Shown piece after piece: positions 1 through 64,000 of a stretch of 64,000 bases of DNA. The DNA is from an uncultured Candidatus Actinomarina sp. Lineage in GTDB: Bacteria > Actinomycetota > Acidimicrobiia > Actinomarinales > Actinomarinaceae. The stretch's first letter is position 1; each line of letters starts with the position of its first letter. Location of the stretch: NCBI GenBank assembly GCA_902595195.1, contig CACJPC010000001.1, positions 150,654 to 214,653 on the forward strand. The letters are read 5' to 3'. The notes under the pieces are model-generated. The model saw only the letters and a program-made list of their open reading frames with translations, ran no database searches and was not told where the DNA came from. The position numbers and the translations under genes were made by a program.

Positions 1-827
1 ATAGTACTTATTCCGTAATCTTCAAGTAAAAGCACTATGCCATCTGTTTCCTGAAAACCGAATTCTTCAGCAACAGATTCTAGGCCATCTGGGGAAGAGG
101 AAGCAAATGGTGTAATTAGACTCAGTAATAAAATCAACATAATGAACAATCCATAAAAAGAAACAGCTGTTGTATTTTTATCTTCTCTATCGTAAGCGTA
201 TATAAGATCTGGTCGAACCCTTATTAGTAATCCAACAATTAGAGCTGTGATTACTCCCTCGCCAAATCCAATTAAAAAGTGAACTGAGATCATTGCTATT
301 AAGACTGTCCCCACTGGAATAGATATAGTTCCCCCTAATATGTACTGAACCATAAACGCAATTGATGAAAAAACAACACTAACAATTCCGGACAAAACGC
401 TGACAATTATTAACGATGAAGGGTTTTTGCCAATAAACTTTATCCAATACTTCACGACGACCCAGGCGGTAACAGAGGTTACAATTGCCATATTCATCAC
501 ATTTATTCCCAACGCACTTAGGCCACCATCTGCAAATAGAAGAGATTGAATTATTACAACCACTGAAAGACAGATTAAACCAAGTCTAGGTCCGAGAACT
601 ATAACAGCTAAAGCTCCGCCTAACAGATGGCCACTAGTTCCTGCTGCTACAGGAAAATTTATCATTTGTAAAACAAAAATTAGAGCAGTCATCATACCAG
701 TAAGAGCAATAAATTTATCAGCTATCAAGGAGCTTGCGGATCTTATGTATGCCCACAAAGTTCCAAAGCTAATAACTCCCGTTGCTGCAGAAACAGAAGC
801 GTTTATAAATCCGTCAGGCACATGCAT
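1..827 (-). CDS. cbiM: CbiM/NikM-type ECF cobalt/nickel transporter membrane component with C-terminal PDGLE domain (partial; C-terminus runs off the window start)
   Basis: Absent from the ORF track because it is edge-truncated. My translation of the minus strand from ATG 827-825 gives MHVPDGFINASVSAATGV...AAGTSGHLLGGALAVIVLGP...SSSPDGLESVAEEFGF. The MH(V/I)PDG N-terminus and the SGHLLGG block are CbiM hallmarks. SPDGLE is the PDGLE-domain signature. Confidence 0.8.
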   Translation of the reverse strand, partial: MHVPDGFINASVSAATGVISFGTLWAYIRSASSLIADKFIALTGMMTALIFVLQMINFPVAAGTSGHLLGGALAVIVLGPRLGLICLSVVVIIQSLLFADGGLSALGINVMNMAIVTSVTAWVVVKYWIKFIGKNPSSLIIVSVLSGIVSVVFSSIAFMVQYILGGTISIPVGTVLIAMISVHFLIGFGEGVITALIVGLLIRVRPDLIYAYDREDKNTTAVSFYGLFIMLILLLSLITPFASSSPDGLESVAEEFGFQETDGIVLLLEDYGIST

Positions 828-853
828 AGGAACAGTTTAATAATAATTTAACT

Positions 854-874
854 TATTGCAAACAATTTGCAATA
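854..874. promoter_or_regulatory. Inverted repeat TATTGCAAA-caa-TTTGCAATA between the hydrolase stop and the cbiM start (operator or weak terminator hairpin)
   Basis: 9-bp perfect arms with a 3-nt spacer. It lies 27-47 nt upstream of the cbiM ATG and 4 nt downstream of the stop of the 878..1618 gene on the same strand. Confidence 0.3.
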
Positions 875-877
875 GTC

Positions 878-1618
878 TTAAATGATATTATTGTTCTTTA
901 GCCACCTATGGAGTTCACTAAGCACAAAAGGTCTGGTGTCTTGATTCAAAAGCTCATGCTTAGAGTTTTGTACAACAACGTATTCTACATTTTCTAATTC
1001 ACTTAGCTTACTAGATGATGCGATGGGAACGATTGTATCATTTTCACCATGAAATAAAATTGTTGGAGTTTTCAAATTATTTATATTGTCATTTACAAAA
1101 TTTTGAGTATTTATTGCCTCTCTTCCATACCTTGCTGTCATAGATCTAAACACCAACGGATCATTAAAATAATCATTAACAACATCAACATCAGTAGAGA
1201 GATTTTTTTTGTTAACTATTGATGGAATCCTGAGTTTTGGAGCGATTTTTGCTATCCCACTAGAAAGCTTTTTAACAAAATTGGGATAATTATCTCCTAA
1301 AGTTGGAGCTGATAAAATTAAATAATCTGGATTAACAAGATCGCTTAAAATAGAATATAAAGCTACTTGTCCTCCAAATGAATGTCCAAACAATATTTTT
1401 GTGTCGCAAGATTCAATTTTTCTAAAGGAATCTTGAACAGTTTCATTAACTTCATTCCAAGATTCTAAATCTCCCTTTTCTATTGCACCTTCACCATGTC
1501 CTGGCAAATCAACTAGGTGAGTATTTATTCCTAGATTTTCAAACCATTCTGCATTTAGCCGGTGTCTCTCTTTATGCTCAAAGAAACCGTGAAATAATAT
1601 AAGTCCTGTTTTATTCAT
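878..1618 (-). CDS. alpha/beta hydrolase (lysophospholipase / monoacylglycerol lipase-like)
   Basis: HG oxyanion motif (LILFHGFFEH), nucleophile elbow GHSFGG, late acidic residue (HGENDTIV) and His (NSKHELL). The length is typical for the family. Confidence 0.8.
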   Translation of the reverse strand: MNKTGLILFHGFFEHKERHRLNAEWFENLGINTHLVDLPGHGEGAIEKGDLESWNEVNETVQDSFRKIESCDTKILFGHSFGGQVALYSILSDLVNPDYLILSAPTLGDNYPNFVKKLSSGIAKIAPKLRIPSIVNKKNLSTDVDVVNDYFNDPLVFRSMTARYGREAINTQNFVNDNINNLKTPTILFHGENDTIVPIASSSKLSELENVEYVVVQNSKHELLNQDTRPFVLSELHRWLKNNNII

Positions 1619-1649
1619 TGCAATTAATATTTATATAGAATAAATACTA

Positions 1650-2369
1650 ATGCATTTGGACTTCATCAAAATACCATTTACAAATAATCCTTCCATGCAA
1701 AAATATACTGGAGATCTAATAAACAAGTTGCCCAGGTCCAAATACATTCAAGAAAAAATAAACCAAATCTCCTTACGAGAATCTGAGCTATGTGGAGAAA
1801 CTGAGCTGTTTCAAAATCTACAATTACTAGATAAAGTTTCAACTTTATTAGAGATTGAAAAATTTAATACTTTAAAAGACCTATCAACAGAAATTGAGGA
1901 AGATATTGCTGTAATGCACAAAGGAAAGTTGGAAGCAATAAGTTTTTGCTTTCCAAGTGGTTGGATACCGACAGAAGCTTTAGGACAAGATTTTGCATTT
2001 TTACATGAGCCGGTTGCAGATAACGATTTATTAATTAAGTCAAGTCAAAAACTATCAAAGTATATGTGTAATTACACAATACAAAGATGGGTTTGGAATG
2101 TGACTACAATTAAAGACCTAAGCAATCATCCTACAATCAGCAGGCCTGAACTAAATAGCTTTGATGATTTATATTTTCGACTTGAAACACAAACCTCAGC
2201 TCCTGTTGATGAAAATACAAGTCTGTTTTTAGTTTTAGTTGAAGTATTTCCTTTAAATGAAGTATGGAATAGTAGTATCTTGAAAAGTATTAATTCAATG
2301 ACTGAAAGTGTTTTGGAGTATAAAAACTTGATTGAAATAAAAAAATATTTAAACAGTTTAAAATTTTAG
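1650..2369 (+). CDS. hypothetical protein, possibly DUF3445 / heme-dependent oxidative N-demethylase-like family
   Basis: Clean 239-aa ORF. The block FCFPSGWIPTEALGQDFAFLHEPV resembles, from memory, the conserved core of DUF3445. The functional call is tentative. Confidence 0.55.
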   Translation: MHLDFIKIPFTNNPSMQKYTGDLINKLPRSKYIQEKINQISLRESELCGETELFQNLQLLDKVSTLLEIEKFNTLKDLSTEIEEDIAVMHKGKLEAISFCFPSGWIPTEALGQDFAFLHEPVADNDLLIKSSQKLSKYMCNYTIQRWVWNVTTIKDLSNHPTISRPELNSFDDLYFRLETQTSAPVDENTSLFLVLVEVFPLNEVWNSSILKSINSMTESVLEYKNLIEIKKYLNSLKF

Positions 2370-2374
2370 TAGTT

Positions 2375-2782
2375 ATGGATTATGTTTATATTGCCGGACC
2401 ACTTTTTGATGATCATGAAAGAAGTTATTTAGAGAGTATTGCCAAAATATTTGAAGACAGAGGTTATAAGACTTTTTTACCGCATAGGGACGCTGGTGTA
2501 GTTAAAGATAAATATACTCAAGACGCAAAAGACCAAATTTTTACTACAGACATAGAGGCTCTTGATAAGGCAACTATTGTGGTAGCCCTACTAACAGGAA
2601 GAGATGTCGATTCAGGAACTGCTGCTGAAATAGGCTATGCCTTTGCAAAAGATAAAATTTTAATTGGAATTGATGCAAATAATGTTAAATTTTTAAATAT
2701 TTTTGTTTGGGGGTTATTAGGCAAAGGTGAAAATATATACAACAGTTTAGAAGACTTGGAGAGGCATCTTGATGAACAATAG
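2375..2782 (+). CDS. nucleoside 2-deoxyribosyltransferase-like protein
   Basis: YIAGPLF N-terminus and DSGTAAEIGYAFA (catalytic Glu context) fit the family, as does the ~135 aa size. Confidence 0.7.
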   Translation: MDYVYIAGPLFDDHERSYLESIAKIFEDRGYKTFLPHRDAGVVKDKYTQDAKDQIFTTDIEALDKATIVVALLTGRDVDSGTAAEIGYAFAKDKILIGIDANNVKFLNIFVWGLLGKGENIYNSLEDLERHLDEQ

Positions 2783-2969
2783 ATATGTAAATATTTTTAT
2801 AGTTTTCTTTTTTTCTGGAACAATAGTAAGTTTAACTTTTCGTTTAATCGACAACATTTTATTCAGAAATTCAGAATTTAGCTTACAAACATGGACATAT
2901 TCAAATTTAGCTATTTTTTCAATCGCCCTTGTAATCCTATATTTATGGATCAAGAAGAGTAAGGCTTAA
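2769..2969 (+). CDS. small membrane protein (two predicted TM helices)
   Basis: Two hydrophobic stretches (IFIVFFFSGTIVSLTF, LAIFSIALVILYLWI) and a 14-nt overlap with the upstream gene. It competes with antisense ORF 2747..2953, which looks less protein-like. Confidence 0.4.
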   Translation: MMNNRYVNIFIVFFFSGTIVSLTFRLIDNILFRNSEFSLQTWTYSNLAIFSIALVILYLWIKKSKA

Positions 2970-3391
2970 TTTTCATATTTTGATATAAAATCTGACAAAT
3001 CTTTTTCTGCTTCTTTGACTTGCTCTGTGGAAATTTCTTGATCTCCACTCACAATACAATCAGAGTTAGCGTCGTAAAGTTTGTTGATGTTTGAATAAAC
3101 ATCCAATCTGACTTCTAAATAGTTTTTATAAACCTCTTGGTAATCCCAATTTTTTTCCATATCTTTAAAAAACTTGTCTCTGTCACTGTCTACATTATTT
3201 GGTGATATATCATCTATAAACCTATTCAGTTCAAAACTTGTATTAAATAGCTCATTAGAAAATTCAATATATTCTGCTTCCAGAACTTCACAAACAGTCA
3301 GATTTTCTTCTACTGGAGTTGTCTGAACCTCTTCCACCACAAGGTTTGTCGAACAACATGAAAGAAAAACAATTAAAATATATTTTTTCAT
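2966..3391 (-). CDS. hypothetical lipoprotein
   Basis: Signal peptide with a lipobox-like sequence, MKKYILIVFLSCCS. The acidic mature part has no recognisable motif. Confidence 0.65.
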   Translation of the reverse strand: MKKYILIVFLSCCSTNLVVEEVQTTPVEENLTVCEVLEAEYIEFSNELFNTSFELNRFIDDISPNNVDSDRDKFFKDMEKNWDYQEVYKNYLEVRLDVYSNINKLYDANSDCIVSGDQEISTEQVKEAEKDLSDFISKYEN

Positions 3392-3412
3392 AATCTGTAG
3401 TTAATTATATGT

Positions 3413-3667
3413 TTAGTTTCTTCCTCTTAAAATTAAAAATAAAATAATACCTGTGAAAATAGTTGTTAAAAAGTTTGTACCCATAAGTGGAACATCGCTC
3501 AACACAATACCGTAGATAAACCAAGAAAGAGAGCCAAAAAATAAAAAGAGATAAGTCAATAATGACAAACCGTTAGTATCTTTAGTTTTAATTGTTTTTA
3601 CTGCTTGGGGCAAAAAAGAAACTGCTGTACAAAATGCCGCAATATACCCAAAGATTGCTAATTCCAT
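3413..3667 (-). CDS. SemiSWEET / PQ-loop family small sugar transporter
   Basis: 84 aa with three TM helices and the PQ motif (SFLPQAVKTIKTKDT) after TM1. Confidence 0.75.
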   Translation of the reverse strand: MELAIFGYIAAFCTAVSFLPQAVKTIKTKDTNGLSLLTYLFLFFGSLSWFIYGIVLSDVPLMGTNFLTTIFTGIILFLILRGRN

Positions 3668-3705
3668 TATTGCAGTGTAAAGTCTTCCTATTTTTGTGTT
3701 GGTTA

Positions 3706-4068
3706 TTACGTTTTATTTAATTGTTTATTTAAGTAATAACCTAAGAAACCCTCCCAAACAGCAAATACATAAAATGCTATAAAAGAAGTAATTGTTCCAG
3801 TCACAAGCATCACAGCAGCGGCAAGATATCTAACTTTGTTTAGTTGAGTTAATCCTTCTTTAGTATTTCCTAATAAGAAAAAACATGTAGCAAGAAATAA
3901 CAAAATTGTGCTTTGTGCTCGAACTAAGTCAACTGCAACACTACTAGATAATTCAGCTGAAAAATCTAATAGAAACACTCTGTATGAAATATTAGGAATT
4001 GCATACCCGAGTATTGCAAGCGCAATATACGCTACTGAGTCAGCTTTGTTAATTGTTTTCCAATCCAT
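3706..4068 (-). CDS. hypothetical integral membrane protein
   Basis: 120 aa with about four hydrophobic helices. No family recognised. Confidence 0.6.
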   Translation of the reverse strand: MDWKTINKADSVAYIALAILGYAIPNISYRVFLLDFSAELSSSVAVDLVRAQSTILLFLATCFFLLGNTKEGLTQLNKVRYLAAAVMLVTGTITSFIAFYVFAVWEGFLGYYLNKQLNKT

Positions 4069-4109
4069 AAGATAATTTTAGCTTTAAGACAGTGACTTTT
4101 TATTAACTA

Positions 4110-4211
4110 TTGAAATAAAACTCCTGAAAAATACTGTGGGCCTAGTTAGATTTGAACTAACGACCTCATCCTTATCGGGGATGCGCTCTAACCAGGCTGA
4201 GCTATAGGCCC
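4110..4211. repeat. Direct repeat copy 1 (tRNA-Ile gene plus 27 nt of its 3' flank), partner at 8668..8769
   Basis: Manual alignment at a constant offset of 4558 bp gives about 102 nt with 3 mismatches (4133, 4135, 4177). The extra word GTGACTTTT(T) recurs at 4092, 4263, 8651 and 8662. Confidence 0.85.
4137..4211 (-). tRNA. tRNA-Ile (anticodon GAU), variant copy with C33 instead of the near-universal U33
   Basis: Cloverleaf read by eye: GGGCCTA TA GCTC AGCCTGGTTA GAGC G CATCC CCGATAA GGATG AGGTC GTTAG TTCAAAT CTAAC TAGGCCC A. The anticodon loop is CCGATAA, versus CTGATAA in the 8695..8769 copy. Confidence 0.8.
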
Positions 4212-4296
4212 AATAAATTCAGTCTGGTAAAAGAGATTTTCTAGCGAAATTTTACTTCTCTGGTGACTTTTTAGTTCTAAATTTTATAATTTAGTT

Positions 4297-4689
4297 ATGG
4301 AGAATAAAGATTTTATAAATTGTTCAAATTGTAATCTACCTATATATCCACCTAAATTACCTAAAGGAATGAATGTAAAAGATCGGTTTGATCAAATTAG
4401 ATGTCTTGGTTGCAACACAATCAATAGCTATACACAATCTCAAGAGTATAAATTTAAATTAGTAGAAGAAAAACATTCAAATAGTGGAAGAAATAAAATT
4501 GGTCCTAGCGCTAAAACTGTAATATTGATTTGGATTATTGTTACAGTTTTAACTTCTGATTTAACTGATTTAACAGTAGGTTGGTTAATTGTTGCAGGAG
4601 TTTTAACAGTTATGTACTTTTCGAGGAATATACTGAAAAGAAAATATATTGAATTTCTTAAATATTTAGATTTTCTAAAAAAGAACTAA
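4297..4689 (+). CDS. hypothetical zinc-ribbon membrane protein
   Basis: N-terminal CSNC...x24...CLGC (C-x2-C pairs) followed by two hydrophobic helices. Lies inside the repeat-bracketed islet. Confidence 0.55.
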   Translation: MENKDFINCSNCNLPIYPPKLPKGMNVKDRFDQIRCLGCNTINSYTQSQEYKFKLVEEKHSNSGRNKIGPSAKTVILIWIIVTVLTSDLTDLTVGWLIVAGVLTVMYFSRNILKRKYIEFLKYLDFLKKN

Positions 4690-5702
4690 TCTTCACAAAT
4701 CCAAGTCCACATAGGTTCATACTCAGTAAATTCATAAGTGTCATAAACGCAGTAAGCTCTCATAAAACTATTTGTGTATACACCATCAATATCTAATACA
4801 TCCTCTATTACGAGCCAAGGAATAAGTATCAATTCAGAACCACTTGCATAATAGAAATCATATTCCCAAAACTGAACAAATAAACCATACTGTCCAACAG
4901 CAAACTGTGTGGTACCTGAGCTAAAAATATCGGAATCTTTGTTGTCTTGTAAAAACTTTTTGTAATATGCATAATCCTCAACATATCTACAAGCCTCCTT
5001 TTCGACACTTAGTGGTGCACAAAGTTGTTTGACTATTTCTATATCCAGAACATTTAAATATTCTTCTGATGAAGTATCAAAAATATTTCTTACATTAATT
5101 TTTTCGCAACTTTTTAAGTCATAAGACATAGCAATTGGGTGAGTTATAGGATGTGCCGCACCAGTTGAATAGCTATGCCAAAAATAAATAATAGAAAATA
5201 CCTCGCCAAGCTCAACAAGATTATAACTTAACTCAAGATAGTTTACATACATCAATCCATCGGCTTCAGCATCTTCTTTTGTGTAATATGAAGAACTATC
5301 TTCCCATCTACTTATTTCCTTTTGTATTATGTTCTGAATTTCACTATTGATAACATTTGCACAAGAAAGCCTATTCTCATTTAATTTTAAGTAATTTATT
5401 GAATATGTAGCAGCATCAGACTCATAAGGATAAAAAGTATTTTCGTAATTTCTAGTATCAGATGTTTTATGATCAGAAACTAACTCACTTGGAATTTCTT
5501 TATTATAACTCGTCTTAATAATTCCTCTTCTTGGAAAGTCTACATAGGTAGTCGTATCCTCTAATAAAGTTGTCGTAGTAGAGGTGGAAGTTGTAGTTAA
5601 AATTTCTTCAACAGATGCAGTCTCATCAATTACTTCAGCACTTCCTTCAGCACTTCCTCCACAAAATGAAAGGAGTAATAGAAGTATTAAGTATCTCTTC
5701 AT
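4686..5702 (-). CDS. hypothetical lipoprotein (possibly DUF3298/DUF4163-like)
   Basis: Lipobox in MKRYLILLLLLSFCGG, then a Thr/Ser-rich linker. The block YSTGAAHPITHPIAMSYDL resembles the DUF3298 core from memory. Confidence 0.6.
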   Translation of the reverse strand: MKRYLILLLLLSFCGGSAEGSAEVIDETASVEEILTTTSTSTTTTLLEDTTTYVDFPRRGIIKTSYNKEIPSELVSDHKTSDTRNYENTFYPYESDAATYSINYLKLNENRLSCANVINSEIQNIIQKEISRWEDSSSYYTKEDAEADGLMYVNYLELSYNLVELGEVFSIIYFWHSYSTGAAHPITHPIAMSYDLKSCEKINVRNIFDTSSEEYLNVLDIEIVKQLCAPLSVEKEACRYVEDYAYYKKFLQDNKDSDIFSSGTTQFAVGQYGLFVQFWEYDFYYASGSELILIPWLVIEDVLDIDGVYTNSFMRAYCVYDTYEFTEYEPMWTWICED

Positions 5703-5847
5703 ACTTAAATAATAACTTACTTAAACGACAATTAACCTTCGCCATTGGATTCAATGGCTTGTGCAAATTGGAAACAAAGCTTACAACCAACACACGAGCA
5801 TTAAAACTACTTTTGATGTCTATGGTCATCTTTTGTAGAATTCATTT

Positions 5848-6918
5848 ATGGATAATATCTACAACATTTCATCAGATAATTTCAAAATATTAGATAGCAA
5901 ATTATTTGAAAGTGAAAAAGAATTACAAAATCTAACAATTAAATATCCAGAATTACTGAATTTATTATCAGAAAGTCAATCAACGCCTGTTTTAATCAGT
6001 GACGAAGTCAGAATTTCAACTGGTAGAATTGATAATTTTCTAGTCGATAATGAGGCAATACCAATTTTAATTGAAGTAAAAGAGCGATCTAATGTTGAGC
6101 TCAAAAGAAAAGTAGTAGGTCAACTTTTGGATTACGCTTCAACAATTTCAAATGATTTAATTGAAATGAATTTTGAAGAAGAAATAAAAAGTTCTTGTAG
6201 GAAGCATAGCTTTGATGAAGTTGAGGTATTAGATAATTTATATCAAAATTATGAAAAAGAAGAATTCTGGGAGATATTTTCTAAAAATTTAAAAAACAAT
6301 AGATTTAAATTAGTTGTTTTAGCTGATAAGTTTTATCCAAGTACAGAGAGAATAATACAGTATTTGAATCAAGAAACTCAGAATACTAACTTTATTGGTC
6401 TTGAACTTATGAAGTTCGAAGTAAATGAAAATACAGTAATCGTGCCAAAGTTGATTGGATCTACATACTTCAGTTCTAACTCCAAGCTATCTTCAAAATC
6501 TTTAAATGATGAAAATGTCTTTTTAGAACAAATTAGTGCAAATAAAGTAACTTCTTCATTGGACCTTATGGACAAGATCGATGAATGGGCAGTAGAAAAG
6601 CAGTTACATTTCAAATATAACGATGGAAAAACTGCTACTCGTCAATACAGGCTTGATAATGATAAAAACACTCTGTTATGCTCTACAACTTCAAAAGGCG
6701 AGATTAGCTTTAGGTTAGGAGAATTAAATAAAATATTGTCTACTGAAGGGTATAAAGATTTATTTACATTTTTAGAAACAACATTCGGAAATGCAATATT
6801 TGCCAAGCCAAAAGATAAAGAGGCTGGTCCTCAATTTGCAAGTATCCTTATCAGCAATATAACTCAAACTGAATTAAACAAATTGATAGAAAAATTTGAA
6901 ATAATTTTTGATCTTTAA
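5848..6918 (+). CDS. hypothetical protein with N-terminal PD-(D/E)xK (NucS/DUF91-like) nuclease motif
   Basis: GRIDNFLVDNEAIPILIEVKERSN...VVGQLLDYA shows the D...(E)xK pattern and the QLLDYA helix typical of restriction-endonuclease-fold domains. The C-terminal ~200 aa are unrecognised. Confidence 0.55.
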   Translation: MDNIYNISSDNFKILDSKLFESEKELQNLTIKYPELLNLLSESQSTPVLISDEVRISTGRIDNFLVDNEAIPILIEVKERSNVELKRKVVGQLLDYASTISNDLIEMNFEEEIKSSCRKHSFDEVEVLDNLYQNYEKEEFWEIFSKNLKNNRFKLVVLADKFYPSTERIIQYLNQETQNTNFIGLELMKFEVNENTVIVPKLIGSTYFSSNSKLSSKSLNDENVFLEQISANKVTSSLDLMDKIDEWAVEKQLHFKYNDGKTATRQYRLDNDKNTLLCSTTSKGEISFRLGELNKILSTEGYKDLFTFLETTFGNAIFAKPKDKEAGPQFASILISNITQTELNKLIEKFEIIFDL

Positions 6919-6936
6919 TACTGTCGTACTTCGTTT

Positions 6937-7992
6937 CTAAAATAAAACAGTTGAGTTAAAAAATTTAAAATCTTTATCATTAAGAAAATAGTTATATTGA
7001 GTTGGTTCTAAATCTTTATCTTCTGGGAACCAGTTAAATCTTACAAAACAAACACCACCAGTACCTTTGTCTTCTTTAATAACAATTTCAGAAACTATAA
7101 ATAGTGAATTCTGGTTGTTATTTTTTCTGTGTCCAATTACTTCATTTTTAGTTAAATTAACTTTGTTAAACTCTCCTTGTGTGCCTTTAACCTCAACATA
7201 AAGTATTTTTTCATTCTTTTCACAGGTTAAATCGTAAGTGCCATCAGATGTGTCATTTACTTTCCAGCCAAGTGATTCATAATATTTGGTCGCCAAATCC
7301 ATTGCATATAGTTCAACAATTTTTTTTCTTTTAGAGTCAACATTTCTTTTTTTCTTTGATTTTTTATTTTCGGAACTTTTAATTGTTAATTTACTAGAGC
7401 TTTCAGAGAAGTTATCTTCAAATAAACCTAGTAACTTAACTATATCTTTTGGAAATTTTGCAAAATAAGCCTGCGGAGGTTCAAGTTGATTGTTTTTTAC
7501 AATAAATGGAGCATACAATGTTCCAAATTCTTCTTGTAGTGAATTAAGCGTGTCTTGAATTAAGCTTTGATTTTCTCTCATTTGTATAATCGTGAGGGGT
7601 TCGTTGTATTCTGTAAAGTCTGTTAAATCTGCTTTAAAAATTTCTCTAAGGAATGGTTTTGATTCCGAAGCATATGATCCAAGAGCACCCCATACATCTC
7701 TATCTTCATAAGCATATGTCTGTACTTTTGAATATCCCACTATTCCTTGCTTGGTTTTTGAGTAGTGAAATACTACATCTCCTGGCTTAACCATTGCAAC
7801 CAATGAATAATACGCATTTCTATTCCCATTAGTTTGAAATTGAGGAATCCAAATATTATCGCCTATAAACCCTCTTCTTTGTGATATTTCTAAAGACTTG
7901 TCCCTATTGGTTATTTCAAGCCAGAAGTACTCACTTTCGTCCCACCAGTAATTTTTAATTCCTAATTCTTCGGGATTATCATAAATTTGCAT
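6937..7992 (-). CDS. putative modification-dependent nuclease: N-terminal PUA-like (EVE/ASCH-type) domain fused to C-terminal DUF3883-like PD-(D/E)xK domain
   Basis: N-terminal: YFWLEI...VKPGDVVFHYSKTKQGIVGYSKVQTYAYED, matching the EVE-like pattern mkpGD-x-vf-x-Y-S...ivG...V. A Lys-rich linker follows (KKSKKKRNVDSKRKK). C-terminal: ELYAMDLATKYYESLGWKV...GTYDLTCEK...ILYVEVKGT...LTKNEV, the D...EVK motif of the DUF3883 type. Confidence 0.55.
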   Translation of the reverse strand: MQIYDNPEELGIKNYWWDESEYFWLEITNRDKSLEISQRRGFIGDNIWIPQFQTNGNRNAYYSLVAMVKPGDVVFHYSKTKQGIVGYSKVQTYAYEDRDVWGALGSYASESKPFLREIFKADLTDFTEYNEPLTIIQMRENQSLIQDTLNSLQEEFGTLYAPFIVKNNQLEPPQAYFAKFPKDIVKLLGLFEDNFSESSSKLTIKSSENKKSKKKRNVDSKRKKIVELYAMDLATKYYESLGWKVNDTSDGTYDLTCEKNEKILYVEVKGTQGEFNKVNLTKNEVIGHRKNNNQNSLFIVSEIVIKEDKGTGGVCFVRFNWFPEDKDLEPTQYNYFLNDKDFKFFNSTVLF

Positions 7993-8042
7993 AAAGTTAT
8001 ACTAACAAACATTTTTTTGTGGGGTTTTTGATGGGTCAATCT

Positions 8043-8489
8043 TCATTCACCAAATATCATTACAGAAGCAGAGCCTTCAATTGTAAAATAGCAATCATCA
8101 CTTGAATTGAACTTGGGATCATCTATGCAAGGTATTAACCAAGCCCCTTCAAGTATATTTACTTGATAATTGTGAAATGAGATCTTTTGAACTATATCAA
8201 ACCTACTAATTGTGAAAGTATTTTCATTTATATTTACTTCAACATCAATACAATTTTGTTGTAAGAGAGTTAAAAAATATGCCTTATTTTCTAACAACAT
8301 ATAATATTCAACCCCTAATGTTAAATCTCTGTATATCTCTAATCCATATTTATCATTTTTTTTCTTTTCATCTATTAAATCAACTTGATTATAAAGATAA
8401 GAGCAATCTTCACCTAAATAGCTCTTGTTTGTACTTAGCAGGCCACAATTTAAAAAAATTAGTACAAAGATTAATGATTTGAATTTCAC
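8043..8489 (-). CDS. hypothetical secreted protein or lipoprotein
   Basis: N-terminal signal MKFKSLIFVLIFLNCG with a possible lipobox Cys. No family recognised. Confidence 0.55.
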   Translation of the reverse strand: MKFKSLIFVLIFLNCGLLSTNKSYLGEDCSYLYNQVDLIDEKKKNDKYGLEIYRDLTLGVEYYMLLENKAYFLTLLQQNCIDVEVNINENTFTISRFDIVQKISFHNYQVNILEGAWLIPCIDDPKFNSSDDCYFTIEGSASVMIFGE

Positions 8490-8584
8490 TATAAGAGAAT
8501 ATTAACAAGTTTTTTTAAAAGTAACTGTACGGTTATTGTGCGGTTTTTTGTATTTTAAAAGGTTGTATTTCTGAAAAACCCAAG

Positions 8585-8637
8585 TGGGCCCTACAGGATT
8601 TGAACCTGTGACTTCTTCCTTGTAAGGGAAGCGCTCT
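8585..8637 (-). pseudogene. Truncated tRNA-Val (anticodon UAC) remnant: 3' ~53 nt only
   Basis: The reverse complement reads AGAGC G CTTCC CTTACAA GGAAG AAGTC ACAGG TTCAAAT CCTGT AGGGCCC A. That covers the D-stem 3' strand through the discriminator. The sequence where the 5' acceptor and D arm should be (8638 onward) does not fit. Confidence 0.75.
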
Positions 8638-8667
8638 TGAAATAAAATGGTGACTTTTTGGTGACTT

Positions 8668-8769
8668 TTGAAATAAAACTCCTGAAAAATGCAGTGGGCC
8701 TAGTTAGATTTGAACTAACGACCTCATCCTTATCAGGGATGCGCTCTAACCAGGCTGAGCTATAGGCCC
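8668..8769. repeat. Direct repeat copy 2 (tRNA-Ile gene plus 3' flank), partner at 4110..4211
   Basis: See copy 1. Immediately adjacent, 8638-8678 contains the scar-like word arrangement TGAAATAAAA-TGGTGACTTTTT-GGTGACTTTT-GAAATAAAA. Confidence 0.85.
8695..8769 (-). tRNA. tRNA-Ile (anticodon GAU), canonical copy
   Basis: Same cloverleaf as 4137..4211 but with the canonical anticodon loop CTGATAA (U33). No encoded CCA. Confidence 0.9.
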
Positions 8770-8857
8770 TTATGTCTAATTAACATTAGTCTATCAAAAG
8801 AAATATTTAAATTTTTTTTTCATTTACTCTCAAATTCGAGGCATAATATTAAAGCGA

Positions 8858-8930
8858 GGGGATGTAGCTCAGCTGGAAGAGCACCTGCTTTGCAAGCAGG
8901 GGGTCGTGGGTTCAAGTCCCATCATCTCCA
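8858..8930 (+). tRNA. tRNA-Ala (anticodon UGC)
   Basis: GGGGATG TA GCTC AGCTGGAA GAGC A CCTGC TTTGCAA GCAGG GGGTC GTGGG TTCAAGT CCCAT CATCTCC A. It carries the G3:U70 alanine identity pair. Confidence 0.9.
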
Positions 8931-8950
8931 CAATAAGGTAATCTAAATAT

Positions 8951-9136
8951 ATGAATAAAAAAGATTTAGAAAATTTATCTGAGCAAGAACTGTCTGAATT
9001 AAAAGATTCTATTGATGAAACAATAGCAAATAAAAGATATAAAAAATCATTTTCAGCAACTAATACAAAAGGAGTTGCGATAGCTTGGATTATTTTTGGT
9101 GTACTAATTGCCGCATATAGATATTTCTCAATGTAA
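8951..9136 (+). CDS. small hypothetical protein with C-terminal TM helix
   Basis: 61 aa with an acidic N-terminus and the hydrophobic stretch VAIAWIIFGVLIAAY. Its stop overlaps the next ATG (TAATG). Confidence 0.45.
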   Translation: MNKKDLENLSEQELSELKDSIDETIANKRYKKSFSATNTKGVAIAWIIFGVLIAAYRYFSM

Positions 9137-9366
9137 TGGACTATTTAATAGCACTTCTAATTGGACTTGTTGTATTTAGATTTTTACGTAACTCAATATC
9201 ATCATTGGCAAGCATACCTCCAGAACTTGATACAGATGATGTTGTTGAAATTTCACAATCATTTAGCTGCAATAAGTGTGGAACACAACTTACTATCAAT
9301 AGACAATCTGTTGTTGCAAATGAACCTCCGAAACACTGCAAGGAAGAAATGCAACCTCTTGATTAA
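9136..9366 (+). CDS. small hypothetical protein: N-terminal TM helix plus Cys/His cluster
   Basis: 76 aa with LIALLIGLVVF, then CNKC...x24...HC. Its stop overlaps the glpD ATG (TAATG). Confidence 0.45.
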   Translation: MDYLIALLIGLVVFRFLRNSISSLASIPPELDTDDVVEISQSFSCNKCGTQLTINRQSVVANEPPKHCKEEMQPLD

Positions 9367-10820
9367 TGAATTTTTCTAGAAAATCACAGATTAACCTTCT
9401 GGAACAAAATAATGAATACGACTTACTCGTTATAGGAGGTGGAGTTGTTGGTTCTGCGATACTTGAATTAGCTGCTTCAAAAGGCATCAGTGCGATTCTT
9501 CTGGAGAAAAACGATTTTGCATCTGGTGCATCAAGTAGAAGTACAAAACTACTCCACGGAGGTATTAGATACTTACCACAACTTCAATTTGGTTTAGTAA
9601 GGGAAAGCTTAAAAGAGCAAACAATTCTTAAGGAATCATTAGGTGGTTTATATAAACCCTTAAAACTTCTTGCACCTATATATAAAAATGATGGCTTTTC
9701 AGATTTACCTAAATTATTTCAAACTAATTTAATAGCACCAATAGCTTTTAAAATTGGTCTTACTTTTTATGATTTTTTGGGTTTGAGAAAAAAAGGTCAA
9801 AAACACAAGAACATAACAAAAGACACTACTTTAAAACTTTTTCCAAAACTAAAACAATCAAACCTTTCTAAAAGCTTTTTATTTCAAGATGCACAAACTG
9901 ATGATACAAAATTAGTCTTGACTCTGTTGAGAAATGCAACAGAAATCAATAATGCAATCGCATTGAACTATATTGATATAACAAATATATCTAGAAGCAA
10001 TACAGGATACGATATCAGCTTTACTGATTCAGAAAAGCAAAAGCACCATAAAATAAACGCAAAGAAGATTATCGCAGCAACTGGAACACACAAGCTTCCA
10101 GGCGGTTATGAAGAACAATCATCCTCTATAAAATATAGCGGAGGAGCACACCTCATCCTTGAAGGAGATCCACTATGTATAAAAGAAAATGGAGTACTTT
10201 TACCGAGAACAGAAGACGATAGAGTTATGTTTATACTTCCTTGGTTTGGTAACACCATAGTCGGAACCACGGATACTGAATATTTTTCCGGTACCCTTGA
10301 TAGACCATACGCAAATGAGGATGACAAACAATATTTAATTAGACATGTAAAAAAATATTTTGATGTAGAGAAAGTGAAATATATATCTTCATGGTCTGGA
10401 GTAAGAGCTTTAATTGATAGTTCAGAAACAAATTCAAAAAATATTTCAAGGGGACATTTTTTTAAAGAAATTGATAATAATTTTATTCAAATATCGGGAG
10501 GTAAGCTTACGGGGTTTAGGATAATAGCAAAAGAAAGCCTGGAAAACTTATATGATCTGGAATTCAAATTAAATAAATTAGAATTTGTTGATCAAATTCT
10601 TCAATTAAAAAATACGATTAACGATGAAGATGTTGAATTTTGCATTAAACATTATTCAGTAGTAAAGCCTACAGACTATTTACTAAGAAGAACTCGAATA
10701 AGCTGGTTCAATTCCAATGGCGGTTTAGAGTCTATTTCAAATCTAAAAAACTACTTTCAAGATGAAAACTCTTTTAATGAAGCAATTCAAGAGTTAAAAG
10801 ACGAAGGTCTATTAGATTAA
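9366..10820 (+). CDS. glpD: FAD-dependent glycerol-3-phosphate dehydrogenase
   Basis: Dinucleotide fold DLLVIGGGVVGSA, plus SSRSTKLLHGGIRYL and the downstream GGKLTGFR block typical of GlpD. Confidence 0.85.
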   Translation: MNFSRKSQINLLEQNNEYDLLVIGGGVVGSAILELAASKGISAILLEKNDFASGASSRSTKLLHGGIRYLPQLQFGLVRESLKEQTILKESLGGLYKPLKLLAPIYKNDGFSDLPKLFQTNLIAPIAFKIGLTFYDFLGLRKKGQKHKNITKDTTLKLFPKLKQSNLSKSFLFQDAQTDDTKLVLTLLRNATEINNAIALNYIDITNISRSNTGYDISFTDSEKQKHHKINAKKIIAATGTHKLPGGYEEQSSSIKYSGGAHLILEGDPLCIKENGVLLPRTEDDRVMFILPWFGNTIVGTTDTEYFSGTLDRPYANEDDKQYLIRHVKKYFDVEKVKYISSWSGVRALIDSSETNSKNISRGHFFKEIDNNFIQISGGKLTGFRIIAKESLENLYDLEFKLNKLEFVDQILQLKNTINDEDVEFCIKHYSVVKPTDYLLRRTRISWFNSNGGLESISNLKNYFQDENSFNEAIQELKDEGLLD

Positions 10821-10824
10821 GTTA

Positions 10825-11079
10825 TTAGTTATAGTTTGTCGTCATTAAAAATCCACCGCCAATTAGCGCTAGACCACTCCACAAATACCATTTCGATACT
10901 GAACCAGGCAAAAGTGTTAAGTAATTAAAGACTATCAACAAAACTCCAATAATCATCAAAGAAGACATGGTTATAACATACCATCTTGGAGAAGGCCCTT
11001 TCCCCGAGGACATTTGACTCGATATATTTTTTGATTGAGTAGGCCTGTTATTTTTCGTTCTTTTTTTTGATACTGGCAT
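10825..11079 (-). CDS. crgA: cell division protein CrgA
   Basis: MPVSKKRTKNN basic N-terminus, the SPRWYV motif entering TM1 and a second TM helix. At 84 aa it matches the actinobacterial CrgA architecture (compare M. tuberculosis MPKSKVRKK...SSVWFV). Confidence 0.75.
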   Translation of the reverse strand: MPVSKKRTKNNRPTQSKNISSQMSSGKGPSPRWYVITMSSLMIIGVLLIVFNYLTLLPGSVSKWYLWSGLALIGGGFLMTTNYN

Positions 11080-11095
11080 AATTTACAACTTAATA

Positions 11096-11929
11096 TCAAC
11101 CAGGATTTATTTCAACAAGATTATTTGTATTCAACTTTACTAAACCATCTTTTTGCATCTTTTCTAATACTTCATTCAGCCTATCTTGATCGATATCCAA
11201 TTCCTGCTGTATAGTTATGATCTTCAGATTTCCTTTTTTTAGAAGCAATTTAATCAGATTGCCTCTAAGTTCCCTGTTGGATCCAGAAAACTTTTCTATA
11301 GGCCTCGTTTGATAATCAAAATATTTTTCACAGGTATTTTCAAGTGGACAATCTGAACACAAAGGACTTCGAGGCTTACAAATACTGCTTCCAAAATCCA
11401 TGAAAGCTTGATTTAAATTTCTCGAATTAGTATTTTTTAAAAGCAAAGATGAAAAACGATCGATATATTTTTTTGGATTTTCAACACCAAAATATCTAGA
11501 AATAATCCGTTTTACATTTATATCTTCAGTTATTACTTGTTCATTATATGCAAAAGATAGTATTGCATTTTCTGTGTAAGGTCCTACGCCTGGTAACTGT
11601 TGGAAGTCAGGATATAAATCGTCAAAAGACTTCTCAGCTATTATTTTTGATGACTCAAACATTCTTTTGGCCCTGCTGTTATAGCCTAAACCTGACCACA
11701 TCTTTAATACCTTTTTAAATGAAGTAGTAGCCATATCATTTGGAGTAGGAAATTCTTTTATAAATTTCTTGAAATACTTATCTGCCCTATCTAGCTGTGT
11801 TTGTTGAGAGATTACTTCAAGTAAGTAAATACTCCAAGGGTCAGAATTGTTTCTCCAGGCATATTCTCGTTTATTATCTTTGTACCAATGTAAAAGTACG
11901 TTCTTGAAATTTTTAGTTTTAACTTCCAA
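11096..11929 (-). CDS. mutY: HhH-GPD / A/G-specific adenine glycosylase (MutY-like, no NUDIX-type C-terminal domain)
   Basis: LLHWYKDNKREYAWR, ISQQTQ, LGYNSRAKR, LPGVGPYTENAI and the 4Fe-4S loop C-x6-C-x2-C-x5-C (CKPRSPLCSDCPLENTC). Confidence 0.7.
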   Translation of the reverse strand: MEVKTKNFKNVLLHWYKDNKREYAWRNNSDPWSIYLLEVISQQTQLDRADKYFKKFIKEFPTPNDMATTSFKKVLKMWSGLGYNSRAKRMFESSKIIAEKSFDDLYPDFQQLPGVGPYTENAILSFAYNEQVITEDINVKRIISRYFGVENPKKYIDRFSSLLLKNTNSRNLNQAFMDFGSSICKPRSPLCSDCPLENTCEKYFDYQTRPIEKFSGSNRELRGNLIKLLLKKGNLKIITIQQELDIDQDRLNEVLEKMQKDGLVKLNTNNLVEINPG

Positions 11930-13694
11930 AACTTAATTCAACAAATCCTTCAGGATCAATAAACTCGCCTTCTCTTGGATTTTGCTCACTCACTCTTCCT
12001 CCAGTATCCCCACTTGCTGAAGGCAGGAGGCCTATTTCTTGTAATATATTAGAAGCCTCTTGATAAGTAAGTCCAATTAAGTCTGGTACCTCAACTTTAA
12101 GCCCAATTGAAACTATTACCTGAATTACTTGATCAATTGTTACTTGTTCACCCGCACGTGGAATTGTGTGTGATACAAGTCCCACAGAAACATCCTCAGA
12201 GTATTCCTCTATAAACTCATATTCAAAACCAAGTGTTTCAAGAATTTGGATGGCATCAACTATAGACTTTCTTGATAGATCGCTAATTTCAATCAAGCTT
12301 GGTCCAGCTGAAATAACCAAATCTACTGTTGAGTCAGGACTCATTTTTGTTCCAGCAATTGGGTTTTGAGAAATAATAAATCCTCGAGGAATATTATCAT
12401 CGTTTATTTCCAGTTGTTGTCCCACCTGAAAGCCACTTTCCTTAATAACATAAACTCCTCTTGCTACTTCAAGATCTACAACGTAAGGAATAGGGAATGC
12501 TTCAGGACCTACAGAAACAATAATTGTCACTAATGTATCAGGATTAGTAATGGTGTTTGCAGGTGGCTGTGTTGTAATAACAAAACCTGCAGGTACTGAA
12601 GAGTCAGCAGCATTTTCAATTCCTACAATAAACCCAAGCGACTGTAAATCATTGAGTGCTTGTGCTTGTTCACTTCCGGTTAAGTCAGGTATCTCAACCA
12701 ACGTTGGTGCACCACCGTCAACAGGAAGACCATCAAAAACATTTGATAATGCCCAAACAGTTCCAAACACAAGTGCTACGGATACTATTAATGCAGGTAG
12801 AGTAAATCTAAATTTTATTTTTGGGTTAGTTAAATCAACAAGATTTTCTTGAGTTTGATTAATTTGTATTTGTTTTCTTTGCTGCAATAGTAAAGCTCTT
12901 AAATCTTCTGCAGACTTAAATCTATCGGAGGGCCTTTTTTCAAGAAGTTTTAATATTGCATTTTCTAGTGCTTTTGGAATGTCTTTTCTGTAATTTGATA
13001 ATTTCTCTGGCTTATCAGTTAAATGTTTTGTAGCAGTGGCAATCGGTGAATCACCAGTAAATGGTGGTTTTCCAGCTATTAGCTCATAAAGCACGGTACC
13101 AAGAGAATACAAATCTGATTCAAATGAAACTGGTTTACCTTGTGCTTGTTCAGGAGAGATATAGCTTGCTGTTCCAAGTACAGCCCCAGTTTTAGTGATA
13201 TCACTCTCTTCATTTTGCAATGAAACTATGCCAAAGTCTGTAACTTTAACTTTACCGTCTGGGGTAATCATTATATTTCCTGGTTTAATATCTCTATGGA
13301 CCAAACCACGCTTATGCGCTTCTTTAAGACCATTAGCAACTTGTGATCCGATATATAAGATATCATTTAATCCGACTGTTCTGTTGCCAGAGATTATAGA
13401 AGTTAAAGTGTTGCCTTCTATGTATTCCATTACAAAATATGGTTCATCATCAATTCCCCAGTCAAATATCTGCACTATATTTGGGTGGTTTAAATTAGCA
13501 GCTGTTTGGGCTTCACGTCTGAAACGATCAACAAATTTTTCCTGATTAACATAATTTGGTTTAAGTGTCTTGATTGCTACATCTCTTTGAAGTTGTTTGT
13601 CTCTTGCTTTATAGACAAACGCCATTCCACCCTCACCTAGGATTTCTACTACCTCGTATCGCTCTTTTATAATTTGTCCAATTTTCATAATCAA
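11919..13694 (-). CDS. pknB: Ser/Thr protein kinase with extracellular PASTA repeats
   Basis: G-loop GEGGMAFVYKA, VAIK, HRDIKPGN, DFG and SPEQ. One TM helix (LPALIVSVALVFGTVWAL) is followed by four repeats of ~65 aa with PASTA-like patterns. Confidence 0.9.
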   Translation of the reverse strand: MIMKIGQIIKERYEVVEILGEGGMAFVYKARDKQLQRDVAIKTLKPNYVNQEKFVDRFRREAQTAANLNHPNIVQIFDWGIDDEPYFVMEYIEGNTLTSIISGNRTVGLNDILYIGSQVANGLKEAHKRGLVHRDIKPGNIMITPDGKVKVTDFGIVSLQNEESDITKTGAVLGTASYISPEQAQGKPVSFESDLYSLGTVLYELIAGKPPFTGDSPIATATKHLTDKPEKLSNYRKDIPKALENAILKLLEKRPSDRFKSAEDLRALLLQQRKQIQINQTQENLVDLTNPKIKFRFTLPALIVSVALVFGTVWALSNVFDGLPVDGGAPTLVEIPDLTGSEQAQALNDLQSLGFIVGIENAADSSVPAGFVITTQPPANTITNPDTLVTIIVSVGPEAFPIPYVVDLEVARGVYVIKESGFQVGQQLEINDDNIPRGFIISQNPIAGTKMSPDSTVDLVISAGPSLIEISDLSRKSIVDAIQILETLGFEYEFIEEYSEDVSVGLVSHTIPRAGEQVTIDQVIQVIVSIGLKVEVPDLIGLTYQEASNILQEIGLLPSASGDTGGRVSEQNPREGEFIDPEGFVELSFGS

Positions 13695-14344
13695 ATCACA
13701 TTTATTATTATTGCTGATATATTATCTTTTGGGTTTTGTAAAAGAACTTCACTAATGAGTGATTCAGCAGTAACTCCATCCATTAATTTATTCTTTAGGT
13801 ATTCATCACCTATTTCGTTATAAACCCCATCTGTACATAAAAACACGACATCACCACTTGTAAGTTGAAAATCTTTAGTTTGAATCTTTAGTTTTTCCTT
13901 ACTACCCAAAGCCTGCGTAAGTACATTTTGATAACCCGGAACATTTTCATCTTTAGTGAGCTGTATTAAATTTCTATTATTTAGTACATAACACCTACTG
14001 TCTCCAACATGAGCAAGGTGGAGAACTTTTTCTTGATCAACTTCCACAATAGTCATTGTTGTGCCCATTCCGGTTGCTTCAGAGTGTTTACTTTGGTAAT
14101 CCAGAATGTTTTTATTGGCTAAATTTACATAATCAGAAATTTCCGCGAGGCTATTATCCATTACCTCAGAAGCTATTAGGCTAGCAACTTCACCTTTTTT
14201 ATGACCACCCATTCCATCAAATATTCCAGCTTTTATTGGTAAATTTGAAGAGCCTGACTTATTGGGGTATATAGCATCCTCGTTTTTCTCTCTAATCGGA
14301 CCGCATTCAGTTTTCACTGTCCATATTGCTTTGCTATTTTTCAT
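13691..14344 (-). CDS. PP2C-family Ser/Thr phosphatase (soluble, PstP-like catalytic domain only)
   Basis: IFDGMGGH, HVGDSRCY and LCTDGVYN motifs. 4-nt overlap with pknB. Confidence 0.85.
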   Translation of the reverse strand: MKNSKAIWTVKTECGPIREKNEDAIYPNKSGSSNLPIKAGIFDGMGGHKKGEVASLIASEVMDNSLAEISDYVNLANKNILDYQSKHSEATGMGTTMTIVEVDQEKVLHLAHVGDSRCYVLNNRNLIQLTKDENVPGYQNVLTQALGSKEKLKIQTKDFQLTSGDVVFLCTDGVYNEIGDEYLKNKLMDGVTAESLISEVLLQNPKDNISAIIINVI

Positions 14345-14436
14345 TTAGTAACAATGATAGTTGTGAAATGTATTAGTTTTCTTAGACTTAATAAAGAAGT
14401 ACAATACTGTTCGTAAAGACAAACAGATCAACACTA

Positions 14437-15420
14437 ATGAGAAATAACATATTTAAAATAACAGGATTAACATTTGCAATCGCTTTGCTCTCATATGTTT
14501 TAATCACTTACTTTGATGAATTAAACAAAGCTGATGAATTTAATCAATTCCTATCAGACGCAGCAACAATCTCTGAAATACACAATTTAAACTCAGCAAA
14601 CTTTAAGGACCTTCTCGACTTTTCAGAAGTTAGCAGAGAAAGATTTGAAAATAACGTCAATAATATTCGCACAAACTCTCAAGAAGCATATCAACTTTTA
14701 AACTCAAGCAACACTAGATATACTTCCAAGGAAAAACAATTATTAGAAATAGCTGTTAATAGTTGGTTAGAGGGAATAGAGTTATTCGAAGTTTCAATAA
14801 TCACACTTATTGATAATCCAAACTCTATCAATATTGAGGAATCAATAGCGCAAAGCATCATAGATCTTTCTATTGGTGATGAAGCGTATTCTGAATTTCT
14901 ATTTCTTTTAAGACAGAATGCTTCAATTGATGGAACTTTTTTACCAAATTTTTACCAAATTGAATATATAGGAATTGAAGATAATTCATATCAATTTGCA
15001 GATCTACTTGTCGATAAAGCAAAAAGAAGCACAGGTGGTTTATTCTTACAGAAAAATCTCGCTGTTGCAGGAACTGAATTTGTTCCAATGCCAATCGCTT
15101 TTACAGAAGACAATGTAGCTGTTCTCCTTGACGAACCTGCTGCTCTTCAAGTTGTCATATCAAATGAGGGAAATATTGATTCTTACGATATAGTGGTACT
15201 AATTTTAGTGACAGACGAGTTCGGTGAAACTGTATATGAATCTCAGAATAAAATCAGCTCAATAGGACCCAAAGAAAGCAAAATTTTTCTTACCGACCCC
15301 ATTAATATAGAAAAAGGTATCCAACACGAATGGTTTATAAAAATTGAAGAAATTGAAGACGAAGAGGAACTTACAGACAACTTGTTGTCAGTTTATGGTT
15401 TCATACCACCAGAAAGCTAA
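14437..15420 (+). CDS. hypothetical membrane-anchored protein
   Basis: N-terminal TM (ITGLTFAIALLSYVLITYF) followed by an acidic extracytoplasmic domain. No family recognised. Confidence 0.6.
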   Translation: MRNNIFKITGLTFAIALLSYVLITYFDELNKADEFNQFLSDAATISEIHNLNSANFKDLLDFSEVSRERFENNVNNIRTNSQEAYQLLNSSNTRYTSKEKQLLEIAVNSWLEGIELFEVSIITLIDNPNSINIEESIAQSIIDLSIGDEAYSEFLFLLRQNASIDGTFLPNFYQIEYIGIEDNSYQFADLLVDKAKRSTGGLFLQKNLAVAGTEFVPMPIAFTEDNVAVLLDEPAALQVVISNEGNIDSYDIVVLILVTDEFGETVYESQNKISSIGPKESKIFLTDPINIEKGIQHEWFIKIEEIEDEEELTDNLLSVYGFIPPES

Positions 15421-15423
15421 TTT

Positions 15424-16674
15424 ATGTTAGATCCTTTATTGCTTAAAAATGATTTAGATTCTCTGAAAGACAATCTTAAAAGAAGGAATCTTGATGTTGA
15501 CTTAGAACAATTAATCGAACTCGATGAATCTAGAAGAAAACTACGGTTTGAAGCAGAAAAATTAAGAGCAGATCAGAAATCACTGGGCAAAGATATAGCG
15601 AATGCAGAACCAAAAGAAAAAGATGCACTACTGGAAAAAGCTTCTCAAATTAGTGAAAATGTAAAAAAACTGTTTGATGAAGTAGAGGAAAAAGACAAAG
15701 TTTTTTATGATTTATGGGTAAAAATTCCAAATTTAATTTCGTCGACATCTCCTGATGGTAAAACCGATGAAGACAATGCGGAAATAAAACAAGTCGGTGA
15801 TATAAAAAACATAGATAATCCAAAAGACCACTTAGAGATTGCAGAAAAATTAGGCTTAATTGATGTTCAAAAAGCATCTGAAGTATCTGGTTCACGTTTT
15901 TCTTACTTGTTTGGCGATTTAGTAAAAATTGAATTCAATCTTGTTTCTTGGGCTTTAGATATTCTCTCAAGCAAAGGCTTCACACCTACTGTGCCACCAG
16001 TGCTAGTTAGAGAGAATGCATTATATGGAACCGGATTTTTCCCCGATGATGCTGAGCAAGTGTATGAAATTCCAAATGATGATTTATATTTAGTTGGAAC
16101 TTCAGAAGTACCATTGGCAGCCTTGCATAGCGATGAGATTTTAGACATAGAAAATTTACCAATTAGATATGCAGGATTTTCTACATGCTTTAGACGCGAA
16201 GCTGGAACATATGGAAAAGATACAACAGGAATATTTAGAGTACATCAATTCGACAAAGTTGAGATGTTTTCTTTCTGCAATCCTGAAAAATCTGAAGAGG
16301 AACATGAATTTATTCTCTCAATTGAAGAAGAACTCCTACAGGCTTTAGAGATTCCATATAGGGTTGTAGATGTTTGCGCAGGAGACTTAGGCGCTTCGGC
16401 TGCTAAAAAATATGACATTGAAGCATGGATACCAAGTCAAAACACATACAGAGAGGTTACTTCTTGTTCCAACACAACAAGCTTTCAAGCAAGAAGGCTT
16501 AACATAAGAGCAAAATCAGATGGAGAAACAAATATATTACATACTCTAAATGGAACCGCAATTGCAGTGGGAAGAATTTTAATTGCCTTAATTGAAAATA
16601 ACCAAACTGAAGACGGTAAAGTCGAGTTCTCTGATGCAGTTGCTGAAATTATTGGTGTTAAAATCTTAGGCTAA
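15424..16674 (+). CDS. serS: seryl-tRNA synthetase
   Basis: N-terminal coiled-coil arm and class II motifs (FRREAG, FRVHQFDKVEMF, GTAIAVGRILIALIEN). Confidence 0.95.
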   Translation: MLDPLLLKNDLDSLKDNLKRRNLDVDLEQLIELDESRRKLRFEAEKLRADQKSLGKDIANAEPKEKDALLEKASQISENVKKLFDEVEEKDKVFYDLWVKIPNLISSTSPDGKTDEDNAEIKQVGDIKNIDNPKDHLEIAEKLGLIDVQKASEVSGSRFSYLFGDLVKIEFNLVSWALDILSSKGFTPTVPPVLVRENALYGTGFFPDDAEQVYEIPNDDLYLVGTSEVPLAALHSDEILDIENLPIRYAGFSTCFRREAGTYGKDTTGIFRVHQFDKVEMFSFCNPEKSEEEHEFILSIEEELLQALEIPYRVVDVCAGDLGASAAKKYDIEAWIPSQNTYREVTSCSNTTSFQARRLNIRAKSDGETNILHTLNGTAIAVGRILIALIENNQTEDGKVEFSDAVAEIIGVKILG

Positions 16675-17220
16675 TAACAAGCTAGCAATCATGCTTATGC
16701 CAAGCACTACATAAGCTGTACGAGCCACTGTCTTATTTTTTTTCAAACTATTTTGAAGCTGTTCTCCAAGTATTAACCATATTCCTACACAAAAAGGTAA
16801 AACTAAAAAATATATCAGCGCACCCTGGTTATTTGTAATATTAAATGCCGTAAGACCAGACACAGCCATTACAACACCTTTAGGGTTTATCCATTGAAAA
16901 AGGCAAGCCTGTATAAAGGTAAAAGGCTTCTCTACAGCAGAACCTTTTACATTTGTATCTAGCGAAGTAGTGGCAACCCTGTATGCAATATATGTAATAA
17001 CCGCGTAACCAACATATTGAAGATAATTAAAAATTTCTGCTGGTACATAGGTAAGTAAAAAACCACCTACAAAAAATAAAAAAGTGAACCCTAGCCAAAT
17101 TCCAAGAAAATGAGGTATTGACGCTTTTCTACCAAATTTTATTCCAGAGGCCATTAGCAAAGAATTGTTTGGCCCTGGAGTGATTGCAGTTACAAATGCA
17201 AATATGAAAAACTCAAACAT
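16666..17220 (-). CDS. LysE/RhtB family amino-acid exporter
   Basis: AITPGPNN motif near the N-terminus and six hydrophobic helices in 184 aa. Confidence 0.8.
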   Translation of the reverse strand: MFEFFIFAFVTAITPGPNNSLLMASGIKFGRKASIPHFLGIWLGFTFLFFVGGFLLTYVPAEIFNYLQYVGYAVITYIAYRVATTSLDTNVKGSAVEKPFTFIQACLFQWINPKGVVMAVSGLTAFNITNNQGALIYFLVLPFCVGIWLILGEQLQNSLKKNKTVARTAYVVLGISMIASLLLA

Positions 17221-17260
17221 TTGGTTATATTAACATCAACAGTTGAGATAATTAAATAAG

Positions 17261-17719
17261 ATGAAATATATATCAGATGAAGACAAGATGAGAGTAGCTC
17301 TTGATGAAGCAAGAAAAGCTCTTGATATTGATGAAGTACCTGTAGGTGCAGCAATATTTGATAAAGACGATAACTTAATATGTGCAAATCACAATAGAAG
17401 AGAATTAGACCAAAACCCAATGTCCCATGCGGAAATCTTAGTTTTAGAAGAAGCTTCACAAATTTTAGGTACTTGGAGACTTGAAGAGACAACAATAGCT
17501 GTAACTTTAGAACCAGATGCTATGTGTGCTGGCGCCATTTCTTTATCTAGAGTTAAAAAATTAATATATGGAGCTCAAAATGAAAAAGCTGGAGCAGCTT
17601 ATTCATTGTATAACATACCTCAAGACCCCAGGTTAAATCACTTTGTTGAGATAAAAGATAATATTCTTTCGCATGAATCTAAAGATATATTATCCTCTTT
17701 CTTTGAAACTAAGAGATAA
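17261..17719 (+). CDS. tadA: tRNA adenosine(34) deaminase TadA, with an atypical zinc motif
   Basis: HAE catalytic motif (MSHAEILVLEEA) and the downstream block TLEPDAMCAGAI. The canonical form is PCxMCxGA; here codon GAT (17516-17518) encodes Asp at the first Cys position. Confidence 0.8.
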   Translation: MKYISDEDKMRVALDEARKALDIDEVPVGAAIFDKDDNLICANHNRRELDQNPMSHAEILVLEEASQILGTWRLEETTIAVTLEPDAMCAGAISLSRVKKLIYGAQNEKAGAAYSLYNIPQDPRLNHFVEIKDNILSHESKDILSSFFETKR

Positions 17720-17744
17720 CTAAAATAGAATCTCAGGTTTATTC

Positions 17745-17833
17745 GGAGGGATCGCATAGTCTGGCCTAGTGCGCACGCTTGGAAAGCGTGTAAGGGTTTA
17801 TCCCCTTCGAGGGTTCGAATCCCTCTCCCTCCG
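17745..17833 (+). tRNA. tRNA-Ser (anticodon GGA)
   Basis: GGAGGGA acceptor, anticodon stem-loop CACGC TTGGAAA GCGTG, long variable arm and T-arm GAGGG TTCGAAT CCCTC. Confidence 0.9.
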
Positions 17834-17847
17834 CGTAAAAACCATCT

Positions 17848-17933
17848 GGAGGGATGGCCGAGCGGACGAAGGCGATAGTCTTGAAAACTATTGTATGTAT
17901 TCCATACCGTGGGTTCGAATCCCACTCCCTCCG
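17848..17933 (+). tRNA. tRNA-Ser (anticodon UGA)
   Basis: GGAGGGA acceptor, ATAGT CTTGAAA ACTAT, long variable arm and T-arm GTGGG TTCGAAT CCCAC. Confidence 0.9.
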
Positions 17934-17940
17934 CTGACTT

Positions 17941-18027
17941 GGAGAGGTGACTGAGTGGCCTAAAGTGCTCGCCTGCTAAGCGAGTGGGGAAGAAATTCCC
18001 TCGAGGGTTCGAATCCCTCCCTCTCCG
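17941..18027 (+). tRNA. tRNA-Ser (anticodon GCU)
   Basis: GGAGAGG acceptor, CTCGC CTGCTAA GCGAG, long variable arm and T-arm GAGGG TTCGAAT CCCTC. Confidence 0.9.
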
Positions 18028-18031
18028 CAAA

Positions 18032-18105
18032 GCGCCCGTAGCTTAACTGGATAGAGCATCTGACTACGGATCAGAAGGTTGGGGGTTCGACTCCCTCCGG
18101 GCGTG
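18032..18105 (+). tRNA. tRNA-Arg (anticodon ACG; the substrate of TadA)
   Basis: GCGCCCG TA GCTT AACTGGATA GAGC A TCTGA CTACGGA TCAGA AGGTT GGGGG TTCGACT CCCTC CGGGCGT G. Confidence 0.9.
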
Positions 18106-18122
18106 CTCTATTTTTAATTAAA

Positions 18123-18788
18123 TTAGTAATTCCAGAGGGGTTCTTCTAAATTCCAATTAGTTTCATTGCCCCAAGTGTTCAAATAGGTAACTTCATCCAC
18201 AGGATTTCTTTTTGCAACACCCCATTTACCTAAAGGATAACCTGCAGTTATGACAGCATCTATCTTCCACCCTTTGTCGTTTGGGATATTTAAGATTTCA
18301 AAAGCTTTTTCAGGTTTAAACATTCCTAAAACGGTTGTTAAGCAAGTTCCTATACCATGCGCTCTTCCAGCAAGCATTATGCTCCAAATTGCAGGATATA
18401 TAGAAGAACCAGTTGGGTCATTTCTTGATAATACGACAAACATTGCAGGCACTTTGTGAAAATTTTCAGAGAGCCATGCTGCTGATTTACTAATTCGAAC
18501 TACTTGCTGAGCCTTTTCATCATCAAGGACATTAGATGCTCCCATGTCTGCAGTACCTCCATAAAATTCTTTAACATAAAAATCCCAAGCCTCTCTATAC
18601 GAATCTCCAAGTTGATTTTTTATTTCTGGATCAGTTACTACAATAAATTTCCAACCTTGACGATTAGAACCACTAGGTGCCCGAATACCAGCATCAACCA
18701 TTTGCTTTAAAACATCATCAGGAATTGGATCTTCACTAACTCTTCGCATTGCTCGTGTTGTATATAAAGCTTCGAATACATCCATCAC
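18123..18788 (-). CDS. nitroreductase family protein
   Basis: RAPSGSNRQGWKFIVV motif and the typical ~220 aa size. Confidence 0.8.
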   Translation of the reverse strand: MMDVFEALYTTRAMRRVSEDPIPDDVLKQMVDAGIRAPSGSNRQGWKFIVVTDPEIKNQLGDSYREAWDFYVKEFYGGTADMGASNVLDDEKAQQVVRISKSAAWLSENFHKVPAMFVVLSRNDPTGSSIYPAIWSIMLAGRAHGIGTCLTTVLGMFKPEKAFEILNIPNDKGWKIDAVITAGYPLGKWGVAKRNPVDEVTYLNTWGNETNWNLEEPLWNY

Positions 18789-18811
18789 ACAATCATACTA
18801 AAGTTAATTAA

Positions 18812-19624
18812 ATGGATGATAAATTAATTAAAGAAATTAAAGGTAATGTTGCGTATATTTGGATAAACAGACCAGATAAAAAAAATGCCCTTGATTCTGA
18901 TGTTTGGTTTGGGCTACCAAAAATTATTGAAGAAATAAATGACAAAGATGAAGCTAGTTGTATTGTTATATCTGGTAAAGGAGATAGCTTTTCCGCTGGT
19001 ATAGACATAACAATGTTCATGTCTGATATGAGCCTTAATGAGAATTTATCTTCGACACCTCAGGACAGGCGTGAATTGATGGACCTTGTCGAAAGGATGC
19101 AAGGTGCATTTACAACTATAGCTAAATCTAAAATACCAACGATTGCACTTGCTCATGGGTTTTGTATAGGCGGCGCTACTAGCTTAGTTTCTGCATGCGA
19201 CATTAGACTAGCCACCAAAGATGCAAAATTCTCCATTGGTGAAACAAAACTAGGCTTAGTCGCAGATGTAGGAGTTATTCAGAGAATGCCAAAAATTGTA
19301 TCAAGTGGAGATATGAATGAACTTGCACTTACAGGTCGAATTTTTGACGGTGAACACGCAGAAAAAATTAGATTTGTCAGCAAGGTATATGAAAACTCAG
19401 ATGATTTATTTGAAGCAGGAGAGAAGCTTGCAAATGAAATTTCATCTAACTCTAAAAGAATTGTTCAGGCAACCAAAGAAGCATTAGAAAAAAGCTCAAA
19501 TTTAACAGTTGACCAAGGACTTGAATACGCAAAACTCTGGAGTACTTCATTTTTAGTTTCAGAAGACCTCAGAGAGGGCGTGATGGCATTTCTTGAAAAA
19601 AGAGATCCTAAATTTAATGAATAG
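18812..19624 (+). CDS. enoyl-CoA hydratase/isomerase (crotonase) family protein
   Basis: NRPDKKNAL, ISGKGDSFSAGIDI and HGFCIGGA oxyanion-hole motifs. Confidence 0.85.
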   Translation: MDDKLIKEIKGNVAYIWINRPDKKNALDSDVWFGLPKIIEEINDKDEASCIVISGKGDSFSAGIDITMFMSDMSLNENLSSTPQDRRELMDLVERMQGAFTTIAKSKIPTIALAHGFCIGGATSLVSACDIRLATKDAKFSIGETKLGLVADVGVIQRMPKIVSSGDMNELALTGRIFDGEHAEKIRFVSKVYENSDDLFEAGEKLANEISSNSKRIVQATKEALEKSSNLTVDQGLEYAKLWSTSFLVSEDLREGVMAFLEKRDPKFNE

Positions 19625-20594
19625 AATTATAGGTTGAAATAGCAAACCTATCAGTCATTCCTGCAACATAATCAACAGAATTCTGAATCTCTGATTGTTC
19701 TTGTGAATAAGAACTAGGGAGCTTATCAGGATTATTTTTAAAATACTCAACCAGAACTTCTACAATTTTTTTTGCATCTGATCTTTGTTGCATTGATTCT
19801 TTTCTTAGATATACATTTTCAAACATGAACTCTCTTAATTCATTCATTATGTCTAATATCTCTTGGTCCATTCCTAGATCTCCACCATTGGAACCTTTGA
19901 ACACTCCAGAAATCAATGAATTTATCCAAGCTTTTCCTGGAGGACCCAGTGAAGAAATTATTTTTCTTGGTATGTCTTTCTCAGTCAAAACACCAGCCCT
20001 AATTGCGTCTTCTACATCATGAGATAAATAGGCAATTCTATCAGAAAACCTACATATCATACCTTCAGGCGCAAACGGAGGTTCCTCGTATCTCCACGGA
20101 TGTTTCTTAATACCATCTATTGTTTCTTTAGTTAGATTCAGAGGCTCAATAATAGAAAGCATTTTTACAGAATTTTCCGAATGGCTCCAGCCTCCGTCAA
20201 GCATTTCATTTAAAACGTCTTCACCTGTATGGCCAAAAGGAGAGTGTCCTACATCGTGTCCTAAACATATTGCTTCAGTAAGGTCTGGATTAAAACCCAG
20301 TGTTTTCGCAATAGATCTTCCAATTTGAGTGACATTCAGCGTGTGTGTCATTCTTGTAATAAAATGATCTCCATCCGGATTGATAAATACCTGTGTTTTG
20401 TGTTTTAATCTACGAAAAGTTTTTGAGTGAATGATTCTATCTCGATCTCTTTCAAAGCAAGTTCTAAAAGTATCTTGAGGTTCTTCCTGATTTCTTCCGA
20501 GTGAATCTCCAGAGAAGGTGGCGTAACTTGATAATGTTACGCGTTCATTTTGTTCTCTCCATTTTCTATCTCTTAAGATAAAAGAATCGTTCAT
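19614..20594 (-). CDS. dgt: dGTPase-like HD-domain triphosphohydrolase
   Basis: FERDRDRIIHSKTFRRLKHKTQVF, THTLNVTQI and GHDVGHSPFGH (HD motif). Confidence 0.8.
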   Translation of the reverse strand: MNDSFILRDRKWREQNERVTLSSYATFSGDSLGRNQEEPQDTFRTCFERDRDRIIHSKTFRRLKHKTQVFINPDGDHFITRMTHTLNVTQIGRSIAKTLGFNPDLTEAICLGHDVGHSPFGHTGEDVLNEMLDGGWSHSENSVKMLSIIEPLNLTKETIDGIKKHPWRYEEPPFAPEGMICRFSDRIAYLSHDVEDAIRAGVLTEKDIPRKIISSLGPPGKAWINSLISGVFKGSNGGDLGMDQEILDIMNELREFMFENVYLRKESMQQRSDAKKIVEVLVEYFKNNPDKLPSSYSQEQSEIQNSVDYVAGMTDRFAISTYNSIH

Positions 20595-20603
20595 ACAATT
20601 ACT

Positions 20604-21155
20604 TTACAAGTTGTGTTCTTCAAGTAAAGAAGTTAATTCCATCCAGTTATTTATATCTACAGCGCCTTTTACAGGTCTGTTGTACTCTCGTACAAATCGT
20701 AAAATTAATTTATCAGGAACCTCTCTTACATAATTTTCTATTTGGTGTGGTGCATCATCTATATAAGCATCACACTCAACTTTCCACTTATCTTCAATAA
20801 AATGTATTTCTCTTGAAGGAATTTTGTTTTCACCTAACCACATTAAGGTATCGTGTATTGACCACCATGGTTTCGAAGATAAAATAACAACTTCATGTCC
20901 TTCTTTGGAAAGCTCTGTCAAAACTTTCACAGAATTTTCATAGGTTTCCAAGTTTCTAAAGATTGAGCTTCCATTAATGTCTTTTGCCCAATTCCAGAAA
21001 TCTAGTTCTGTATTGAAATGCGTCAAAGGTTTAGATAATCCCCAATTAGTAATGTCTGATTCAGGTATCTCTTTGCCAAATTCTATTTTGTACTGCTCTG
21101 TCCAGCCTTTGGTAAAATTTGCAACAACCCCATCTAAGTCAACTCCTATTCTCAT
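20604..21155 (-). CDS. 5'(3')-deoxyribonucleotidase (HAD superfamily, NT5C-like)
   Basis: MRIGVDLDGVVANF (DxDxV HAD motif I). I trimmed the start from 21206 to ATG 21155, because the 17 upstream codons look non-native and would leave no room for the divergent dnaX promoter. Confidence 0.7.
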   Translation of the reverse strand: MRIGVDLDGVVANFTKGWTEQYKIEFGKEIPESDITNWGLSKPLTHFNTELDFWNWAKDINGSSIFRNLETYENSVKVLTELSKEGHEVVILSSKPWWSIHDTLMWLGENKIPSREIHFIEDKWKVECDAYIDDAPHQIENYVREVPDKLILRFVREYNRPVKGAVDINNWMELTSLLEEHNL

Positions 21156-21214
21156 TTGACTTAGTTTAATTGTATAGTGCATTATAGAAAGTAAAGATAT
21201 TACCATTTATAGAT

Positions 21215-22744
21215 ATGCAAGAAGCCTTATATAGAAAATACAGACCTGATAGCTTAAAAAAGCTAGTCGGACAACCTGATGCTGTTGCATTAATTGAAAA
21301 GCAAGTAAAGAATAATAATTTAAGTCATGCATATTTATTTTCTGGACCAAGGGGTGTTGGCAAAACCTCACTGGCAAGAATAATTGCTACTACTTTGGGT
21401 TGTGATCCGGTCTTTGATATAACTGAAATAGATGCAGCTTCCCACAATAAAGTTGATGACATTAGAGAATTAAACGACAGTATCAACTTTATAGCAAGCA
21501 GCCCAGGCAAAAAGAGAGTATTTATTTTAGATGAGGTACATATGTTATCTAACGCAGCTTCAAATGCATTTTTAAAAACTTTAGAGGAACCACCAGAGCA
21601 CGTGATATTCATACTTGCAACCACAGAACCTGAAAGAGTATTAGAAACTATTAAAAGCAGAACAACTCACATAGCTTTTAAAAGAATTGGGAATGATGAA
21701 ATTATAAGCACACTTAATGAGATTGGTAAAAATGAAAAAATAAAAATCAATGACGATGTCTTAAGCTATATTGCTAACCAAAGCGATGGTTCATTGCGTG
21801 ATGCAATAAATCTTTTTGAACAAACCCATAATACATTTGGTAATAAAGCAACTATCGATGACTTGTACAGTATTCTTGGAAAAGTTTCTATCGCTGATTT
21901 GCAACAAATTATTGAGTCTATAAATACACAAGACACATCCAAGATTCTAAACATTCTTAAAGCTAACTACAGCAAAGGTCTTCAGCCTTTAGATATCCTA
22001 AATTCTATTACTGAGTTATTTAGGAACATTTTTTACTTTAAATATCTGCCTGATGATGATACTTTTTTAGCTATTAGCGAAAGTGAAAACACATTAGTAA
22101 AACATTCGAATGAATTTATAACCGCCAAGCAGCTATCAAGAGTCTTAGATTTATTAGATGAACTTAACCAAACAATTGTCAATGCACCTTCTCAAGAACT
22201 AAAGTTGGAATTATTCCTCATTAAATTAATTAAACCCCAACTGGCATCTGATATAAAATCGATTTCAAGACGAGTCGACCTTTTAGAAGGTGAACAGAAC
22301 ATTCAAGAAGATGTTGTTAAAGAAATCCCTTCTTCAAAACAAACGCCTAAACCAAAACAAAATACTGAAAAAAAAACTAAAAGCACAATTAAAGCCCCAA
22401 AAAAAGATCTGGAAAATTTTGATGTATATTGGCCAAAGATACTTCAAGAAGGAAAGAACACACTTACACCTAGAAAATATTCCTATATTACTTTGGTAAG
22501 CCCCCAGATAGAAGACGAGGAAAACCTGACTCTTTATGTTGATGATGAAAATGAGTATTTAATTAATGAGTTAAAAAAATCGCAAGATATTTTGGAATTT
22601 ATTGAATCAGAAATTGCAAAAATAATGGGACTAAAAGTTTCTATACAAGTAAAGGAAGCAAAAGGCTTATCGGAAAACTCTAGTACAGAAAACAATGTTC
22701 AAGAAAATATTAGTGAAGTTTTTGATATCGAAAATATTGACTAA
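21215..22744 (+). CDS. dnaX: DNA polymerase III subunit tau (gamma/tau)
   Basis: Walker A GPRGVGKTS, DEVHMLS, sensor SRT and a Lys/Pro-rich linker after ~380 aa. Confidence 0.95.
   Translation: MQEALYRKYRPDSLKKLVGQPDAVALIEKQVKNNNLSHAYLFSGPRGVGKTSLARIIATTLGCDPVFDITEIDAASHNKVDDIRELNDSINFIASSPGKKRVFILDEVHMLSNAASNAFLKTLEEPPEHVIFILATTEPERVLETIKSRTTHIAFKRIGNDEIISTLNEIGKNEKIKINDDVLSYIANQSDGSLRDAINLFEQTHNTFGNKATIDDLYSILGKVSIADLQQIIESINTQDTSKILNILKANYSKGLQPLDILNSITELFRNIFYFKYLPDDDTFLAISESENTLVKHSNEFITAKQLSRVLDLLDELNQTIVNAPSQELKLELFLIKLIKPQLASDIKSISRRVDLLEGEQNIQEDVVKEIPSSKQTPKPKQNTEKKTKSTIKAPKKDLENFDVYWPKILQEGKNTLTPRKYSYITLVSPQIEDEENLTLYVDDENEYLINELKKSQDILEFIESEIAKIMGLKVSIQVKEAKGLSENSSTENNVQENISEVFDIENID
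22368..22380 (+). other. Candidate programmed -1 frameshift / transcriptional slippage site in dnaX (A9 run, then a -1 frame TAA)
   Basis: The zero frame reads GAA AAA AAA ACT AAA. The slippery heptamer A AAA AAA lies within 22368-22376. After a -1 shift the reading is AAC TAA (stop at 22378-22380), giving a product of about 388 aa. Confidence 0.35.
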
Positions 22745-23082
22745 TTTTCTTTAAGGTTCAATTCGCTTAAAGCGACTGTTATTCTTCGAGATCCTTGATT
22801 TTGAGCACTTTTACACAACTCTATAAAACTTCTTAACTCTCCAGTTCTGAATTTTTTTAGTTCGTCTCCAGGCTCAACTTTTGTGTTTCTTTCTCTTTCA
22901 AGTAATTTTATCTCTATTTCTTTAGCTCTCGCCAGATATGTACTGCTAACTTCAAAAAGCGTATCAACCCCATCTGCAATAGGGGGGTTAATATGCCCCA
23001 TTAACACATCTATATAATTGTTTATTTCCTCGTGCAATTCTTGTGCACTGGATAGACCTTTTTTTAATGGAAATTTTTGCAT
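22741..23082 (-). CDS. hypothetical protein (113 aa), translationally coupled to murJ
   Basis: TAATG overlap with the murJ stop. Soluble, charged and predicted helical. No family recognised. Confidence 0.55.
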   Translation of the reverse strand: MQKFPLKKGLSSAQELHEEINNYIDVLMGHINPPIADGVDTLFEVSSTYLARAKEIEIKLLERERNTKVEPGDELKKFRTGELRSFIELCKSAQNQGSRRITVALSELNLKEN

Positions 23083-24563
23083 TAGTTTCTTTTCGTTATA
23101 TTAATATATTCAAATTTTAGCAATACAAGAAAAGTAAAAGTCAAACCTACAATACTTACAAAGCTTGTTGAAAGTTGTATGAATGTACTTTCAAAAACTA
23201 ACAATTCGGAAAAAAAGAATGATAGTGCCAAAATTGCACATGATTTAATAACATCTTTAACTAGAGATAGATTAAGTATTTTTATATTTTTTACTTTTAA
23301 ATTAATCAGTAAATATATTGAATAAACAAATAAAGACAATGTTATTAGTAGAGCATAAGTCTGTGCATCTCTACTGTCTATAACAAGCAAAAGAATCGTA
23401 GTTAATACAGAAACAACAGTTCCGCTTATTACAGGAAACCAGAATATTTTTTGAACATAATATGATCTTGTAAGAACTTGATTCATAGACCAAGGCAATA
23501 TAGCAAAAACAACAATTGAAAATATACTGGTCACAGTTAATGTGTTTGTTGAATTAAAAGCTCCACGTTCGTAAATTATAGAAATTATAGATTCAGCATT
23601 AGCAAGACAGAAAACCATAACGGCACCATTGAATAAAAATAGATAAGAAAGCTGTTTTCTAACTAGAAGTACTAATTCTTCTATTTCGTCTGCCTTGAAT
23701 AATCTTGCAAGCAATGGATAACTTGCAACACCAATTGCTTGAGCAATTATACCAACTGGAAGTATGGCAATTCTGCGTGCGTATCTAAAAGTTGCAACAC
23801 TACCAACAGTAAGCATTGACCCAAAAATTCTGAAAAGCTGTTCATCTATTACAGCAATTGATTGTCCAACAACAAGGGGTAAAGAGATAAATAGATACTC
23901 TTTCAAATATCTCAGTCGAGGAGGAACAAAACTGTATTTAAGACCCGACCTTGATGCACCAATAACCTGAATTATTAAATGGCCAATTATTGAACCGACT
24001 AAAGTTCCTATAGCGAAACCTTTAACCGTACTTTCTGGAGAGCTAGAGTTGATCCAACCAAAAAATATAATCGTACTGTTGTAAACCAGTGGTGCAAGTG
24101 ATGCATATAAGAAGTTTTCCTTTAAATACTGATAAGACATAAGAATTGCGCCTATAAAAAAGAATATTTGACTGAATATAATTGGGGTAAATACCTCAAT
24201 AAAAAATGCAGGTGACTCAACATTTAGAACCTCTGACAATTGGTATCTAAACAAGAAAACTATGGCTGAAAACAAAATAAACACCAAAGACAACCCATAT
24301 AAAAGTGACAAGAAATAGTTATTTAATTCTTCTTCTGACTTACTACTCATCAAGGGAATCAGAGTTATGGCAAGGTAACCTCCAGCTGAAAGATAAAACA
24401 AGAAATCAGGAATTATAAATGCTAAATCAAGTGTGTCTGTCGCACCTGAAACACCAGTCCATTTAGCTAGAAGAATCTCTCTAAAAAATCCTAAAAGTCT
24501 ACTAGCAGCATATGAAGCTGTAACTATAGATATAGAACCCATCAATTTTTTATAGTTTTGCAT
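23082..24563 (-). CDS. murJ: lipid II flippase MurJ (MviN)
   Basis: 493 aa with about 14 TM helices. N-terminus SRLLGFFREILLAKWTG and GVASYPLLARL are typical of MurJ. Confidence 0.85.
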   Translation of the reverse strand: MQNYKKLMGSISIVTASYAASRLLGFFREILLAKWTGVSGATDTLDLAFIIPDFLFYLSAGGYLAITLIPLMSSKSEEELNNYFLSLLYGLSLVFILFSAIVFLFRYQLSEVLNVESPAFFIEVFTPIIFSQIFFFIGAILMSYQYLKENFLYASLAPLVYNSTIIFFGWINSSSPESTVKGFAIGTLVGSIIGHLIIQVIGASRSGLKYSFVPPRLRYLKEYLFISLPLVVGQSIAVIDEQLFRIFGSMLTVGSVATFRYARRIAILPVGIIAQAIGVASYPLLARLFKADEIEELVLLVRKQLSYLFLFNGAVMVFCLANAESIISIIYERGAFNSTNTLTVTSIFSIVVFAILPWSMNQVLTRSYYVQKIFWFPVISGTVVSVLTTILLLVIDSRDAQTYALLITLSLFVYSIYLLINLKVKNIKILNLSLVKDVIKSCAILALSFFFSELLVFESTFIQLSTSFVSIVGLTFTFLVLLKFEYINITKRN

Positions 24564-25428
24564 ATGCTTCTTCCATTCTAGATAATAAATTTAAGGGAAC
24601 TTTTATTGGATTATTTTCATAACCTATTCCGAGTAGATTACTTGGCTTATTTTCGCCATGAAAATCACTCCCACCAGAAATTAATAGATCTAAACTTTCA
24701 CAAATTTCAATAAGTCGAGCCTTTACAGAACTGTTATAACCTGGGTAGTAAACTTCTAGACCACTTAATCCCATTATTTTCATTTGTTTTAGATAATCAA
24801 AAAATTCTGAAGTAATCCAATTTTGATTTTTTTTGTATGATTCGCTACTCATAATCGTATGAGGGTGTGCTAAAAAAATTAATGATTTTGATTCTTTTGA
24901 TAATTGAATTATTTCTTCAATATCAAGTTGATGAGTATCTATATTGGGGATAATTCCATTTCTTAAAAATTTTGTAAAGGCTTCACTTACATTACTCACA
25001 TATTGTTTCTCAACCATTATTTGTGCAATGTGTGGTCTACCAGGCACCTTAGTCTTTACGAGATCTAGCTCAGATTTTTCAATATCTATGCCTGATTTCT
25101 TCAAGCTTTCAAGAATTATATAATTTCTCTCTTTTTTCTTGTTTCTAATCTCTTCAAGTCTTGTGTTTAAGCTTGTGTTTCTGTCTAAAAAATAGACTAA
25201 GAGATGAATACCAGCAAATGGATTTTTTGACTTTAATTCCTTCCAATCTGCACCAACTTCAATTCCTTTAATTATTTTTATGTCATTGTCGGAAGGCATC
25301 TCAGTTAAATATTCATGATCTGTTATTGATATTGCTTCTAACTGTAATTCCTTAGAAAGATTGACAATTTCCTCGACTGAGGAGGTTCCATCAGAATTAA
25401 CTGAGTGAATGTGCAAATCTATACTCAT
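24550..25428 (-). CDS. PHP-domain metal-dependent phosphoesterase
   Basis: IDLHIHSVNSDGT N-terminal motif, ITDHE and SGGSDFHG. Confidence 0.8.
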   Translation of the reverse strand: MSIDLHIHSVNSDGTSSVEEIVNLSKELQLEAISITDHEYLTEMPSDNDIKIIKGIEVGADWKELKSKNPFAGIHLLVYFLDRNTSLNTRLEEIRNKKKERNYIILESLKKSGIDIEKSELDLVKTKVPGRPHIAQIMVEKQYVSNVSEAFTKFLRNGIIPNIDTHQLDIEEIIQLSKESKSLIFLAHPHTIMSSESYKKNQNWITSEFFDYLKQMKIMGLSGLEVYYPGYNSSVKARLIEICESLDLLISGGSDFHGENKPSNLLGIGYENNPIKVPLNLLSRMEEAYAKL

Positions 25429-25475
25429 AAAAACTAGAGTACTAGGGTCTTTAATTCTTTAATAAATTAATTAGA

Positions 25476-26693
25476 ATGTTTCCAATGAAATTAATCGTAC
25501 AAAAATTTGGTGGAACTAGCGTAGCTAACACAAGCTCGTTAAAAATAGTTGCGGAAAGAATAATTGACCGTAAGAAAGAAGGTTATGAAGTTGTAGTTGT
25601 GCCTTCAGCAATGGGTTCCAGCACAGATGAATTAATTGATTTAGCCAATGAGCTTTCCGAGAAACCTACTCCACGTGAGATGGACATGTTGCTATCTGCT
25701 GGCGAGAGAATAACCATGTCACTACTTTCAATGCATTTAAATAGTTTGGGTCATAGTTCATTTTCTCTTACAGGTTCTCAAGCTGGAATAATTACTACAT
25801 CTAGGCACGGCAAAGCAGAAATTGAAGAAATCTCAGGTGAAAGAGTTAGAGAAGGCATTGAAAGAGGAGACATTGTTATTGTTGCTGGATTCCAAGGTTT
25901 TAATCGTGACACGAGAGAAATAACTACCTTAGGCAGAGGAGGATCTGATGCCACTGCGGTTGCTTTAGCAGCTGCTCTAGGTGCTGAAAAGTGTGAAATA
26001 TTTACTGATGTGGAAGGAATATTTACTGCAGATCCGAGAATTATTGAGTCAGCAAAGTTAATTGATGAGATTACTTACGACGAGATGCTTGAAATGTCTT
26101 CTTCAGGAGCAGGCGTATTAATGGCTAGGTCTGTAGAATTTGGTAGAAGGTATAATGTGCCAATAATTGTAAAATCAACTTTTACAAACAACAAAGGTAC
26201 CGTAGTGAAAGAAAAAACAATGGAAGAGGCAATTGTAAGTGGGGTAACCCACAATGATAAAGAAGTTAAGTTCACACTTTTTGGTGTTCCTGATCAGCCA
26301 GGTATTGCAGGTACAGTTTTTGGGTCTCTTTCAGAGATTGGAACAAATGTTGATATGATTGTTCAGAACGTTTCTAAAGAATCAATTACTGATATTTCAT
26401 TTACTGCTCCCTCCGAACAACAAAAAGATGTAGAAGATACTTTAAAAAACATTTCAAAACAACTCGATGCAAAAGGTTATGACGTAGACGAAAATATTGC
26501 TCGAATTTCCATAATAGGAGCAGGAATGAAATCAGAATCGGGAGTTGCCTCAAAAATGTTTAAAACTTTGGGAGATAATAAAATTAATATATCAATGATA
26601 TCTACTTCTCCTATTAGAGTATCCTGTGTTATCAGTAGTAATGATATTGAGAAGGCTCTTAATGTCTTACATGAAGAATTCATAACAAACTAA
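25476..26693 (+). CDS. lysC: aspartate kinase
   Basis: VQKFGGTSV, GRGGSDATAVALAAAL and C-terminal ACT repeats. The true start could be the ATG at 25485. Confidence 0.95.
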   Translation: MFPMKLIVQKFGGTSVANTSSLKIVAERIIDRKKEGYEVVVVPSAMGSSTDELIDLANELSEKPTPREMDMLLSAGERITMSLLSMHLNSLGHSSFSLTGSQAGIITTSRHGKAEIEEISGERVREGIERGDIVIVAGFQGFNRDTREITTLGRGGSDATAVALAAALGAEKCEIFTDVEGIFTADPRIIESAKLIDEITYDEMLEMSSSGAGVLMARSVEFGRRYNVPIIVKSTFTNNKGTVVKEKTMEEAIVSGVTHNDKEVKFTLFGVPDQPGIAGTVFGSLSEIGTNVDMIVQNVSKESITDISFTAPSEQQKDVEDTLKNISKQLDAKGYDVDENIARISIIGAGMKSESGVASKMFKTLGDNKINISMISTSPIRVSCVISSNDIEKALNVLHEEFITN

Positions 26694-27679
26694 TGAAAAT
26701 AGCCATTATTGGGGCAACGGGATTAGTTGGTCGTAAAATTATAAATCTATCAGAAGAGTATTTTCCGAAAGATACTTCCTACACTTTTTTTGCATCAAGT
26801 AAATCAAAAGGCACTGAATTAGTAATAAATAAAAATAAGTTAATTGTTCAAGAATTAATTGATGAAAATATATCCGAATTTGATATTGCCCTTTTTTCAG
26901 CTGGAGGTGATAGATCGAAAGAATTTGCTAAGAAGTTTATAGAACATGGAGCTTATGTCATTGATAACTCATCAGCTTTCAGGCATGATGATGAAGTCCC
27001 ACTAGTAGTTTATGGAATTAATGAAGAGACTATAAATAGCAACACAAAATTAATTGCTAATCCTAACTGTACAACTATGGGTTTAGTTATGGCTTTAAAG
27101 CCTCTCCATGATAAATTTAACCTTAAATCAATTACGCCAGTTGCATATCAAGCAGTATCCGGATCAGGAACCCAAGCGGTGGACTCTCTTAGTAAAGAAA
27201 TTGAAATGGGAGATGATTTGAAAGAAGATTATGCAGATGGTTTTTATCCAAGACCAATTGCAAAAAATGTTATTCCAGTTGCTGGAAATTTATTAGAGAA
27301 CGGATACTCTGACGAAGAAATGAAGTTTGTAAATGAATCAAGAAAGATACTTTCTATAGGCGACTTAACTGTAGAGCCTTCAAACGCTAGGGTTGGAGTA
27401 AAAACAGGGCATGGAACATTCTGTTCAGCAGTTTTTGAAAATGAAGTTTCAAGAGAGTCTGCAATTATTGCAATCAACAATTTTGATGGTATTGAATATT
27501 GGGATGATCCATTACCTACTCCACTTGATGCTGAGGGAAGAGATAATGTTTTGGTATCAAGAATGAGAGAGGGTCTTTCATCAAAAAAAATACTCAACTT
27601 CTGGGTTGTTTCAGATAACTTACTTAAAGGTGCAGCACTTAATGCAGTCCAAATAGCAAAATATGTTTCAGAGTTATGA
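26693..27679 (+). CDS. asd: aspartate-semialdehyde dehydrogenase
   Basis: IIGATGLVGRK, active site NPNCTT and QAVSGSG. ATGA overlaps at both ends. Confidence 0.95.
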   Translation: MKIAIIGATGLVGRKIINLSEEYFPKDTSYTFFASSKSKGTELVINKNKLIVQELIDENISEFDIALFSAGGDRSKEFAKKFIEHGAYVIDNSSAFRHDDEVPLVVYGINEETINSNTKLIANPNCTTMGLVMALKPLHDKFNLKSITPVAYQAVSGSGTQAVDSLSKEIEMGDDLKEDYADGFYPRPIAKNVIPVAGNLLENGYSDEEMKFVNESRKILSIGDLTVEPSNARVGVKTGHGTFCSAVFENEVSRESAIIAINNFDGIEYWDDPLPTPLDAEGRDNVLVSRMREGLSSKKILNFWVVSDNLLKGAALNAVQIAKYVSEL

Positions 27680-28341
27680 GCGAAGCAAATTATAAAAACC
27701 TAGCAACTAAAAAAAGAAGAATTCTTGGCCCCTTTGGAAGGCTTTTAATGAAACTATTTAGATGGGAGATTAAGGGCGAAATTCCAGATTTAAGCAAAAT
27801 GATTCTTATTGGTTTACCTCATACAGCAATGAGAGATGCTTGGTATGCTCTTTTAGCAGTATGGTCTTTAGATTTAAAAATTAATTTTTTTGGTGCTGCA
27901 TGGATATTTACACGATTACCTAGCTTGTTTACTATCTCAAAAAATTTAGACAAGCTCGGTATACCTTGGCCATTTTGGTGGTTACAGAAGTATCTTTTAT
28001 TAAAACTGGGCGGAATTCCTGTATATAGAGTTAATTCAAAAGGATTAATTTATGGAGCAGTCGAAGAGTTTAAAAAGATAGATAACTATATTTTAGTTAT
28101 TGCACCTGAAGCGGGTACAGAGCCAGTATCTGAGTTTAGAAGTGGTTTTTACTATCTAGCAAAAGGCCTAAACATACCTCTTGTGCCTATAGCTATAGAT
28201 TTCAAAAATCGCTGTTTTTCAATAAGGCAACATTATTTTGTAAAAGGCACGTTTGAGGAAGAATCTCAAAAGCTAATTGATCAATTTGAGGGAGTTGAGG
28301 GAGCAACTAGAACATTTAAAATGCTAGAAAAAATGGAATAA
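27676..28341 (+). CDS. acyltransferase (PlsC/lysophospholipid acyltransferase-like)
   Basis: H-x4-D motif (LPHTAMRDAW) and APEAGT block. Confidence 0.6.
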   Translation: MSEANYKNLATKKRRILGPFGRLLMKLFRWEIKGEIPDLSKMILIGLPHTAMRDAWYALLAVWSLDLKINFFGAAWIFTRLPSLFTISKNLDKLGIPWPFWWLQKYLLLKLGGIPVYRVNSKGLIYGAVEEFKKIDNYILVIAPEAGTEPVSEFRSGFYYLAKGLNIPLVPIAIDFKNRCFSIRQHYFVKGTFEEESQKLIDQFEGVEGATRTFKMLEKME

Positions 28342-28999
28342 ACAAACTCAAGATATAATTTCCAACAGGAATTTGTTTGATTCCAAGTAAATTAATTCCA
28401 ACTCCTACCAATAATACACCACCAATCCCGGCTATAGAATCAGACATAGCCTGGTCGATCGATCCACCAATAGCTAAAGCGCATAAAGTAAAGAAGCCTT
28501 GGTATATCAAGATGGAAATCCCCGAATAGCCTGCTCCTTTACCACCACTCGAAGTTAAAAACAAAACTAAGAAGCAATCAAGTGCAGTTTTGATTAACAA
28601 AAGCTCAATGTTTCCCTCAACTACATCTAAGAATGGGCCCACAATTGCCAGTGGACCAGTAACCACTATTAATGAAGCAGTTAAGTAACTTTCAATAAAC
28701 TTATTTTTTTCTCCTTCTCCTTTTTCAAATTTTTTATGAAGATATTCTCCAAAGCTTTTAATTCTTTCTTCAATTTTTAAATATGTACCAATAATTGCGC
28801 CAATTAAAACAGCAAAAAGTGTAACTAAAAATTCTGGACTTTTTAGCGATTCTCTAATTCCCAAAGTTAATACCAACAAACCAAGAGGCAGTAAGTTATT
28901 TTCAAAGTTTTTAATTTCCTTTTTAATAAAAAATCTACTTAATAGGCCTACACCCATTACTGCAAAAGAATTTATTAGGGTACCAATACCTGGAATCAT
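28316..28999 (-). CDS. DUF554-family membrane protein
   Basis: [21 protein letters not shown]-terminus and multiple TM helices, YdfK/YqgA-like from memory. Confidence 0.6.
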
Positions 29000-29562
29000 T
29001 TATTTTTAAAATCGTTATGGCTACGGCTTGGAGTAGGCCCCTCTTGTCCCTGATATTTGCTTCCGTATACTCCTGAACCATATTCGGATTCAGAAGGAGA
29101 ATTTAAGTAATAGAATGATATCTGACCTATTTTCATTTCAGGGTAAATTTTGATTGGTAAATTTGCTACATTTGAAAGCTCAAGCGTTAGATAACCTGAA
29201 AAACCAGGGTCTACGAATCCTGCTGTTGAGTGAATTAATAGCCCAATTCTACCTAGAGAACTTTTTCCTTCTAGCCTTGCAACTACTTTATTTGATAAAG
29301 TCACTTTTTCAAATGTAGTTCCAAGAACAAATTCCCCTGGATGGAGAACAAACGGTTCATCAATTGTTGCAGTAACCAGAGTAGTTAAATCTTCTTGCTC
29401 TGCTTTTGGATCTATATGAGAGTATTTATGATTTTCAAATACTCTAAATTCATTTCCAACTCTTAGATCTACACTTGAAGGCTGAATGTAAGCTTCGTCT
29501 AAAGGAGAGATCTCTATCTCTTTATTCTCTAATGATATTTTTATGTCTTTGTCTGATAACAT
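28996..29562 (-). CDS. dcd: dCTP deaminase
   Basis: [28 protein letters not shown] and LELSN motifs. Confidence 0.9.
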
Positions 29563-29607
29563 TTAAACCTTTAGTTCTTTGAATATCATAACCTATTTTT
29601 TGTATTT

Positions 29608-29808
29608 TTATCTGTTTATTAATGAAGCAATTGACCAGATAGTAATTACAAGACCAACAATTGTTAAAAAAATTGTTCGTGTAAAGAAAATTTCAGTACC
29701 CTCTTTGTTTGATTTGAGCAACGCCGCAATATTTCCAGCTACCATTGCTGCTCCAACACCAAGAAGAAGAAGAATTATTGTTAAATCTAGTGCAAATGGA
29801 TCATTCAT
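29608..29808 (-). CDS. small membrane protein (two TM helices)
   Basis: LDLTIILLLLGVGAAMVAGNIAAL and IFLTIVGLVITIWSIASL. Preferred over the antisense N-terminal extension of ORF 29579..30676, which is low-complexity and not protein-like. Confidence 0.5.
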   Translation of the reverse strand: MNDPFALDLTIILLLLGVGAAMVAGNIAALLKSNKEGTEIFFTRTIFLTIVGLVITIWSIASLINR

Positions 29809-29818
29809 AACTTATATT

Positions 29819-30676
29819 ATGATAATGAATATGATCGAATCTAGTGAAGTAGTAAAAATATTTTTAGATTATGAAATTTCTAATATTAAAGATGAAAAAA
29901 AATACACCATCTCACCGTTAGATGGAATAACAAATAATACAGTTGTTGTAGGCGTAGATAATAAAAAGTTTGTCTTGAGAATTCCCGGAAAAAATCCAGA
30001 CGTTATAAATAGAAAATCTGAAAAACTTAATTCTATTAGAGCTTATGAGGCTGGATTAACACTTCCGTTTATAATTTTTGATGAAATTACTGGGATTAAA
30101 ATTTTAGAATATTTCGATATATATACATACAAGCAACAAGATTTTAACAATAAAGAAATGCGAATGAATGCATTGTATATATTAAATGAATTGCACAATT
30201 CAGATTTGGTACTTGAAGAAAATTTTTCACCTCTAAAAGTTTTTCATAATATTGCAGATGCTTCTCACTCAGTAGAAAAAGAAGCTATTGAAGTTGCTTC
30301 AAATGTTATAAAAAAGATAAACGAAATTGGAATCAAAAATGTACCGTGTCACCAAGATCTTTACCATGCAAATTTCGTAATCTATGAAAATAAAACAATT
30401 CTTATTGATTGGGAATACTCATCTATGGGAGATAGCTACTTTGATTATGCAGACTTATTTTGGCAAAATGAATTTGATCATAACGACGAATTTAAAAAAA
30501 GTTCATTAATAGAAATAGGGATAGAGTCTGACGAAGATATTGAAAAATTTGAGTACTTTGAAATGCTCTCTATGATTACTTGGGGCCTATGGGCGCTAAG
30601 AAGGTCTCCAAATGATAATGATGGCTTAATGGCAATAAATAATGCAATAAAATTAAGCAAAATTAAAAAACTTTGA
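29819..30676 (+). CDS. choline/ethanolamine kinase-type phosphotransferase (APH fold)
   Basis: Brenner motif CHQDLYHANFV and IDWEYSSMGDSYFDYADLF. Start trimmed to ATG 29819 (MIMNMIESS...). Confidence 0.7.
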   Translation: MIMNMIESSEVVKIFLDYEISNIKDEKKYTISPLDGITNNTVVVGVDNKKFVLRIPGKNPDVINRKSEKLNSIRAYEAGLTLPFIIFDEITGIKILEYFDIYTYKQQDFNNKEMRMNALYILNELHNSDLVLEENFSPLKVFHNIADASHSVEKEAIEVASNVIKKINEIGIKNVPCHQDLYHANFVIYENKTILIDWEYSSMGDSYFDYADLFWQNEFDHNDEFKKSSLIEIGIESDEDIEKFEYFEMLSMITWGLWALRRSPNDNDGLMAINNAIKLSKIKKL

Positions 30677-30747
30677 AAAGATTTTCAGTTAATGGTGAAA
30701 ATCAGTTAGAATTTCGCAGTTAGGAAAAAAGGAAAAAAATTTAATTT

Positions 30748-30843
30748 ATGGGATCTTTGATCAAAAAAAGACGTAAGAAAATGTCAAAACATAAATATCG
30801 TAAACGTCGTAAATCAAATAGACATAAGAAGAAAAGCGTCTAG
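30748..30843 (+). CDS. 30S ribosomal protein bS22 (actinobacterial 31-33 aa basic protein)
   Basis: Not in the ORF track because it is under 60 aa. It translates to MGSLIKKRRKKMSKHKYRKRRKSNRHKKKSV (compare mycobacterial bS22, [33 protein letters not shown]). Confidence 0.8.
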   Translation: MGSLIKKRRKKMSKHKYRKRRKSNRHKKKSV

Positions 30844-31692
30844 TTAGAGTTCTCTCTCTTCATTTAAAAAGTCTTCAATCTGCTGGACTAAATTGTCTTC
30901 AGAGAAGTTGTCTTCAATACTAACTTCGGCTTCCTCAAGCTTAGACACATAGTCAGCTAGGTCTTGAGAGTTCTCCATAGCTTTACTTATTTTCAGTTCA
31001 AACTGCTGACCTTCACTTTGTATGCCAGAGTCATCAATATCAATTTTTAATATCTCAGAAGTTTTGTTTAAAAGTGCGCTCATTCCTTTAGGGTATCCAC
31101 CACTACTTAAGTAATGCGGAACAGCAGCCCAAAGACCAGAAGTCTCAATTCCATTATCTCTTAAAGATTGTCCAACAACACTTGTTATGCCTGTTGGTCC
31201 TGAGTAATTAGGATTGAGAACATTAAAGCGAGAGTGAAATGTAGGATCTCCACTAACGCCGAAAATTGGAACAGGAAGAGTATGTGCTACTTGTCCAAAA
31301 AAAGCTCCTAAGGTAACAGCTTTTTTGACACCTAGCTCTAAAAGAGTTTCTGTTATATTTTTTGAATATTCTTTCCATCTCATTGATGGCTCTTCTCCGA
31401 ATACCAAAATTAGATCACTTTTGAGTTTGTAATCCTCAATTGAATAGAAAGAAGTTTGAGGCCAATGAAAGTTTCTTTCACCAAAGTCTTTAACCTCAAC
31501 AATTGGCCTTCTCATTTGATAGTTATAGTAAGAATCGGAATCTAGCTCAGCAAAAGGATCTACGTCATATGTGCAGCTTAAATTCTCAACACAGCCAGTA
31601 GCTGTATTGCCTGCATCACTCCACCCTTCAAAGGCAAGTATTGCTACAGGTTCTGATAAAAGTGGCTTTCTATACCAAACTACATCTTCCAT
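30844..31692 (-). CDS. PAC2 (proteasome assembly chaperone 2-like) family protein
   Basis: PVAILAFEGWSDAGNTATG N-terminal block is typical of actinobacterial PAC2 proteins. 282 aa. Confidence 0.65.
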   Translation of the reverse strand: MEDVVWYRKPLLSEPVAILAFEGWSDAGNTATGCVENLSCTYDVDPFAELDSDSYYNYQMRRPIVEVKDFGERNFHWPQTSFYSIEDYKLKSDLILVFGEEPSMRWKEYSKNITETLLELGVKKAVTLGAFFGQVAHTLPVPIFGVSGDPTFHSRFNVLNPNYSGPTGITSVVGQSLRDNGIETSGLWAAVPHYLSSGGYPKGMSALLNKTSEILKIDIDDSGIQSEGQQFELKISKAMENSQDLADYVSKLEEAEVSIEDNFSEDNLVQQIEDFLNEEREL

Positions 31693-31735
31693 AATGAAAG
31701 ATTAATGTTTTAATAGATTTATTTAATATAAATTT

Positions 31736-33826
31736 TTATAGTTTTCTTGATGAATTCAAAACTACGGAAATGCTTGATAGTGCCATGGCTAAAGCTGCTA
31801 AATTTGGAGTAATTACCCCAGACACAGCCAATGGAATCATTGAGGTGTTGTAAACAAAAGCAAGGAATAGATTTTGATAAATTCTACTTTTAGATTTTTT
31901 TGATAATTTAAAAATTTCAGAAATTGTATCTAAACCGCCCTTGTGAATTAAAATATCACCAGCTACTTGTGCTATTTGACTACTACTAGAGGTAGTTATA
32001 CCAATATCCGCTTGTTTTATTGAAGGGGAATCATTTACTCCATCTCCAACATAAATAATTTTTTCTTCTAGTTGTTTATTTTTAATAAAGTCTAACTTTT
32101 CTTCTGGAGATTTATTTGAATGATATTTGTCCACCCCAATACTTTTAGCAAACTTTTCAACATTTACTTCTTTATCTCCAGAGAGAATAATTATTTCTTT
32201 TTCATCTTTCAGTATATTTAAGAAATTTGACGATACGGATACCTCTTCTTCTAAGTAAAGGTCAATTTTTTGCTCGTCAATTTTAACAATGATTGAAGAC
32301 TCGTTAGAGTCTTCATTTTTTTCAATTAAAACTTTTTTCTCATCAACTATACCTTGTATCCCCAAGCCAGGAACTTCCTTGACATTATCAGCTTTAAGCA
32401 ACTTCAAATCTCGTAATTCTGCTTCATAAACAATACTTCTTGCAATCGGATGCTGAGAATAGCTTTCAAGACTTGCAATAATTTGTAAAATTGTATTTTC
32501 CGTTAGAGCTGTATTATTGTCGATCTTTGATATTTTAAAAATACCAGAAGAAAGGGTACCTGTTTTATCAAAAATAAGAGTATTTATATCACCAAATTTT
32601 TGCAAAATATCAAAATTTTTGAATAAGTATCCCTGTTTCTTACTGAGAGTTGCAGTCTTAAACAAAACTATTGGAGTTGCTAAGCCTAATGCACAAGGAC
32701 ATGCAATCACCAAAACTGCTATTGAATTTTTTAAGGCATCTAATAATGTGAAATCGCTTATGAAGAATCTAAATAGGAAAGTTAGAAGACTAATAAAAAG
32801 AACAACTGGAACGAAGTATTGAGTTACTTTGTCCAATGATTTTTGAATCTCTGGTTTAGTTGCTTGAGCCGTTCTAATTAATTCTTCAATTATGTTGTAG
32901 GTAGATTTTTGATAAGACTCTTGGACAGAGACTTTTATTGCACCATCTAAATTTATACTTCCACCTACAACTAAGTCCCTAGGATTTTTAACTAGAGGAA
33001 TTGACTCTCCAGTTAATAGACTTTCATCAACGGTTGTTGAACCTTCTAAAACAACACCATCAACAGGAATAATCTCTCCAGGGCTTACTTTAAATAAATC
33101 ACCAATTGCAACCTCTTTAATAGGTACTTCAAGATGTTCCCCACCTCTTTCCACAATTAAAGTTTTAGGCATTCTGCTTTTTATTGATTCAGATTCATTT
33201 ACGGATTCCTCTATAACCTTATCTTCTATTGCTTTACCAATTAAGATAAATGAAACTATGAAAGCCCCGGTATCTAGGAACATTTTATTATTTGTGATTG
33301 ATAAATCAGAGCCTAGGACAGTGCTTGGTAACAATGAAATAATAAGCGCACTCAAGCTACCGATTGAAATTAGAGTATCCATATTAAAATCAAAAAATTT
33401 AATTTTTTTAAAAGCAGAAATATGAAAATTTCTACCAAGTATCAAGATAACAAAAGAGCCTATTGCATAAGATAAGATATCTAGCCCAGCCTCAAATGTA
33501 AATCTGAGAATGTAAGTAAGAAACAATGAAAATAAAGGTATTAAAAATTTAAATCTAACTTTACTACCTGAACTAAGGCTGTCTGCTTCTTTTGCCTTAT
33601 AGCCAATAGTGTTTACTTTTTTAATTAAATTATCAACATCAAATTCATCATTATTTTTAATGTCAACAATTGCAGACTTTAAAGGAAAGCTTACAGATAC
33701 GTCTAGGACATCTTCTTGTTTTGAAATTACTCGTTCTATCCGTGCAGCACATGCAGCACATGTCATGCCCTCGATGTCTAAATTTAAAGTATTATTCTGA
33801 CTGGACAACTGTGTAGCCTTGTTCAT
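31736..33826 (-). CDS. copA: copper-translocating P1B-type ATPase
   Basis: N-terminal HMA GMTCAACAARIE, TGES, the CPC motif (ACPCALGLATP), DKTGTL and GDGVNDSP. Confidence 0.95.
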   Translation of the reverse strand: MNKATQLSSQNNTLNLDIEGMTCAACAARIERVISKQEDVLDVSVSFPLKSAIVDIKNNDEFDVDNLIKKVNTIGYKAKEADSLSSGSKVRFKFLIPLFSLFLTYILRFTFEAGLDILSYAIGSFVILILGRNFHISAFKKIKFFDFNMDTLISIGSLSALIISLLPSTVLGSDLSITNNKMFLDTGAFIVSFILIGKAIEDKVIEESVNESESIKSRMPKTLIVERGGEHLEVPIKEVAIGDLFKVSPGEIIPVDGVVLEGSTTVDESLLTGESIPLVKNPRDLVVGGSINLDGAIKVSVQESYQKSTYNIIEELIRTAQATKPEIQKSLDKVTQYFVPVVLFISLLTFLFRFFISDFTLLDALKNSIAVLVIACPCALGLATPIVLFKTATLSKKQGYLFKNFDILQKFGDINTLIFDKTGTLSSGIFKISKIDNNTALTENTILQIIASLESYSQHPIARSIVYEAELRDLKLLKADNVKEVPGLGIQGIVDEKKVLIEKNEDSNESSIIVKIDEQKIDLYLEEEVSVSSNFLNILKDEKEIIILSGDKEVNVEKFAKSIGVDKYHSNKSPEEKLDFIKNKQLEEKIIYVGDGVNDSPSIKQADIGITTSSSSQIAQVAGDILIHKGGLDTISEIFKLSKKSKSRIYQNLFLAFVYNTSMIPLAVSGVITPNLAALAMALSSISVVLNSSRKL

Positions 33827-34001
33827 CTAACAGTTGAGAAACATTCATCATGTCTAAATCAGAAGATGAGATAACTTCAACAGATTTTTCCTCAATATCA
33901 ACTGAAACGCTTTCTATTGATTCAACATTATTTAATGTAGATTCAATCGTATCCTTACAATGACCACAACTGATTTCAGGAACTGTAAATACAACATTCA
34001 T
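33792..34001 (-). CDS. copZ: copper chaperone CopZ (HMA domain)
   Basis: MNVVFTVPEISCGHCKDTIE (C-x2-C metal site). I prefer ATG 34001 over TTG 34010. Overlaps the copA start by 35 nt. Confidence 0.85.
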   Translation of the reverse strand: MNVVFTVPEISCGHCKDTIESTLNNVESIESVSVDIEEKSVEVISSSDLDMMNVSQLLDEQGYTVVQSE

Positions 34002-34033
34002 AATTATCAATATTAATACTTGGCGGGCTATAA

Positions 34034-34061
34034 ATAAGCCCCTAATTTCTTAGGGGCTTAT
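34034..34061 (-). terminator. GC-rich 12-bp hairpin (ATAAGCCCCTAA-tttc-TTAGGGGCTTAT) between the CCCH gene and copZ: terminator/attenuator candidate
   Basis: Perfect 12-bp stem with a 4-nt loop, followed on the transcribed (minus) strand by UUAU AGCC, a weak U tract. It is conspicuously GC-rich in an AT-rich context. Confidence 0.35.
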
Positions 34062-34063
34062 AA

Positions 34064-34085
34064 GAAATCTCTTGGGGGAGATTTC
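34064..34085 (-). other. Second hairpin (GAAATCTC-ttgggg-GAGATTTC) in the copZ leader
   Basis: Perfect 8-bp stem with a 6-nt loop. It is flanked at 34087-34093 by a second TTAGGGG that could pair with CCCCTAA of hairpin 34034..34061 instead. Confidence 0.3.
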
Positions 34086-34105
34086 GTTAGGGGGGTCTTT
34101 AAAAC

Positions 34106-34300
34106 TTAAGCAGTTTCTTGTAGAATTCTGCCTCTAACTCTAGGATATTTCACAGGAGCATGATTGAAGCAGTGATCTCTCTTGTTATAAATACTTAATT
34201 GAGTACTACAAGATTCATCTTTGCACACTCTGCCCTGGTCAAAACTCTTTGATGGCCTAATTCCGCCCTTTATTTGACTCGCTTTTAATCCGTCTGTCAT
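34106..34300 (-). CDS. small C-X4-C-X12-C-X2-H protein (64 aa), unrecognised family; paralog of 57919..58119
   Basis: MTDGLKASQIKGGIRPSKSFDQGRVCKDESCSTQLSIYNKRDHCFNHAPVKYPRVRGRILQETA. About 55-60% identical by eye to the 66-aa paralog, with all four Cys/His ligand positions and the YPRVRG tail conserved. AAGGA Shine-Dalgarno upstream. Confidence 0.7.
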   Translation of the reverse strand: MTDGLKASQIKGGIRPSKSFDQGRVCKDESCSTQLSIYNKRDHCFNHAPVKYPRVRGRILQETA

Positions 34301-34318
34301 TTTATTCCTTTATATACT

Positions 34319-34336
34319 TTGTGAATATATTCACAA
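34319..34336. promoter_or_regulatory. Perfect CRP/GlxR-type site tTGTGA-ATATAT-TCACAa
   Basis: 18-bp perfect palindrome centred about 27 nt upstream of the ATG at 34300. It matches the TGTGA-N6-TCACA consensus of the CRP/FNR family exactly. Confidence 0.55.
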
Positions 34337-34365
34337 GCTTAACATAAATATTTTAGAATACAATT

Positions 34366-36264
34366 TTAAATAAGCAAGTTCTTTTGAAATAAAAAAGCTT
34401 CATCATCCCACTTTCTACCTAGGAAGCTTTCCACCATATTTTCTGCAGGAATAGTACCTCCAGGCTTGAGAATCTTATTTTTGTAATCAACACCTACTGA
34501 ATTTGAAAGCACTCCTTCATTTTCAAATCTGCTAAACAAGTCATCACCAATAATTTCTGCCCATAAGTATCCATAGTAAGCAGCATCATATCCACCAAGT
34601 AAATGACCAAATGCTGCCAAATGATTTGTATCTTTGGGATAGGCGATATTAGTTACTACCTGAGAAGCTTGTTCGATTTGTAAAAGGTCATCATTGAAAT
34701 TCTCACCATGCATATGTTGATCAGCAAGCCCAAAAGATACTTGCCTTAATGCCAACAAACTAACTCCAATGTTTTTTGATTCGTTTAACTTTTTACATAG
34801 TTGTTCAGACAATGGTTCTGAAGTTTCAATATGTTTTGAAATCCTTTTTAAGCACTCTACTTTCCAAACCCAGTGCTCCATAATCTGACTAGGAGCTTCC
34901 ACAAAATCCCACTCACAATTTGCACCCACAAACCTTGTATATTTTGATTTACCAATTCCATTATGCAAGACATGACCAAATTCATGAAACAAGGTTTCAA
35001 CTTCATCAAAAGTCATAAGTCCATCTCCTGTATTAGGATTTGGAAAATTTGCGACCATTGAACATATTGGTAACTCTTGCCTATCGGAACCACCGGAAGA
35101 AATATCAAATACTGCTGCATGGGTAAACTTTCCTTCTCTTGGATAGAGGTCTAAATAAAAGTAAGCTAGTTGTTCACCATTTTTTTCCCACAAAGACCAA
35201 AGTTCAACATCTTCATGCCACGCAGTTTCATTTGATTCTGACTTAATTTCTAAATCAAAAACTTCTTCACAAACTTTGAACATTTCATTTTTTACATCAT
35301 GAATAAAAAAATATTTTTTTAATTCACTATTTTCTATATTGCTAGTTTTGCTTCTTTTTGATGAAATAAAGTATCGAATATCCCATGGTGAGATATCAGT
35401 AATTTCAATATCATCTATTACAAGGTCTTTTTTTTCTTTCTCAGCAGCTTTTTGTAACTTAGGAATTAAATCTTTATACATAGCATCAACATTTTTTGGA
35501 TTTTTTGCCATTCTGTTTTGCAATCTATATTCAGCCCATGTTTCAAATCCAAACAATTTAGATTTTTCATTTCTTAGCAAAACAGCTTCTTTAAGGATTG
35601 GAATATTATCTTCTACAGCCCGATTATTAAAAGCTTTCCAAACTATTTCTCTTGTGTTCCTGACATTACAGTTCTCAGATATTGCATTTACATCTGGATA
35701 TGCCATTGTAATAATAAATTTTTCTTCATCTTTTTTTAAGTTGTTAAGTTCATTTTTGCTTAAACCGCTTAATTCAACTTCTGAAAATCTAAGCTCTGTT
35801 TTATCTTTTGCTATATTTTCTGAAAAAGCGATACCAAGCTCTATAAGCCTTTTATCAATTTCTATTAACCTATTTCTGCTTTCATCTGACAAACCATGAC
35901 CAGCATTTTTAAAATCTATGCCTAAATCTTTGTGAAACTCAATACTCTCTTTATCTGCATCTGAAATATCAATTTCATTATATTTTTTGTAAAGATCATC
36001 ATCATTAAATATTTCAAGTGCAAAATTTTGTATTTTAGAATCTGCTTCATTTCCAAAATCTCTAATCTTTTCTTCAGGGTGTACATCTCCAAGAAAAGCA
36101 ATCCTTCCTGAAACGTCATAAACTGTACTTTCTAAATCATTAAAATCATTTAAATTAACGCTTGTTGATGACTTTATGTTTTCAACTAATTTTTTACATT
36201 CTTCTAAAGTGTTATCCAAATCATTATTCAAGCTCTCTAGGTTTGCCTCAGAATAGTTAAACAT
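34366..36264 (-). CDS. M3 family zinc metallopeptidase (oligopeptidase / Dcp-like)
   Basis: HEFGHVLH zinc motif with a downstream E (EAPSQIMEHW). 632 aa. Confidence 0.85.
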   Translation of the reverse strand: MFNYSEANLESLNNDLDNTLEECKKLVENIKSSTSVNLNDFNDLESTVYDVSGRIAFLGDVHPEEKIRDFGNEADSKIQNFALEIFNDDDLYKKYNEIDISDADKESIEFHKDLGIDFKNAGHGLSDESRNRLIEIDKRLIELGIAFSENIAKDKTELRFSEVELSGLSKNELNNLKKDEEKFIITMAYPDVNAISENCNVRNTREIVWKAFNNRAVEDNIPILKEAVLLRNEKSKLFGFETWAEYRLQNRMAKNPKNVDAMYKDLIPKLQKAAEKEKKDLVIDDIEITDISPWDIRYFISSKRSKTSNIENSELKKYFFIHDVKNEMFKVCEEVFDLEIKSESNETAWHEDVELWSLWEKNGEQLAYFYLDLYPREGKFTHAAVFDISSGGSDRQELPICSMVANFPNPNTGDGLMTFDEVETLFHEFGHVLHNGIGKSKYTRFVGANCEWDFVEAPSQIMEHWVWKVECLKRISKHIETSEPLSEQLCKKLNESKNIGVSLLALRQVSFGLADQHMHGENFNDDLLQIEQASQVVTNIAYPKDTNHLAAFGHLLGGYDAAYYGYLWAEIIGDDLFSRFENEGVLSNSVGVDYKNKILKPGGTIPAENMVESFLGRKWDDEAFLFQKNLLI

Positions 36265-36300
36265 AAACCTCCTTAATCTAAGTTATGATACTATTAAATT

Positions 36301-36537
36301 ATGGAAATAAAATTAGAGTTTTGTGTAGTCTGAAACTACACCCCTCGTGCAGTTAGTACGATAGAAGACATCTTAGAAATTTACGGAAACAAAGTAACTT
36401 CGATTAATTTAATTCCAAGTGGTGGAGGAGTATTTGAGTTCTACCTAGATGACAATTTATTATTTTCAAAAAAAGAACTAGGTAGACACACTGAGGACGG
36501 TGAGATTCTTAAGCTCATAGAAGAAGCGCTTGATTGA
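36301..36537 (+). CDS. Rdx family (SelW/SelT/SelH-like) protein with in-frame TGA at the C-x-x-U position: candidate selenoprotein
   Basis: Not in the ORF track. It translates to MEIKLEFCVV[TGA 36331-36333]NYTPRAVSTIEDILEIYGNKVTSINLIPSGGGVFEFYLDDNLLFSKKELGRHTEDGEILKLIEEALD, stop TGA 36535-36537. The layout matches the Rdx family pattern I-x-Y-C-x-x-C/U...R-A...L-x-P-x-GG-x-FEV...SKK..G. Confidence 0.65.
36345..36361 (+). promoter_or_regulatory. Candidate bacterial SECIS hairpin
   Basis: UCGUGC-AGUUA-GUACGA: a 6-bp stem (one G-U) whose apical loop contains GU about 21 nt 3' of the UGA. Competing folds exist at 36323-36341 (UGA in the loop) and 36334-36354. Confidence 0.35.
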
Positions 36538-37268
36538 GTCTACCTTTTGACCTAACCCTTTTTGAATTAATCTTTATTGCTCTATTAATCTTTATAGGAT
36601 CATCAGTTCAAGGAATACTGGGATTTGGATTTGCTGTTATAGCATCACCTATAGTTGTACAAATTGAAGCACTGTTAGTTCCTCAACTCTTATCACTATT
36701 GGGTTTACCATTAGCAATTCGAGTATTTATAAGAGAAAGAAATAAAGTCGATTTAAGTTCAGTAAAACCTTTAGTTGCTGGCAGGTTTGTTGGGGGACCA
36801 ATCGGTTTGTTGTTTTTATCAATATTAAATGAAAAATATCTTTCTATTTCTGTAGGTTTAATAGTTTTTTTAGCTGGAATAGCTTCTTTTTTTGGATGGG
36901 TAATTAAAAGAAACAAAACCAATTCTTTCATTGCAGGTACATTTTCTGGAATTTTTGGAATGATTGCCGCAATAGGAGGCCCTCCAATTGCTCTTCTGTA
37001 TCGAGATGCTGATCCAGACGAATTTAGACCATCATTAAATAGTGTTTTTATAATTGGAATAATAATCACTTTATCTTTGCTTGCCTTTACTGGAAGAATC
37101 TACATTGATCACATTTATTTATTTTTGATCAATATTCCATTTGTTTTTTTAGGAATTAGATTATCAAGCTTAATTTTTTCTAAAGTTTCTCAGAGTTTTC
37201 TGTCTGCGTCAGTGACTTATTTTTCTATTTTTTCTGGTTTATATGTGATATTAAGAAATATAAATTAG
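36534..37268 (+). CDS. TauE/SafE (DUF81) family anion exporter
   Basis: IGSSVQGILGFGFAVIASPIV N-terminal motif, an internal repeat with GGPPIALL, and about 8 TM helices. The TTG start overlaps the stop of the Rdx gene. Confidence 0.75.
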   Translation: MSLPFDLTLFELIFIALLIFIGSSVQGILGFGFAVIASPIVVQIEALLVPQLLSLLGLPLAIRVFIRERNKVDLSSVKPLVAGRFVGGPIGLLFLSILNEKYLSISVGLIVFLAGIASFFGWVIKRNKTNSFIAGTFSGIFGMIAAIGGPPIALLYRDADPDEFRPSLNSVFIIGIIITLSLLAFTGRIYIDHIYLFLINIPFVFLGIRLSSLIFSKVSQSFLSASVTYFSIFSGLYVILRNIN

Positions 37269-37305
37269 TTTATTTCATCAGGTCTAATTATTAACATAAA
37301 AAGAT

Positions 37306-38799
37306 ATGTTAATACGAGCATCCTTAGGAGGGGTACTATATTTTTTAAGCTTTCCTCCTTTTGACTTCTGGTTCTTAATTTTTCCAGCACTGTATTTTTT
37401 TTACTACTCATTGTTATCAGATGAAAAATCTTTTTTTACAGGGTTTATATTTGGGAGTGTCACCTATGGTGTAATTTTATTAGGAATTCAATCAATAGGA
37501 CTTGAAGCATGGATTCCATTAACAATTTTAATGGGATTGATGTATGGAATATTCGCAAAACTGTTTTCTTATCTAAATACAAAATCTGATAACAATTTCT
37601 ATGTATTGTTGTCAGTTGTAGCGATTTATGATTTGATTAGAGCATATTTTCCATTTGGCGGTTTTCCTTGGGGTTTTCCCTCAACGGTTTTATTAACTGG
37701 TCCTATAGACAGTTGGTTCATGCTAGATGCTCGTTTATCTTTTGAAGGCTTTGGACCAACGGGATCTTCTCTTTTACTACAATCCTTTTCTTTAATAATT
37801 GCACTTGGTGTCTTTTCAAAAAACAAACAAAAAAATTATTTTAAAAATTATATGATATTTTCATTAGTAGTTTTTTCAATATACGTTTTCAGTCTTGTAA
37901 TTATTAATACTGATTACGATGATGCTCAATTAGGAGCATCAGAACTAAACATCGCAATCATTCAAGGAAACAGTCCATGTCCTGGTGCCAAAAATAGATG
38001 TAGTAATGAAAGACAAAAAATATACGATAGCCATTTAACTCAAACACAATCTCTTGACGGAAATTTTGACCTTGTAGTTTGGCCCGAGAGCTCAACAGGA
38101 TTTAACAATGATCCTGGAATACATAGTAGAGTTCAAAACGATATTGCTACCGAAGCTTTGAGGCTAGATTCATATTTTTTAATAGGAGGAGACAGACCTA
38201 TACAAAATCAATATTTTGAAAATTATGGAGTCTTTATAAACAAAGATGGTGAGATTATAGATCAATATTTAAAACAGCACCCGGTGCCTTTTGGAGAGTA
38301 TATTCCATTTAGAAAATATTTAGACTGGATTCCTCCGTTAGCACTAGTTCCACGTGACATGATCAGGGGTGATGGTCAAAAAATATTTATGGTAAACAAT
38401 ACGAAAATTTCAACTGTTATCTCATTTGAAGGATCGTTCCAAAGATATATCAGGAATAGTGTTCAGGATGGTGCAGAATTAGTTGTAATACTTACTAACC
38501 AAGCAAGTTACGGAGAAAGCGGTATGTCAGATCAATTTATATTAATGTCTAGGGCAAACGCAATTTCAAACGGTAGGCCGATTGTACATGCAGCTATAAC
38601 TGGTAAATCAGCATTTATAGATCATAACGGAAAAGTGATTGCTAAAACTAAATTATTTGAAACAGGAGTACTTACTGAAAAACTTGAGTCAAAACAGAAA
38701 GAAACACCTTACAGCAGATATGGAAATTATTTAAATTATATTTTTATATTATTTGGGGTCATTGTTTTTAGTAAAAAATTTATTCGTCCAACTGATTAA
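37306..38799 (+). CDS. lnt: apolipoprotein N-acyltransferase
   Basis: N-terminal polytopic membrane domain followed by a CN-hydrolase domain (VVWPESS, ISFEG, and K in LKQHPVPFGEYIP). Confidence 0.85.
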   Translation: MLIRASLGGVLYFLSFPPFDFWFLIFPALYFFYYSLLSDEKSFFTGFIFGSVTYGVILLGIQSIGLEAWIPLTILMGLMYGIFAKLFSYLNTKSDNNFYVLLSVVAIYDLIRAYFPFGGFPWGFPSTVLLTGPIDSWFMLDARLSFEGFGPTGSSLLLQSFSLIIALGVFSKNKQKNYFKNYMIFSLVVFSIYVFSLVIINTDYDDAQLGASELNIAIIQGNSPCPGAKNRCSNERQKIYDSHLTQTQSLDGNFDLVVWPESSTGFNNDPGIHSRVQNDIATEALRLDSYFLIGGDRPIQNQYFENYGVFINKDGEIIDQYLKQHPVPFGEYIPFRKYLDWIPPLALVPRDMIRGDGQKIFMVNNTKISTVISFEGSFQRYIRNSVQDGAELVVILTNQASYGESGMSDQFILMSRANAISNGRPIVHAAITGKSAFIDHNGKVIAKTKLFETGVLTEKLESKQKETPYSRYGNYLNYIFILFGVIVFSKKFIRPTD

Positions 38800-40000
38800 A
38801 GGGTAAATTTTTAACAGCTACTGCTTCAAGCAGTCCATTCTGAAAAACTCTTAGGCCAAATTTTGGAAGAATAGCAAATAAGTGATCAAAGATATCAGAC
38901 TGAATTTTTTCATACGCCTCCCACTCAGTCGTATTTGTGAATGTATAGATTTCTAATGGCACGCCTTCTGGAGAGGATGGAAGTTGCCTAACAAGGAAAG
39001 TCATAGTTTCAGTATTTAAGTTTGAATTTTGTTTCAAATAGTTTTCAACATAAGCTCTATATGTACCTATATTCGTCAATTTTCTAGTTTCAATATTGTT
39101 ATCAGGATTTTCAATAGAAGCATTAAATTCAGATAATTCGTTATTTTTAAAAGATATGTAATCCTTTAATGGTGCTAATTTTTCTAATTCCGAAATTTCC
39201 TTGGCCGTTAAAAATTTGATACTTGAAATATCTATAAGTAAAGATCTTTTAATTCTTCTTCCACCATACTCAGACATTGCCCTCCAATTCTTAACAGAAG
39301 TGTTTACAATTTTTGATGTCGGAATTGTTGTTATTGTTTTATCCCAGTTCTGAACTTTTACAGTATGAAGAGCAATATCTACTACATCACCATCTGCTCC
39401 AAATTCCGGAACTTCAATCCAGTCTCCAATTTTTATTATGTCATTTTGACCTATTTGAACTGAAGCTACAAATGACAAAATTGTATCTTGAAAAACTAAT
39501 AGTAAAACAGCTGTAAGAGCACCAAGTCCACTTATGTAATAAGCTACAGACTGTCCAGTTACGATTGCGAAAATAATAATCACCACAAAAGCAGAGATAA
39601 TAATTTTTAAAATTTGTATATAACCTTTTATTGGTCTATCTTTTAAAACATCAATTTTTTCAGAAATTTTATTGAAAACGCTTAAGACTTCTAAAATTGT
39701 CAATCCGACTAATAGTGCAAATGCAGCATCTATTAGTCTCGAAACAATAACATTGCTAAATAGGTCAATACTAAATTCTGGCGTTGCGGTCAATATATTG
39801 AAGACGATAAAAACTACAACATAGGAGAGCCTATTTAAAAATTTTTTATCAAGAAATAAATCATCAATAAACGTCGATGTCTTATTTGCTAATTTTTTTA
39901 CAGCTGGAAAAAAAATAGATCTTAAAATTCCATAAGAAACAATCAATATCCCTAATAGAATTAAGGCGGTTGTTGCATCTGAATTTAGTAAATTATCCAT
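38780..40000 (-). CDS. MscS-family mechanosensitive channel
   Basis: TM helices followed by the conserved beta-domain block IKIGDWIEVPEFGADGDVVDIALHTVKVQNWDKTITTIPTSKI. Confidence 0.8.
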   Translation of the reverse strand: MDNLLNSDATTALILLGILIVSYGILRSIFFPAVKKLANKTSTFIDDLFLDKKFLNRLSYVVVFIVFNILTATPEFSIDLFSNVIVSRLIDAAFALLVGLTILEVLSVFNKISEKIDVLKDRPIKGYIQILKIIISAFVVIIIFAIVTGQSVAYYISGLGALTAVLLLVFQDTILSFVASVQIGQNDIIKIGDWIEVPEFGADGDVVDIALHTVKVQNWDKTITTIPTSKIVNTSVKNWRAMSEYGGRRIKRSLLIDISSIKFLTAKEISELEKLAPLKDYISFKNNELSEFNASIENPDNNIETRKLTNIGTYRAYVENYLKQNSNLNTETMTFLVRQLPSSPEGVPLEIYTFTNTTEWEAYEKIQSDIFDHLFAILPKFGLRVFQNGLLEAVAVKNLPFNQLDE

Positions 40001-40015
40001 AATTTAATAATAACC

Positions 40016-40696
40016 TTAAAATCCTTTTTGTTGACTTGTCCATGGCTCAGGTGTGTTGTTTATGAATTCTTCCACACTTGGCCCATTTAATTTCTGTAGT
40101 CTTTTTTGACCAACAATATATGTAACAACTAACAAAATTAGAGTGCTTTGATTAGAAGTTGCAAGCTTTATTACTATAAGAATTTCTGGGGTGTTGTAAA
40201 AGTAAATCTGTAGACCTGCCTTTATTAAAAGATACAATGTCCAGATAATAGCTACCAAAGTGTACGCTGGCTTTACTTTTTTATGTAAGTACCATTCTTT
40301 TGGCCAATTTCTAAAAGCTTTTGAACTATATATTGTAAAAGGCCTACCTAATATGATTGACACAACTCCTACAAAAGCTATTGCGCCATCTCTAATAATT
40401 CCTGGCAGAAAAAATCCAGATGCACTTCCTTGTATTCTGGCAATAAATAAAGCAATTAAAGATCCGATAAAACCATAAAATACATATTTTAAATTTTGTT
40501 TTTTGAATACTCTGTAAAAAAGAAATGCAGATAATAGTGCTGCTGTACTATATATCGCTTGATTCAATTCTAAAAAATTAGCACTTATAACAAAAAATAT
40601 CGGCGCAATTATTGAATCTGTAATTGATTCATTGTTAGGATTGAGATTTTTAATTTCATCTTTAATCTCTATGAATTTGTTTTTAAAATTTTCCAA
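40016..40696 (-). CDS. hypothetical membrane protein (possibly DUF3159-like)
   Basis: 226 aa with 5-6 hydrophobic helices. The family assignment is a weak recollection. Confidence 0.5.
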   Translation of the reverse strand: MENFKNKFIEIKDEIKNLNPNNESITDSIIAPIFFVISANFLELNQAIYSTAALLSAFLFYRVFKKQNLKYVFYGFIGSLIALFIARIQGSASGFFLPGIIRDGAIAFVGVVSIILGRPFTIYSSKAFRNWPKEWYLHKKVKPAYTLVAIIWTLYLLIKAGLQIYFYNTPEILIVIKLATSNQSTLILLVVTYIVGQKRLQKLNGPSVEEFINNTPEPWTSQQKGF

Positions 40697-40697
40697 A

Positions 40698-41960
40698 TTA
40701 AGTTAATTTATCCTCAAAAGATTCTTTACTGATGTTTTGACTATCAGGAGTGTCAAAATCAGGAAATTCAATACTAAAATGTTTTTCGAGGTTGGTCTTA
40801 ATTTCGTTCGGGCTTAAGTTTTTAAATGATTCTTCCTGAATCACCTTGTAAGCCTCTTCTCTATTAACGCCTTCAGTTACAAGATGAGATAACATTTGTT
40901 GACTCATTGATTTACTTTTTGCATTATTTAAATTAATTTTAATTTGTTCATAATTGATAACAAGGTCACTAATAATCGATGTTAGCTCTGAAGTCATGAA
41001 GCAAATTAAATTAAAACAATCTGGTAGCGCAATTCTTTCTACTGAAGAATTTGAAATATCTCTTTCATTCCAAAGCACCATATTTTCTAAACCACTTAAT
41101 GTGTATCCTCTCATAATTCTTGCAAGCCCAGTAATTCTTTCACTGCCTATAGGGTTCTTTTTATGTGGCATTGCAGAGGAGCCTTTTTGTCCATCTTTAA
41201 ATGGTTCATACATTTCAGAAATTTCTGATCTTTGATAACTTCTTAAATTAGTTGAGATTCTCTCATAGGTTGAAGCAAGAATAGACAGGGATGTAAATAC
41301 TTCAGCATACCTATCTCTATTTACTATTTGACTTGCAAATATTTCAGATTTGAGTCCAAGTTTTTCTAGCGTTAGCTCTTCCATCTCCTCTGTAACAACA
41401 GTATGGTTTCCAACTGGGCCACTTAGCTTTCCAAAGGCAATTGAATCTTTCGCTCTTTCAACTCTAACTAGAGACCTTTTTATTTCTAGATACCAGTTTC
41501 CAAAAATATTACCAAGAAAGGTTTCTTCGGCATATACCCCGTGAGTCCTGCCAATAATTTTGGTATCCTTTTCATCTATTGCTTTTAATTTGAGTTCTTT
41601 AAGCAAATCATGAATTAATTCTTGAGCTACTTCTATAGATTGTATTATAAGTAAACTATTTGCAGTATCTACAATATCCGAACTAGTGAGACCATAGTGA
41701 ACCCAATTAGAGCCCTCACCAACTTTATTTTGAAGTATGTCAACAAATGAAGCTAAATCATGATTAGTAATTTCTTCCTGTTTATAAACTTCTTCTTTTA
41801 ACACTTCAGCTTCATGAATTTTCTTTGCAACACCACCTTTAGCTATTTTTAGCTGCTCAAGGGTTTCAACATACTTCTCCTGTATGAGCTTCCATGTATC
41901 AAATTTGTTTTGATCATTCCAAATTGCATTAATTTTATTATTTATGTATCTATCAATCAT
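40698..41960 (-). CDS. purB: adenylosuccinate lyase
   Basis: GLTSSDIVDT and the signature GSSAMPHKKNP. Confidence 0.95.
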   Translation of the reverse strand: MIDRYINNKINAIWNDQNKFDTWKLIQEKYVETLEQLKIAKGGVAKKIHEAEVLKEEVYKQEEITNHDLASFVDILQNKVGEGSNWVHYGLTSSDIVDTANSLLIIQSIEVAQELIHDLLKELKLKAIDEKDTKIIGRTHGVYAEETFLGNIFGNWYLEIKRSLVRVERAKDSIAFGKLSGPVGNHTVVTEEMEELTLEKLGLKSEIFASQIVNRDRYAEVFTSLSILASTYERISTNLRSYQRSEISEMYEPFKDGQKGSSAMPHKKNPIGSERITGLARIMRGYTLSGLENMVLWNERDISNSSVERIALPDCFNLICFMTSELTSIISDLVINYEQIKINLNNAKSKSMSQQMLSHLVTEGVNREEAYKVIQEESFKNLSPNEIKTNLEKHFSIEFPDFDTPDSQNISKESFEDKLT

Positions 41961-43232
41961 TTAAATTATTATATTTTCTGTTCTCTCTGGCCCAACAGAG
42001 ATAAACGTAATAGGCACTTCTATAAAAGCTTCAATCGCTTTTATATAACTTTGGGCATTATTTGGTAAATCTTCAAAAGATTTAACTGTTGAAATATCAT
42101 CTGTCCAACCATTGAAGGTTTCATAAACTGGTTCAGCGGTATTTAAAACATTTTGATTAAATGGATAGTCAGTGATCACTTCATCGTTATCTTTGTAACC
42201 TACACAAAGTTTTAATTCTTCAAGACCTGAAAGTACATCAAGTTTAGTTATAAAAAGCTCTGTTAAAGAGTTAACTCTTACTGAGTATTTAAGGGAAATT
42301 AAATCAAGCCATCCGCACCTTCTTCTTCTCCCAGTGACTACTCCAAACTCTGCTCCTTTTTCAATAAGAAAATCTCCAATTTCGTTTTTTTGTTCTGTTA
42401 AAAAAGGACCACTACCAACACGCGAAATGTAGGCTTTTGTAACACCAACAATTCTATCTATATTTTTAGGACCTACACCCGAGCCAATAGCTGCATTGCC
42501 AGAAGAAGTATTTGAACTTGTCACAAAAGGATATGTCCCATGGTCAATGTCTAACAATGTTCCCTGAGCTCCCTCAAATAAAATTGTTTTTCCATTCTTT
42601 ATTGCATTGGCTATTAGTAAAGATGCATCTGCAACATGATTAGTAACGATATCTTTGTAAGTGCTAAATTCATCAAGAATATCATCAACTACTAATGGAG
42701 AGTGGTCATAGATTTTTGTAAGAGTTAAATTTACATCTTCTATATTTTTTCTAACTTTTATTTCAAAATTTGTTTCATCTAATAAGTCTTGAATTCTAAT
42801 TCCTTTTCTTTGAATTTTATCTGCATAACATGGACCAATACCTTTTTTTGTTGTTCCAATTTTATTTTCCCCCAAACTTTCTTCTATAAGTTCATCCAGT
42901 AGTTTATGATATGGCATTACTACATGAGCATTTGCAGAAATGACTAGCTTATCTGTATTGATATTTTTTTCATTTAACATTTCAAGTTCTTGCTTTAAAA
43001 ATCCAATATCTACAACACAACCCGATCCAATTACTGGAGTGCAGTTAGGGTAGAGAACTCCAGAGGGTGTTAACGACAGTGCAATTTTGTTTTCTCCAAC
43101 AACAATAGTGTGTCCAGCGTTGTTTCCACCTTGAAAACGGACTACATAATCAGCTGTTGAGGCAAAAAAATCTGTTACTTTACCCTTACCTTCATCACCC
43201 CACTGGGCTCCGAGAACTACGGTAGTGGACAA
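41961..43232 (-). CDS. purA: adenylosuccinate synthetase
   Basis: GAQWGDEGKGK P-loop, GNNAGHT and GTTKKGIGP. TTG start preceded by GGAGAAAAA. Confidence 0.95.
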   Translation of the reverse strand: MSTTVVLGAQWGDEGKGKVTDFFASTADYVVRFQGGNNAGHTIVVGENKIALSLTPSGVLYPNCTPVIGSGCVVDIGFLKQELEMLNEKNINTDKLVISANAHVVMPYHKLLDELIEESLGENKIGTTKKGIGPCYADKIQRKGIRIQDLLDETNFEIKVRKNIEDVNLTLTKIYDHSPLVVDDILDEFSTYKDIVTNHVADASLLIANAIKNGKTILFEGAQGTLLDIDHGTYPFVTSSNTSSGNAAIGSGVGPKNIDRIVGVTKAYISRVGSGPFLTEQKNEIGDFLIEKGAEFGVVTGRRRRCGWLDLISLKYSVRVNSLTELFITKLDVLSGLEELKLCVGYKDNDEVITDYPFNQNVLNTAEPVYETFNGWTDDISTVKSFEDLPNNAQSYIKAIEAFIEVPITFISVGPERTENIII

Positions 43233-43432
43233 TTTTTCTCCTTAGATACAACATAAGATAATAATGCACTTTTTTTACAATCCGTAGAGGTTTCTTAGCG
43301 AATTTAAATAAAAATGCAAATTTTTTAATTTTTTCACATTAAATTCATTGATTCAAAATATTAACCATATTAAATTAAGAGCATGTCGGCTTCTAACGAA
43401 GCTGTCTACTTTTAATTAAAAGGAGATAAAAA

Positions 43433-44503
43433 TTGAATAAAAAATCAATCGTATATCTGCTTGTTTTTGCATTAGTAGCAGTTGCATGTGCTACTGAAGC
43501 AGCAGAAGAAGAAGTTACTGTTGAGGACGAACACGATCATGAATCAACTCTTGAACAAGTTCAAGAAAGAGGATTCCTTAAGTGTGGTGTTTCAGGTTCT
43601 GCAGTTGCTTTCTCTGAGACACAAGCTGACGGTTCTGTAACAGGAATTGACGCTGACTACTGTTATGCAGTTGCAGCAGCAATTTTCGGTGATTACAGCA
43701 AGGTTGAATTTACAGCACTAACAGCTGCTGAAAGATTCACAGCCCTATCAGCTGGTGAAGTAGACCTATTAGTCAGAAACACAACATGGACTCAAAGCCG
43801 TGATACCGAACTTGGTAACGACTTTGGACCAACAACCTATTATGACGGACAACAATTAATGGGTAGAAATTCTGATGGTCTTTCTGCTTCTTCTACTCTT
43901 AAAGACATTGATGGTCTAAGAGTATGTACTAATGCTGGTACAACAACAGAGAAGAACATTACTGAAGGTGCAAGATTAGCTGGAGCAGCAATTGAGCTTG
44001 TAACAGTTGAAGCATTCCCAGAAGCTATGGAGAAATTCAAAGCTGGTGAGTGTGACCTTGTAACTACAGACGGATCTGGTCTTGTTGGTAACAGAGCTAA
44101 AGAGGGTGCATTGAATGACTGGGCAATTTTCCCAGCATCACCAATCTCTAAAGAACCTCTTGGTCCTGTATATCGTTCAAACGATAGCCAATGGGCAGAC
44201 ATCGTTAACTGGACTGTTTATGCTACATTCATCGCTGATGAATATGGTGTAGGTAGAGCCAACGTTGATTCTTTTGACTATGATGCAAATCCAGAAATGG
44301 GAAGACTCATGGGCAAGAACGACGGCGAATTGCAAACAGTCATGGGCCTAAGTGCCGATGCTTTCTATAACGTTATCAAGCAAGTTGGTAACTATGACGA
44401 GATTTATTCTAAAAACTTAAATCCTGTCGGACTTTATAGAGAAGGTTCTGCAAACGCACCTTGGACTGAAGGCGGATTAATTTACGCACCTCCAGCAAGG
44501 TAA
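43433..44503 (+). CDS. amino-acid ABC transporter substrate-binding lipoprotein (AapJ/YhdW-like)
   Basis: Lipobox LVAVAC, then an acidic linker and a family 3 SBP core (GIDADYCYAVAAAIFG, LLVRNTTWT). TTG start after AAAGGAG. The local composition is noticeably less AT-rich. Confidence 0.85.
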   Translation: MNKKSIVYLLVFALVAVACATEAAEEEVTVEDEHDHESTLEQVQERGFLKCGVSGSAVAFSETQADGSVTGIDADYCYAVAAAIFGDYSKVEFTALTAAERFTALSAGEVDLLVRNTTWTQSRDTELGNDFGPTTYYDGQQLMGRNSDGLSASSTLKDIDGLRVCTNAGTTTEKNITEGARLAGAAIELVTVEAFPEAMEKFKAGECDLVTTDGSGLVGNRAKEGALNDWAIFPASPISKEPLGPVYRSNDSQWADIVNWTVYATFIADEYGVGRANVDSFDYDANPEMGRLMGKNDGELQTVMGLSADAFYNVIKQVGNYDEIYSKNLNPVGLYREGSANAPWTEGGLIYAPPAR

Positions 44504-44524
44504 AAAAACTTAATTGTTTTTTAG

Positions 44525-44546
44525 AAAGGGGCCGTGAGGCCCCTTT
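44525..44546 (+). terminator. Intrinsic terminator-like hairpin after the SBP gene (intra-operon attenuator)
   Basis: AAAGGGGCC-GTGA-GGCCCCTTT: a 9-bp perfect stem with a GNRA-type loop, followed by CACATTTCTTCT. Confidence 0.65.
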
Positions 44547-44615
44547 CACATTTCTTCTGTAAGACGAATGGAAATGAAAAAGTTAGAGTGGTATTATCAA
44601 TTTACTTATTAAAAT

Positions 44616-46163
44616 ATGAATAAATTTAAGTTAAATACAGCGTTTTGGCGAGATGTTAGGTTCCTTAAATGGGCAGGCCAAATTATATTCTTAATAATAA
44701 TTTTTAACCTTATCCGCAACTTTTTTGGTCAAGCAATTACAAATCTAAATGCAACAAACTTACCTTTTTCATGGAGATTTCTAGGTTCTACCCCAGGGAT
44801 TCAAGTTTCAGAGGGTTTCGTAACTTATCCTGAATCTGGTTTACAAGCTCTTCAGATTGGAATGGCGAACATGCTTAGAATCACTGTTTCCGGTATTTTC
44901 TTTGCAACTTTCCTCGGTACACTAATGGGAGTCGCAAGACTTTCCAAAAACTGGATTGTAGAAAGAGCTACTACCGGCTTTGTTGAGACCGTAAGAAATA
45001 TTCCCTTGCTTGTTCAAATATTTTTCTGGCAAGCAGTCATTCTTTCATTTCCAAGACTTGAAGAAGTAGACAGAGGTCAACACGTAGTACATATAAGTGC
45101 AAAAGGAATAGCATTTCCATGGCTTGATCCAGGAGAAGCAAGCTGGTTATTTGGAGTATGGTTTTTATTATCTTTTTCTATCGCTAGAAGAGTATTTAAA
45201 TTAAGAGTCGCAAAGCTTGAAAGAGAAGGAGTAGATACACGACCTGTATTATTTGCTATTGGTGCATTCGTTATTTGGAATGTCGCCGGTTGGTTTGGTG
45301 GCTATAAGGCAGTTGGGGTTATTGGATTTATTGCTTCTTATGTTTCAATGTTGTTTGACTTACTTCCTAGGATAGGACTTCAACTTACATTTATTATTGC
45401 AGCTTCATTTTATGCTTATCGCTATATCGCTAGAGAAATTAAAAGAACAAGAAGTGCTGAGAATAGAGGAATATTAACTGATGATGACATATTTAGAATT
45501 ATTATTGCTGCCTTACTTGTACTTATTTTAATTGTTGGGTTATTTTTGCCTCTAGGCAACTCATTAATGGACTTTCTATTAGGAAATGAATTATTTTTTA
45601 AAGCTGATTGGGGAATACCACAATTTTTTGATGGGATTCAAAATAAGCTTAACTGGGAGTATTCTGGATCACCTTTTACACTTAGTTATCCTGAAGCAAT
45701 CCAGGCAGGCTCTTCGAAGTTTACTAGGTATTCACCTGACGTAGGAAAAATTATGTCTGTAGGATACTTCGCTACTTGGGTAGGTGTAATTTTATATACT
45801 TCAGTTTTTATATCTGAAGTTGTTAGATCTGGAATTATGGCTGTGGCTAAAGGCCAAAGCGAAGCTGGACTCTCACTAGGTTTAAGAAGAAGGACTCTCT
45901 TAAGACTTATTGTCCTCCCTCAAGCACTGAGAATTATGCTTCCACCAATGGGAAACCAATATTTAAATTTAGCCAAAAATACTTCGTTAGGAATAGCTGT
46001 CGCATATCCTGAAATAGTCGCGGTCGGCCAAACTCTTTATAACCAGGAAGGGCAGACTATTGCTGTATTTATTGTTTGGATGGCTTTTTACTCGACAATT
46101 AGTTTAACCCTTTCAACAATTGTTAATTATTACAATAGAAAAATGAAAATTGTGGAGAGATAA
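44616..46163 (+). CDS. amino-acid ABC transporter permease (AapQ/YhdX-like, enlarged)
   Basis: C-terminal HisM/GlnP-type core with the EAA-like loop (GQSEAGLSLGLRRRTLLRLIVLPQALR), preceded by about 300 aa of extra TM helices. Confidence 0.85.
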   Translation: MNKFKLNTAFWRDVRFLKWAGQIIFLIIIFNLIRNFFGQAITNLNATNLPFSWRFLGSTPGIQVSEGFVTYPESGLQALQIGMANMLRITVSGIFFATFLGTLMGVARLSKNWIVERATTGFVETVRNIPLLVQIFFWQAVILSFPRLEEVDRGQHVVHISAKGIAFPWLDPGEASWLFGVWFLLSFSIARRVFKLRVAKLEREGVDTRPVLFAIGAFVIWNVAGWFGGYKAVGVIGFIASYVSMLFDLLPRIGLQLTFIIAASFYAYRYIAREIKRTRSAENRGILTDDDIFRIIIAALLVLILIVGLFLPLGNSLMDFLLGNELFFKADWGIPQFFDGIQNKLNWEYSGSPFTLSYPEAIQAGSSKFTRYSPDVGKIMSVGYFATWVGVILYTSVFISEVVRSGIMAVAKGQSEAGLSLGLRRRTLLRLIVLPQALRIMLPPMGNQYLNLAKNTSLGIAVAYPEIVAVGQTLYNQEGQTIAVFIVWMAFYSTISLTLSTIVNYYNRKMKIVER

Positions 46164-47998
46164 TGGTAGATAATGTAAACATTCAGGAAAGCCCACCAGA
46201 AGTACAATTTGCTGGAGTTAACAGGTGGTTAAGAGAAAATCTTTTTTCTAGCACAGGTTCAGCAATTCTTACATTTGTTTCTATTGGTGCATTGATTGGA
46301 TTGTTTAGATCTATAATCGGATTTTTTATTTCACCTGAACGGGAATGGACAGCGATTACTTATAATCTTAGGCTTTATATGGTTCAAGCTTATCCTGAAT
46401 CAGACTTCATAAGAGTATGGATAACAATTGGTTTGGTTATGGGATTACTTGGTTTAACTTGGGGATTTAATAGTGTAAATGAAAAATCAAGCTTAAAATC
46501 AACTGGCACAACTTTAATGAAAGTTTTCTCATCTCTATTCTTACTTGTCTTAATTGCTCCAACATCTGTAGTTATTGACAAGGTTGAAGGAACAGTTGTT
46601 GACGTATTCCAACAGGAGTTAAGGATTTATTTACTTGCAGTTTTGGCAGGATTAATTTTGGTGTCTTATCTCATAAGAACAAAACTTGCTAGTCAGGAAG
46701 TTTCAAAAGATTACTTAAATATTGGCTATGTTGGCCTTTTAGTAGTTTCAATTTGGTTAATTAAAGTACCTACTGTAACTTTTGATTCATCAAATGTCAG
46801 AATAGAGCCTGACCCTCTTTTGCCTCTCGCAGCTTCAACAAAAAATCCATGGACAGCTCTATACCTGCTACTTGTAGTTACATTTTTTATTGGTAGATAT
46901 TTGAATTCAAAAAATTTAACTTCATTCAAGAGAATTCTGCCTGTTTCTTGGCTCTTAACACCATTAATTGTTGTAACTTGGATTTACAGAAAACCTGACT
47001 TTACGCTTTCACAAATAACTACTGTTGACTTGCCAGTTATCCTTGGTTTTTCAGCAATAGGCTATTTTGTAATTAATTATTTAAATTCTGAAAAACTCAT
47101 GCAGTATCAGAGGTACTTTGTTTATGGTTCATTAATAATTGCAGTATTTGTTTTTTCACTTCCAGTACTTAGACAATTGAAACTGCTTTTCTTTCTATTA
47201 TGGATTTTAATTTCTGTTGCTCCTACAATTGCAAACTCTAAAGAATCTGCAAGAAGCTTATTTATTGTTTGGTCTGTAGCTATTACAATTTTAATCTTAC
47301 TAATGAGAGGTGGAACTTCAGAAACCCTGATAGTTGTACCTGGTTCTTCAATCTACGGTGGCTTTGCTTTGACTTGGGTTTTAGCGTTTTTTGGAATTGC
47401 AATATCTTTTCCTTTTGGAGTCATGCTTGCTTTAGGACGTACTTCAAGCTTGCCTATTATTAGAATAATTTGTACCGCCATAATTGAACTTGTTCGATCT
47501 GTACCTTTCATTACATGGCTTTTCTTTGGAAGCGTTATGTTAACTTTCTTTTTGCCAGCAGGAGTTGAGTTTGATGAAGTTGTAAGGGCAGTAGTTGTTA
47601 CATCTATTTTCAGTGCTGCATATTTAGCTGAAAATGTTAGAGGAGGATTACAGTCTATAAGCAAAGGTCAGTTTGAAGCAGCTGATGCTGTTGGCCTAAG
47701 TACTTTACAAAGAATTTCCTTAATTGTGATGCCTCAAGCATTGAGAGCAGTTATTCCACCAATAGTGAGCCAAGTCATAAGTTTATTTAAAGACACGAGC
47801 TTAGTTGCAATTGTTGGACTGTTTGATTTGCTTTATATAGGTTCTAAAGTTATTCCAAACCAATCTCAAGGAGCTAACTTTCTTGGAACAATACAAGAGA
47901 ATATTTTATTCTGTGCAATATTTTATTGGATTTTTACTTACAGCTTTGCAAGAAGAAGCATGAAAATTGAAAAACGATTAGGATTAGGAGAAAGATAA
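46163..47998 (+). CDS. amino-acid ABC transporter permease (AapM/YhdY-like) with a very long polytopic N-terminal extension
   Basis: The C-terminal ~230 aa form the permease core ([27 protein letters not shown]). The N-terminal ~380 aa consist of about 10 hydrophobic helices. ATGA-type overlap with the upstream permease. Confidence 0.85.
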
Positions 47999-48005
47999 TC
48001 AAATT

Positions 48006-48734
48006 ATGAGCATAATACAATCAATTGACGTAAAAAAATGGTACGGCGACTTCCAAGCCTTAAAAGGCATAACAATGGATGTTGCAGAAGGAGAAGTACT
48101 AGTTATTTGCGGTCCATCAGGTTCAGGCAAATCAACTTTTATTAGATGCATTAATAGACTTGAGCAACATCAAGATGGTCAAATTATTGTAGACGGAATA
48201 GAGCTTACAAATGACTTAAAAAATATTGAAGCGATTAGATCCGAAGTTGGAATGGTGTTTCAAAGCTTCAACTTGTTTCCACATTTAACAGTTTTACAAA
48301 ATATCACACTAGCTCCAATTTGGGTCAGAAAGAAAAGTAAATCTGAAGCAGAAGAGAAAGCCATGGAATTGCTTGAAAGGGTAGGTATACCTGAGCAGGC
48401 TGATAAATTTCCTGGGCAACTTTCTGGTGGTCAACAACAAAGAGTAGCTATTGCAAGAGCACTAGCTATGGAGCCAAAGATTATGCTTTTTGACGAACCT
48501 ACTTCTGCATTAGATCCTGAAATGATCAAAGAAGTATTAGATGTTATGAAAGAATTAGCACAATCTGGTATGACAATGATTGTTGTTACTCATGAAATGG
48601 GCTTTGCAAAAGAAGTTGCAGATAGAGTCATGTTATTTGATGAAGGTCAACTTGTAGAGCAAAACACTCCTGAAGAATTCTTTAATAATCCTGAGAGTGA
48701 CAGAACTAAGCTATTTTTGAGTCAAATTCTCTAA
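48006..48734 (+). CDS. amino-acid ABC transporter ATP-binding protein
   Basis: Walker [10 protein letters not shown], signature [15 protein letters not shown], Walker [12 protein letters not shown]. Confidence 0.95.
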
Positions 48735-49873
48735 AGATTATCCCAGAGATTTTTTTCAGCTAAATCAATAATTGTAGTCCCCATTGCATAAGCACCGTCA
48801 TATATAGCTTTGTGACCACCTGAAGTAATAGTTGCAGCAGCATATTCTGGTTGATGATTTACTGCGTTTTTAGCATCTATAGACAACATAGGATGAATTG
48901 ACGGGAATACTTGAGAAATATTTCCCATATCTGTGGATCCTAAACCAGGGCTTGTAGCGTCTTTTTGCAAAATCATTTTTCGATCTATATCAGCAGAATT
49001 AGCTACATATAGTTCATACATTGTTTTATTATTATCAATTTCTTCATAGCGATAATCAGGAAAAGTTATTTTTACTTCACACTTTGTAGACAAAGCTGCT
49101 GCATTAGCAAAATTGTAAAAATCACTTTCAAGTTTGTCTAGCCCTTCTTTATTTAAGGATCTCAAATACCATTCAGATTTTGTATATGAAGGGATTATGT
49201 TTGGCTTAAAGCCGCCCTCTTTGATAACACCATGCATTCTATTGCTCTGTACCATTTGTTGTCTATATGTTGATGCATTTACAAAAAGTTGGATTTGCGC
49301 ATCTAGAGCATTAATTCCTTCTTGAGGTGCTCCAGCAGCATGAGCATCTTTACCAAAAAATTCAACAGTGTATTGCTGTATAGTTGTAAAGGTAGGGTTA
49401 ACTACATTTTCGTATCCTGGATGAATCATCATTGAACATTTAGCATCCTCAAAAGCACCATTATCAAGTAAAATAATTTTTCCTCCACCACCTTCTTCAG
49501 CTGGAGTTCCAAGAAGTTTTACTCTAATACCTAAATCATTTGCTAAATTTTGCAAGCCTAAACCAGCACCAATTGATGCAGTTGCAATGATATTATGTCC
49601 ACATGCATGCCCAATTTCAGGTAGAGCATCATATTCAACGCACAACACAACAAGGGGTCCAGAATCTCCAAAAGTTACATCGAAAGCCGTCTCAAGACTA
49701 TGTGAAGGATAATTAACTTTTGCATTTTTGCTTTCAATAAAATTTACTAAGTATTTTGAAGTTTCATATTCCTCAAAACCTAGTTCTGGGTTGTGGTACA
49801 TCCAATCACTTACATCACAAAGCTCTTTGTATAGACTATCTAATGTATCTTTGAACTTTTCTTTATTGGTCAT
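48731..49873 (-). CDS. M20 family amidohydrolase/peptidase
   Basis: GHACGHN metal-binding motif, [11 protein letters not shown] and 380 aa. Confidence 0.8.
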
Positions 49874-51159
49874 GATTCGATTTTAGTAAAATAATTTGCA
49901 TCATACATACTCGAATTGTTCCAAATTATCCAATCGAGCCCAAGATCCTCTGCAGCTTTTATATTTAGTCTCACATCTTCTGAGGTATGCCAAAATCCTT
50001 GCAAATAAGGCCGCAACTGTTCAACCTTAGTTCCTCTATATAGTCCGTCACTGAGTGCAGCAGTAACAACTTCATAGGGATGTTTGTTTGGATATTTATA
50101 ACCAAAGGATCCATTTGAATAATGAGACGGATAAACCATCGGTGATATAAAATCTACTGACTTAACAATAGTTTCCAAATGTTGACCAATTCCATTATCA
50201 GACTCAGATTGTAAAACATATCCAAATATGTCTGCAGATACTAAACAGCCTTCTCCATGAAGTATTTTTGTTGCCTCATATAAAAATGAATTTATATTTC
50301 GTGTTCTATTTTCAAAATTACTTTCTTCTTCATAAACTAGATGGTTATTAACTGCATCTGGGTATCTAATATAATCAAATTGAATTTCATCAAAACCTAA
50401 ATGACATGCTTCTATTGCAATATTTAATATATAATTTCTACTTTTTTGATCACTTGGATCAAGAAAATACTGTCCATTTTTTGAAAAAATAGAATTAGTT
50501 TTAGAGTTAAATACAGATGAATCTTCGTATGTTTTTGCAAATAGAGGATCTTGAAAAGCAACAACTCTTCCAATTAAATATAAATTGTGATTAGTTTTAA
50601 GTTCTTCGAGAGATGTCTTATTAAATTTTACTCTTTCATTATTAATTTCATAGCTTTCTTGAACATTGCTGTCATACATTAAATGACCATGGTCTGTCTT
50701 AACATCAATTACTAGAGTATTCACAATGGTTTCGTCAATTATTGCTTTAATAGATGACATTTTGTCTAAATTTAAAAAGTCATAGCTATTTAAATAAATC
50801 CCTTTGATTCCACCAAATTCATTTACAAATTCTCTATATTCATAAATTGCTAAATTTCTATTCAATTCTTTGTTAATTTGAATAATTGAGCTTTCATAAT
50901 TTTGGATTAAATTACTTTCAAACTCTAAATCAGTTACCTCTAGTTCATCTAATTTGATTTTCAGAAGAGCTACTTGATCATTAGTAAAGTTTATTTCTTG
51001 AGGATTTTTTACCTGAGCTTTAACTACAGTATGAATTAACTCAGTTGTTATATTTTTTACAAGTTCGAAATAGTTAACATTTTCATTTTCAAGATTCTCA
51101 ATAGTAAGTGGAAAAACAATTAATAAAATAGATAAAAATATAAAAACTACCCTGTTCAT
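49870..51159 (-). CDS. putative glycoside hydrolase-like TIM-barrel protein (DUF4015-like), secreted or membrane-anchored
   Basis: N-terminal hydrophobic anchor and the block GFDEIQFDYIRYPD, typical from memory of DUF4015. Confidence 0.6.
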   Translation of the reverse strand: MNRVVFIFLSILLIVFPLTIENLENENVNYFELVKNITTELIHTVVKAQVKNPQEINFTNDQVALLKIKLDELEVTDLEFESNLIQNYESSIIQINKELNRNLAIYEYREFVNEFGGIKGIYLNSYDFLNLDKMSSIKAIIDETIVNTLVIDVKTDHGHLMYDSNVQESYEINNERVKFNKTSLEELKTNHNLYLIGRVVAFQDPLFAKTYEDSSVFNSKTNSIFSKNGQYFLDPSDQKSRNYILNIAIEACHLGFDEIQFDYIRYPDAVNNHLVYEEESNFENRTRNINSFLYEATKILHGEGCLVSADIFGYVLQSESDNGIGQHLETIVKSVDFISPMVYPSHYSNGSFGYKYPNKHPYEVVTAALSDGLYRGTKVEQLRPYLQGFWHTSEDVRLNIKAAEDLGLDWIIWNNSSMYDANYFTKIES

Positions 51160-51271
51160 AATCTCATATTAAGGTCTCTTCTGAAAATATCCAAAAGTTA
51201 GACAATTAAAAATAAAAATAAAAGATAGACTTAATAATGTAATTAATTTTTTAAAACAAGAGGAGCTCTCA

Positions 51272-52963
51272 ATGTCAGATAATCAATTAATCGGTCTTGC
51301 TGAAGATTTTTTTCAAAATTCCTTGGACTCATCTCCAACTTCTGCAATCATGCGAGGACATAAAAAATATTTTGATCAAATAGAAGAACTAACAGAAGAT
51401 CAATTTCAAAAAGAAAAAGAAACTGTTGATAACTTTATTCAACGTTTAAATGCTATTGAGAAAGACAGTCTAACAAGCAGAGAACAAGTAACTCATGGAA
51501 TGTTAGAGTTTGCTCTTAGTTCAAACCAAGACTCTCTTCTTGATAGAAGTTGGGAATTTGGAGCTGGAGTATCTGGTTTTACTGGATTTTTAATTGATTA
51601 CAATCAACAAATGTTTGTTCCTGATTCTGAATCGGCAGACATGATGTTAAAAAGACTTGAATTATACAAGAGACTTTACACCCAAATTGCCGAAGTTCAA
51701 AAAGAGGGTCTAAATAACAATAGAGTTGCAACTGAAAGAAACTTATTAAGAACTATTGATCAGTTAGAAAACTACCTAGCTTCTTCTTTAGATCAGGACC
51801 CATTGCTTTTAGTCAATTTCTCACCTGAGGTTTCAGGTTCAGAAATATCTGAATGGAAAGATAAAGCAAAAAATATTATTGAAGCAAATATTAGGCCAAC
51901 TGTATCAGCTTATTTGGATCAATTAAAAACTGAGCATCTTCCTAAAGGGCGAGGAGATGACAAGTGTGGGATTATGTGGATTGATGGTGGAGAAGAGTCT
52001 TATTTAAGATCATTAAGAAAATACACAGGACACAAAGCAACAACGGTAAAAGAAGTGCATGAAATAGGTCTATCAGAGATAGAGAGATTAAAAAAAGAAT
52101 TTTTTGAAATTGGAAAAAATGTATTTGATGGAGTTGGTACTCCTGAAGATGTAATACACAAAATGCAAACAGAACCTTCAATGAGATATGAAAGCAAAGA
52201 GCAGATGCTACAGCTCGCAATTGATACTATAGAGAGAGCTTATAAACCTTTGGATGAATGGTTTACAGTGTTTCCACAATCTCCATGCAAAGTGCTCCCA
52301 GTGCCGGCTGAATCTGAGCAACATGCTCCGCCTGCTTATTACTACCCACCTTTACCAGATGGGTCAAGAGATGGTACTTATTTTCTTAATACATATAAAG
52401 CAGAAACAAAAAGCATTTTTGAGGCTGAATCGGTTGCGTTTCATGAGGCTATACCTGGTCACCATCTTGACAGAACTATTGCAGTAGAACTACAAGATGT
52501 TCCAGATTTTCAGAGATATGTAGCATCAACAGCATTTGTTGAAGGCTGGGGACTGTACGCAGAGCAATTAGCAAATGAGATGGGACTTTACTCAAGTGAT
52601 GTACAACAACTCGGTCGATTAGGAAATGATGCTTGGAGAGCATGTCGTCTTGTTCTTGACACGGGGATGCATGGTATGGGATGGTCTAGAGATAAAGCTA
52701 TTGATTTTTTCAAAGCCAACTCACCAATTGAAGAAATAAATGCAAATATTGAAACTGATAGGTATATTGCTTGGCCAGGACAAGCATGTTCTTATAAGAT
52801 GGGCCAGCTAAAGATTGAAGAGCTTAGAAGAAAAGCAGAAACTGAACTCGGTGATAAGTTTGACATAAGATATTTCCATGATGAAGTTTTGTGCGATGGT
52901 GGAATAACGCTTCCTATTTTAGAAAATAAGATTGAGAATTTTATCAATAAATATAAAAATTAA
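51272..52963 (+). CDS. DUF885 family protein (putative metallopeptidase)
   Basis: HEAIPGHHLD motif and the EGWGLYAE block are characteristic of DUF885. Confidence 0.75.
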   Translation: MSDNQLIGLAEDFFQNSLDSSPTSAIMRGHKKYFDQIEELTEDQFQKEKETVDNFIQRLNAIEKDSLTSREQVTHGMLEFALSSNQDSLLDRSWEFGAGVSGFTGFLIDYNQQMFVPDSESADMMLKRLELYKRLYTQIAEVQKEGLNNNRVATERNLLRTIDQLENYLASSLDQDPLLLVNFSPEVSGSEISEWKDKAKNIIEANIRPTVSAYLDQLKTEHLPKGRGDDKCGIMWIDGGEESYLRSLRKYTGHKATTVKEVHEIGLSEIERLKKEFFEIGKNVFDGVGTPEDVIHKMQTEPSMRYESKEQMLQLAIDTIERAYKPLDEWFTVFPQSPCKVLPVPAESEQHAPPAYYYPPLPDGSRDGTYFLNTYKAETKSIFEAESVAFHEAIPGHHLDRTIAVELQDVPDFQRYVASTAFVEGWGLYAEQLANEMGLYSSDVQQLGRLGNDAWRACRLVLDTGMHGMGWSRDKAIDFFKANSPIEEINANIETDRYIAWPGQACSYKMGQLKIEELRRKAETELGDKFDIRYFHDEVLCDGGITLPILENKIENFINKYKN

Positions 52964-52968
52964 TCTTT

Positions 52969-54120
52969 TTAACTAACAAATATATAGGTAAGCTTTCTCC
53001 AAAGCCACTCTAAGGGCCCAAACTTGAAGACTTCCAATATGCGTTTGGACCAAAAGTATTGTAGAAAAACAATTGTGATTACATAAAGTATCAATTCCGA
53101 CCTAGTAAATTGACCTTTTGTGAAAACTAAATTTAATACGAAGAGACTCAGTAGTGTCTGTGATATATAGTTTGTAAAAGCCATCCTGCCACAAGCTCTG
53201 ATTCTTTGAGCAAAAAGATTATTTCTAGAATTTATTATGGTTAATAAGCCAATGTATCCACATACCATAGGAATTATCGAGATAGTATTAAAAAACCTAC
53301 TTGGTAAAAATGTAGAAGCTGCATAGTTTCCAGAAATTAAGAGGTAGGATCCGTATGCAGCAAAAGGAATTCCTATTCCAAATCCATAGTAAAAAAATTT
53401 TTTATAGAATAGTGTATTTTTATTGCCTTGAAAGATATTCAAACGATAAAGAAGCATACCAAAAATCATTAAGGCAAGTGCTCTAATGAAACCGTCAGCT
53501 AAGACCCATAAAGCAATTATATTCCCTATGCCTTCAGTCTCGGGAAACCATAATTTTCCAAAGCTTTTACTTCCACCTTTGCTAAATAATTCAATCCAAA
53601 TTCCTTCTCCAATTAAAAAACCATTTTCATCATATAAGCTGTTAACTGATTGTGTTATATAAAGCAATCCTGAGAAAATAAATGCAGTTATAGCTGATAA
53701 AATCTTTGTGTTTTCTATTTTTACAATTTGAGTAAGAATTATAAAGATTGAACAAATTGCATATGCAGTAAGAATATCTCCTTCCCATAGAAAAAAATGA
53801 GCAATACCAAAAAAAAGTAAAAGCGAGTTTCTCCATAAAGATAGTATTAAAGGCTTACTTGTTTTGCCTTTCGCTCTTTCGTAAAAAATTACCATGCCCG
53901 CACCAAAAAGAGCTGAGAATAACCCCATCATTTTACTATCAAAAAATACTGCAGAAATTACTATCACTATCCAGTCCAGTAGATTTTCCACACCGTAGCT
54001 CAAGTGATTCATATATGCACTATCAGGTAATCCAAATGAAACAACATTCATCACCAATATTCCCATAAGTGCGATGCCTCTTATGAAGTCAAGATTTGTA
54101 ATTCTTTGAGCTGAATTCAT
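52969..54120 (-). CDS. DUF418/DUF1624 (YeiB-like) membrane protein
   Basis: RITNLDFIRGIALMGILVMNV N-terminus and C-terminal GPLEWLWRKLTY. Start trimmed to ATG 54120, because the longer ORF would overlap hspR by 113 nt with Lys-rich filler. Confidence 0.75.
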   Translation of the reverse strand: MNSAQRITNLDFIRGIALMGILVMNVVSFGLPDSAYMNHLSYGVENLLDWIVIVISAVFFDSKMMGLFSALFGAGMVIFYERAKGKTSKPLILSLWRNSLLLFFGIAHFFLWEGDILTAYAICSIFIILTQIVKIENTKILSAITAFIFSGLLYITQSVNSLYDENGFLIGEGIWIELFSKGGSKSFGKLWFPETEGIGNIIALWVLADGFIRALALMIFGMLLYRLNIFQGNKNTLFYKKFFYYGFGIGIPFAAYGSYLLISGNYAASTFLPSRFFNTISIIPMVCGYIGLLTIINSRNNLFAQRIRACGRMAFTNYISQTLLSLFVLNLVFTKGQFTRSELILYVITIVFLQYFWSKRILEVFKFGPLEWLWRKLTYIFVS

Positions 54121-54136
54121 TTCAGCAAAAGTATAA

Positions 54137-54520
54137 CTATCTTCGTATGGATTTATCTGACTTTTTAACGATTTCGTTTCTGTAACTTTTGTGAATTTCT
54201 TTTTCTTTATTTTTAGAGTCAATTTTTTGATTTGAAATCTCATTCTCAAGCAAGAGAATTTTATTTTGTAGTTCTTCTATTTTGTCTTTCATTTCGTAAA
54301 TAATTTTTATTCCATCTAAATTAATTCCCCTTTGAGAAAGGTTTTGAATTTGAATTAATTTATCGATGTCTTCTTGAGAGTATCGTCTTGTACCACCACC
54401 AGTTCTATATGGTTTTATTAAGCCTTTCATTTCATATGTCCTAATAGTTTGTTGATGAATCCCAGACAAGCTTGAGGCTACAGAAATAAAATATATTGCT
54501 TTTGAATCTTCGTTACTCAT
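54137..54520 (-). CDS. hspR: MerR-family heat-shock repressor HspR
   Basis: HTH block YFISVASSLSGIHQQTIRTYEMKGLIKPYRTGGGTRRYSQEDIDKL and position as the last gene of the dnaK operon. ATGAGTAA-type overlap with the dnaJ stop (start ATG 54520). Confidence 0.85.
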   Translation of the reverse strand: MSNEDSKAIYFISVASSLSGIHQQTIRTYEMKGLIKPYRTGGGTRRYSQEDIDKLIQIQNLSQRGINLDGIKIIYEMKDKIEELQNKILLLENEISNQKIDSKNKEKEIHKSYRNEIVKKSDKSIRR

Positions 54521-55598
54521 ACAAATAATCCCTTGGGGAATCTCCAGACTCAAATTGATCTCTATAGTTTTCTAGATGTTTTTTTGCAGACCTTGATAAA
54601 TTTGTTGGAGGGGTTATGTAAACTTTTACAAATAAATCTCCAGGCCTTCTGCCTTGCGGAGCAATTCCCTCACCTTTTATTTTGAACGTTTTACCACTTG
54701 GAGTACCTGCAGGAACTTTTAATGTTACAGATTTTTCAAGCGTTGGTATTTTTACACTTGCACCAAGAGCAGCCTCTGTAAATAGCAAAGGAACTTCAAG
54801 AATAAGATCACTGTTACTTCTCTTAAAAAATTTGTGTGGTTCAACAGCAACTTGAACTAATAAATCTCCATCTGGCGCACCCGCATCCCCAGGACCTCCT
54901 CTTCCACGTAATCTAATCACTGTTCCATTATCAACTCCTGCAGGCACTTTTACTTTTATAGATTCATTTTCAACAACAGAACCAGAACTCCTACATGTTT
55001 TACATGCTTTATCAATAACATTTCCTTGACCCTTACAGGCAGAACAAGTTTGTGCAAAAGAAAAAAAACCTTGATTAGAGGCAGTTTGTCCACTTCCGTT
55101 GCAAATGTTACATCTATGAAACGCCTCTCCTTTATCAGCTCCAGTGCCTTTACAAGCCGAACAAGCAACTTCTTTACGTAGAGGTATTACAGTTTCTACG
55201 CCCTTAGCTGCTTCATCAAAAGATATGTTTATATTTGTTTGATATGTCTGGCCTTTTCTTCTTCCACCAGAGCCTCCAAATCCAAAAATATCACCTAAAT
55301 TTCCAAACAAGTCACCAAAATCGTCTACATTGAATCCCTGACCACCAAAGCCTCCAAAACCCGAAGCTCCCATTGCACGTACTTGATCGTATTCTTGTCT
55401 TTTTCTTTCATCTCCCAAAACTGAGCTTGCTTCTGAAATTTCTTTGAATTTCTTTTCTGCTTCTGTATCACCTGGATTTAAATCTGGGTGATTTTCTCTG
55501 GCTAATTTTTTATACGCTTTTTTTATATCTTCGGTGCTAGCATCTTTTGAGACACCTAGTGTGGCGTAAAAATCCTTGTCTAACCAGTCCCTACTCAC
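54513..55598 (-). CDS. dnaJ: chaperone DnaJ
   Basis: J domain with HPD (NHPDLNPGD), a G/F region and four CxxCxGxG repeats. Confidence 0.95.
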   Translation of the reverse strand: MSRDWLDKDFYATLGVSKDASTEDIKKAYKKLARENHPDLNPGDTEAEKKFKEISEASSVLGDERKRQEYDQVRAMGASGFGGFGGQGFNVDDFGDLFGNLGDIFGFGGSGGRRKGQTYQTNINISFDEAAKGVETVIPLRKEVACSACKGTGADKGEAFHRCNICNGSGQTASNQGFFSFAQTCSACKGQGNVIDKACKTCRSSGSVVENESIKVKVPAGVDNGTVIRLRGRGGPGDAGAPDGDLLVQVAVEPHKFFKRSNSDLILEVPLLFTEAALGASVKIPTLEKSVTLKVPAGTPSGKTFKIKGEGIAPQGRRPGDLFVKVYITPPTNLSRSAKKHLENYRDQFESGDSPRDYLYE

Positions 55599-56091
55599 TT
55601 TTAACTTTTACCATTGCAGGGCGAATTAATTTACCTTGAAATAGATAACCTTTTCTTAAGATTGTTTCAACTACTTGAGTTTCTCCCTCTCCCGAATGCT
55701 CAACAGCCTCATGCATAGAGGGATCAAAATTTTCTCCAATAGTTCCAATTTCTTCAACCTGCAGACCCTCTAAAACTGAAGTTAGAAGGTTGTTGAAAGT
55801 TTCAAGTTCTTCTGAAACTTCTTCTTGATTCATAGCCATATCAAAGTTATCGATTAGTGGGAAAAGAGAGTTAACAAAATAAGCAACAGATGCTGCACTT
55901 ATACTTTCTTTTTCTTTTTCAGTTCTCTTTTTGAAATTATCAAATTCTGCAGCAAGTCTTAGATAGTCGTCTTTTATTTTTTCATATTGTGAAAGAGGTA
56001 CTGAAGTTTCTTCATTTACATTTTTCTCATCTAAAGATTCTCCAGAAGTATTATCTACTTCCTCAATCAAAGACTCTTCTTCTTTACTCAT
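55591..56091 (-). CDS. grpE: nucleotide exchange factor GrpE
   Basis: [12 protein letters not shown] and the C-terminal GY..GK.IRPAMV pattern. Confidence 0.9.
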
Positions 56092-57892
56092 CCTCTACAA
56101 CTTCACCTTCAACTACGTCATCTGACTCATCTGAAGATGGATTAGCTGTGTCATTTTGAGCTTCCGCGTATAATTTCTCGGCAAATGATTGACTGGCTTT
56201 TGCAAGTTCATCAATACCATTTTTCAAATCATCAATCGATAATTCTTCATTCTCTAAAAGTTTTTTCAGTTTATCGTTTGCATCATTGATTGCTGTTACC
56301 TCTTCATCTGTTGCCTTGTCTTTATTTTCTTCCAACATTTTTTCAGTTGAGGTAACCATACCTTCAGCCATGTTTCTGGTTTCAATAAGCTCTTTCTTTT
56401 TTGCATCTTCATTAGCATGCTGTTCAGCATCTTTTATCATTCTTTCGATTTCATCATCTTCAAGTGCTGTACCGCCAGTAATTGTTATTGCTTGTTCTTT
56501 ACCAGTTCCTAGATCTTTAGCATTGACATTCACAATACCATTAGCATCGATATCAAAAGTTACCTCTATTTGAGGTGTACCAGCCATTGCTGCAGGTATA
56601 TCAGTTAATGTGAATCTTCCTAGGGACTTATTCCCAGAAGCCATTTCTCTCTCACCTTGCAAGATATGGATTTCAACCTGGGTTTGATTGTTTTCAGCCG
56701 TACTAAATACTTCAGACCTTTTAGTTGGAATTGTTGTATTTCTTTCAATCATTTTGGTCATGATTCCACCTTTAGTTTCAACACCCAAAGTAAGAGGTGT
56801 AACATCTAATAAAAGAACATCTTTTACATCACCTTTTAGTACTCCAGCTTGAATAGCAGCTCCAGATGCAACAACTTCATCAGGATTAACACCTTTATGA
56901 GGGTCTTTACCAGTAAGAGATTTTACAAGTTGTTGGACTGATGGCATTCGAGTCGAACCACCAACTAATATGACATGATCGATATCAGAAAATTTCATTC
57001 CAGCATCAGACAATGCATTTTCGACTGGTTCTTTAGTTCTTTCTACTAAATCTGCAGTAATTTTTTCAAACTCAGATCTACTTAATTTTTCAAGCAAATG
57101 TTGAGGTCCAGCATCATTAGCAGTAATGAATGGCAAGTTAATTTCTGTTTCGCTGGTAGATGAAAGTTCAATCTTAGCTTTTTCTGCAGCTTCTTGAACT
57201 CTCTGAATTGCCATTTTATCATTTGATAAATCAATTCCAGTTGAGGATTTAAACTTTTCAATTAACCAGTCCATTACTCTTTGGTCCCAGTCATCTCCAC
57301 CAAGCTTAGAATCTCCTGATGTTGACTTTACTTCGAACACACCCTCAGAAATTTCTAATATAGAAACATCAAAAGTACCACCACCTAAATCAAATACGAG
57401 TATTTTTTGATCTTCATTGTTTTCTAGCCCGTATGAAAGGGATGCAGCAGTAGGTTCATTTATAATTCTTAAGACATTCAATCCTGCGATTTGACCGGCC
57501 TCTTTCGTTGCTTGCCTTTCAGCATCATTAAAATATGCTGGAACAGTAATTACAGCATCTGTAACGTCGTCGCCTAAATATGACTCAGCATCTCTTTTGA
57601 GTTTTTGTAATATTCTTGCAGATATTTCTTGAGGTGTATAGTCTTTACCTTCAAAGCTTTCTTTCCAATTTGTTCCAATATGTCTTTTGATAGATCTAAC
57701 AGTGTTATCCGGATTTGTTACCGCTTGTCTTTTTGCAAGTTCACCAACTAGAACTTCTTCTGATTTAAAAGCAACAATAGAAGGTGTTGTTCTATTTCCC
57801 TCTGCGTTAGCAATAACAGTTGGCTCACCACCTTCAAGCACTGCTACAACACTGTTTGTTGTTCCCAAATCAATTCCTACAGCCTTACCCAT
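56084..57892 (-). CDS. dnaK: chaperone DnaK (Hsp70)
   Basis: [23 protein letters not shown] and [11 protein letters not shown] signatures. Confidence 0.98.
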
Positions 57893-57918
57893 CTTGTATA
57901 TTTCCTTTCATAAAATTA

Positions 57919-58119
57919 TTAAATTGGTTCCTGCTCTCTCGGCAAATGTCCTCTTACTCTTGGATAGGAGATAGGAGCATGCAGAAAGCAAAATTTCTTT
58001 TTGTTATAAACACTAATTACAGTCTCACAAGCTTCAAATGCGCAAACTCTACCAGTGGTATATTTTTTTGATCTTCTAACACCTGGCTTAACTTGTGAGG
58101 CAGTTAATGTTCCGCTCAT
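57919..58119 (-). CDS. small C-X4-C-X12-C-X2-H protein (66 aa), first gene of the dnaK operon; paralog of 34106..34300
   Basis: MSGTLTASQVKPGVRRSKKYTTGRVCAFEACETVISVYNKKKFCFLHAPISYPRVRGHLPREQEPI. Its stop is only 26 nt upstream of the dnaK ATG on the same strand. AAGGAAGG Shine-Dalgarno upstream. Confidence 0.7.
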   Translation of the reverse strand: MSGTLTASQVKPGVRRSKKYTTGRVCAFEACETVISVYNKKKFCFLHAPISYPRVRGHLPREQEPI

Positions 58120-58154
58120 TTTAACCTTCCTTATCTAATTATATTTTGATATAT

Positions 58155-58178
58155 AATCTAAGTATAAATACTTAGATT
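58155..58178. promoter_or_regulatory. Inverted repeat AATCTAAGTA-taaa-TACTTAGATT upstream of the CCCH-dnaK operon (candidate HspR operator, HAIR-like in position)
   Basis: 10-bp perfect arms, 36-59 nt upstream of ATG 58119. A TATAAT (minus strand, 58138-58143) lies between it and the Shine-Dalgarno, so the repeat sits where a -35 would be. Confidence 0.5.
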
Positions 58179-58282
58179 TATAAATAAGATAACACATTTG
58201 TAAATTTATGCAAAAAATTTTAAAAAAAAGATAAAAAAAGTGCAATTTTAGTAATTATTAATCCACCTGATATTATTGAATA

Positions 58283-59077
58283 ATGAAAAAGATAGATATT
58301 AATATCTTAGGGCTCGGGAATTTAGGAACTGCTTTTTTTGAAGGTTTGCAATCAAACAACAATCTTAATCTACATTTATATGAGGAAAATGATCAAATTA
58401 GAACTGATTTTTCCAAATCATATGGTGTAGAAGTTGCTTCACATATCGATAGTCTTGATTCAGGAGTATTAATACTTTGCATTAAACCACAAAGCATAAA
58501 TACTTTTTTTGATTCGTTTTCCAAAAACATAAGCACTGATATCCTCATTTGCTCGCCTGTTGCTGGTTTAGAAATTGAAACAATACACAAATATGTTGAA
58601 AATAGAATCATCAGGATAATGCCAAATCTATTAATTAGAAAAAATAATGGATTTATTCCATATGTTAAAAATTATGATGGTGACTACTTAAGCTTTTTAG
58701 AAATAGCATTATCTTCTTTAGGGACAACTAAAGAATTTGTTGAGAAATTTTTTCCACTTGTTACAGCAATATCAGGAAGTGGCCCAGCGTGGTACTATGA
58801 GCTTTCAAGGCAACTTACAAATTCAGCTACTCAATTAGGCATGGATGAAGTTGATGCTGAAGAACTTGTTAAAGAATTAATCAAAGCTTTACCAAACCTT
58901 ATTAACACAGAAGATTCTTTTGGGGAGTTAGTAAATAAAGTGAAATCACCAAAAGGAACAACTGAAGCAGGACTTGATTCGCTTAATGATGATTCCTTTG
59001 ATACAATAATTTTCAATGCAATTCAAAAGTCAACAAATAGATCAATTGAGATATCGGCTGAATTAAAAAATGAATAA
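58283..59077 (+). CDS. proC: pyrroline-5-carboxylate reductase
   Basis: N-terminal GLGNLG dinucleotide fold and C-terminal SPKGTTEAGL signature. Confidence 0.85.
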   Translation: MKKIDINILGLGNLGTAFFEGLQSNNNLNLHLYEENDQIRTDFSKSYGVEVASHIDSLDSGVLILCIKPQSINTFFDSFSKNISTDILICSPVAGLEIETIHKYVENRIIRIMPNLLIRKNNGFIPYVKNYDGDYLSFLEIALSSLGTTKEFVEKFFPLVTAISGSGPAWYYELSRQLTNSATQLGMDEVDAEELVKELIKALPNLINTEDSFGELVNKVKSPKGTTEAGLDSLNDDSFDTIIFNAIQKSTNRSIEISAELKNE

Positions 59078-61226
59078 ATTAAAAAGCCTAAAGGGCAATG
59101 ATTATGTTTTACTTTTGTCTGCAGGAGCTTCAATCGGCACTCTATTTCTATGGGCAGCTAGCTATATTTTTCCTGAAGGAGAGATAATTGAAGGCAGACG
59201 TGTTTTTGAAAATATTCCTAAAGTAATTCAATATATATTTTATGTCTTAAGTGCTTCTACTATTTTTCTATCTGGTTACCTTTTTTCTCTTAGGGTTAAA
59301 AACTGGACAAGAGGAAAAGAAGAAAAAAGAAACGTAAAATTTTCTGCTCGTATTTGGAGTTTCTTTGATGGAGTAACAATGAGAACAGTACTTAGATTTA
59401 AAGCTGCTGGACTGATGCACTCGTTAATATACATAGGTTTTCTCGGTTTGTTTGCTGGAACTATTACGCTTGAGATCCACCATTTAATGCCACCAAGTCT
59501 CAAGTTTTTACAAGGAACAACATATATTGTCTATTCATTCCTTCTGGAGTTGGCAACCATTGCTTATCTAGTTGGACTTTTCTGGGCTTTAATCAGAAGG
59601 TTAAGAGGTGCAGAATACCGAATACAAACAAAAACAACAATTGATGATTATCTAACATTGTCTCTGTTAATTTTTATTGGCATATCCGGCATTACTACAG
59701 AAGCTGGAAGAATTGCACTTGAAAATTTTCCCAATTATGAGAAGTGGTCATTTATAGGATATTTTGTTGCTGATTTCTTAAATTTATCAAACCCTGATTT
59801 ATTTCACAGAGTTTCTTGGGTTTTACACGTTGTTTCGTTCTTTGTGTTTTTGATTGCATTACCTATCTCTAAGTTACGCCACATTATTACATCTCCAATA
59901 AACATGTTTATGTCACCTAAGGAGAGACATAAAGGCGCTATGAGAGATATTGGAAACCTACTAGAGGCGGAAGATATTGATAATGTTGGCACAGAAATGA
60001 TTGACCATTTCACATGGAAACAACTTATGGACTTAGATGCTTGCACAGTTTGTGGAAGATGTACTTCAGTATGTCCAGCAAATCAAACAGGTAAATCTCT
60101 TGACCCAAGAGAGATAATCTTAAAAGTAGGGCAAGTAATGTCAGAGTCTGGAGATCCCTCTGTTCCAGCAACTATCAGCACTCCAGGACCCCTAAAAGTA
60201 AACTCATCAAATGTTTTTGAAAGAATAACTTCCGAAGAAGTCTGGGCCTGCACTTCGTGTAGAGCTTGTGATGAGATATGTCCTGTAAATATAGAAATTT
60301 TGGACAAGATACTTGATATGAGAAGACATCTAGCTTTGATGGAATCAGATTTTCCTTCAGAACTTGGTAAAGCTTATGTTGCAATGGAGAATTCATCTAA
60401 TCCTTGGGGGGCATCACAAAACGATCGTTTGAAGTGGACGGAAGATCTCGATTTTGAGGTACCTGTCATTGATGAGTCGAACTCTGAAGAATACGATTAT
60501 TTATACTGGATCGGATGTGCCGGAGCTTTCGACGATAGAAATGTGCCTGTGACAAAAGCTGTTGCGACACTTTTAAAGCGAGCTGGAGTGTCTTACGCTG
60601 TTTTGGGGCCCAAGGAAGTTTGTACAGGAGATTCTGCGCGAAGAACAGGTAATGAATTTGTTTTTCAACAACTTGCGATACAAAATATTGAAAACATGAA
60701 CAATCTAAAAGTAGATAAGATCATTACACAGTGTCCACACTGTTTTAATACTATTGCAAACGAATATCCTCAACTAGGCGGCGAGTATAAAGTTATTCAT
60801 CACAGTCAATTACTAACAGAACTTGTTCAGTCTGGGAGAATAGAAGTTGGAACAAGTGACAAGCCTTACAAAATTACATATCATGACTCATGTTACTTAG
60901 GTAGACATAATGACATTTATACAGCACCGAGAGAAATCGTCGGCTCAATTGGTGGAATAGAAATTAGAGAAATGAAGCGCCAAGGAACTCAGAGCTTTTG
61001 CTGTGGTGCTGGCGGTGGAAGAATGTGGATGGAAGAGTCTGTTGGCAAAAAAGTAAACATTGAAAGATCCCAAGAAGCAATTGAGACCGGTGCTGATGAA
61101 GTCGCAGTTGCTTGTCCATTTTGTTACATAATGATGGATGACGGTGTTAAAGAACTTGGCTATGGGGATAATGTAAGAGTTAGAGACGTTTCTTTAATAC
61201 TTTTAGACAACCTTAAAAAAGACTAG
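59070..61226 (+). CDS. membrane-anchored (Fe-S)-binding oxidoreductase, HdrD/GlpC-like (Rv0338c-type)
   Basis: About 290 aa N-terminal polytopic domain, two ferredoxin-type motifs (CTVCGRCTSVCP, CTSCRACDEICP) and two CCG-type Cys-rich domains (WIGCAG..., FCCGAGGG). ATGAATAA overlap with proC. Confidence 0.8.
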   Translation: MNKLKSLKGNDYVLLLSAGASIGTLFLWAASYIFPEGEIIEGRRVFENIPKVIQYIFYVLSASTIFLSGYLFSLRVKNWTRGKEEKRNVKFSARIWSFFDGVTMRTVLRFKAAGLMHSLIYIGFLGLFAGTITLEIHHLMPPSLKFLQGTTYIVYSFLLELATIAYLVGLFWALIRRLRGAEYRIQTKTTIDDYLTLSLLIFIGISGITTEAGRIALENFPNYEKWSFIGYFVADFLNLSNPDLFHRVSWVLHVVSFFVFLIALPISKLRHIITSPINMFMSPKERHKGAMRDIGNLLEAEDIDNVGTEMIDHFTWKQLMDLDACTVCGRCTSVCPANQTGKSLDPREIILKVGQVMSESGDPSVPATISTPGPLKVNSSNVFERITSEEVWACTSCRACDEICPVNIEILDKILDMRRHLALMESDFPSELGKAYVAMENSSNPWGASQNDRLKWTEDLDFEVPVIDESNSEEYDYLYWIGCAGAFDDRNVPVTKAVATLLKRAGVSYAVLGPKEVCTGDSARRTGNEFVFQQLAIQNIENMNNLKVDKIITQCPHCFNTIANEYPQLGGEYKVIHHSQLLTELVQSGRIEVGTSDKPYKITYHDSCYLGRHNDIYTAPREIVGSIGGIEIREMKRQGTQSFCCGAGGGRMWMEESVGKKVNIERSQEAIETGADEVAVACPFCYIMMDDGVKELGYGDNVRVRDVSLILLDNLKKD

Positions 61227-61540
61227 GAATTTTTTCCCATAAAAAAATATGCAATATCCCCATTTGATTTATTAATGCTATAGATCACGTATATTGCAGT
61301 AGTAAGGTTGCCCAAAATTAAAACAAAAAATGACCATATAATTGTTGCAGACAACGACTCTTTATAGGCAATCCACAAGCAAACTAGAATAAATCCACCG
61401 TAGAGATCTACAAGGGAAACTATACCCCATGGTAAATCTGGAATAGGCGAGTCAAATAATGAAACTTGGTTTTGTGCCCAAATTATTACTCCTATCATTG
61501 AGACACTTATAACGTATGAAATTAATTTTGTTATAGTCAT
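61223..61540 (-). CDS. small membrane protein (DUF1475-like)
   Basis: Start trimmed to ATG 61540 (MTITKLISYVISV...). Has PWGIVSLVDLYGGFILVCLWIAYKE and GNLTTAIYV blocks. The longer ORF would overlap the divergent 61570 gene. Confidence 0.55.
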   Translation of the reverse strand: MTITKLISYVISVSMIGVIIWAQNQVSLFDSPIPDLPWGIVSLVDLYGGFILVCLWIAYKESLSATIIWSFFVLILGNLTTAIYVIYSINKSNGDIAYFFMGKNS

Positions 61541-61569
61541 TAAGTAGATTTTAAATAAATCAAAAAAAA

Positions 61570-62196
61570 ATGAATGATAAAAAAATAATATCCCGCATAT
61601 TACGTCTTGATAAAGAGATTTATAACGAGCTTCTGGTTCAAGATGGAGCTTTTCAAAAATCCATTGCAATCTTTGTAAGCACGACAATTTTAGTAACTAT
61701 GAGTGGATTTAGATTTATTTCAGGGTTGTTAGATTATTTACAAGAAAACTTAATTTTGTTTCAACAGGAGTTTCAACAAGAATTTTCTCCAGAAGAATTT
61801 AATTTGTTTCAATCATTGATTGAAGAGTTGCAAACTTTTATAAACTCTTCAGACACTACTACTTCATTATTTTCTTCGGCCTTCTCGTCTCTCGTTGCCA
61901 CGGTTATAGGATTAGTGATAATTTACTTAATACTCAGATTTCTTTTCAGGAAAGAGCCAATTCCTAAAGATCTTCTAATGATTAATTTTTTTGCATCAAC
62001 TCCATGCTTGCTTGTTGTGCCCGCACTATTTGTCTCATCGCTTTTTCTTCAAGGTTTTTTAATTTTGACAGTCTCAATATATTCAATTGTTTCTTTCGGT
62101 TCAGGGCTTAAACAAGTTTATATGTTGAGAAATATTGAAGTCATACTACTGGTCGTTTCATTAACGTTTGGGACAAGTATTTTAGGTGGTGCATAG
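61570..62196 (+). CDS. hypothetical membrane protein (Yip1-like topology)
   Basis: 208 aa with 4-5 TM helices. The family guess is weak. Confidence 0.5.
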   Translation: MNDKKIISRILRLDKEIYNELLVQDGAFQKSIAIFVSTTILVTMSGFRFISGLLDYLQENLILFQQEFQQEFSPEEFNLFQSLIEELQTFINSSDTTTSLFSSAFSSLVATVIGLVIIYLILRFLFRKEPIPKDLLMINFFASTPCLLVVPALFVSSLFLQGFLILTVSIYSIVSFGSGLKQVYMLRNIEVILLVVSLTFGTSILGGA

Positions 62197-62197
62197 A

Positions 62198-62794
62198 ATG
62201 AATGCAGGAGTTATACTCGCAGCTGGTGACTCAACAAGAATGGGATTTCCAAAGCAGCTTGCTGAAGTTAAAGATAAACCATTACTAGAACTTGTAATTG
62301 AAAAAGTAAACTCCTACTTTGAGTCATCGACTGTAGTTCTGGGGTTCGAAAATGAAATTATTGAAGAAAAAATAAATTTTTATAATTCAAATATTTTAAT
62401 AAATGAAAACTGGGAAGAAGGAATAGTTTCATCAATTAGAACAGCTCTATTTTTCTATCAAGAACAAAAGCAAATAGAAAATCTTGTATTTTTTTTGGGA
62501 GACCAACCTGAAGTAAGGGATGAAGTCATCATTGCTTTACAAAATAATGAAATGGACAAATCAAAAATATTAATTCCTCAATATAGATACAAGTTGGGTT
62601 TTCCAGTTTTAGTCCCGCGTCCATTTTGGTCAAAGTTAGAATTGTTGACACAAGATGATCCTGGTGAATTTGAAATATCAGCATACAAAGATTTTGATCT
62701 AATTGATTATTTTGTTTCATCTGAGGTAAAAATTGAAAAACTTAATTTTAATTTTCTTGGTCCAACGGATTATGACGAAGAAAAAGATTTTTGA
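62198..62794 (+). CDS. MobA-like NTP transferase (nucleotidyltransferase family)
   Basis: MNAGVILAAGDSTRMGFPKQL N-terminal signature. ATG 62198 preferred over GTG 62186. Confidence 0.7.
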   Translation: MNAGVILAAGDSTRMGFPKQLAEVKDKPLLELVIEKVNSYFESSTVVLGFENEIIEEKINFYNSNILINENWEEGIVSSIRTALFFYQEQKQIENLVFFLGDQPEVRDEVIIALQNNEMDKSKILIPQYRYKLGFPVLVPRPFWSKLELLTQDDPGEFEISAYKDFDLIDYFVSSEVKIEKLNFNFLGPTDYDEEKDF

Positions 62795-62857
62795 GAGTGG
62801 GAAAATCTCTTAAAAAAAAGCATTTGTTTATAAAATAAATTTTGTAAAATCAAAAAC

Positions 62858-63262
62858 ATGAATTCAATTGATTCAATAAATGGCATGACTCATACTGAGG
62901 CAACAAAATTAAGAAGAGCAAGAGTCAGAACAACAACAACATTCCTTCAGATAGCTTCATCTAGATCTGGAAGGGCTTTATTGACAAAAGAGACAGGGAT
63001 TAGCTCACCAAAGCTTCTTCACTGGGCAAGAAGAGCTGAACTGATGAAAATTAAAGACCTGGGTAGAGATTATGCTGACTTACTGGAAGCAGTTGGTGTT
63101 GAAAGCGTTTCTGAATTAAGAAGACGTAACCCTGAATCATTGCATGAATCAATGCAAAAAATAAATATTAAAGCCAAAATTGTTGAAAGAATGCCTTCAA
63201 TTAAAAGAGTTAATAGATGGATAGAAGATTCTCAACATATAGAAATTAAGGTTTCTTCTTAA
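62858..63262 (+). CDS. DUF4332-like helix-hairpin-helix protein
   Basis: ELMKIKDLGRDYADLLEAVGVESVSELRRRNPESL resembles the DUF4332 HhH pattern. Confidence 0.55.
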   Translation: MNSIDSINGMTHTEATKLRRARVRTTTTFLQIASSRSGRALLTKETGISSPKLLHWARRAELMKIKDLGRDYADLLEAVGVESVSELRRRNPESLHESMQKINIKAKIVERMPSIKRVNRWIEDSQHIEIKVSS

Positions 63263-63288
63263 TAACAACAAGAATCTATCATTAAAGT

Positions 63289-64000
63289 GTGGATAAAAAA
63301 ACTATAAGAATAACAGGTGCTCAGTGTTCTTTTTCAGTGGGTGCTATTCAAGAAAACAAAGAAACTATACTCAATTGTTTTGAAGAAGCTGAATCAGTAG
63401 AATCAGACATCGTTATTTTTCCAGAGCTAGCAATTACAGGATACCCACCAGAAGATTTGTTACTTCGTGAAAGTTTTATTGGTAAAAATTTTGCAGTACT
63501 GGAGGAAATAGCAGCTTTTTCATCTCACACAAGTGGAGTTATTGGTTTTGTTGATAGAAAGAACGATTCTCATAATCAAGACAATAATAAACGGACGATA
63601 GCAAATGCTGCTGCAATTGTACAGAATGGAGACGTTAGAGGAATATATCATAAATCATTTTTACCAAATTATTCAGTTTTTGATGAAGCTAGATATTTTT
63701 CCAAAGGTACAGAACCGAATACTTTATTTTGGTATGACGACATTGCTATTGGGATTAATATTTGTGAAGATATTTGGATTGAAGACGGACCAGCAGAAGA
63801 GCAAGTGAAACAAGGTGCATCACTAATTATAAATATAAATGCATCACCTTATGATATTCATAAAAGCGAAACTCGAAAAGAAATAGTCATGAAAAAGGCA
63901 TTAAAACTAAATGTACCAATAATATATTTGAACATGGTGGGAGGTCAGGATGAACTAGTTTTTGACGGAGGTTCGTTTGTTGTAAATGACCTTGGTGAAA
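63289..64000 (+). CDS. nadE: glutamine-dependent NAD+ synthetase, N-terminal CN-hydrolase domain (partial; continues past the window end)
   Basis: Edge-truncated, so absent from the ORF track. GTG 63289 gives (M)DKKTIRITGAQCSFSVGAIQENK...IVIFPELAITGYPPEDLLL...HKSFLPNYSVFDEARYF...IGINICEDIW...GGQDELVFDGGSFV, showing the E/K/C catalytic triad context. Confidence 0.85.
   Translation, partial: MDKKTIRITGAQCSFSVGAIQENKETILNCFEEAESVESDIVIFPELAITGYPPEDLLLRESFIGKNFAVLEEIAAFSSHTSGVIGFVDRKNDSHNQDNNKRTIANAAAIVQNGDVRGIYHKSFLPNYSVFDEARYFSKGTEPNTLFWYDDIAIGINICEDIWIEDGPAEEQVKQGASLIININASPYDIHKSETRKEIVMKKALKLNVPIIYLNMVGGQDELVFDGGSFVVNDLGE

What the first reader, a model, noticed from the sequence alone, without database searches (positions are those of the whole stretch)
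34106..34300. Second CCCH small-protein paralog heads the copZ-copA copper-efflux locus, which lacks any recognisable copper regulator
The 64-aa paralog of the dnaK-operon leader protein lies directly upstream of copZ-copA on the same strand. No CsoR, CopY or CueR-type gene is present next to the cop genes. This paralog carries extra His residues around the last ligands (DHCFNHAP versus KFCFLHAP). It has a perfect palindromic site in its own upstream region and is separated from copZ by two strong hairpins. Together with the dnaK-linked copy, this looks like a small family of stress-operon leader proteins. A role as a metal-sensing regulator or metallochaperone is a hypothesis only.
Basis: inference. 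Interest (0 to 1): 0.65.

Follow-up and report, generated by a model that had tools for sequence, protein, structure and literature searches.

The report
Stress-linked zinc mini-protein beside copper pump
The small gene in front of the copper-export genes is real, extremely conserved and very highly expressed. It belongs to an unnamed family of one-zinc mini-proteins tied to heat and oxidative-stress operons, and it sits next to the copper genes because this marine bacterium deleted the normal copper repressor that lies between them in its relatives.

Summary
A 64-aa ORF lies at 34106-34300 on the minus strand, 53% identical to the first gene of the dnaK operon. An 18-bp perfect palindrome lies upstream, two hairpins lie before copZ-copA, and the window has no copper regulator.

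The Cys3His signature (C-x4-C-x12-C-x2-H...PRxRG) defines an unannotated family: about 950 clusters, with no significant Pfam, NCBIfam or PDB match. It occurs in Acidimicrobiia, other Actinomycetota and phage contigs.

In 24 of 25 informative non-Actinomarina loci the orthologue sits upstream of csoR-copZ-copA. There it has its own sigmaH/sigmaE-type promoter, and a terminator-like hairpin follows it in the loci inspected. csoR keeps its own GC-rich operator-like palindrome. All 56 Actinomarina species genomes simply lack csoR, so the protein coexists with CsoR rather than replacing it.

Other paralogs head dnaK operons (69 of 75 loci). Others form the third gene of ECF-sigma/zinc anti-sigma operons, or sit beside OsmC and a disulfide reductase.

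Marine metatranscriptomes show a very abundant transcript that drops at hairpin B and reads through into copZA at a lower level.

Best reading: a stress-regulon zinc mini-protein whose biochemical function is unknown, not a dedicated copper regulator.

The parts
34106..34300 (-). 64-aa Cys3His mini-protein gene, the cop-linked paralog. Ligand candidates are C26, C31, C44 and H47, followed by a C-terminal YPRVRGR motif. Predicted pI is 9.7.
   Evidence: ORF and translation. Family signature with invariant R24, C26, C31, Y38, C44, H47, G57. pN/pS 0.035. Very high RNA depth. pI.
34336..34363 (-). Inferred sigma70-type promoter: -35 TTGTAT (34358-34363), 16-nt spacer, extended -10 TGtTAAGCT (34336-34344). 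It starts directly after the stop codon of the M3 peptidase gene.
   Evidence: A conserved TTGCAT/TTGCCA, 16-17 nt, TA(A/T)(G/C/T)CT arrangement is seen in all 56 Actinomarina loci. The 5' end of an RNA contig at 34328 lies 8 nt downstream of the -10. The promoter is inferred, not mapped.
34319..34336 (.). Perfect 18-bp palindrome TTGTGAATATATTCACAA, whose core is TGTGA-N6-TCACA. It straddles the predicted transcription start, so it is either an operator-like site or a 5'-terminal stem of the mRNA.
   Evidence: It is invariant in 55 of 57 copies, and the two variants change only the central N6. It occurs nowhere else in 2.0 Mb of held sequence.
34064..34085 (-). Hairpin A in the 3' UTR: GAAATCTC-CCCCAA-GAGATTTC. 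The C-rich loop is nearly invariant, and a C-run precedes the hairpin.
   Evidence: The stem is kept through G-U wobble changes that pair only on this strand.
34026..34061 (-). Hairpin B (12-bp stem ATAAGCCCCTAA/TTAGGGGCTTAT, 34034-34061) plus a U-rich tail (34026-34033). This is a leaky intrinsic terminator between the mini-protein gene and copZ.
   Evidence: Compensatory changes occur in 4 stem pairs across 27 distinct sequences. A high-depth RNA contig ends at 34031 while a DNA contig runs through. Read-through contigs also exist.
33792..34001 (-). copZ, an HMA-domain copper chaperone. There is no Shine-Dalgarno sequence, and a conserved TATTA(A/T)-like box lies 6-13 nt before the ATG, so a leaderless start is possible.
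   Evidence: Spacer alignment.
31736..33826 (-). copA, a copper-type P1B ATPase.
   Evidence: TIGR01511, 431 bits.
57919..58119 (-). dnaK-linked paralog (66 aa), the first gene of the operon paralog-dnaK-grpE-dnaJ-hspR (54137-58119).
58155..58178 (.). Inverted repeat AATCTAAGTAT-tt-ATACTTAGATT just downstream of a TTGCAT/TATCTT promoter. It resembles the HspR operator (HAIR) and is probably the HspR site for the dnaK operon.
   Evidence: The arms are invariant and the spacer is variable across about 75 loci. hspR is present in the operon.

Best explanation
**What it is.** The gene encodes an abundant, basic, 64-residue protein predicted to hold one zinc through Cys3His. It belongs to an undescribed family of Actinomycetota (and their phages) whose members are wired into the heat and thiol-oxidative stress circuits.

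**Ancestral layout (shown).** In Acidimicrobiia the arrangement is [sigmaH/sigmaE-type promoter, mini-protein gene, terminator-like hairpin] followed by [promoter with a CsoR-operator-like palindrome, csoR-copZ-copA].

**What changed in Actinomarina (shown).**
- csoR and its operator were lost.
- The ECF-type promoter is replaced by a sigma70-type promoter with an invariant palindrome at the start site.
- copZA now lies 49-105 nt downstream.

**Transcription in this window (shown).** The gene is transcribed at very high level. Most transcripts stop at hairpin B and a minority read through into copZA.

**Inferred.**
- copZA may also have a leaderless promoter of its own, so it would be expressed without a dedicated copper sensor at this locus.
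- Protein mechanism: the Zn(Cys3His) centre acts as a thiol-reactive switch, sensitive to oxidants and to thiophilic metals. It would change how the protein binds a conserved partner in the proteostasis or gene-expression machinery. This would be comparable in chemistry to Ruc, Hsp33 and the RsrA-type anti-sigma factors. On this reading the copper neighbourhood reflects shared thiol stress or inherited synteny, not copper-specific regulation.
For: **Gene and family**
- The gene is under strong purifying selection: pN/pS 0.035, and 100% protein identity in genomes where CopA is 52% identical.
- The family has 951 representatives at E <= 0.001, with fixed spacing C-x4-C-x12-C-x2-H-x5-PRxRG.
- It has no significant Pfam, NCBIfam, PHROG or PDB match.

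**Synteny**
- 24 of 25 informative non-Actinomarina loci have mini-protein, csoR, copZ, copA in that order. All 56 Actinomarina loci lack csoR.
- In relatives a terminator-like hairpin and a GC palindrome of the form CCCCACCCC-GGTGGGG precede csoR.

**Stress wiring**
- GGAA[C/G]-N17-CGTT lies upstream of the orthologue exactly in 18 of 25 loci, and near-exactly in the other 7. Background is 0.009 matches per 110 nt.
- This equals the sigmaH/sigmaE consensus GGAAC-N17-18-cGTT reported for dnaK, dnaJ2, clgR and sigB in C. glutamicum (PMC10012870). It also fits GGAAYR-N17-GTT in M. tuberculosis (PMC4803200).
- Paralog contexts: head of the dnaK operon in 69 of 75 loci; ECF sigma, zf-HC2 anti-sigma, mini-protein in two diverged lineages; OsmC plus a disulfide oxidoreductase.

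**Expression**
- RNA contig depth over the gene versus copZA versus the upstream peptidase gene was 7395 / 87 / 22, 1693 / 185 / 17 and 2705 / 411 / 34-55 in three runs.
- DNA runs show at most about 1-5 fold excess over the gene.

**Terminator**
- Hairpin B shows covariation, and a high-depth RNA contig ends at 34031.
- Read-through contigs span 33617-34328 and 33639-34153.
Against: - The protein-level mechanism is entirely inferred. No assay, no structural homologue and no partner are known.
- AlphaFold gives only a zinc-knuckle-like core without secondary structure (pLDDT 71 for the whole protein, 81.5 for the core).
- Every position, tails included, is conserved. The invariant basic residues (R15, K18, R24, PRxRG) fit a tight nucleic-acid or machine-binding role better than a loose holdase.
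- Adjacency to cop genes persists even where the upstream flank changes (L001 and about 20 Actinomarina loci without the M3 peptidase). A real copper link is therefore not excluded.
- I could not scan a whole Actinomarina genome for CsoR, CopY, CueR, ArsR, Crp or an ECF sigma.
- Contig depth is a crude measure of expression, and the 5' end is not mapped. Contig breaks at 34309-34311 are also present in DNA runs, so they are strain-variation artefacts.
Confidence: 0.5

Rival explanations
1. The mini-protein is a nucleic-acid-binding or machine-associated factor. It could be a transcription factor or RNA-polymerase accessory protein in the manner of RbpA or WhiB7, a ribosome-associated protein, or an RNA chaperone. 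The zinc would be structural, and the basic N-terminus and PRxRG(R/H) tail would be the binding surfaces. It would be produced in bulk and boosted under stress.
For: - pI is 9.7-10, with 12 Lys+Arg in 64-66 residues.
- Basic positions and the PRxRG motif are invariant across about 130 diverse members.
- Conservation is near-total (pN/pS 0.035), as seen in components of large complexes.
- Transcript abundance rivals dnaK.
- Phage-encoded homologues exist.
- A weak profile match (E = 0.52) points to the C3H zinc site of the plant SBP DNA-binding domain, with a shared LS-x-Y-(N/H)-(K/R)(K/R)...C-x2-H-(A/S) motif.
Against: - No significant homology to any DNA- or RNA-binding domain was found.
- The orthologues with ECF-type promoters show no operator-like palindrome upstream, so autoregulation through DNA binding is not a family trait.
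- The genomic contexts are chaperone, protease and redox genes rather than transcription or translation genes.
Confidence: 0.28
2. In csoR-less Actinomarina the mini-protein has become the copper sensor or a copper chaperone for copZA. It might act through the palindrome at its own promoter, which also drives read-through into copZA.
For: - Linkage with cop genes is conserved across the class, even when flanking genes differ.
- No csoR lies within 8 kb in any of 56 Actinomarina genomes, nor within the 64-kb window.
- RNA contigs link the gene to copZ and copA.
- In clades with a 49-65-nt spacer and no hairpins the three genes look like one operon.
- A Cys3His site could bind Cu(I).
Against: - The same protein (59-67% identical, all motif residues the same) coexists with CsoR in 24 of 25 relatives, and in the loci inspected a terminator-like hairpin separates it from the cop promoter.
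- Paralogs sit in dnaK and sigma/anti-sigma operons unrelated to copper.
- The highlighted His43 is not conserved.
- There is no CsoR, HMA, CopY or MerR domain.
- The palindrome has the Crp/FNR form TGTGA-N6-TCACA, not any known copper-regulator box.
- Expression is far above what repressors usually need.
Confidence: 0.1
3. The adjacency has no functional meaning. The mini-protein is a housekeeping or stress gene, and it sits beside the cop genes only because the block M3 peptidase, mini-protein, csoR-copZA, PAC2 is frozen synteny in Acidimicrobiia.
For: - The M3 peptidase gene upstream and the PAC2 gene downstream have no known copper role, yet they are conserved in the same block in L003, L069-L092 and most Actinomarina loci.
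- An M3 peptidase is again adjacent, in convergent orientation, to a distant family member that has no cop genes.
Against: - The pairing with cop genes survives loss or replacement of the upstream peptidase (L001, L002, L084 and 23 Actinomarina loci).
- In Actinomarina the gene now supplies read-through transcription to copZA.
Confidence: 0.12

Closest known systems
Ruc (Rv0991c) of Mycobacterium tuberculosis, a redox-regulated zinc-binding chaperone (PMC7448276)
   Same: - Both are small zinc-cysteine proteins predicted or shown to be largely unstructured.
- Ruc is induced by SigH and repressed by a heat-shock repressor.
- Its gene is found in dnaK/grpE/dnaJ loci in many phyla, and the protein binds DnaK.
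- The present family has the sigmaH/sigmaE-type promoter, sits at the head of an HspR-type dnaK operon and inside sigma/anti-sigma operons.
   Different: - No sequence relationship was detected.
- Ruc uses four cysteines; this family has Cys3His with C-x4-C-x12-C-x2-H spacing.
- This family is shorter than Ruc (64 versus about 110 aa; the Ruc length is from my own knowledge).
- This family is far more conserved along its whole length, and strongly basic.
- Chaperone activity is untested.
ZAS anti-sigma factors (RsrA/RshA), the thiol-switch partners of SigR/SigH
   Same: - The zinc ligand set is three Cys plus one His (established knowledge for RsrA).
- The regulon is the same.
- Family members are encoded directly after a zf-HC2 anti-sigma gene in one operon.
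   Different: - The defining H-x3-C-x2-C motif is absent, and there is no PF13490 match.
- The protein is far too short for the anti-sigma helical domain.
- It is encoded in addition to a bona fide ZAS protein.
CsoR (PF02583) copper repressor
   Same: Only position. The gene lies upstream of copZ-copA, where csoR sits in relatives.
   Different: - No PF02583 match, no helical bundle and no C-H-C copper site.
- It coexists with a true csoR in 24 of 25 relatives.
Eukaryotic C-x4-C...C-x2-(H/C) zinc knuckles: the SBP-domain C3H site, the CHORD domain of the HSP90 co-chaperone RAR1, and the A20-type finger
   Same: - Ligand spacing and several flanking residues are nearly the same: R-x-C-x4-C, a hydrophobic residue, N-x4-C-x2-H-(A/G)-P.
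- These are the best, though non-significant, hits by profile and by fold.
   Different: - E-values are 0.4-10, so homology is not established.
- SBP and CHORD domains bind two zinc ions through eight ligands, whereas this family has four.
- The loop is 4 residues shorter than in SBP.
Crp/GlxR-type operator (TGTGA-N6-TCACA)
   Same: The palindrome core matches the consensus perfectly, and the only variation among 57 copies falls in the N6 spacer.
   Different: - It sits at the transcription start, which is a repressor or 5'-stem position rather than an activator position.
- No second site occurs in 2.0 Mb of held sequence.
- Whether the genome has a Crp-family protein could not be checked.

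Membership tests
CsoR / PF02583 copper-sensing repressor | Match to the Trns_repr_metal profile; about 100-aa all-helical protein | tested here: not met
   No Pfam or NCBIfam hit at E <= 1, and none for 36 members at E <= 10. The AlphaFold model has no helices.
CsoR / PF02583 copper-sensing repressor | It is the only regulator at the cop locus, so the mini-protein should be mutually exclusive with csoR | tested here: not met
   It coexists with csoR in 24 of 25 informative loci.
HMA-type copper chaperone (CopZ) | PF00403 fold with an MxCxxC motif | tested here: not met
   No PF00403 match and no CxxC in the sequence. The true CopZ is the next gene.
CopY or CueR/MerR copper regulators | Winged-helix (Penicillinase_R) or MerR helix-turn-helix domain | tested here: not met
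   No such domain in the mini-protein or in the neighbours tested. The only MerR-family protein found in the window is HspR.
Ruc-type redox chaperone | N-terminal four-cysteine zinc site | tested here: not met
   Only 3 Cys, with Cys3His spacing C-x4-C-x12-C-x2-H. No zinc-ribbon family was hit.
Ruc-type redox chaperone | SigH-type promoter and linkage to dnaK loci | tested here: met
   GGAAC-N17-CGTT upstream of the orthologue in relatives. The paralog heads the dnaK operon in 69 of 75 loci.
Ruc-type redox chaperone | Zinc release on oxidation activates holdase activity; binds DnaK | not testable with these tools
   Needs purified protein.
ZAS anti-sigma factor | H-x3-C-x2-C motif and zf-HC2 profile | tested here: not met
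   The motif is absent and there is no PF13490 hit. A separate zf-HC2 protein is encoded just upstream in L007-L009 and L194-L196.
WhiB-like (Wbl) proteins | Four Cys binding an Fe-S cluster; PF02467 match | tested here: not met
   Three Cys only and no Pfam hit.
Intrinsic terminator (hairpin B) | GC-rich stem kept by compensatory changes, a U-rich tail, and a drop in RNA after it | tested here: met
   12-bp stem. Four pairs have double changes and the wobble changes fit this strand only. The tail is TTATTTAT. A high-depth RNA contig ends at 34031 while a DNA contig runs on. It is leaky, because read-through contigs exist.
CsoR operator (as an alternative reading of hairpin B) | Short GC-rich pseudo-palindrome of the CCCC-N3-4-GGGG type next to the cop promoter, conserved as a DNA sequence | tested here: not met
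   Relatives have CCCCACCCC(C)GGTGGGG before csoR. Hairpin B has CCCC-N10-GGGG, varies by compensatory and wobble changes, and is absent from half of the Actinomarina clades.
Crp/FNR-type binding site (palindrome) | TGTGA-N6-TCACA with a free central spacer | tested here: met
   Perfect match. Variation in 2 of 57 copies falls only within N6.
Crp/FNR-type binding site (palindrome) | A Crp-family protein in the genome and further regulon sites | tested here: inconclusive
   There is no other site in 2.0 Mb held, but that covers only about 90 kb of unique genome.
6C RNA or FourU thermometer (for the C-rich hairpin A and the 5' palindrome) | Rfam covariance-model match | tested here: not met
   6C gives no hit. 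FourU scores 17.9 bits against a gathering score of 60 (E = 0.72).

The most novel reading that the evidence does not exclude
An unrecognised, phylum-specific Zn(Cys3His) mini-protein family is a core effector of the actinobacterial sigmaH/HspR stress response. It would be a thiol- and Cu(I)-labile switch that docks onto a central machine (DnaK, RNA polymerase or the ribosome). In the genome-streamlined Actinomarina its promoter would have taken over transcription of copZA after CsoR was lost, so copper export would be driven by a general stress or housekeeping signal rather than by a copper sensor.
Probability: 0.3. Interest if true: 0.75.

Novelty: new variant of a known kind. Interest (0 to 1): 0.58.

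Why it matters
**Why the organism matters.** Candidatus Actinomarina is, from general knowledge, one of the smallest and most abundant free-living marine bacteria.

**Why the gene matters.** It is one of the most conserved and most transcribed genes in this window, yet it has no name, no domain and no literature. The family has about 950 diverged clusters and consistently sits in sigmaH/anti-sigma, dnaK and redox neighbourhoods, so it is a good candidate for a missing component of actinobacterial stress biology. The protein is small enough for quick biochemical testing.

**What the locus shows about streamlining.** The dedicated copper repressor was deleted. The efflux genes were left behind a leaky terminator of a strong neighbouring promoter.

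It removes the attractive but unsupported notion of a new copper regulator replacing CsoR.

Tried and rejected
1. **Domain and structure searches.** The protein was scanned against Pfam, NCBIfam and PHROGs, singly and as 36 members. Only sub-threshold noise appeared: zf-CGNR E = 0.048, CxC6 E = 0.0095, one PHROG of unknown function.
2. **PDB sequence search.** Nothing significant. The best hits were RAR1 CHORD (E = 0.42) and an SBP domain (E = 0.52), kept only as motif-level leads.
3. **AlphaFold plus Foldseek.** The whole protein and the trimmed core gave no match at E <= 0.001 against PDB or BFVD. BFVD returned only uncharacterised phage proteins that look like homologues of the knuckle.
4. 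**Hairpin B as a CsoR operator.** Rejected, because of RNA-type covariation, the U-tail, and its absence from half of the clades.
5. **Hairpins as a repeated REP or MITE element.** Rejected: there is a single copy in the window.
6. **Hairpin A plus C-runs as a 6C-type small RNA, and the 5' palindrome as a FourU thermometer.** No Rfam support.
7. **Contig breaks at 34309-34311 as the transcription start.** Rejected, because DNA runs break at the same place, so this is strain variation.
8. **Very high RNA depth as an artefact of summing strains over a conserved gene.** Largely rejected, since DNA runs show only about 1-5 fold excess.
9. **Palindrome as part of a wider Crp regulon.** No second site was found, but the unique sequence available is small.
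10. **Cultured-phage search (INPHARED, tblastn).** No match.
11. **Literature searches for the family or the locus.** Nothing relevant beyond the SigH/SigE promoter papers and the Ruc paper.
12. **First genome-collection scan with the most diverse alignment.** It failed for lack of a conserved stretch. A narrower alignment worked, but it is biased toward the cop-linked subfamily.
Full report
**1. What is at the coordinates**

The window is low in G+C (30-37%). Its closest relatives are Candidatus Actinomarina genomes of the class Acidimicrobiia.

- **ORF.** At 34106-34300 on the minus strand lies a 64-codon ORF with an ATG start and an AAGGA ribosome-binding site. Its product is MTDGLKASQIKGGIRPSKSFDQGRVCKDESCSTQLSIYNKRDHCFNHAPVKYPRVRGRILQETA.
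- **Paralog.** It is 53% identical (E = 4e-26) to the 66-aa product of 57919-58119(-). That gene directly precedes dnaK-grpE-dnaJ and a MerR-family hspR.
- **Downstream genes.** On the same strand follow copZ (HMA domain) and copA (copper-type P1B ATPase).
- **Palindrome.** TTGTGAATATATTCACAA at 34319-34336 is perfect. It contains the only perfect TGTGA-N6-TCACA in 64 kb.
- **Hairpins.** Two hairpins lie in the 105-nt spacer before copZ, with stems of 8 and 12 bp. The folding z-score is -5.0.
- **No copper regulator.** No CsoR is found by tblastn in the window, and the neighbouring genes carry no regulator domain.

**2. It is a real and unusually constrained gene**

A scan of one genome per species returned 56 Actinomarina loci and 24 other Acidimicrobiia loci.

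| Protein (within Actinomarina) | Identity to the window (summarised) |
|---|---|
| Mini-protein | 89-100% (median 97%) |
| CopZ | 48-99% |
| CopA | 45-99% |
| M3 peptidase | 53-98% |

Synonymous differences average 0.53 per site and non-synonymous differences 0.019, giving pN/pS of 0.035. For copZ the non-synonymous value is 0.28. In some genomes the protein is 100% identical while CopA is only 52% identical (L014).

**3. The family**

- **Size.** Word-indexed searches found only close relatives. An exhaustive profile search found 951 cluster representatives at E <= 0.001, mostly 60-80 aa.
- **Signature.** R-x-C-x4-C-x3-(L/I)-S-x-Y-N-x4-C-x2-H-x5-P-R-x-R-G. R24, C26, C31, Y38, C44, H47 and G57 are invariant. 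The spacing is fixed in 268 of 272 sequences checked.
- **Annotation.** Every source calls the members hypothetical. Named sources are Acidimicrobiia or unclassified Actinomycetota metagenome-assembled genomes.
- **Database matches.** There is no Pfam, NCBIfam or PDB sequence match of significance.
- **Predicted structure.** AlphaFold2 gives a compact knuckle without regular secondary structure (pLDDT 71 for the whole protein, 81.5 for residues 18-60). Foldseek finds nothing significant in PDB. In BFVD it finds only uncharacterised phage proteins that share the knuckle.
- **Weak leads.** The best non-significant profile hits are the CHORD domain of the HSP90 co-chaperone RAR1 (E = 0.42) and the C3H zinc site of plant SBP DNA-binding domains (E = 0.52). 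Both share the C-x4-C...N-x4-C-x2-H-(A/G/S) pattern. I treat these as leads only.
- **Composition.** Both window proteins have exactly three Cys and two His, and a pI of 9.7-10.

**4. The decisive comparison: relatives still have csoR**

- **Gene order.** In 24 of the 25 non-Actinomarina loci with enough downstream sequence, the order is mini-protein, csoR (PF02583), copZ, copA. It is often flanked by the same M3 peptidase upstream and PAC2 gene downstream as in the window.
- **Separate units in relatives.** In the loci read in full, the mini-protein gene ends with a GC-rich hairpin. csoR is then preceded by a palindrome of the form CCCCACCCC(C)GGTGGGG. From my own knowledge, this resembles characterised CsoR operators of actinobacteria.
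- **Actinomarina.** All 56 loci go straight from the mini-protein to copZ. No csoR lies within 8 kb on either side.
- **Conclusion.** But it coexists with the canonical regulator rather than replacing it. Actinomarina has lost csoR.
- **His43.** In csoR-containing relatives it is H, Y or F. It is therefore not a new ligand.

**5. Regulation points to stress, not copper**

*Cop-linked orthologue outside Actinomarina.* Upstream of the orthologue, 18 of 25 loci have GGAA(C/G)-N17-CGTT, 27-39 nt before the start codon. The other seven differ by one base. Background is 0.009 matches per 110 nt. This is the promoter type recognised by the stress sigma factors SigH and SigE. In C. glutamicum GGAACA-N16-CGTT drives dnaK, dnaJ2, clgR and sigB (PMC10012870). 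In M. tuberculosis the SigH consensus is GGAAYR-N17-GTT, and the regulon includes dnaK and Rv0991c (PMC4803200).

*Other family members.*
- Some are the third gene of an operon encoding an ECF sigma factor and a zf-HC2 (ZAS) anti-sigma factor. This occurs in two diverged lineages (L007-L009 and L194-L196). One has an upstream GGGAAT-N17-CGTT promoter, only 22-31 nt separate the genes, and a terminator follows the mini-protein gene.
- The dnaK-linked type is followed by DnaK within 200 nt in 69 of 75 loci. It is preceded by a promoter and an inverted repeat with invariant arms (ATCTAAGT-N6-ACTTAGAT). This resembles the HspR operator, and hspR is in the operon.
- One member follows OsmC and a pyridine-nucleotide disulfide oxidoreductase, and converges on an M3 peptidase.
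- Two members have unrelated neighbours.
- Several are on phage contigs, in a tail module, near lysis genes, or next to a portal gene.

**6. The Actinomarina version of the locus**

- **Promoter.** None of the 56 loci has the ECF-type promoter. All have a sigma70-like TTG(C/T)AT, a 16-17-nt spacer and TGtTA(A/T)nCT. The 18-bp palindrome follows immediately. In the window these elements lie at 34358-34363, 34336-34344 and 34319-34336.
- **Palindrome.** It is identical in 55 of 57 copies, and the two variants change only the central six bases. This is the pattern expected for a dimeric Crp/FNR-type DNA site. Its position across the predicted start site suits a repressor. It would also form a 5'-terminal stem in the mRNA, and I cannot distinguish the two. 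No second site exists in the 2.0 Mb I hold, which covers only about 90 kb of unique genome.
- **Spacer to copZ.** It comes in two forms. About half of the clades, including the window, have about 100 nt with hairpins A and B. The others have 49-65 nt with no hairpin.
- **Hairpin B.** It keeps its stem through compensatory changes (for example U-A in 11 and A-U in 10 sequences at one pair, and G-C to A-U at another). It also keeps G-U changes that pair only on the sense strand. A U-rich tail follows, so it is an RNA terminator.
- **Hairpin A.** It has a nearly invariant CCCCCA loop of unknown role. It matches no Rfam family.
- **copZ start.** copZ has no Shine-Dalgarno sequence in any genome. 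A conserved TATTA(A/T)-like box lies 6-13 nt before its ATG, so a leaderless promoter is possible. This is inferred.

**7. Transcripts in the sea**

Eight public marine metatranscriptomes hold this sequence as assembled contigs. Depths below are assembler word depths.

| Run | Mini-protein gene | copZ/copA | Upstream M3 peptidase gene |
|---|---|---|---|
| X1 | 7395 | 87 | 22 |
| X4 | 1693 | 185 | 17 |
| X8 | 2705 | 411 | 34-55 |
| X14 | 111 | 32 | 29 |
| X10 | 34 | 6 | 1-5 |
| X2 | 18 | 4 | 3 |

- **Control for strain summing.** In four DNA metagenomes the same comparison gives only about 1-5 fold. The RNA excess is therefore expression, not summing of strains over a conserved gene.
- **Comparison with dnaK.** The depth is of the same order as dnaK and the dnaK-linked paralog in the same runs.
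- **Termination.** A high-depth RNA contig ends at 34031, three bases past hairpin B, where DNA contigs run on.
- **Read-through.** Termination is incomplete. Contigs of intermediate depth bridge the gene, the spacer, copZ and the first 200 nt of copA (33617-34328 in X5; 33639-34153 in X8; 33908-34310 in X7).
- **5' end.** The X5 contig begins at 34328, 8 nt after the predicted -10 box.
- **Caveats.** Contig depth is a crude measure. Contig breaks at 34309-34311 are strain-variation artefacts, because DNA runs show them too.

**8. Best explanation and its limits**

*Shown.*
- The gene is real, strongly constrained and abundantly transcribed.
- The family is new to the domain databases.
- Its members are embedded in sigmaH/sigmaE-, HspR- and redox-linked units.
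- The cop adjacency is ancestral and included csoR, and Actinomarina lost csoR.
- In this window the gene is the strong promoter-proximal part of a unit that leaks into copZA.

*Inferred.*
- The Cys3His site binds zinc.
- It acts as a thiol-reactive switch, comparable in chemistry to Ruc, Hsp33 or RsrA. Ruc is a small zinc protein induced by SigH, linked to dnaK loci, binding DnaK and activated by oxidation (PMC7448276).
- copZA in Actinomarina runs without a dedicated copper sensor at this locus.

*Points that favour the nucleic-acid or machine-binding rival.* The near-total conservation of every residue, the invariant basic positions and the presence in phages favour it. I give it 0.28, against 0.5 for the stress-switch reading as a whole.

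It has no positive evidence beyond position, and I give it about 0.1.

**9. Novelty**

No paper in the searchable library describes the family or the locus. It is best filed as a new variant of a known kind: small zinc-thiolate proteins of the actinobacterial heat and oxidative-stress regulons. It shows no detectable homology to the known examples.

Noticed in passing
window 34064-34100 (minus strand): Hairpin A has a nearly invariant C-rich loop (CCCCCA). An unpaired run of 5-8 C precedes it, and the left arm of hairpin B adds a third CCCC tract. Three C-tracts in a 33% G+C genome are conserved in about half of the Actinomarina clades. They match no Rfam family (6C and others), and their role is unknown.
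   Followed up: partly
L010 6001-6192; L097 4917-5297; L102 4968-5132; L098-L113: Family members occur on phage contigs. One lies between tail genes and the tape-measure gene, beside a SET-domain-like ORF. One lies just before a portal gene, as a 126-aa form with an extra C-terminal CxxC region. One lies after lysis-type genes, as a 54-aa form lacking the PRxRG tail. None has a PHROG annotation or a hit in cultured phages.
   Followed up: partly
L007 5195-6198; L008; L009; L194-L196 5139-6201: An operon of ECF sigma factor, zf-HC2 anti-sigma factor and mini-protein lies upstream of a Zincin_2 metallopeptidase, tilS, hpt and ftsH or folate genes. It is conserved in two diverged actinobacterial lineages. 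In L007 it has a GGGAAT-N17-CGTT promoter upstream of the sigma gene.
   Followed up: partly
window 54137-54520 (minus strand): hspR (MerR family) overlaps the stop codon of dnaJ. Its 3' end overlaps the long ORF 52969-54249 as called from its first possible start, so that membrane-protein ORF probably starts further downstream.
   Followed up: no
window 58155-58178 and L114-L191: The putative HspR operator has arms ATCTAAGT/ACTTAGAT separated by 6 variable bases. The classical HAIR, as I recall it, is CTTGAGT-N7-ACTCAAG. A deeper clade (L004, L168, L179, L185) has CTTAGTG-N5-CACTAAG instead.
   Followed up: partly
L074 8190-8740: In one relative about 550 nt lie between the mini-protein gene and csoR. 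This stretch contains several copies of a ~100-nt repeat (cgggcggacttccgcc...ggcggaacag...), so a repeat element has inserted between the two units.
   Followed up: no
L192 about 1640-1750; L193 about 2020-2130: Two distant homologues (54-59% identity) are preceded by short tandem repeats: aaaattgtttctc four times and ctgctcact six times. They are not followed by dnaK.
   Followed up: no
L197 2433-6502: A distant family member follows OsmC and a pyridine-nucleotide disulfide oxidoreductase, and overlaps the end of a convergent M3 peptidase gene. The M3 peptidase is therefore a recurrent neighbour in two different orientations. A different zinc peptidase (Zincin_2) is the neighbour in the sigma/anti-sigma context.
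   Followed up: no
L083 and L087: In two relatives the cop operon next to the mini-protein looks decayed. L083 has only a CopA fragment and no csoR or copZ. L087 has partial csoR and CopA matches. The mini-protein gene itself is intact in both.
   Followed up: no
window 4297-4689 (+) and 22741-23082 (-): Two further small ORFs have no Pfam match. The first (130 aa) carries two CxxC pairs (CSNC...CLGC).
   Followed up: no
window 17745-18105 and 8591-8930: Two tRNA clusters are present, with four and four genes. One tRNA, at 8591-8646, only just reaches the gathering score.
   Followed up: no
window 33617-33640: In two metatranscriptomes the intermediate-depth contigs that cover copZ end about 190-210 nt inside copA. 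This could be strain variation or a processing or attenuation point.
   Followed up: no

Follow-up and report, generated by a model that had tools for sequence, protein, structure and literature searches.

Between a gene for an M3 peptidase and a gene for a TauE/SafE permease, the 64-kb stretch of Candidatus Actinomarina DNA analysed here (the window, 64,000 nucleotides) holds an interval that raises a simple question. At positions 36301-36537 the source record lists no gene and no table-11 ORF covers the sequence, and the forward strand can nevertheless be read there as a protein of the Rdx/SelW-like family if an in-frame TGA at the eleventh codon is not a stop. Is this a gene, and how is its TGA read? 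Our answer, held with a probability of about 0.9, is that Candidatus Actinomarina carries a functional gene at 36301-36537, and that its product is an Rdx/SelW-like selenoprotein of 78 residues with a thioredoxin fold.

The reading frame opens with an ATG at 36301 and runs for 78 codons, the internal TGA counted as U11, to a TGA stop at 36535-36537, giving MEIKLEFCVV-TGA-NYTPRAVSTIEDILEIYGNKVTSINLIPSGGGVFEFYLDDNLLFSKKELGRHTEDGEILKLIEEALD-TGA. The internal TGA (36331-36333) is codon 11 and the preceding cysteine is codon 8 (36322-36324), which together form a C-V-V-U motif encoded by TGT GTA GTC TGA at 36322-36333. Upstream, the M3 peptidase gene is divergent and starts at 36264, leaving 36 nt between the two starts; downstream, the stop overlaps the TTG start of the permease gene. 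The GC content is about 33%. An uncalled Rdx gene had been proposed for this interval in the original prediction, and the frame, the internal TGA, the stop, the neighbours and the hairpins discussed below were all present at the positions claimed for them.

The family assignment of the product is well supported. With U written as C, the protein scores 59.9 bits against Pfam PF10262 (cutoff 22.6) and aligns to positions 2-73 of the 74 in the profile, in agreement with the Rdx layout that had been recognised by eye. When the 10 residues preceding the TGA are removed the score falls to 41.9 bits; their contribution of 18 bits argues that the upstream segment is part of the Rdx domain. TIGR02174 (CXXU_selWTH) is matched at 48.8 bits against a cutoff of 34.2, and the score of 78 bits against the NF041051 SelTWH_Campy equivalog lies below its cutoff of 88, which places the product as a relative of that equivalog group and not as a member. 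A sequence search of the PDB matched the bacterial SelW-related entries 2fa8, 3dex, 2ojl, 2p0g, 2obk and 2oka. The CxxC of these homologues, which is CTQC in both 2fa8 (Atu0228) and 3dex (SAV_2001), aligns exactly on the CxxU, and the internal TGA is positioned on the second redox residue, the classic place for Sec or Cys, just as the original prediction had it. The first cysteine, C8, does not vary in any gene sequence that was analysed.

The predicted structure leads to the same family. An AlphaFold model built on a database protein (P0001) that is 96% identical to the protein of the window reached a pLDDT of 83.8 and a pTM of 0.72, and consists of a strand at residues 2-8, the CxxU loop, a helix at residues 13-31, three further strands and a final helix, i.e., the thioredoxin-like beta-alpha-beta-beta-beta-alpha fold. 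The 21 best PDB matches returned by Foldseek are all bacterial SelW-related proteins (TM 0.78-0.83, rmsd ~1.4 Å), while MIEN1, thioredoxins and mouse SelW are more distant matches. The solved Cys-form bacterial Rdx proteins (Atu0228, SAV_2001, VcR75 [2p0g], 2obk, 2ojl and 2oka) share the fold at TM ~0.8 and the same rmsd, but they differ in carrying Cys instead of Sec, in their length of ~100 residues with extra termini and in their low identity of 19%-27%. Mouse SelW (2npb) and MIEN1 (2ljk) have the Rdx superfamily fold and the CxxU/CxxC position in common with the protein, although the structural match is much weaker (TM ~0.65, E ~1e-2 to 1e-3). Mammalian SelW also differs in using a eukaryotic SECIS in the 3' UTR, and no evidence points to shared partners. 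In the folded protein, the motif at the junction of strand 1 and helix 1 would constitute a C-x-x-U selenylsulfide redox centre. Judging from its family only, the product is most likely a small CxxU thiol/selenol oxidoreductase; we know of no bacterial Rdx member with a demonstrated substrate and, to our knowledge, none of the solved Cys-form structures has a known function.

Whether the TGA is decoded was addressed by comparison among orthologues. A scan of one genome per species yielded 80 loci, of which ~57 belong to Actinomarinales and 23 to Gemmatimonadota or Chloroflexota, the homologues from the latter two being 46%-55% identical. With the window counted, the orthologues number 81 and come from three phyla (Actinomarinales, Gemmatimonadota and Chloroflexota); every one of them (81/81) has TGA at the CxxU position. 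This uniformity fits the report that, among organisms using Sec, Cys counterparts of SelW-like selenoproteins are rare (PMC1794560). Upstream of the TGA, coding for a MEIKLEFCVV-type segment is kept: among 50 distinct Actinomarinales genes, codons 3, 5, 6, 7, 8 and 10 differ synonymously while their amino acids are fixed, and the segment is thus translated in this frame and held by purifying selection at the protein level. The codons on both sides of the TGA are conserved as protein in the orthologues, and an in-frame UGA on a Cys position with coding conservation on either side is the pattern by which a selenoprotein gene is recognised. Reassignment of the code was rejected, since TGA terminates 8 of the 52 long ORFs within the window, and the codon is an ordinary stop elsewhere, as had been claimed. 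Among other ORFs of the window interrupted by TGA and carrying CxxU or UxxC, none was credible. From these observations we conclude with high confidence that the UGA of codon 11 encodes selenocysteine, which the ribosome would insert at this point.

The same data bear on the view that the TGA is a genuine stop, which would leave either a pseudogene in decay or a leader peptide of 10 residues, with an N-terminally truncated Rdx fragment initiated on its own further along. Standard gene callers behave in keeping with it, as they skip the ORF or give only fragments that begin after the TGA (P0104, P0106, P0113 and P0114), and no gene for tRNA-Sec, selA, selB or selD is seen in the window. A stop, however, would not be expected to be conserved together with both of its flanks in every orthologue from three phyla, nor would the 10 codons before it be expected to change synonymously, keep their amino acids and add 18 bits to the Rdx score. 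A fragment translated from beyond the TGA would be missing strand 1 together with the redox motif, and the ORF contains no ATG between the internal TGA and the stop from which separate initiation could proceed. Orthologues that start downstream of the TGA were found only as obvious truncated gene calls. The comparative data effectively refute a genuine stop, and we assign it a negligible chance beside decoding of the codon as selenocysteine.

A second possibility is that the UGA is read through without selenocysteine, either by a near-cognate tRNA-Trp or tRNA-Cys or because the hairpins around it act as a generic read-through signal. Many database entries do give W at codon 11. About 100 protein clusters in a large protein collection, at 74%-96% identity, look full length and read ...FCVVWNYTPRAV... 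and, at the other end, ...EEALDWVYLLT, but Trp stands in these for the true stop as well as for the internal TGA. The W-containing entries come from table-4 gene calling on contigs of low GC, and the presence of Trp at both places indicates that TGA is present in the underlying DNA. Furthermore, the UGA coincides exactly with the second redox Cys in the CxxC of the homologues, where a Trp would destroy the active site.

Two hairpins lie around the codon. Hairpin B (36345-36361 on the forward strand) pairs 36345-36350 with 36356-36361 through 6 bp, has an AGUUA loop and a total length of 17 nt, and starts 11 nt past the UGA; in the minimal E. coli SECIS the spacing from the UGA is 11 nt. Hairpin A (36323-36341) pairs 36323-36329 with 36335-36341 through 7 bp and encloses the UGA in a CUGAA loop. 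The two had been described as competing for the same nucleotides, a view that we rejected: A and B share no nucleotides and stand side by side in the minimum-free-energy fold of 36320-36400. Folding of the single sequence is no better than chance (z = -0.9, with 32/200 shuffles folding equally well), and the argument that this RNA folds beyond chance is a comparative one.

In 27 distinct Actinomarinales sequences hairpin B pairs completely (100%). The pair that closes it, broken nowhere, is U-A in 15 of them and C-G in 12, and another pair is G.U in 21 and G-C in 6. The exchange at the covarying pair possibly reflects just one or two evolutionary events. Codon usage points in the same direction. 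Codons 16-20 of the gene (CGT GCA GTT AGT ACG) form hairpin B, and CGT, GCA, GTT and ACG are found in 50/50 distinct genes, with the Ser codon S19 being AGT in 38 and AGC in 2; elsewhere in the gene the same amino acids are encoded freely by three or four codons. Each of these five codons has a synonymous entropy below that of every one of the 25 remaining codons with three-fold or higher degeneracy (Mann-Whitney p = 2.8e-4). The loop is A-G-U-U-A/G with G-U at the apex, and the free energy of -5.8 to -7.7 kcal/mol is modest for what is a short and weak structure. Homologues from the GC-rich phyla possess a 17-nt hairpin of their own, with a G-U-containing loop, 15 nt past the UGA and at least 90% paired at every position. 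Hairpin A is 95.8% paired; one of its pairs is G-C in 20, A-U in 6 and broken in 1, and three pairs are occasionally broken. Its free energy is -6.6 kcal/mol, it is not clearly kept in Gemmatimonadota or elsewhere outside Actinomarinales, and it would be melted once the UGA occupies the A site. By the pattern of conservation in the sequences, hairpin B is the hairpin under RNA-level selection. The SECIS-like 6-bp hairpin of the original prediction has in this way gained complete pairing, a U-A/C-G exchange and synonymous constraint in its favour.

Bacterial SECIS elements have been described as small stem-loops with a G in the apical loop, located just past the UGA (PMC1088965), and hairpin B has each of these features. 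The minimal E. coli SECIS consists of an upper stem-loop of 17 nt (PMC11431864). Like hairpin B, the fdhF SECIS of E. coli, to which SelB binds, is a 17-nt hairpin inside the coding sequence, just 3' of the UGA, whose small apical loop contains G-U; hairpin B differs from it in sequence, in having no bulged U and in its weaker stem. The Actinomarinales gene also departs from fdhF in that a second conserved hairpin encloses the UGA and in that the SelB of the genus has been reported as divergent. A covariance scan of 36250-36450 with Rfam, a check proposed in the original prediction, returned no SECIS family up to E = 10, just noise. This result says little, as the Rfam SECIS models (RF00031 and RF01988-RF01990) have been argued to be poor for in-frame bacterial SECIS (10.64898/2026.04.03.716425). 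We infer that hairpin B is a SelB-binding, SECIS-type element. Following the standard bacterial mechanism, it would recruit SelB and Sec-tRNA(Sec) while the UGA is in the A site. For read-through without selenocysteine, the placement of the UGA in the loop of hairpin A counts as a non-canonical SECIS feature, but the geometry of hairpin B fits a minimal bacterial SECIS and the genes selA, selB, selC and selD have been reported in the genus. Read-through of this kind is very improbable, and we retain selenocysteine as the residue at codon 11.

The machinery itself was sought in the neighbourhood of the gene. ARAGORN and Rfam scans covered the window and 58 loci, and E. coli SelA, SelB and SelD served as tblastn queries against the window and loci L001-L086. 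Nothing corresponding to tRNA-Sec, SelA, SelB or SelD lies in the window or, at 57 Actinomarinales loci, in the 10 kb to each side of the gene. In a Chloroflexota MAG, a Sec-encoding selD (CAG-TGA-ASK) is located 1.7 kb from the Rdx homologue (L072). We also searched metagenome contigs for an Actinomarina SelD using an AT-biased back-translation of TTDFFxPxVD[DN]P, which recovered only other lineages. Several candidates were rejected as Actinomarina. Two low-GC Sec-SelD loci (L154 and L138) show only ~39% protein identity to genes of the window, the SelD of L105 is nearest to SAR202/Chloroflexota, and an abundant 346-aa SelD family (P0127/P0163) belongs to a lineage of 29% GC whose aspartokinase is 45% identical to that of Actinomarinales. 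The 'MRLT' prefix mentioned in a preprint is present in none of the recovered SelD candidates. That preprint reports selC, selA, selD and a divergent selB in 84/84 complete Actinomarina genomes, together with approximately five predicted selenoproteins per genome in 113 assemblies (the 84 complete ones and 29 further) and similar figures in 23 NCBI genomes (10.64898/2026.04.03.716425). As our own recovery of an Actinomarina SelD failed, the case for the machinery rests on this one preprint, which is not peer-reviewed. The original prediction had also treated selenocysteine as uncommon in Actinobacteria, a statement that needs toning down: the phylum has been listed as one of the three with the most selenoprotein families (PMC1794560).

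The gene belongs to a family with a considerable history. SelW-like proteins are the most abundant marine selenoprotein family and have been on record since 2005, their metagenome sequences having been assigned to no organism (PMC1088965, PMC2398784). The SelW-like/Rdx proteins of the Sargasso Sea and GOS surveys (PF10262, earlier PF05169; TIGR02174) resemble the present one in fold, size, CxxU position, a stem-loop after the UGA and origin in marine surface waters, and in both settings Sec forms far outnumber Cys forms. What distinguishes the gene described here from those surveys is its assignment to Actinomarinales and its fixed Rdx-TauE-Lnt arrangement. The use of selenocysteine by Actinomarina has likewise been claimed already, in the preprint cited above, where the most abundant predicted Actinomarina selenoprotein family is given as '78 aa', uncharacterized and lacking a database match (deep-Sep; 10.64898/2026.04.03.716425). 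That family agrees with our gene in genus, in length with U included, in being the most widespread (59 + 35 of 113 genomes) and in being missed by standard gene callers; neither the text of the preprint nor its supplement gives sequences for it. From the agreement in length and in abundance and ubiquity, it is very likely that the Rdx gene is the '78 aa' family. With the SelW-like family and Sec use in Actinomarina both previously described, the original prediction amounts to a correct rediscovery, and knowledge of selenocysteine decoding itself is unchanged by it.

Several points are added. The comparison very likely supplies a family name, and a SECIS-type hairpin with covariation and synonymous constraint, for the foremost uncharacterized selenoprotein of Actinomarina, a genus among the most abundant bacteria of the surface ocean. 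It also points to Actinomarinales as a likely origin of part of the SelW-like signal known from marine metagenomes. In addition, it exposes an annotation gap, in that the source record has no call for the gene and the public proteins are either truncated fragments or table-4 mistranslations with Trp and a false C-terminal extension. A final addition is the invariant overlap with a TSUP-family permease gene, which suggests a functional or regulatory link.

The permease gene (36534-37268, forward strand) starts with a TTG at 36534 and shares the 4 nt TTGA (36534-36537) with the end of the Rdx ORF. Its product of 244 residues scores 73.4 bits against PF01925 (cutoff 32.6) over profile positions 2-236 of 237, i.e., the full length, and is a TauE/SafE (TSUP family) membrane permease. 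For K07090, the label of a family in the preprint, one paper gives just 'uncharacterized protein', and a TauE-type identity is unsupported there. The overlap noted in the original prediction proved to be invariant across the order, as the TTGA junction is found in 58/58 Actinomarinales sequences. The TauE start lies at +233 in 56 of 57 Actinomarinales loci, the remaining one being a partial alignment (L055). The overlap of the permease TTG with the selenoprotein stop makes it probable that translation of the permease is coupled to that of the complete selenoprotein.

Overlaps of this kind are common in the window, several of its 8 TGA stops lying in ATGA- or TTGA-type junctions, and the arrangement could equally be plain gene packing. 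On that view the overlap would stem from genome streamlining, and the protein, a true selenoprotein all the same, would work independently of the permease. The homologues outside the order are in keeping with packing: in Gemmatimonadota and Chloroflexota no TauE lies within 10 kb on either side of the Rdx gene and no neighbour is shared. The genes found there instead, which from their N-termini we take to be pfkA, a Nif3-like gene and trpS-dtd, are unrelated and mark the TauE link as lineage-specific. Within Actinomarinales, by contrast, the gene order and the exact TTGA are kept in 58/58 sequences while the upstream neighbour varies and TauE identity drops to 57%. On balance we give packing about an even chance.

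The region upstream of the gene is consistent with a leaderless mRNA. The spacer 5' of the Rdx ATG contains no Shine-Dalgarno sequence, and a TAnnnT hexamer occupies -12 to -7 in 24/24 distinct upstream variants among the 58 Actinomarinales sequences. In the window this hexamer is TACTAT (36289-36294, forward strand), a -10-like element 6 nt 5' of the ATG and a candidate promoter. A generic sigma-70 scan showed no enrichment over shuffles, and the promoter assignment is weak for that reason. Leaderless transcripts are common in Actinobacteria. The constant hexamer and the lack of a Shine-Dalgarno sequence suggest that the Rdx mRNA is probably leaderless as well.

A stronger version of coupling can be proposed, in which Rdx and the TauE/TSUP permease form one translationally coupled module and the decoding of selenocysteine acts as a gate on synthesis of the permease. 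The permease TTG is a weak start with no evident Shine-Dalgarno sequence and overlaps the stop in 58/58 sequences, and ribosomes may accordingly reach the permease mainly by finishing the Rdx ORF. If gating were true, scarcity of Sec-tRNA would lead to termination at the UGA, 30 nt from the probably leaderless 5' end, and the permease would be switched off. This would amount to a selenium-responsive switch on an oxyanion transporter (with sulfite- or selenite-like substrates) for which Rdx could serve as a redox partner. As a corollary, a large share of the most abundant marine selenoprotein family may come from Actinomarinales. We consider gating unlikely as matters stand. The conserved arrangement extends beyond the permease to a third gene on the same strand, which encodes apolipoprotein N-acyltransferase (Lnt; 37306-38799; Pfam LNT_N and CN_hydrolase). 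Lnt lies at about +1005 in 56 of 57 loci, wherever the contig reaches that far, and the order Rdx-TauE-Lnt is kept in every Actinomarinales locus that is long enough.

The UGA (36331-36333) of the SelW-like Rdx gene (36301-36537, forward strand) lies within a second conserved hairpin at window positions 36323-36341, where it is held inside a CUGAA loop. This hairpin exhibits a G-C/A-U compensatory change in which V9I is paired with a synonymous change at Tyr13. Such a UGA-enclosing loop is not among the features of a canonical SECIS. We also noted a putative 23-codon ORF (MILLNYGNKIRVLCSLKLHPSCS) that begins at ATG 36286 and spans 36286-36357; it overlaps the Rdx gene in the +1 frame and crosses the UGA in that different frame.

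The Rdx gene is represented publicly by approximately 100 protein clusters (P0001-P0098) that are table-4 mistranslations, equivalent to window 36301-36555. These clusters carry Trp at the Sec codon as well as at the true stop, and end in a spurious tail of 6-13 residues (e.g., WVYLLT). Other public entries are fragments beginning 3' of the TGA, some of which bear the JGI name "selenoprotein W-related protein". In two metagenomic variants, P0047 and P0110, a shift to the +1 frame (..NKIRVLCSLKLHPRAV..; equivalent to window ~36286-36345) avoids the TGA. It arises from the loss of one nucleotide from the CCCC run 3' of the UGA, combined in P0047 with a 1-nt insertion in an upstream A run. These frame changes are probably homopolymer errors of long-read assemblies, while the two proteins may instead represent a real Sec-free Rdx variant.

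K07090 is probably a KO of TauE-type proteins, such as the one encoded here by the gene (36534-37268) immediately 3' of Rdx. A recent preprint (10.64898/2026.04.03.716425) describes, under "Universal selenocysteine machinery", a third selenoprotein grouping that "matches K07090", and selenoprotein predictions in that work were mapped onto genes by same-strand overlap. In our comparison, the Rdx ORF and the TauE gene always overlap by 4 nt. Given this constant overlap, the overlap-based mapping, and our TauE-type reading of the KO, part of the K07090 grouping may be the Rdx gene mis-mapped. Alternatively, the grouping may reflect a genuine Sec-containing TSUP paralogue.

The Actinomarina-type Rdx gene is also found on contigs titled "Methanobacteriota archaeon" (L061, NYXO01000052.1), "Marinoscillum sp." (L062, NZKG01000031.1), and "Flavobacteriaceae bacterium TMED206" (P0104). 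The TauE and Lnt genes follow Rdx on L061 and L062 as well, and all three contigs look like binning contaminants of their MAGs.

Among the loci found, Sec machinery occurs close to an Rdx gene solely in a Chloroflexota MAG (JAAZNW010000099.1, L072:10001-12924), where the Rdx homologue is followed by trpS-like and dtd-like ORFs, labeled from our reading of their N-termini, and then by selD. This selD is itself a selenoprotein gene (..SNCAG-TGA-ASKLS..). A Sec-containing SelD of 346 aa (MDKEIRLTNFSTCGG-U-AGKAS; P0127 and P0163), listed in 172 blocks of the protein collection, belongs to a very abundant marine lineage of ~29% GC (L209-L218, e.g., TARA_SAMEA2620259 scaffold_6). Assignment of this lineage to Actinomarina was rejected, as its aspartokinase is just 45% identical.

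Elsewhere in the window, a single base distinguishes the two tRNA-Ile(GAT) genes (4136-4211 and 8694-8769) that lie on either side of a 4.5-kb segment with a GC content of 0.298, compared with 0.333 for the window. This segment may be an integration scar or small island, and variable regions bounded by tRNAs are reported for Actinomarina in the preprint (10.64898/2026.04.03.716425). A truncated tRNA-like sequence (8591-8646) adjoins the second tRNA-Ile(GAT) copy.

Follow-up and report, generated by a model that had tools for sequence, protein, structure and literature searches.

The gene that lies directly ahead of dnaK in this Candidatus Actinomarina genome encodes a 66-aa protein, X1 (57919-58119, minus strand; coordinates refer to the whole 64,000-nucleotide stretch of DNA analysed, the window). 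It belongs to a family of small, basic Cys3-His proteins that we define here as the "SigH-operon CCCH protein" family. By sequence this family is undescribed, and it is at home in the class Acidimicrobiia and in the phages of that class; literature searches found no description of it. A second copy, X2, lies beside copper genes in the same window. Few marine Actinobacteria are more abundant than Ca. Actinomarinales, which have hardly any regulators that can be recognised. A protein that is as tightly conserved as DnaK, with two copies in a 1.1-Mb genome at heat-shock and copper loci, is likely key to how they handle stress. More broadly, textbooks present the SigH/SigR-RsrA redox switch as a unit of two genes, and a third gene, encoding a member of this family (hereafter X), follows rsrA in 74/74 loci. 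This gene is a clear testable candidate and would belong to the circuit, or to its output, as a part so far unstudied.

The X1 ORF starts with ATG and its product (~7.5 kDa, pI 9.95) carries three Cys and one His with the spacing C26-x4-C31-x12-C44-x2-H47. An earlier note made from the sequence had reported both the ORF and this motif, and they are present as described, with the correction that the gene lies on the minus strand. The good Shine-Dalgarno sequence that it reported is also seen (AAGGAAGG, 58125-58132, minus strand, 5 nt from the ATG), and a purine-rich GGA core is present at this position in all relatives. The dN/dS is 0.066 for X1, with dS >1 (saturated), and 0.027 for X2 (dS >1). 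Because these ratios are low and hundreds of homologs have invariant ligand positions, chance ORFs are excluded; X1 and X2 are real proteins under strong selection. Alternatively, the X1 ORF could be a leader, an upstream ORF or a chance ORF in the dnaK 5' untranslated region that yields no functional protein. Its shortness, its lack of annotation and the absence of a promoter in a strict consensus scan fit this idea, which is nonetheless scarcely credible given the low dN/dS at saturated dS, the residues that are invariant among 40%-identical homologs from genomes of 28-70% GC, the strong Shine-Dalgarno sequence, and an AF2 model that reaches pLDDT 85 with a deep alignment. The conservation data already effectively refute it.

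An exhaustive profile search identified 962 cluster representatives of the family at E <= 1e-3, the closest being P0005 (E = 5e-37), with P0050 at E = 2e-33. The C-x4-C-x12-C-x2-H spacing is retained in 133 of 138 diverse top matches. C26, C31, N39, C44 and H47 are invariant, which bears out the view of the four Cys/His positions as a conserved feature. Conservation reaches at least 95% at R24, S36, Y38, R56 and G57, and ~86% at P53 and R54. Members are ~54-70 aa long (median pI 10.2) and share a basic N-arm, the signature R-x-C-x4-C-x-T-x-L-S-x-Y-N-x4-C-x2-H and a P-R-x-R-G tail. Every invariant position of the family is present in X1 and X2, and both are members.

Outside Actinomarinales the dominant genomic context is a stress sigma factor operon. 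Specifically, the order sigH-rsrA-X, with X as the third gene, occurs in all 74 Acidimicrobiia species loci that were assessable. The gap between rsrA and X has a median of ~36 nt (range -1 to 89 nt), and some gene calls overlap. The upstream sigma factor passes the SigH_actino cut-off and the anti-sigma factor matches the RsrA model (NCBIfam TIGR03988, "mycothiol system anti-sigma-R factor"). Linkage of homologs to stress operons is thus strong, more so than first thought. The family is not dedicated to such operons, as the earlier note had suggested, since copies also occur in phages and mobile elements. There they are found as the first gene beside a divergent HTH_3 gene, alongside a switch/replication region, or immediately ahead of portal genes. 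In a further context X is divergent from mgtE. The repeats upstream of stand-alone X genes are heterogeneous and revealed no shared operator; because the operator-like repeats differ among X contexts, no common DNA target emerges.

Downstream of X1, all on the minus strand, are dnaK (56084-57892; Pfam HSP70, E = 1e-248), grpE (55591-56091; Pfam GrpE), dnaJ (54513-55598; Pfam DnaJ, DnaJ_CXXCXGXG and DnaJ_C) and, as the last gene of the operon, hspR (54137-54553). The latter encodes a MerR-family heat-shock repressor, based on the NCBIfam HspR equivalog NF047375 (106.9 bits versus a cut-off of 105). ORF coordinates place the X1 stop 26 nt before the dnaK ATG (57892), and a consensus scan of 57700-58400 found no terminator, both in agreement with the first reading. 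In Actinomarinales genomes dnaK is directly downstream of X1 in 57/57 loci, and the gap between X1 and dnaK measures ~14-40 nt in 50 distinct Actinomarinales sequences, with the Shine-Dalgarno site alone inside. Given the synteny, the tiny unstructured gap, and a promoter and operator located solely upstream of X1, all available sequence criteria support X1 as gene 1 of the dnaK-grpE-dnaJ-hspR transcription unit. With hspR itself in this unit, the evidence also favors the earlier proposal that X1 heads an HspR-controlled operon.

A putative sigma-70-like promoter for X1 was identified by comparative alignment at 58186-58213 (minus strand), with a -35 element TTGCAT (58208-58213), a 16-nt spacer and a -10 element TATCTT (58186-58191) that is TATATT in most relatives. 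The strict consensus scan found no promoter upstream of X1; the conserved one is too weak for that scan. Just downstream of the promoter is an operator-like, HAIR-like inverted repeat, AATCTAAGTAT-NN-ATACTTAGATT (58155-58178). The arms of its core, ATCTAAGT-N6-ACTTAGAT, are invariant across ~50 genomes and the spacer is variable. The repeat occurs once in the window and, among the matches listed for Actinomarinales genomes, the exact repeat is found only at X1-dnaK. A palindrome with 10-bp arms and a TATAAT had been noted upstream of X1. The palindrome is there, with arms of 11 nt in the window (58155-58165 and 58168-58178), whereas the TATAAT, ~20 nt before the X1 ATG, is not conserved and the promoter role passes to TTGCAT/TATCTT just upstream of the palindrome. 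The HspR consensus is TTGAGY-N7-ACTCAA (PMC2687793), which the repeat matches at 4/6 positions per half-site with the spacing off by 1. We consider the repeat to be a candidate HspR site that would overlap the transcription start, and such a site would account for it more simply than would a target of X itself.

X2 (34106-34300, minus strand) is a 64-aa protein that aligns to X1 without gaps (E = 4e-26); it is a genuine paralog, and the computed identity is 53%, where ~55-60% had been estimated by eye. X2 is nearer than X1 to the sigH-linked form (X2 is 51-56% identical). Across Actinomarinales it is 91-100% identical, versus 44-81% for its neighbours there and 44-70% for CopA. Its downstream neighbours, copZ (33792-34010; Pfam HMA) and copA (31736-33826; Pfam E1-E2_ATPase and HMA), are in this position in 24/24 Actinomarinales loci, and upstream is an M3 peptidase gene (34366-36264; Pfam Peptidase_M3); all three are on the minus strand. 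A perfect palindrome, TTGTGAATA/TATTCACAA (34319-34336), which may be an operator or a 5'-UTR hairpin, directly follows a -10-like TAnnCT, ~10 nt upstream of the X2 Shine-Dalgarno, and sits where transcription is predicted to start. It occurs once in the window and is essentially invariant in 20 distinct Actinomarinales sequences, some of which have a different upstream gene. An Rfam search of the window detected tRNAs only, with FourU at the palindrome far below the gathering threshold (E = 0.59). Folding and comparison revealed two RNA hairpins between X2 and copZ (34034-34085, minus strand; spacer fold -27.8 kcal/mol, z = -5.9). The second (34034-34061) has a 12-bp stem and a U-rich tail and is terminator-like. 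The hairpin stem is retained with different loops in relatives and is missing in some lineages.

Because it has its own promoter-proximal palindrome and a terminator-like hairpin before copZ, X2 appears to be its own small transcription unit between the M3 peptidase gene and copZ-copA, and not simply gene 1 of a copper operon. The suggestion that both paralogs lead stress operons thus stands for X1, at dnaK, and does not simply hold for X2, which the hairpin separates from copZ. In its position, immediately ahead of copZ-copA, in the same orientation and behind a conserved palindrome, X2 resembles the CsoR and heavy-metal MerR regulators of cop operons, but it has no homology to either and is cut off from copZ. 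A 61%-GC relative also has the order M3 peptidase, X, terminator, cop (loci L220-L222), with a separate MerR-type metal regulator between X and copZ. The idea that X2 is a copper regulator is weakened because the cop genes beside X in this relative have their own regulator.

Searches of X1, X2 and diverse members against Pfam, NCBIfam, PHROG and PADLOC returned nothing at or near curated cut-offs. PDB sequence searches, with a single sequence and two profiles, gave non-significant matches only (Termicin, RAR1-CHORD and SBP). An AF2 model of X had a pLDDT of 59 with a 15-sequence alignment and 85 with a 118-sequence alignment; the latter model is poor in regular secondary structure. With the X model, Foldseek found 0 matches in the PDB and nothing below E = 0.4 in BFVD. 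The view that the spacing fits no known zinc-finger family holds in that no curated family claims X, but the spacing has parallels in SBP site 1 and the CHORD N-lobe. SBP site 1 (C-x4-C-x16-C-x2-H, versus a spacer of 12 in X) has the same ligand order and type as X. SBP is a DNA-binding domain with a second zinc site that X lacks, and its match to X in the PDB profile search was non-significant (E = 0.9-4). The order C-x4-C...C-x2-H, with a hydrophobic or aromatic residue in the central loop, is common to X, SBP, the EsV-1-7 repeat, the WRKY19 zinc finger and CxC6 knuckles, all but X being eukaryotic or viral repeat domains. CxC6 was matched by 12 of 41 X members (best E = 0.0013-0.006; best score 19.4 bits versus a cut-off of 27.5) and EsV_1_7 by 4 of 41 (best score 13.6 bits versus 25). 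Membership of X in the SBP, EsV-1-7, CxC6 or WRKY19 families was rejected, as matches are below curated cut-offs and homology is not established. The best PDB sequence match, also non-significant, is to CHORD (2xcm_E, E = 0.54), an Hsp90 co-chaperone module of Rar1 and melusin. Its N-lobe has the spacing C-x4-C-x13-C-x2-H, almost no secondary structure and a chaperone association. CHORD binds two Zn ions with interleaved ligands: the distal H218 completes the C159/C164/C178 set, and H181 belongs to the second Zn (PMC2935968). We rejected CHORD membership as well: the module has six Cys and two His, and the four ligands of X are counterparts of the first four positions only.

Among bacterial families, the WhiB-like proteins offer a parallel. 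These metal-Cys proteins of ~80-120 aa have a basic tail, are restricted to one phylum and its phages, have ties to stress and sigma factors, and dock on RNAP sigma; four Cys (C-xn-C-x2-C-x5-C) hold a [4Fe-4S] cluster. X is likewise a small metal-Cys protein with phage copies and stress/sigma ties, but this is a functional analogy only. X differs in its Cys3-His site with 4/12/2 spacing, is shorter, lacks the GVWGG turn, and has no sequence relation; PF02467 gave no Pfam match at E <= 10 for X1 and X2 and none at E <= 1 among 41 diverse members. RsrA and RshA are thiol-stress switches with a zinc-thiolate site, a similar size and the same operon as X. RsrA is a neighbour of X, not a relative: X lacks the H-x3-C-x2-C motif of ZAS anti-sigma factors and matches neither zf-HC2 (PF13490) nor TIGR03988. 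Other candidates rejected were the FmdB/Ruc-type zinc ribbon (X has no CxxC pair and no Pfam/NCBIfam match), DksA/TraR (no match), the Ogr/Delta C4 zinc finger (one long-form member only, Ogr_Delta E = 0.03, 14.7 bits versus a cut-off of 26.3), and the HNH/His-Me finger. For the last, there is no conserved His or Asp-His between C31 and N39, no Pfam/PHROG HNH match, and a single match in the BFVD structure search (E = 6.7).

Tentatively, and with appreciable doubt, we favor a role for X as a stress-induced zinc-knuckle accessory factor that docks on RNA polymerase or nucleic acid. In X1 a small knuckle, folded by a single Cys3-His site that most likely binds structural Zn(II), would be flanked by a basic N-terminal arm (R15, K18, R24) and the conserved P-R-x-R-G tail; sequence alone does not distinguish among Zn, Fe-S and Cu as the metal. 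The prevailing chromosomal place of the family would tie X to the thiol-oxidative and heat stress sigma factor SigH and its zinc anti-sigma factor RsrA, and in Actinomarinales one of two copies may have been placed ahead of dnaK. X1 and dnaK-grpE-dnaJ-hspR are predicted to be transcribed from one sigma-70-like promoter with the HAIR-like repeat covering its start, and therefore X1 would be made together with DnaK once HspR repression lifts. X could then serve as an accessory transcription factor under stress by docking on a conserved macromolecule, for which nucleic acid and the RNAP holoenzyme are the likeliest candidates. This would resemble the WhiB-like proteins and RbpA of other Actinobacteria in logic, not in ancestry. 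The thiolate site could confer sensitivity to oxidants or copper. The role first suggested, that of a metal- or redox-responsive regulator, sensor or co-factor, may also apply. As a sub-hypothesis, X2 may act at the invariant TTGTGAATATATTCACAA palindrome to repress its own gene and read-through into copZA. Consistent with binding to nucleic acid or RNAP are the median pI, the strict conservation of non-ligand polar and basic residues, an overall conservation like that of proteins that bind core machinery, and the regulatory or module-boundary positions in phages and mobile elements. The best, non-significant, sequence analog is a DNA-binding SBP zinc finger, and the X2 palindrome is invariant across lineages. 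Against docking, no DNA-binding family was detected with Pfam or NCBIfam and the Foldseek search of the PDB was empty.

A proteotoxic/thiol-stress effector role would unify all three chromosomal contexts of X equally well. Mycobacterial Ruc (Rv0991c) and Hsp33 are zinc-Cys proteins of heat-shock regulons that work with DnaK/DnaJ/GrpE, and the predicted co-transcription of X1 with the DnaK machine would follow the same partner logic. By analogy, X may be a redox- or copper-sensitive zinc-thiolate holdase or co-chaperone: X would be unfolded by oxidation or copper attack at the Cys3-His site and, in that state, would capture unfolding clients for transfer to DnaK-DnaJ-GrpE. Such a protein would unify the sigH-rsrA thiol-stress operon, the DnaK machine and the adjacency to copper efflux, would suit a small protein with little regular secondary structure and a metal-thiolate site, and, as the first cistron, would be produced in step with DnaK. 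We nevertheless consider it unlikely. With 63-66 aa and a pI of ~10, X is a very small and very basic protein, and the strict invariance of its polar residues outside the metal site is typical of proteins that recognise a specific partner and not of those that bind clients promiscuously. Homologs in phages and mobile elements occupy positions associated with regulation or with the packaging module. In Ruc an FmdB-type ribbon carries two CxxC pairs and is accompanied by a long disordered tail, whereas X is half that size; Pfam, NCBIfam and PDB searches found no sequence similarity of X to Hsp33 or to FmdB/Ruc ribbons.

The position directly after rsrA in 74/74 loci, with overlapping gene calls in some, raises the alternative that X is part of the SigH-RsrA switch itself, as an anti-anti-sigma factor, a co-anti-sigma factor or a zinc donor/acceptor that resets RsrA, and that the Actinomarinales copies are derived and repurposed. 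RsrA is itself a zinc-thiolate switch, and one database protein (P0248) is an RsrA-N-terminus::X fusion or read-through. This alternative is quite unlikely given that the family thrives elsewhere: before dnaK, beside cop genes, divergent from mgtE and in phages. An AT-codon pattern scan found no match to the canonical SigH motif AWLYRILTNT in Actinomarinales (a weak negative), and their genomes are reported to have only two sigma factors (PMC7771536), yet they maintain X in two copies under very strong selection. The small size, basic character and Cys-rich knuckle of X, which by eye resembles zinc-type uS14 (SVY...C spacing), could also indicate a stress-made ribosome-associated or ribosomal-protein-like zinc ribbon. 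A long-form member weakly matches eS29/uS14 (E = 0.34), and an assembly chimera of X with S17 exists. This reading is highly improbable: hhalign of the family profile against a manually entered uS14 sequence gave a probability of 0.04%, and uS14 was rejected; no ribosomal protein was found in the PDB profile search at E <= 10, and no locus examined has ribosomal-operon linkage.

On a broader reading, possible though unlikely, X would be a third and hitherto unrecognised part of the SigH/SigR-RsrA thiol-stress circuit of Actinobacteria. It would have a redox-/copper-sensitive Cys3-His site and dock on RNAP/sigma, a functional counterpart to the WhiB-like proteins whose fold is unrelated to theirs. 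In the extremely streamlined Actinomarinales, with their two sigma factors and no two-component systems, X would have been duplicated and wired directly to the dnaK operon and the copper-efflux locus, and may replace lost regulators. Phages would have captured X to manipulate the host stress response.

The family is invisible to annotation because there is no Pfam or NCBIfam model for it, and many of its genes are mis-called or given wrong starts. In the assembly chimera of X with S17, the junction is at RRSKKY.

X1 is encoded on the minus strand at 57919-58119, runs for 66 aa from an ATG start (MSGTLTASQVKPGVRRSKKYTTGRVCAFEACETVISVYNKKKFCFLHAPISYPRVRGHLPREQEPI), and was rightly taken as a genuine ORF with a good Shine-Dalgarno sequence (AAGGAAGG, 5 nt 5' of the ATG). 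Its paralog X2 (34106-34300, minus strand, 64 aa) aligns with it without gaps, at 53% identity rather than the 55-60% that the earlier note had estimated by eye. Scanning a single genome for each GTDB species yielded 80 Actinomarinales loci. All 57 X1-type loci have dnaK-grpE downstream and a divergent proC upstream, and copZ-copA is downstream in 24/24 X2-type loci. With near-identical genomes left out, X2 retains 91-100% identity across Actinomarinales, versus 48-71% for CopZ, 44-70% for CopA, and 64-81% for the upstream M3 peptidase. X1 identity is 78-98%, comparable to that of DnaK. Pairwise dN/dS is 0.066 (X1) and 0.027 (X2) at dS >1, so both genes encode proteins and are very strongly constrained by purifying selection.

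Downstream of X1 are genes for DnaK, GrpE, DnaJ, and a MerR-type protein that scores above the NCBIfam HspR equivalog cut-off (106.9 versus 105 bits). As previously described, 26 nt separate the X1 stop from the dnaK ATG (57892) with no terminator between them: a terminator scan was negative, and in all genomes compared the gap is about 14-40 nt and contains only the dnaK Shine-Dalgarno sequence. Alignment of upstream regions from about 50 distinct genomes identified a conserved -35 element (TTGCAT) and a -10 element of TATATT (TATCTT in the window, 58186-58191); the TATAAT first proposed as the promoter element is not conserved in this set. Directly 3' of the -10 comes an inverted repeat, ATCTAAGT-N6-ACTTAGAT; its two arms do not change and its 6-nt spacer is free to vary, the hallmark of an operator bound by protein. 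Also conserved is a third copy, TAGAT-like, just 5' of the X1 Shine-Dalgarno sequence. Each half-site of the repeat agrees at 4/6 positions with the published HspR operator, TTGAGY-N7-ACTCAA (PMC2687793), and the spacer is shorter by one base; a deep-branching relative (L056) has CTTAGT-N7-ACTAAG at this position. No second copy was found elsewhere in Actinomarinales genomes among the matches listed. We infer that the repeat is a putative HspR operator, in which case X1 would be induced by heat and proteotoxic stress. These comparisons show X1 in the position of first cistron of the dnaK operon across the entire order Actinomarinales.

The 22-nt pattern ATCTAAGT-N6-ACTTAGAT also occurs three times, spaced by about 310 nt, in a Hyphomicrobiales MAG (L271, 5167-5814), where it is a repeat element of an unrelated alphaproteobacterial contig with no tie to the X1 locus. 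As listed, the hspR ORF starts at a TTG and shares 41 nt with the 3' end of dnaJ (54513-54553); its true start is probably further downstream, as the HspR profile match begins only at residue 19.

X2 has its own promoter-like region. A near-invariant palindrome, CTTGTGAATATATTCACAAAG, is located right 3' of a -10-like TAnnCT and about 10 nt 5' of the X2 Shine-Dalgarno sequence, and is kept even where the lineage has another upstream gene. In the window and closer relatives the X2-copZ spacer is filled by two hairpins (-27.8 kcal/mol, z = -5.9), the second of which pairs 12 bp in a GC-rich stem and is followed by a U-rich tail. Given that this stem is kept despite loops that differ among genomes, which is how RNA structure behaves, the second hairpin is terminator-like. 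Neither hairpin is present in other Actinomarinales lineages, in which a plain spacer of about 50-70 nt separates X2 from copZ. In a 61%-GC relative (protein P0083; loci L220-L222) the order is M3 peptidase, X, a GC-rich terminator hairpin, a heavy-metal MerR-type regulator, and copZ, so this neighborhood is old and X is insulated from the cop genes. Where the regulator has been kept, the cop genes have a sensor of their own. The proposal that X2 leads a copper operon must therefore be softened: the same-strand placement of copZ-copA holds, but the terminator-like hairpin and the separate MerR-type regulator in the 61%-GC relative count against it. The hairpin is only about 40 nt from the copZ start in the window, so that transcription reading through from the X2 promoter may still be of consequence there, and copZA may depend on regulated read-through (attenuation). 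A C-rich tract, GACCCCCC, precedes the two hairpins (34015-34105, minus strand), unusual at the window's GC content of 33%.

Among 1.84 billion cluster representatives, searched exhaustively with an HMM, 962 homologs reach E <= 1e-3, of which 96 reach E <= 1e-10; almost all are 55-100 aa long. Members of the family have a median pI of 10.2, and every source name is "hypothetical protein." In a 118-sequence alignment C26, C31, N39, C44, and H47 are invariant; R24, S36, Y38, R56, and G57 are at least 95% conserved, T33, L35, P53, and R54 about 86-88%, and R15 about 80%. The exact C-x4-C-x12-C-x2-H spacing occurs in 133/138 diverse top matches, so the Cys and His positions singled out in the earlier note are indeed conserved. 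X1 and X2 are real small proteins with an invariant Cys3-His site, and we infer that the bound metal is structural zinc.

The view that no known zinc-finger family fits was borne out, with no matching model in Pfam, NCBIfam, PHROG, or PADLOC. An AF2 model from a deep alignment (mean pLDDT 85) is almost without regular secondary structure, and Foldseek searches with it matched no PDB entry and nothing of note in BFVD. The best PDB sequence matches are non-significant (Rar1 CHORD, E = 0.54; SBP zinc finger, E = 0.9-4), and sub-threshold Pfam matches recur to CxC6 (12/41 members), EsV-1-7, and the WRKY19 zinc finger. All of these share a C-x4-C...C-x2-H knuckle. The corresponding CHORD residues serve two different zinc ions (PMC2935968), and thus CHORD resembles X in pattern, not in ligand logic. 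Zinc-type uS14, which resembles X by eye, was rejected as a relative. Neither the family, nor its fold assignment, nor its fixed position within sigH-rsrA and dnaK operons appears to have been described before, and the literature searched contained no description of the family. The kind of protein, a small metal-Cys accessory of a stress regulon, is already familiar.

Eighty further species-level loci, almost all from Acidimicrobiia MAGs, were also compared. An ECF sigma factor and a small cytoplasmic anti-sigma factor precede X in 74/74 loci assessable for this linkage (at least 900 nt of upstream sequence), with a median anti-sigma-to-X gap of about 36 nt and overlapping gene calls in some. 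The sigma factors score above the NCBIfam SigH_actino cut-off (251.7 and 260.3 versus 251.55), and the anti-sigma factors match the RsrA "mycothiol system anti-sigma-R factor" model at 57-73 bits (cut-off 62.5). Usually a small membrane protein follows X, then zincin_2, tilS, hpt, ftsH, and folP. X2 is 51-56% and X1 40-46% identical to the sigH-linked form. These surveys show that X belongs to an unannotated family, found mainly in the sigH-rsrA operon of Acidimicrobiia and also carried by phages; with the dnaK loci, they corroborate the proposed linkage to stress operons.

In many of these loci (L140-L191) a tRNA gene with anticodon loop CTCGTAA, which looks like Thr-CGU, adjoins sigH upstream in either orientation (about 40-160 nt), and several have in common a TTGGTAACCTG motif some 40-50 nt 5' of the sigH start. 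The 108-aa metagenome protein P0248 joins an RsrA-like N-terminus, HLRECATC (H-x3-C-x2-C), to the C-terminal half of X, without the first Cys; it could be a true fusion, or else result from a frameshift or from read-through between adjacent genes. Another metagenome protein, P0016 (88 aa), joins the ribosomal protein S17 N-terminus to X1 at the shared peptide RRSKKY. This chimera is probably an assembly artefact from a short identical stretch, and explains an odd precomputed Ribosomal_S17 Pfam tag.

X also occurs divergent from mgtE, and in a mobile region with transposase, methylases, and antitoxin. In 28-29%-GC elements it is the first gene, beside a divergent gene with a weak HTH_3 match and 5' of a weakly terminase- or TrwB-like ATPase gene. 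A 54-aa phage form (L105-L136, IMG/VR contigs, about 34% GC) keeps the Cys3-His core and replaces the YPRVRG tail with KPVKRWSK; it follows endolysin, exonuclease, and holin-like genes and precedes a divergent gene and a replication module. Long forms of about 105-135 aa (L229, 2430-2837; L137, 7935-8315) have a second, C-x2-C...H...LC module and are directly upstream of phage portal genes, a slot usually occupied by packaging or late-regulatory proteins.

X would work by specific docking on a conserved macromolecule. We tentatively favor nucleic acid or RNA polymerase/sigma as the partner, based on its basic charge, the strict conservation of polar residues, conservation at the level of core machinery, and the regulatory or module-boundary positions of the phage copies. 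Less likely is a holdase, sensitive to redox state or copper, that acts with DnaKJE; it would elegantly account for all three chromosomal contexts, but the size, charge, and phage copies of X fit it less well. A direct part for X in the SigH-RsrA switch, slightly less likely again, would suit the tight linkage to sigH-rsrA but not the many sigH-independent contexts. Only two sigma factors, and no two-component systems, are reported for Actinomarinales (PMC7771536), and a motif search, which is weak evidence, did not find the canonical SigH motif in them.

Elsewhere in the window, divergent from the X1-dnaK operon, are proC and a translationally coupled gene (59070-61226, plus strand) for a 718-aa fusion-like protein with a nitrate-reductase-gamma-like membrane part, two 4Fe-4S motifs, and two HdrD/GlpC-like CCG domains. 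Two tRNA clusters were also identified, one of four in a row on the plus strand (17745-18105) and one of three (8591-8930), in which the match at 8591-8646 is weak and truncated-looking (29.4 bits).
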